From a virus (taxonomy: Duplodnaviria; Heunggongvirae; Uroviricota; Caudoviricetes): a stretch of 7,690 nucleotides of DNA. Of the stretch, positions 1-7,690 are shown piece after piece (the stretch's first letter is position 1; each line of letters starts with the position of its first letter). The position numbers and the translations under genes were made by a program. The notes under the pieces were generated by a model that saw nothing but the letters and a program-made list of their open reading frames with translations, had not been told where the DNA came from and did not search any database. Location of the stretch: the IMG/VR virus record IMGVR_UViG_2597490227_000004. The stretch is one strand, 5' to 3'.

Positions 1-6225: not shown

Positions 6226-6295
6226 ACGGATAGTCCTGGTATTGTTCCATCACATCTTGAGGATGCTCTTCGAACTCTTCAAATTCTTCTTCCAT
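6209..6295 (-). CDS. orf28: orf28-like acidic micro-protein (28 aa; MEEEFEEFEEHPQDVMEQYQDYPYDYDY)
   Basis: Hand translation from ATG 6293-6295 with AAGGTG RBS 5 nt upstream. It overlaps the ral start by 17 nt, the same arrangement as lambda orf28. Confidence 0.5.
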   Translation of the reverse strand: MEEEFEEFEEHPQDVMEQYQDYPYDYDY

Positions 6296-6438
6296 ATATC
6301 ACCTTAAATAGTGGATTGCGGTAGTAAAGATTGTGCCTGTCTTTTAACCACATCAGGCTCGGTGGTTCTCGTGTACCCCTACAACGAGAAATCGGATAAA
6401 CTCTATTCACCCCTACAGAGAGCAAAAGAGAAACGCCG

Positions 6439-7020
6439 ATGAACAACTCATGGTGGCAGGAACTAATGCATTTTTTCCTGCAAGGAATGACACTTAAACA
6501 GTTGATTCATATGCTAATCATCCTGATCATATTGATTATTGTTATGCCGGTAAGCGTAAAAGAATGGATAAACCTGCATAATCCAGAAATCCTTCCTCAT
6601 TACTGGATGTATTACATCCTGTTGTTTTGCGTTAGCTATGTGCTTAACGGCGTTGTTAATTCCGCTTATCACGCTGTGACTGAAAGAATTGAGGTATTCG
6701 CTGCTCAGAAGCGCAAATCTAAAGAAGAAAAATATGTGCAAGATTTGTTTGATTCGTTAACTCTTGGAGAAAGAGCGTATTTGGCATTCGCTGTAGCCGC
6801 TAATAACCAGCTACAAACGGAAAAGGGCGCTCATGAATCAATTTCATTGCTCAAAAAAGGACTCCTCGTTCGAAGGCCTCCTGCTGTTGGATATCCTGAT
6901 ACCGACCGTTTCGTTATCCCTGAAAGCTATAGACATGAGTGCTACATTAGGTTTGCCGGGAAGGCAGACAGCCTTATGGATGAACTTATCGCTCAGGATA
7001 AGCATGGCAAAAACAAGTAA
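6439..7020 (+). CDS. sieB: Superinfection exclusion protein B (SieB), membrane protein, 193 aa
   Basis: The only convincing plus-strand gene. It has a hydrophobic N-terminal region (LIHMLIILIILIIVMPVSV, YWMYYILLFCVSYVLNGVV) and matches lambda/P22 SieB by recall. It is convergent with N. Confidence 0.8.
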   Translation: MNNSWWQELMHFFLQGMTLKQLIHMLIILIILIIVMPVSVKEWINLHNPEILPHYWMYYILLFCVSYVLNGVVNSAYHAVTERIEVFAAQKRKSKEEKYVQDLFDSLTLGERAYLAFAVAANNQLQTEKGAHESISLLKKGLLVRRPPAVGYPDTDRFVIPESYRHECYIRFAGKADSLMDELIAQDKHGKNK

Positions 7021-7036
7021 TTAGCAAATGAATTTA

Positions 7037-7309
7037 TCATCTCGCCGTCAGTTGTTTTGATTTCCGGTAGCCTGCCGCGTAAAGAGCTACGTTCGGAAGA
7101 CAAGTTGAACCTTCATATTTTCTGGTCAACGTTGTCAGAGTTATCACTTCTGCTCTCATTGCTGGTTTGAGCTTGCATTGCAAGACCACTCGTGAAGGGG
7201 TTGGCCTGTGTAGCTTGTCGGAGCTGATCGCCTCCTGACTTTGCAGATTTGCGCGACGAGCTCTACGGCGAGAAGCTGCGGTGCCTTTAAATTCTGTTTT
7301 TCTGGACAT
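7037..7309 (-). CDS. N: N-type transcription antiterminator (90 aa from ATG 7307-7309), not lambda N
   Basis: GGGAGG RBS 4 nt upstream of ATG 7309. Arginine-rich motif GTAASRRRARRANLQ near the N-terminus, as in N proteins. The C-terminus CLPNVALYAAGYRKSKQLTAR matches H-19B/933W-type N by recall. The ORF-track start at 7381 is an upstream extension. Confidence 0.8.
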   Translation of the reverse strand: MSRKTEFKGTAASRRRARRANLQSQEAISSDKLHRPTPSRVVLQCKLKPAMRAEVITLTTLTRKYEGSTCLPNVALYAAGYRKSKQLTAR

Positions 7310-7407
7310 GGATTCCTCCCGAATAAACTTTGGCGATGCAATCTCGAAGCTCCTCCTGAGACGGTTGCTTCGGCATTGCATCCCACAGCTTATGTGGTTG
7401 GGTGATC

Positions 7408-7452
7408 TGGCTTTTCAGCCACGTAGTCGAGAGTCGACGTTGTTTAAAGAGC
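7408..7452 (-). promoter_or_regulatory. nutL: Candidate nutL: boxA (GCTCTTTAAACAA) plus boxB-like hairpin with GAAA loop
   Basis: On the minus strand, GCTCTTTAAACAA (plus 7440-7452) closely matches the boxA consensus. 18 nt downstream lies UGGCU-GAAA-AGCCA (plus 7408-7421), a 5-bp stem with a GNRA-type loop. Both sit in the N leader about 100 nt upstream of the N ATG. Confidence 0.4.
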
Positions 7453-7497
7453 CTGCCAGTCTGTTCCATTTGGCTTCCAGCGTCCTGCTGACGGTTA

Positions 7498-7533
7498 AAT
7501 AGTACGATATGTACTTTACAAGATCAATACAAT
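7498..7533 (-). promoter_or_regulatory. Candidate pL promoter with overlapping operator-like inverted repeat
   Basis: Minus-strand -35 TTGTAT (plus 7528-7533), 17-nt spacer, -10 TATCGT (plus 7505-7510), each 4/6 to consensus. The inverted repeat AGTAC-GATAT-GTACT at 7502-7516 overlaps the -10. The call is weak. Confidence 0.2.
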
Positions 7534-7690
7534 TTGTTGTAAGTTGGCGTGGTTTTTTATAACGCTTTGTATTTAATAGTGTTGTTTTTTAGCGTGGATG
7601 TATTGCCTCGGCGATGTAAGGAGAGATCAGAATTGCGTGGTTTAGTGGGTTGCATCTATTTATTTTTCAATAAATATAATTGGTTATGTG

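What the first reader, a model, noticed from the sequence alone, without database searches (positions are those of the whole stretch)
6296..7036. sieB on the opposite strand, convergent with N, with a repeat-bearing upstream region
SieB is the only plus-strand gene. Its stop is 16 bp from the N stop, with no room for a terminator between the convergent genes, so pL transcripts must run antisense through sieB. The 143-bp region upstream of sieB (divergent from orf28) contains two copies of ACCCCTACA (6375-6383 and 6409-6417), the second ending 22 nt before the sieB ATG. These are possible regulatory sites for a lysogen-expressed exclusion gene.
Basis: partly seen in the sequence, partly recalled or inferred. 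Interest (0 to 1): 0.45.

Follow-up and report, generated by a model that had tools for sequence, protein, structure and literature searches.

The report
sieB promoter and antisense-RNA control region
The repeat-bearing stretch upstream of sieB is the already characterised sieB promoter, mRNA start and 'sas' antisense-RNA region of phage P22. The two repeats change together across related phages, which suggests they let the antisense RNA recognise the 5' end of the sieB message.

Summary
sieB lies at 6439-7020 (+), 16 bp from the stop of N. ACCCCTACA occurs at 6375-6383 and 6409-6417.

The window is phage ev207, and the region is about 98% identical to P22. In the curated P22 record the sieB promoter, mRNA start and internal esc start are annotated. 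Mapped onto the window, repeat 2 is the first 9 nt of the sieB mRNA (start at 6409). Repeat 1 overlaps the -35 element. Both repeats lie inside the equivalent of the sequenced 127-nt P22 sas antisense RNA (6318-6443, minus strand). The system itself is therefore already known.

Comparison adds something. The module (conserved 3' stem/pseudoknot, hairpin, -10, second copy of the hairpin-apex sequence at the mRNA start) precedes at least 17 unrelated gene families. At least part of it matches 44% of complete E. coli genomes. At least six sequence types of the repeat exist, and both copies carry the same type.

My best reading, which is an inference, is that the apex of the antisense hairpin pairs with the mRNA 5' end. 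The rivals are a duplication relic or a shared RNA-binding factor. Protein operator sites are unlikely.

The parts
6439..7020 (+). sieB coding sequence (193 aa, P22-type allele)
   Evidence: ORF. Annotated SieB in PhiR63_2 and ev207. Pfam SieB 2.5e-22 and phrog_1301 3e-122. 82% identical to P22 SieB and 20% to lambda SieB.
6511..7020 (+). esc: in-frame internal start at Met25, giving the truncated SieB inhibitor (by homology)
   Evidence: The P22 record annotates esc at 29830-30336, which is sieB start + 72 nt. The window has the same ATG and near-identical flanking sequence.
6372..6402 (+). sieB promoter by homology to P22: TGTACC (6372-6377), 19-nt spacer, TAAACT (6397-6402)
   Evidence: The P22 promoter feature 29690-29720 reads TGTACC...TAAACT. 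Aligned to the window. It is too weak to be called by the consensus scan.
6409..6409 (+). inferred sieB mRNA 5' end (first A of repeat 2)
   Evidence: The P22 'sieB RNA start site' 29727 is the A of ACCCCTACAG. The window has the same sequence and the same spacing from the -10.
6375..6383 (+). repeat copy 1 (ACCCCTACA): overlaps the -35 element and forms the apex plus upper arm of hairpin SL-II
6409..6418 (+). repeat copy 2 (ACCCCTACAG): first 10 nt of the sieB mRNA
   Evidence: Invariant although the 6-nt discriminator and the leader vary.
6366..6390 (-). SL-II hairpin of the minus-strand RNA (UUCUCGU / ACGAGAA lower stem, GUA/UAC upper stem, GGGG apex)
   Evidence: Folds. Covariation: 85% of cells paired against 31-45% when slid, and 8 pairs changed on both sides. 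G.U 39 against A.C 19 favours the minus strand.
6400..6423 (-). SL-I: weaker hairpin around the complement of copy 2 (GCUCU / AGAGU)
   Evidence: Folds. Lambda forms it with different arms, AAACU/AGUUU (read from the sequence).
6335..6365 (-). conserved 3' domain (SL-III), possibly an H-type pseudoknot (CCAC/GUGG and GCCUG/CAGGC, A-rich loop)
   Evidence: Found alone with a single hairpin in e14, SfII and Rac-SA53.
6318..6443 (-). equivalent of the P22 sas antisense RNA
   Evidence: The reverse complement of the sequenced 127-nt P22A-sas RNA (PMC13397905) aligns here with 4 substitutions and 1 indel.
7037..7309 (-). N-like antiterminator gene, convergent with sieB
6209..6295 (-). orf28-like small ORF, divergent from sieB
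   Evidence: Near-identical to the lambda orf28 region. Boundaries inferred from lambda.

Best explanation
The 143-bp region is the control region of the known sieB-esc-sas system.

**Shown by homology to mapped P22 features**
- sieB is transcribed from its own weak promoter (TGTACC-19-TAAACT).
- Its mRNA starts at the A of repeat 2 (6409) and has a 30-nt leader.
- An internal start at 6511 gives Esc, the SieB inhibitor.
- The opposite strand of 6318-6443 corresponds to the sas antisense RNA. sas blocks SieB translation but not Esc translation when the phage itself grows lytically (function taken from the literature).

**Shown by operon geometry**
- pL transcripts must cross sieB antisense.

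**Shown by comparison**
- In the minus-strand RNA the complement of repeat 1 is the 5' arm and GGGG apex of a covariation-supported hairpin (SL-II).
- The complement of repeat 2 lies in a weaker hairpin (SL-I).
- A very conserved 3' domain follows.
- The two repeat copies co-vary through at least six sequence types.

**Inferred**
- The SL-II apex (CUGUAGGGGU) pairs with the single-stranded 5' end of the sieB mRNA (ACCCCUACAG). This nucleates or specifies antisense pairing, much as the loop of IS10 RNA-OUT meets the 5' end of RNA-IN.
- The repeat then acts as a specificity tag of a portable cassette that silences lysogen-expressed genes during the phage's own lytic growth.
For: **Identity with P22**
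- 97.8% identity to P22 over 6330-6420, lying under the P22 features 'sieB: promoter' and 'sieB RNA start site' (H64).
- P22 features and sequence; alignment.
- The sequenced P22 sas RNA spans both repeats. sas function is described.

**Repeat conservation**
- Repeat 2 is invariant at a fixed distance from the -10 although the discriminator and the downstream allele vary.

**Concerted change of both copies**
- Types: ACCCCTACAG, TCCCCAACAAC, TTCCACAGTCAA, CCCCAATGTAAT, CCCCCACAA, CCCCAACATAA.
- 11.0 of 14 positions are identical within a module, against 8.4 +/- 0.3 when copy 2 is shuffled among modules. Positions +1 to +5 after the C-run each show 2-3 matched states.
- The linker carrying the -10 is homologous between types 1 and 2 (ATCGGATAAACT against TTCGGTTAATCT). 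The two-copy form therefore predates their divergence.

**Structure and energetics**
- SL-II covariation and minus-strand bias.
- Cognate hairpin-mRNA duplexes are -18 to -23 kcal/mol. Cross-type duplexes are -4 to -16, and the hairpin alone is -6.5 to -12.

**Independence from neighbours**
- At least 17 unrelated protein clusters lie downstream. One cluster occurs with three repeat types.
Against: - No experiment on this phage is available, and the two 1993 primary papers could not be read. I do not know whether the repeats or the SL-II loop were already analysed there.
- sas is fully complementary to the leader anyway, so a second recognition site is not obviously needed.
- The GGGG apex is closed by a 3-6 bp upper stem that must open, and there is no clear YUNR U-turn loop.
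- A few modules have mismatched copies (L409, L385, L460) or lack copy 2 (L415, L463, L406, L429).
- Whole-RNA folds are not more stable than shuffles (z = -0.75).
- Many sequences are related, so the shuffle statistics are not probabilities.
- Whether sas is processed from pL transcripts or has its own promoter was not established. The scan found no minus-strand promoter.
Confidence: 0.6

Rival explanations
1. The two copies are a relic of a tandem duplication of a ~34-bp promoter/hairpin unit. They are kept alike by recent or repeated duplication, or by conversion, and copy 1 has no present function beyond supplying a -35.
For: - Single-unit modules exist (K-12 e14 ymfI, SfII, Rac-SA53). In these a -10-like TATNCT forms the left arm of one hairpin, followed directly by a Shine-Dalgarno sequence and ATG.
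- In type 2 the similarity between units extends to about 21 nt, including CTGG.
- The 33-35 bp offset places the earlier apex at -35 automatically.
Against: - The linker with the -10 is homologous between types, so one old duplication is likelier than six independent ones.
- Similarity is concentrated in 10-13 nt and decays on both sides.
- Closely related types 4 and 6 differ by TG to CA in both copies.
- SL-II stems are maintained by compensatory changes.
Confidence: 0.2
2. SL-I and SL-II are twin binding or processing sites on the pL/sas RNA for one RNA-binding factor (RNase III, ProQ, Hfq or a phage protein). That factor stabilises or cuts out the antisense RNA, and the copies are alike because they bind the same factor.
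For: - Both copies sit near hairpin apices in the minus-strand RNA.
- A common core CCCC(N)ACA is shared by most types.
- sas is a discrete stable species in infected cells.
Against: The variable part of the repeat differs between types while the hosts are the same, and no co-varying phage protein exists. A host factor should hold the sequence constant rather than allow six types.
Confidence: 0.12
3. The repeats are DNA operator sites at -35 and +1 for a transcription factor that controls PsieB.
For: The positions (-34 and +1) would be well placed for repression, and direct repeats 34 bp apart are conserved.
Against: - The same repeat type occurs with different immunity regions, N genes, left flanks, hosts and at least five downstream gene families.
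- The same gene family occurs with three repeat types.
- No cognate protein can therefore co-vary with the sites.
- Copy 2 lacks the dyad that copy 1 has.
- Hairpin variants are G.U-compatible on the minus-strand RNA.
Confidence: 0.06
4. The 9-mer repeat is a chance coincidence.
For: Within the window alone the excess is modest.
Against: Conservation and concerted variation across 90 unique modules. Only 6 of 1800 shuffles reach a 9-nt repeat, against 64 of 90 real modules.
Confidence: 0.01

Closest known systems
Phage P22 sieB / esc / sas (Ranade & Poteete 1993; curated in NC_002371.2)
   Same: - Same gene order (ral - sieB - gene 24/N).
- 82% identical protein.
- 97.8% identical control region, including the annotated promoter, RNA start, esc start and the whole sequenced sas RNA.
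   Different: - The host phage is an E. coli lambda-like phage (ev207) with a different N and left arm.
- There are 4 substitutions and 1 indel in the sas region, one of which (A for G at 6384) shortens repeat 1 from 10 to 9 nt.
- No experiments exist for this phage.
Phage lambda sieB (git) region
   Same: Same position between N and ral/orf28. The sequence is identical from orf28 through repeat 2 apart from a few bases.
   Different: Homology breaks right after repeat 2. The lambda leader and SieB are a different allele, 20% identical.
IS10 RNA-OUT / RNA-IN, and plasmid CopA/CopT and RNA I/RNA II antisense control (my knowledge of these systems)
   Same: An antisense hairpin whose apex is complementary to the 5' end or a loop of the target. 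Sequence types would act like specificity or incompatibility groups.
   Different: Here the well-formed hairpin (SL-II) is not the cis-complement of the target. It is a second copy 34 bp away, so the match has to be maintained by selection. Pairing kinetics are untested.
Prophage anti-sRNAs AgvB/AsxR and other Rfam prophage sRNAs
   Same: Short RNAs encoded at conserved positions of lambdoid prophages.
   Different: Those lie downstream of PR' at the late moron site. No Rfam family matches this region.

Membership tests
SieB protein family (Pfam PF14163) | Profile match above the curated threshold | tested here: met
   79.5 bits against a cut-off of 26, E = 2.5e-22. phrog_1301 matches over the full length, 3e-122.
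SieB protein family (Pfam PF14163) | Abortive exclusion of superinfecting phages by a lysogen | not testable with these tools
   This is a phenotype and needs plaque or burst assays.
P22-type sieB-esc-sas regulatory system | Own promoter and mRNA start just upstream of sieB, independent of pL | tested here: met
   Met by homology only. The annotated P22 promoter and RNA start lie in sequence 97.8% identical to the window.
P22-type sieB-esc-sas regulatory system | In-frame internal initiation codon producing Esc | tested here: met
   ATG at 6511 (Met25), aligned with P22 esc 29830.
P22-type sieB-esc-sas regulatory system | Antisense RNA covering the leader, Shine-Dalgarno sequence and start codon of sieB but not the esc start | tested here: met
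   The sequence of the 127-nt P22 sas RNA maps to 6318-6443. It ends 5 nt into sieB and 68 nt before esc. Expression in this phage was not tested.
P22-type sieB-esc-sas regulatory system | Antisense RNA made only during lytic growth or superinfection (pL-dependent) | not testable with these tools
   The geometry requires pL read-through. No minus-strand sigma-70 site was found. P22 reads were seen only in infected cells.
Kissing-loop antisense RNA systems | Hairpin apex of the antisense RNA complementary to an accessible region of the target | tested here: met
   The SL-II apex and 5' arm are complementary to mRNA nt 1-10. The mRNA 5' end is predicted unpaired. Cognate duplexes are -18 to -23 kcal/mol.
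Kissing-loop antisense RNA systems | YUNR U-turn loop motif and fast bimolecular pairing | tested here: inconclusive
   The apices are GGGG tetraloops closed by weak A-U/G-U pairs, and no clear YUNR motif is present. Kinetics are not testable here.
Operator sites of a transcription factor | Site sequence co-varies with a cognate DNA-binding protein encoded by the element or host | tested here: not met
   Repeat type is independent of the downstream protein cluster, the flanks and the host.

The most novel reading that the evidence does not exclude
The repeat is the specificity determinant of a widespread, portable 'self-silencing cassette' of lambdoid prophages. A lysogen-expressed gene of any kind is placed behind a promoter whose transcript starts with a 10-13 nt tag. 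The pL read-through RNA carries a dedicated hairpin displaying the complement of that tag, plus a pseudoknot-like 3' stabiliser. Tags have diversified into at least six types. The hairpin copy is not cis-complementary, so an incoming phage could also silence a resident prophage's different exclusion gene if it carries the same tag. That would be an RNA-based counter-defence.
Probability: 0.3. Interest if true: 0.75.

Novelty: already known. Interest (0 to 1): 0.45.

Why it matters
For this window the answer is largely settled biology. It is the sieB promoter, leader and sas region known from P22, so the finding as written adds little.

The comparative result may matter more. One compact cassette, with a matched sequence tag at the mRNA start and in an antisense hairpin, precedes many unrelated prophage genes. 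At least part of it is found in nearly half of complete E. coli genomes. If the tag mediates RNA-RNA recognition, it would explain how phages switch off their own exclusion or abortive-infection genes when they grow lytically. It would also give a simple rule for predicting which prophages can silence each other's genes. This can be tested directly with loop and 5'-end swap mutants.

Tried and rejected
- **Genome-contig scan.** The scan with both repeats as the pattern was swamped by unrelated matches from cyanobacteria and metagenome-assembled genomes.
- **Rfam.** No relevant family was found. The only hits were spurious mir-137 and snoR126.
- **AgvB/AsxR and Pas/STnc100 prophage sRNAs.** I considered these because CCCCAACAACAA resembles a GcvB target. 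I rejected them: they lie at the PR' moron site.
- **Primary papers.** The two Ranade & Poteete 1993 papers are not held. I cannot say whether the repeats were discussed there.
- **Full-text search.** A search for the repeat sequences found only the P22 OMV sRNA paper.
- **Consensus promoter scan.** It does not detect PsieB, which has a weak -35 and a 19-nt spacer. It found no minus-strand promoter for sas.
- **RNAalifold.** On the MAFFT alignment it missed SL-II because arm lengths vary. A structure given by hand was counted instead.
- **Cross-module identity control.** The first version was blurred by the shared CCCC core. It was replaced by an analysis anchored on the C-run.
- **Lambda tL1.** I could not locate it from annotation or from the terminator scan.

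Full report
**1. Observation**

- sieB is the 193-codon ORF at 6439-7020 (+).
- The N-like gene ends at 7037 on the other strand. The 16 nt between the stops contain no hairpin.
- The orf28-like ATG is at 6295 (-), which leaves a 143-bp intergenic stretch.
- ACCCCTACA occurs exactly at 6375-6383 and 6409-6417.

Within the window alone the repeat is only mildly unusual.

**2. Identity of the locus**

- The window is 100% identical to Escherichia phage ev207 (NC_049949.1, 27387-35076) and to PhiR63_2. It is the early-left arm of a lambda-like phage: int, xis, exo, bet, gam, kil, ea10-like, ral, then sieB on the opposite strand, then N.
- The protein is a clear SieB: Pfam PF14163 at 2.5e-22 and a full-length match to phrog_1301. 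It is the P22-type allele, 82% identical to P22 SieB and 20% to lambda SieB.

**3. What the upstream region is**

The curated P22 record (NC_002371.2) annotates four features:

| P22 feature | P22 coordinates |
|---|---|
| sieB promoter | 29690-29720 |
| sieB RNA start site | 29727 |
| sieB | 29758-30336 |
| esc (in-frame) | 29830-30336 |

Reading the P22 sequence, the promoter is TGTACC, a 19-nt spacer, then TAAACT. The RNA start is the first A of the second ACCCCTACAG. The window is 97.8% identical over this stretch and aligns without ambiguity. Mapped onto the window:

| Feature | Window coordinates |
|---|---|
| -35 element | 6372-6377 |
| -10 element | 6397-6402 |
| mRNA 5' end | 6409 |
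| esc start | 6511 |

Repeat 2 is therefore +1 to +9 of the sieB mRNA. Repeat 1 (-34 to -26) overlaps the -35 element.

A 2026 small-RNA sequencing study of P22-infected Salmonella gives the sequence of the sas antisense RNA. It is 127 nt, on the minus strand, and was found only in infected samples (PMC13397905). Its reverse complement aligns to window 6318-6443 with 4 substitutions and 1 indel. It covers the sieB start codon, the leader, both repeats and the conserved sequence further left.

According to reviews of Ranade & Poteete 1993, sas switches translation of the sieB message from SieB to Esc, so the phage escapes its own exclusion.

**4. Conservation of the repeats**

- Lambda is nearly identical from orf28 through repeat 2, and homology stops immediately after it.
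- Among 123 IMG/VR loci fetched through either SieB allele, 117 have both copies. The others are mostly cut contigs.
- With an anchor placed between the repeats (CGAGAAATCGGATAAACT), both copies were present in 117 of 119 loci. Repeat 2 is invariant 6 nt after the -10, although the 6-nt discriminator takes at least seven forms and the leader and gene downstream belong to at least five alleles.

**5. Concerted change**

More distant versions show the same architecture throughout: a very conserved element (GCCTGnCTTTTAnCCACATCAGGC-nnGGTGG), a hairpin, a -10-like hexamer, then a second copy of the hairpin-apex sequence. The repeated sequence itself differs between lineages, and it differs in both copies:

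| Type | Repeat sequence |
|---|---|
| 1 | ACCCCTACAG |
| 2 | TCCCCAACAAC(AA) |
| 3 | TTCCACAGTCAA |
| 4 | CCCCAATGTAAT |
| 5 | CCCCCACAA |
| 6 | CCCCAACATAA |

- 64 of 90 unique modules have an exact direct repeat of at least 9 nt at offset 33-35. Only 6 of 1800 shuffles reach that.
- With both copies anchored on their C-run, 11.0 of 14 positions are identical within modules. The figure is 8.4 +/- 0.3 (maximum 9.3 in 2000 trials) when copy 2 is shuffled among modules.
- Positions +1 to +5 each occur in two or three states that are matched in 42-48 of 51 distinct modules. The match fades after about +6.
- The linker carrying the -10 is homologous between types 1 and 2. Types 4 and 6, which have near-identical flanks, differ by TG/CA in both copies. 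The two-copy form therefore seems older than the types, and the copies changed together.
- Exceptions exist. Three modules have one or more mismatches between copies, and four have lost copy 2.

**6. Strand and structure**

- On the minus strand the complement of copy 1 forms the 5' arm and GGGG apex of a hairpin (SL-II, window 6366-6390). It is predicted in every type.
- On a 36-sequence alignment, 85% of cells pair, against 31-45% when partners are slid. Eight of ten SL-II pairs show changes on both sides. There are 51 compensatory cells against 25.5 expected (0 of 500 shuffles reach the observed value).
- G.U pairs outnumber A.C by 39 to 19, and minus-strand folds are more stable than plus-strand folds (-9.0 against -6.7 kcal/mol). 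This points to the minus-strand RNA. SL-II also lies upstream of the plus-strand RNA start, so it is not in the sieB mRNA.
- The complement of copy 2 lies in a weaker hairpin (SL-I). P22 and lambda form it with different arm sequences.
- The conserved 3' element can form two interleaved helices (CCAC/GUGG and GCCUG/CAGGC) with an A-rich loop. Rare variants keep both helices, but the evidence is thin.

**7. Why a protein operator is unlikely**

- The same repeat type occurs with different left flanks, N genes, immunity regions and hosts, and with several unrelated downstream genes.
- One downstream family (phrog_1244-like) occurs with three repeat types.
- At least 17 unrelated protein clusters follow the module, most of unknown function.
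- Nothing outside the module co-varies with the repeat, so the partner of each copy is most simply the other copy, through the two RNA strands.

**8. Proposed mechanism (inferred)**

The sieB mRNA starts with ACCCCUACAG and is predicted unpaired there. The sas/pL RNA displays CUGUAGGGGU at the SL-II apex.

| Species | Energy (kcal/mol) |
|---|---|
| Cognate hairpin-mRNA duplex | -18 to -23 |
| Cross-type duplex | -4 to -16 |
| Hairpin alone | -6.5 to -12 |

I propose that GGGG/CCCC contact nucleates pairing. Pairing then spreads through the weak upper stem, and this speeds or specifies antisense binding to the leader.

Single-unit relatives fit this picture. In K-12 e14 ymfI, SfII and Rac-SA53 the -10 forms the left arm of the only hairpin, and the apex lies about where the RNA should start. 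In the two-copy form, a duplicated hairpin may have been freed from promoter constraints. All of this is untested.

**9. Rivals**

- A duplication relic.
- A shared RNA-binding or processing factor acting on twin hairpins.
- DNA operators.
- Chance.

Each is assessed in the rival explanations section.

**10. Distribution and novelty**

- A match to at least part of the module occurs in 2398 of 5426 complete E. coli genomes.
- No Rfam family covers it, and no accessible paper contains the repeat apart from the P22 sRNA table.
- The primary 1993 papers could not be read, so I cannot exclude that the repeats were noted there.

**11. Verdict**

The finding as written describes a known system correctly, with a partly wrong idea of what the repeats are. 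The covariation of the two copies and the portability of the cassette are the parts worth following up.

Noticed in passing
window 6335-6365 (minus strand): The highly conserved 3' domain of the sas-like RNA can form an H-type pseudoknot: CCAC/GUGG interleaved with GCCUG/CAGGC, with an A-rich loop UUAAAAGA. Rare variants keep both helices (CCUC/GAGG; CCACG/CGUGG with GCCGGG/CCCGGC). 84% of cells pair against at most 38% when slid, but there are few independent changes.
   Followed up: partly
L497 1500-1580 (E. coli K-12 e14, upstream of ymfI); L500 1200-1275 (SfII); L501 1200-1272 (Rac-SA53): These are single-unit versions of the module. The conserved 3' element is followed by one hairpin whose left arm is a -10-like TATNCT, then a Shine-Dalgarno sequence and the ATG of a small plus-strand gene. 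There is no second copy. This suggests the two-copy form arose by duplication of a ~34-bp unit.
   Followed up: partly
loci L377-L496: The same cassette precedes at least 17 unrelated small proteins (phrog_1244, 8894, 5286, 7681 and several with no family). All sit on the strand opposite to the early-left operon next to the repressor or N. They may be further lysogen-expressed exclusion or defence genes.
   Followed up: partly
window 5951-5978: A perfect 9-bp inverted repeat (GTGTATTCA / TGAATACAC, 10-nt loop) lies between the ea10-like gene and ral. In other phages that lack ral/orf28 it abuts the conserved 3' element directly. It was picked up only as a spurious mir-137 hit.
   Followed up: no
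window 6018-6033 (minus strand): A terminator-like hairpin plus T-run lies at the 3' end of ral. It is identical in lambda.
   Followed up: no
window 6487-6515 (+): This is the only sigma-70-like match in 5900-7690: ATGACA-17-TATGCT. Its -10 overlaps the esc ATG (6511). The region holds fewer such hits than chance expects, so it is probably meaningless.
   Followed up: no
window about 550-640 and 1295-1500: Runs of N mask parts of int and xis (X in the translations). The ORF boundaries there differ from the RefSeq annotation.
   Followed up: no
window 6419 / lambda L002 about 581: A mosaic junction between the shared promoter module and the allele-specific leader and sieB falls immediately after repeat 2.
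   Followed up: partly

Follow-up and report, generated by a model that had tools for sequence, protein, structure and literature searches.

An N antitermination gene and its nutL site with a GAAA tetraloop boxB in the pL operon of a lambdoid prophage

Organization of the locus

The window (the whole stretch of DNA analyzed, 7,690 nt) carries at positions 7037–7452, on the minus strand, what we assign with a probability of about 0.92 to the first gene of the pL operon of a lambdoid prophage together with its leader, arranged as nutL followed by an N gene of the VT2-Sakai type. Over its whole length the window shows 100% identity to phage PhiR63_2, and its positions 7021–7690 are 100% identical to phage ev017. 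Read alongside the annotated loci of VT2-Sakai and ev017, it gives the gene order pL, nutL, N, convergent sieB, ral, ea10, cIII/kil, gam, bet, exo, xis and int, with N as the first gene of the pL operon, nutL upstream of it and the immunity region adjoining. Of 5426 complete E. coli genomes, 763 (~14%) contain the leader from nutL to the N start. In sister phages with another N type, homology ends at about 7100, within the 3' end of N, and the N is heterologous, as previously proposed, in that it is not lambda N, though the remaining left arm is lambda-like.

A pL-like promoter is located at 7499–7527 on the minus strand, with a -35 box TTGATC (7527–7522), a spacer of 17 nt and a -10 box TACTAT (7504–7499), and the transcript probably starts at about 7492. 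This feature was recognized from the sequence and from the homologous site in VT2-Sakai, which is annotated as a putative major leftward promoter with operators. Since it scores 8/12 to the consensus, it was not listed by a simple promoter scan.

A pattern scan gave three terminator-like sites along the pL operon, all on the minus strand and each followed by a T run. The one downstream of N (5869–5890, 8-bp stem) is a presumed target of N-modified polymerase, and a similar role may be suggested for those upstream of kil/cIII (5432–5449, 7-bp stem) and farther along the operon (2615–2633, 8-bp stem). A plus-strand terminator called by the scan at 7426–7438 was rejected, as it mirrors a hairpin in the nutL spacer and runs into the complement of boxA; its stem measures just 5 bp, and it lies 400 nt past the end of sieB.

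The module is an ordinary, already annotated example of the early antitermination modules of lambda-like E. coli prophages, its one mildly unusual trait being a boxB loop of 4 bases, GAAA, where the phages studied so far have 5. For the window itself the result is of little significance, being a textbook lambdoid N/nutL pair. The literature searched contained no experimental study of this N type. No evidence at odds with the N/nutL assignment was encountered.

N protein and its start codon

The N gene (7037–7309, minus strand) encodes 90 amino acids plus the stop codon and was identified by Pfam, PHROG and alignments. The protein matches the Pfam family PF25694 (N_peptide) with 113.1 bits (cutoff 27.9) and E = 1e-32, and PHROG 271 (anti-termination protein N-like) with E = 2e-24, and shares 41.7% identity with H-19B N. 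The arginine-rich RNA-binding motif of the preliminary description is present as SRRRARRANL at residues ~9–25 (7235–7285), and it aligns with the corresponding N-family motifs of P22 (TRRHERRRKL), H-19B (SRRRERLKAK) and lambda (TRRRERRAEK). It is followed by a central motif, EAISSDKLHRPTPSR, common to H-19B N, and by a C-terminal module (residues 67–90, 7040–7111) common to the P22, VT1-Sakai and H-19B N proteins. The C-terminus, CLPNVALYAAGYRKSKQLTAR, is identical in H-19B and 79% identical in P22 and is a putative RNA polymerase-binding module. It had been described as H-19B/933W-like; the identity to H-19B is borne out, but the C-terminus is not specific to H-19B/933W because close variants end the VT1-Sakai and Lambda_2E9 N proteins and P22 gp24.

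When N was compared with all PDB chains by phmmer, no match was obtained at E ≤ 10, and no solved structure is related to it in sequence; the lambda and P22 N entries in the PDB are too short or too divergent for phmmer. Of the 11 loci returned by a profile search of genome contigs with the N alignment, most belonged to other N types or to contaminant contigs.

The open reading frame extends from 7037 to 7381 and would give 114 amino acids from its first ATG, and one GenBank record (AP005153) annotates this longer form. A start at 7381 is nevertheless highly improbable. This ATG has no Shine–Dalgarno sequence and sits within a conserved leader helix, while a GGAGG (7319–7315) is placed 5 nt ahead of the ATG at 7309–7307 (initiation region 7307–7319, minus strand). 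The Pfam alignment starts at residue 23 of the 114-aa frame, and the Pfam model and all homologues begin at MSRK/MTRR, the aligned Met being the N start in H-19B, epsilon34, POCJ13 and VT2-Sakai. In addition, POCJ13 has GTG in place of the upstream ATG, and the H-19B and epsilon34 leaders have unrelated sequence at that position. The start of N is therefore fixed at 7309 by the sequence, the Pfam alignment and the starts of the homologues. Public annotations of this gene are inconsistent, giving 40, 90 or 114 aa or a "hypothetical protein".

The leader helix is a long-range structure (7325–7395, minus strand) found as an inverted repeat and by folding, with core arms at 7335–7350 and 7367–7382 that enclose the in-frame ATG at 7381. 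The inverted repeat covers 16 nt with 88% complementarity, the fold z-score is -3.8, and five N leaders give a consensus helix of 18 pairs, 3 of them with compensatory changes. Like the stem in the leader of lambda N, it may serve RNase III cleavage or the control of translation.

The preliminary description also regarded the protein as only 90 aa long from its best-supported start. Start and length were right, but the implied truncation was not, since 90 aa is normal for this N type. If the prophage were decaying and its N a defective relic cut down from a 127-aa protein like that of H-19B, the absence of about 7 + 29 residues of H-19B N from this protein would be accounted for, and yet such a remnant is very improbable: the 90-aa form is kept at ≥98% identity in 80 viral contigs, it occurs in the phage genome records VT2-Sakai, ev017, ev207 and PhiR63_2, and the leader preceding it is the one found in the 763 complete E. 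coli genomes. Other N types are equally short (VT1-Sakai, 90 aa; mEpX2, 87 aa), and this N retains an intact arginine-rich motif, central HRPT motif and C-terminal module.

The nutL site

The leader contains, in the direction of transcription, boxA, a spacer hairpin, a short linker and boxB. The nutL boxA, GCTCTTTAAACAA, lies at 7440–7452 (minus strand), exactly where a near-consensus boxA had been reported, and within the annotated nutL of VT2-Sakai. It resembles CGCUCUU(U)A, is located upstream of boxB as in other nut sites, and matches the boxA of P22 nutL (CGCTCTTTAAC), VT1-Sakai (GGCTCTTTAACA) and lambda (CGCTCTTA), while the layout of spacer and boxB matches H-19B. Rfam, searched in evalue mode over 6900–7690, returned no nut-like family, with one chance match to rliG (E = 4.6).

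The boxB (7408–7421, minus strand) is UGGCU-GAAA-AGCCA, a stem of 5 bp whose U-A pair closes a purine-rich loop of the GNRA type, which has 4 nt here versus 5 nt in lambda, P22 and H-19B. The hairpin, present just as first described, has a predicted energy of -7.1 kcal/mol. The UGGCUGAAAAGCCA hairpin is the presumed target of the N peptide. Between boxA and boxB there is a second palindrome, GUCGA-CUC-UCGAC, placed by the comparison of nut sites at 7426–7438 (minus strand) and not at 7427–7439 as originally given. It is joined to boxB by a UACG linker (7422–7425, minus strand) that, in the alignment of nut sites, is invariant in 39/39 distinct nutL and nutR sequences of both N classes, although these were located by a TACG search, which bears on this invariance.

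The presence of two hairpins had left the boxB assignment uncertain, a doubt that comparison with related phages removes. In identical or near-identical phages, nutR, observed in ev017 and VT2-Sakai downstream of cro and outside the window, reads CGCTCTTTGTAACAA-C-GGAC-ATTC-GTCC-TACG-TCGCT-GAAA-AGCGA. Relative to nutL, its boxB shows a compensatory G:C to C:G change in the stem and keeps the GAAA loop, and its spacer hairpin differs from that of nutL yet is still paired. A nutR with the same boxB type was found in 78/78 loci of this N type reaching that far, and all phages of this N type have the GAAA hairpin in nutL as well as nutR, its stem varying through compensatory changes. Among relatives, the boxB stems covary (UGGCU, CGGCU, AGGCU, UCGCU, GCGCU), pair 1 being UA, GC, AU or CG and pair 2 CG or GC, always paired. 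The 100% figure of the formal pair count is partly circular because its sequences were chosen for perfect pairing; in the non-circular locus survey, the hairpin was found in every locus with sequence available. The GAAA hairpin also tracks the arginine-rich motif of N, and boxB can now be assigned confidently to 7408–7421.

The palindrome at 7426–7438 might itself be the true boxB, with the GAAA hairpin incidental, as it is a perfect 5-bp hairpin immediately after boxA and forms in every fold prediction. However, its loop is not GNRA-like and differs freely from phage to phage where N is the same: in related phages, the nutL stem is kept with a loop CTC, ACAC, ACTC, ATC or GCAC. The same place in nutR is taken by an unrelated sequence (GGAC-ATTC-GTCC), which is identical across both N classes, and the nutL spacer hairpin is the same in H-19B and epsilon34 despite their different N motifs and boxB loops. 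The comparative data already refute this possibility, to which we give almost no credence. The palindrome is better read, from these alignments, as a spacer hairpin like that of the H-19B nut sites. The dyads GUCGA/UCGAC in nutL and GGAC/GUCC in nutR correspond to the structured spacer of the H-19B type, with the variants GGGC/GCCC in nutR and GAUUC/GAAUC in the nutL of H-19B and epsilon34, and the sequence of this hairpin does not track the N type. In H-19B, nutR forms two hairpins, with N bound on boxB and NusA on the spacer (PMC3526286).

The boxA alone is not significant in the window, with 1 match at ≤2 mismatches against 0.72 expected. Perfect 5-bp stems with a GNRA loop occur 3 times versus 0.44 expected, and a boxA core followed by such a hairpin within 45 nt occurs once in the window and in 1 of 2000 shuffles. 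The real support for boxA and boxB comes from comparison. In the RNAfold optimum for nutL (-14.1 kcal/mol versus -12.0 kcal/mol for the two-hairpin form), boxA is paired to the 3' half of boxB, and the same pairing was obtained with the nutR of this type; therefore, the canonical fold is not the predicted thermodynamic optimum for the naked RNA.

Correspondence between boxB loop and N class

The relation between loop type and N was surveyed at 233 loci, 188 of them with both nut sites. At 105 loci, N has the arginine-rich motif class of the present protein and nutL and nutR each have a tetraloop, GAAA or GCAA; these loci comprise the 90-aa N of E. coli/Shigella and the 120-aa epsilon34-type N of Salmonella. 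The H-19B-class motif was accompanied by GACAA pentaloops at both sites in 83 loci, with a GUCAA variant in the Oslo/sal5-type nutL. No mismatched combination was found among the 188 loci (0), many of which are near-identical, so that independent events are far fewer than loci. Phages of one immunity type (cI–cro 90–97% identical over ~1 kb) may carry N of either class, and in each case their nutR loop is the one that goes with the N present. The N type and its two nut sites move together, as a matched set, across different immunity regions. The preliminary description had stated that N and nutL co-vary and that the pair defines the specificity of the phage; the strict co-variation of loop and motif agrees with this, while the idea that the specificity is newly defined does not hold, as the VT2-Sakai type is already annotated in AP000422.

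From this co-variation, this N and the epsilon34-type N may form a distinct natural specificity class, a proposal for which we judge the chances to be even. Its boxB would be a true GNRA tetraloop (GAAA/GCAA) with no looped-out base, one nucleotide away from the GACAA of the H-19B/P22 type and matched by a shorter RRR-x-RRA-x-LQ motif. If so, a single nucleotide of the loop would naturally switch specificity between Stx and lambda-like prophages that circulate together, and the assembly of N, NusA and polymerase would need no extruded loop base. The natural tetraloop boxB class is apparently unstudied: the literature searched held nothing specific on a tetraloop boxB or on Sakai-type nut sites, and GenBank annotates the sites as putative.

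The N and nut assignments could also be right with the difference between tetraloop and pentaloop functionally neutral, this N and the H-19B-type N being interchangeable and the association reflecting shared ancestry with few recombinations. Both loops can adopt the GNRA fold, the P22 boxB GACAA having its C looped out (PMC12550061), the surveyed loci are closely related within classes, and nutR could travel with adjacent DNA because it sits at a mosaic boundary. Against neutrality, none of the 188 two-site loci is mismatched, one immunity type is found with both N classes while the nutR loop follows N, and the association is repeated in an independent lineage with another protein architecture, the 120-aa epsilon34 type of Salmonella. 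Moreover, the nutR sites of both classes are otherwise nearly identical from the spacer hairpin onward. Neutrality of the loop is therefore considered unlikely, though it keeps an appreciable share of the probability.

Proposed mechanism of antitermination

By analogy with the lambda, P22 and H-19B paradigms, on which the RNA binding of N, its contacts with Nus factors and the read-through of terminators are modeled, leftward transcription from pL (~7492) would produce an RNA carrying boxA (7452–7440), the spacer hairpin (7438–7426) with UACG, and boxB (7421–7408). The 90-aa N would be translated from the ATG at 7309, and its N-terminal arginine-rich helix (SRRRARRANLQ) would bind the GNRA tetraloop of boxB. 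N may then contact NusA via its central region and RNA polymerase via the C-terminal module CLPNVALYAAGYRKSKQLTAR, so that the polymerase would turn termination-resistant and pass the terminators before ral, ea10, cIII, kil, gam, bet, exo, xis and int. Just after cro, outside the window, there is a further matching site, nutR.

Comparison with known systems

With lambda N, nutL and nutR, the locus shares the operon position, the logic of boxA, spacer and boxB, the 5-bp stem closed by U-A and a convergent sieB adjoining N. It differs in that the lambda boxB loops are pentaloops, GAAGA and GAAAA (GNRNA) (PMC12027372), the lambda spacer is short (8–9 nt) and unstructured, and the arginine-rich motif and C-terminus of lambda N are unrelated in sequence. 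Neither the boxB (GCCCUGAARAAGGGC) nor the motif (MDAQTRRRERRAEKQAQW) of the lambda specificity class is found here.

The P22 gp24/boxB system also has an arginine-rich motif, a related C-terminal module (LPGVALYAAGHRKSKQITAR), the boxA CGCTCTTTAAC and a boxB of GNRA-type fold whose 5-bp stem is closed by a U-A pair. Unlike the present site, it has no spacer hairpin, its arginine-rich motif has another sequence (TRRHERRRKLAIERD), and its boxB has a GACAA pentaloop whose looped-out C contacts the peptide (PMC12550061).

The N-like gp43 of epsilon34 has the same subclass of arginine-rich motif (GRRRERRAALQN versus SRRRARRANLQS) and GAAA tetraloop boxBs in nutL (CGGCT-GAAA-AGCCG) and nutR, and the genome paper predicted a novel boxB specificity for this phage (PMC2629481). 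It differs in its 120-aa N with a long, H-19B-like central region, in a nutL with a degenerate boxA and a spacer hairpin that are both H-19B-like, and in its P22-like virion and Salmonella host.

Neely and Friedman (2000) are said to have described a "reducer" hairpin in H-19B, and H-19B N reportedly works without NusB, S10 or boxA; for the present system, the near-consensus boxA predicts that NusB and S10 would be needed. Removal of the H-19B spacer hairpin reportedly matters little, whereas a mutation in one of its arms inactivates the site, and the same would be predicted for 7426–7438. With H-19B/933W, the present system shares boxA, the dyad spacer, UACG and the 5-bp boxB stem with a closing U-A (system papers including PMID 11123680, PMC3526286 and PMC4499122). 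The H-19B nutR is almost identical from the spacer hairpin on, and its N begins with the same MxRxTxFKG, has the RRR core and the EAISS..LHRPT.SR motif as well, and ends in an identical C-terminus. On the other hand, the H-19B boxB loops are GACAA pentaloops versus GAAA tetraloops here, the H-19B nutL has a degenerate boxA (GGTGAATATACAA) where the present one is near consensus, and H-19B N continues after the RRR core with ERLKAKALANGVLARE, 7 residues longer than the ARRANLQSQ of this N, and carries a 29-residue central insertion (127 versus 90 aa). Instead of GACAA and a motif continuing RRRERLKAKALANGVLARE, as in the H-19B specificity class, the locus has GAAA and a motif continuing RRRARRANLQSQ. 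Judged from these features, this N/nut would work like the H-19B N/NUT system but belong to another specificity class.

The VT2-Sakai (Sp5) Stx2 phage (GenBank AP000422), in which N (BAA94119), nutL and nutR are already annotated, matches in the order pL, nutL, N and in nutR architecture. Its nutL is identical from boxA through boxB, a stretch annotated there as "putative N-utilization leftward", and its N has equal length and 89/90 identical residues (98.9%), the single difference being L47 here versus R in VT2-Sakai. VT2-Sakai has a different ORF after N, in contrast to the convergent sieB and lambda-like left arm found here. Phages ev017, ev207, PhiR57_1 and PhiR63_2 carry modules identical to this VT2-Sakai-type N/nut.

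Organization of the N/nutL region

The promoter, nutL and N are all minus-strand features and fall within 7527-7037. A pL-like promoter (-35 TTGATC, 7527-7522; 17-nt spacer; -10 TACTAT, 7504-7499) is followed by boxA, GCTCTTTAAACAA (7452-7440), and, after one C, by the palindrome GTCGA-CTC-TCGAC, which occupies 7438-7426, shifted by one from where the preliminary description had placed it. Then come TACG (7425-7422), the hairpin TGGCT-GAAA-AGCCA (7421-7408), an N leader of about 100 nt with a 16-nt inverted repeat (arms 7382-7367 and 7350-7335), a GGAGG Shine-Dalgarno sequence (7319-7315) and the N frame of 90 codons, from ATG at 7309 to its end at 7037. Two partially complementary 17-nt arms, 7526-7542 and 7557-7573, overlap the promoter and are probably oL operator half-sites. 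Upstream of pL, an AT-only hairpin (TTATT-GAAA-AATAA) is found at 7660-7673; VT2-Sakai has an annotated terminator of the pRM transcript near the equivalent place.

On the plus strand, the superinfection exclusion gene sieB (6439-7020; Pfam SieB, E = 2.5e-22) converges on N with 16 nt between the two stop codons, the same arrangement as in lambda and P22. A pattern scan also called a plus-strand terminator at 7426-7438, its T-rich tail being the complement of boxA; this call most likely arises artefactually from the palindrome and does not mark a terminator for sieB. Elsewhere, the window carries a left arm resembling that of lambda, with ral, an ea10-like gene, kil, gam, bet, exo, xis and int; the int and xis region contains masked runs of N bases (482-555, 74 bases; 1299-1489, 191 bases), seen as X in ORF translations.

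Single nut elements, taken alone, are weak, and the comparative evidence is decisive. With two mismatches tolerated, boxA gave one match in the window vs 0.72 expected, and perfect 5-bp hairpins with a GNRA loop occurred three times vs 0.44 expected. The boxA core with such a hairpin at most 45 nt downstream was found once in the window and in 1 of 2000 shuffles.

The N protein

The N ORF matched Pfam PF25694 (N_peptide) with 113 bits (cutoff 27.9) and PHROG 271, "anti-termination protein N-like". Its product is 100% identical to N of ev017 and ev207, differs from that of VT2-Sakai in one residue (98.9% identity), and shares 84% identity with N of Shigella phage POCJ13 and 41.7% with the 127-aa N of H-19B and 933W. 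In alignments, H-19B N has the same MxRxTxFKG start, RRR core, central EAISS..LHRPT.SR motif and an identical C-terminus (CLPNVALYAAGYRKSKQLTAR), but carries about 7 extra residues just after the arginine-rich motif and 29 in mid-protein. Close variants of the C-terminal module also occur in VT1-Sakai N, in P22 gp24 and in Lambda_2E9, whose N is of the P22 type.

The protein had been described as being only 90 aa long. Other types of N have a comparable length (90 aa in VT1-Sakai, 87 aa in mEpX2), so this is the normal size and not a truncation. An upstream ATG at 7381 is in the same open frame and would yield a 114-aa product. This longer form is outweighed by the evidence for 7309: a Shine-Dalgarno sequence stands just upstream, the Pfam alignment begins there (residue 23 of the 114-aa frame, MSRK), the aligned Met is the start in all homologues, and the ATG at 7381, which is GTG in POCJ13, sits in a conserved leader helix.

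Assignment of boxB

Doubt over which hairpin is boxB, raised at first by the palindrome, was settled in favor of the GAAA hairpin by comparison with nutR and with related phages. In nutR of ev017 (an identical phage) and VT2-Sakai, CGCTCTTTGTAACAA-C-GGAC-ATTC-GTCC-TACG-TCGCT-GAAA-AGCGA, the GAAA hairpin is kept with a compensatory G:C to C:G change and TACG is also kept, while the palindrome position holds unrelated, still hairpin-forming sequence. Across some 80 close relatives the GAAA hairpin never changes, apart from POCJ13 with GCAA, likewise a GNRA loop; the palindrome keeps its stem, and its loop is free to vary (CTC, ACAC, ACTC, ATC, GCAC).

The H-19B sites, GATTC-GAATAT-GAATC-TACG-GCGCT-GACAA-AGCGC in nutL and GGAC-ATTC-GTCC-TACG-TCGCT-GACAA-AGCGA in nutR, have the same layout. 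Phages of the two N types thus share an identical nutR spacer hairpin but have different loops in the second hairpin (GACAA vs GAAA). On this basis the second hairpin (7421-7408) is boxB, and the palindrome is the structured spacer familiar from H-19B nut sites. Neely and Friedman reportedly termed this spacer hairpin a "reducer" in 2000, drawing flanking nucleotides together. In H-19B nutR, which has two hairpins, N protects boxB and NusA protects the spacer (PMC3526286).

Co-variation of N class and boxB loop

A survey of 233 loci, compiled from annotated phages and a related-locus search with the window, H-19B and epsilon34 N proteins, was tabulated by arginine-rich motif and by the hairpin after TACG in nutL and nutR. 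The window's class, with [AE][RH]RAxLQ after the RRR core (90 aa in E. coli/Shigella, 120 aa in the epsilon34 type of Salmonella), has a GAAA tetraloop at both nut sites (GCAA once) in 105 loci with both sites, with no exceptions. The 127-aa H-19B/933W/Oslo class, with ERLKAKALANGVLARE after the core, has a GACAA pentaloop at both sites in 83 such loci, again with no exceptions; in Oslo/sal5-type Salmonella phages of this class, the nutL loop is GUCAA. The loop tracks the arginine-rich motif, and the epsilon34 case shows that it does not follow protein length. For epsilon34, the divergent N-terminus had led the authors of the genome paper to predict a new boxB specificity (PMC2629481), and the GenBank record marks a nutR boxB of 14 nt.

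Five versions of the boxB stem occur, all fully complementary (UGGCU, CGGCU, AGGCU, UCGCU, GCGCU). The formal count, with four pair types outermost and two in the adjacent position, comes from sequences pre-selected for perfect pairing; as a non-circular check, every surveyed locus with sequence available carries such a hairpin. Both the sequence anatomy and the N/boxB co-variation are direct observations.

In Oslo-type phages (L180, Salmonella phage Oslo; also L182), with an H-19B-class N, the nutL boxB has an irregular form closed by a C-C mismatch (GCUCC-GUCAA-CGAGC) and the nutR boxB (UCGCU-GACAA-GGCGA) has a U-G closing pair (L180:3350-3375, plus; L180:880-900, minus); the closing-pair rule is therefore relaxed in this lineage. 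Enterobacterial lambdoid N genes were also met on short contigs from genomes labelled as unrelated taxa, L169 and L172 (both MAG "Segatella copri") and L170 ("Xanthomonas pisi", 394 nt), and are almost certainly binning or contamination artefacts of the reference genome collection.

Linkage and mosaicism

N and nutL adjoin, and nutR is 1.3-3.5 kb away across the immunity region. Of 28 clusters formed by the nutR-to-nutL segments, five are mixed, with both N classes represented. In pairs from these mixed clusters, a 1.5-kb block from cI to pL is 100% identical, and the N/nutL and cro/nutR blocks both differ. Four loci of the H-19B class (L109, L161, L162, L168) share 90-97% identity across cI-cro with ev017, which is of the window's class, yet their nutR has GACAA against GAAA in ev017. 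From the spacer hairpin on, nutR and its cII side are 93-95% identical between the classes, the consistent difference being the loop indel. Since the nutR loop goes with the N class despite the shared cI-cro region, this argues for selection keeping N and both nut sites matched. Distinct specificities of the tetraloop and pentaloop classes are likely, not proven, since independent events are few.

The sister phages Lambda_2E9 and Lambda_4B5 are 97% identical to the window as far as about 7100, and beyond it identity falls to random level. Their N has a P22-type arginine-rich motif and nearly identical C-terminal 22-24 residues; an exchange joint is therefore placed in the conserved 3' end of N, at about 7100-7111 (codons about 67-70). 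Recombination there swaps one cassette, made up of the arginine-rich motif of N together with nutL, pL and the immunity region, as in standard lambdoid mosaicism.

RNA folding of nutL and the leader

In the RNAfold minimum-energy structure of 7408-7452 (minus), boxA (GGCUCUUU) pairs with the boxB loop and 3' arm (GAAAAGCC), at -14.1 kcal/mol vs -12.0 for the two-hairpin form, about 2 kcal/mol better. This alternative is predicted in both nutL and nutR of the window's class (L001, L003) and is absent from the RNAfold predictions for the H-19B sites. The base preceding boxA is G, T or A, without compensation. The alternative pairing is probably incidental.

Downstream of nutL and ahead of the Shine-Dalgarno sequence, the N leader contains a long-range helix (7325-7395, minus; core arms 7335-7350 and 7367-7382). 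It is kept in the POCJ13, epsilon34, H-19B and Oslo leaders with differing interior sequence and 18 consensus pairs, three of them compensatory. The lambda N leader has an RNase III/translation-control stem, which this helix resembles.

Prior annotation and distribution

Six phage records show 100% identity over positions 7021-7690 (670 bases), where VT2-Sakai, an Stx1-converting phage, Nil2 and many Stx phages reach 94%. Over the whole window, identity is 100% with phage PhiR63_2 and 99.9% with ev207. Of 5426 complete E. coli genomes, 763 contain the leader from nutL to the N start; Nissle 1917 and the type strain are among them. The VT2-Sakai record (AP000422) annotates the 90-aa N together with "putative N-utilization leftward" and "putative N-utilization rightward" sites, the former spanning boxA to most of boxB in a stretch identical in the window. 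The module is already known, annotated and widespread in E. coli prophages, and its original reading as N with a matching nut site is supported. Annotation of the N gene disagrees elsewhere: 40 aa in the ev017 RefSeq record (L003:4532-4654), and 114 aa in AP005153 (L002:3310-3654); ev207 labels it "Putative regulatory protein", and PGAP-annotated E. coli genomes (RefSeq hits H94-H101) call it "hypothetical protein".

Proposed mechanism and comparison with known N/boxB pairs

By homology with lambda, P22 and H-19B, the pL transcript would carry boxA (the NusB/S10 site, near consensus here), the spacer hairpin and boxB. The arginine-rich helix of N would bind the boxB loop, its central region NusA and its C-terminus RNA polymerase, and the modified polymerase would pass terminators, for which a pattern scan gave minus-strand candidates at 5890-5869, 5449-5432 and 2633-2615.

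No published study of a tetraloop boxB class was found in the literature searched. What remains of interest is this natural class, which apparently differs from H-19B-type sites by one nucleotide. The fourth base of the lambda boxB loop, GNRNA, is extruded (PMC12027372), and in the P22 boxB (GACAA) the C is looped out and touches the peptide (PMC12550061). In contrast to these, the GAAA and GCAA loops of the window's class are plain GNRA tetraloops with nothing to extrude, and only in this respect does the class differ from the studied N/boxB pairs.
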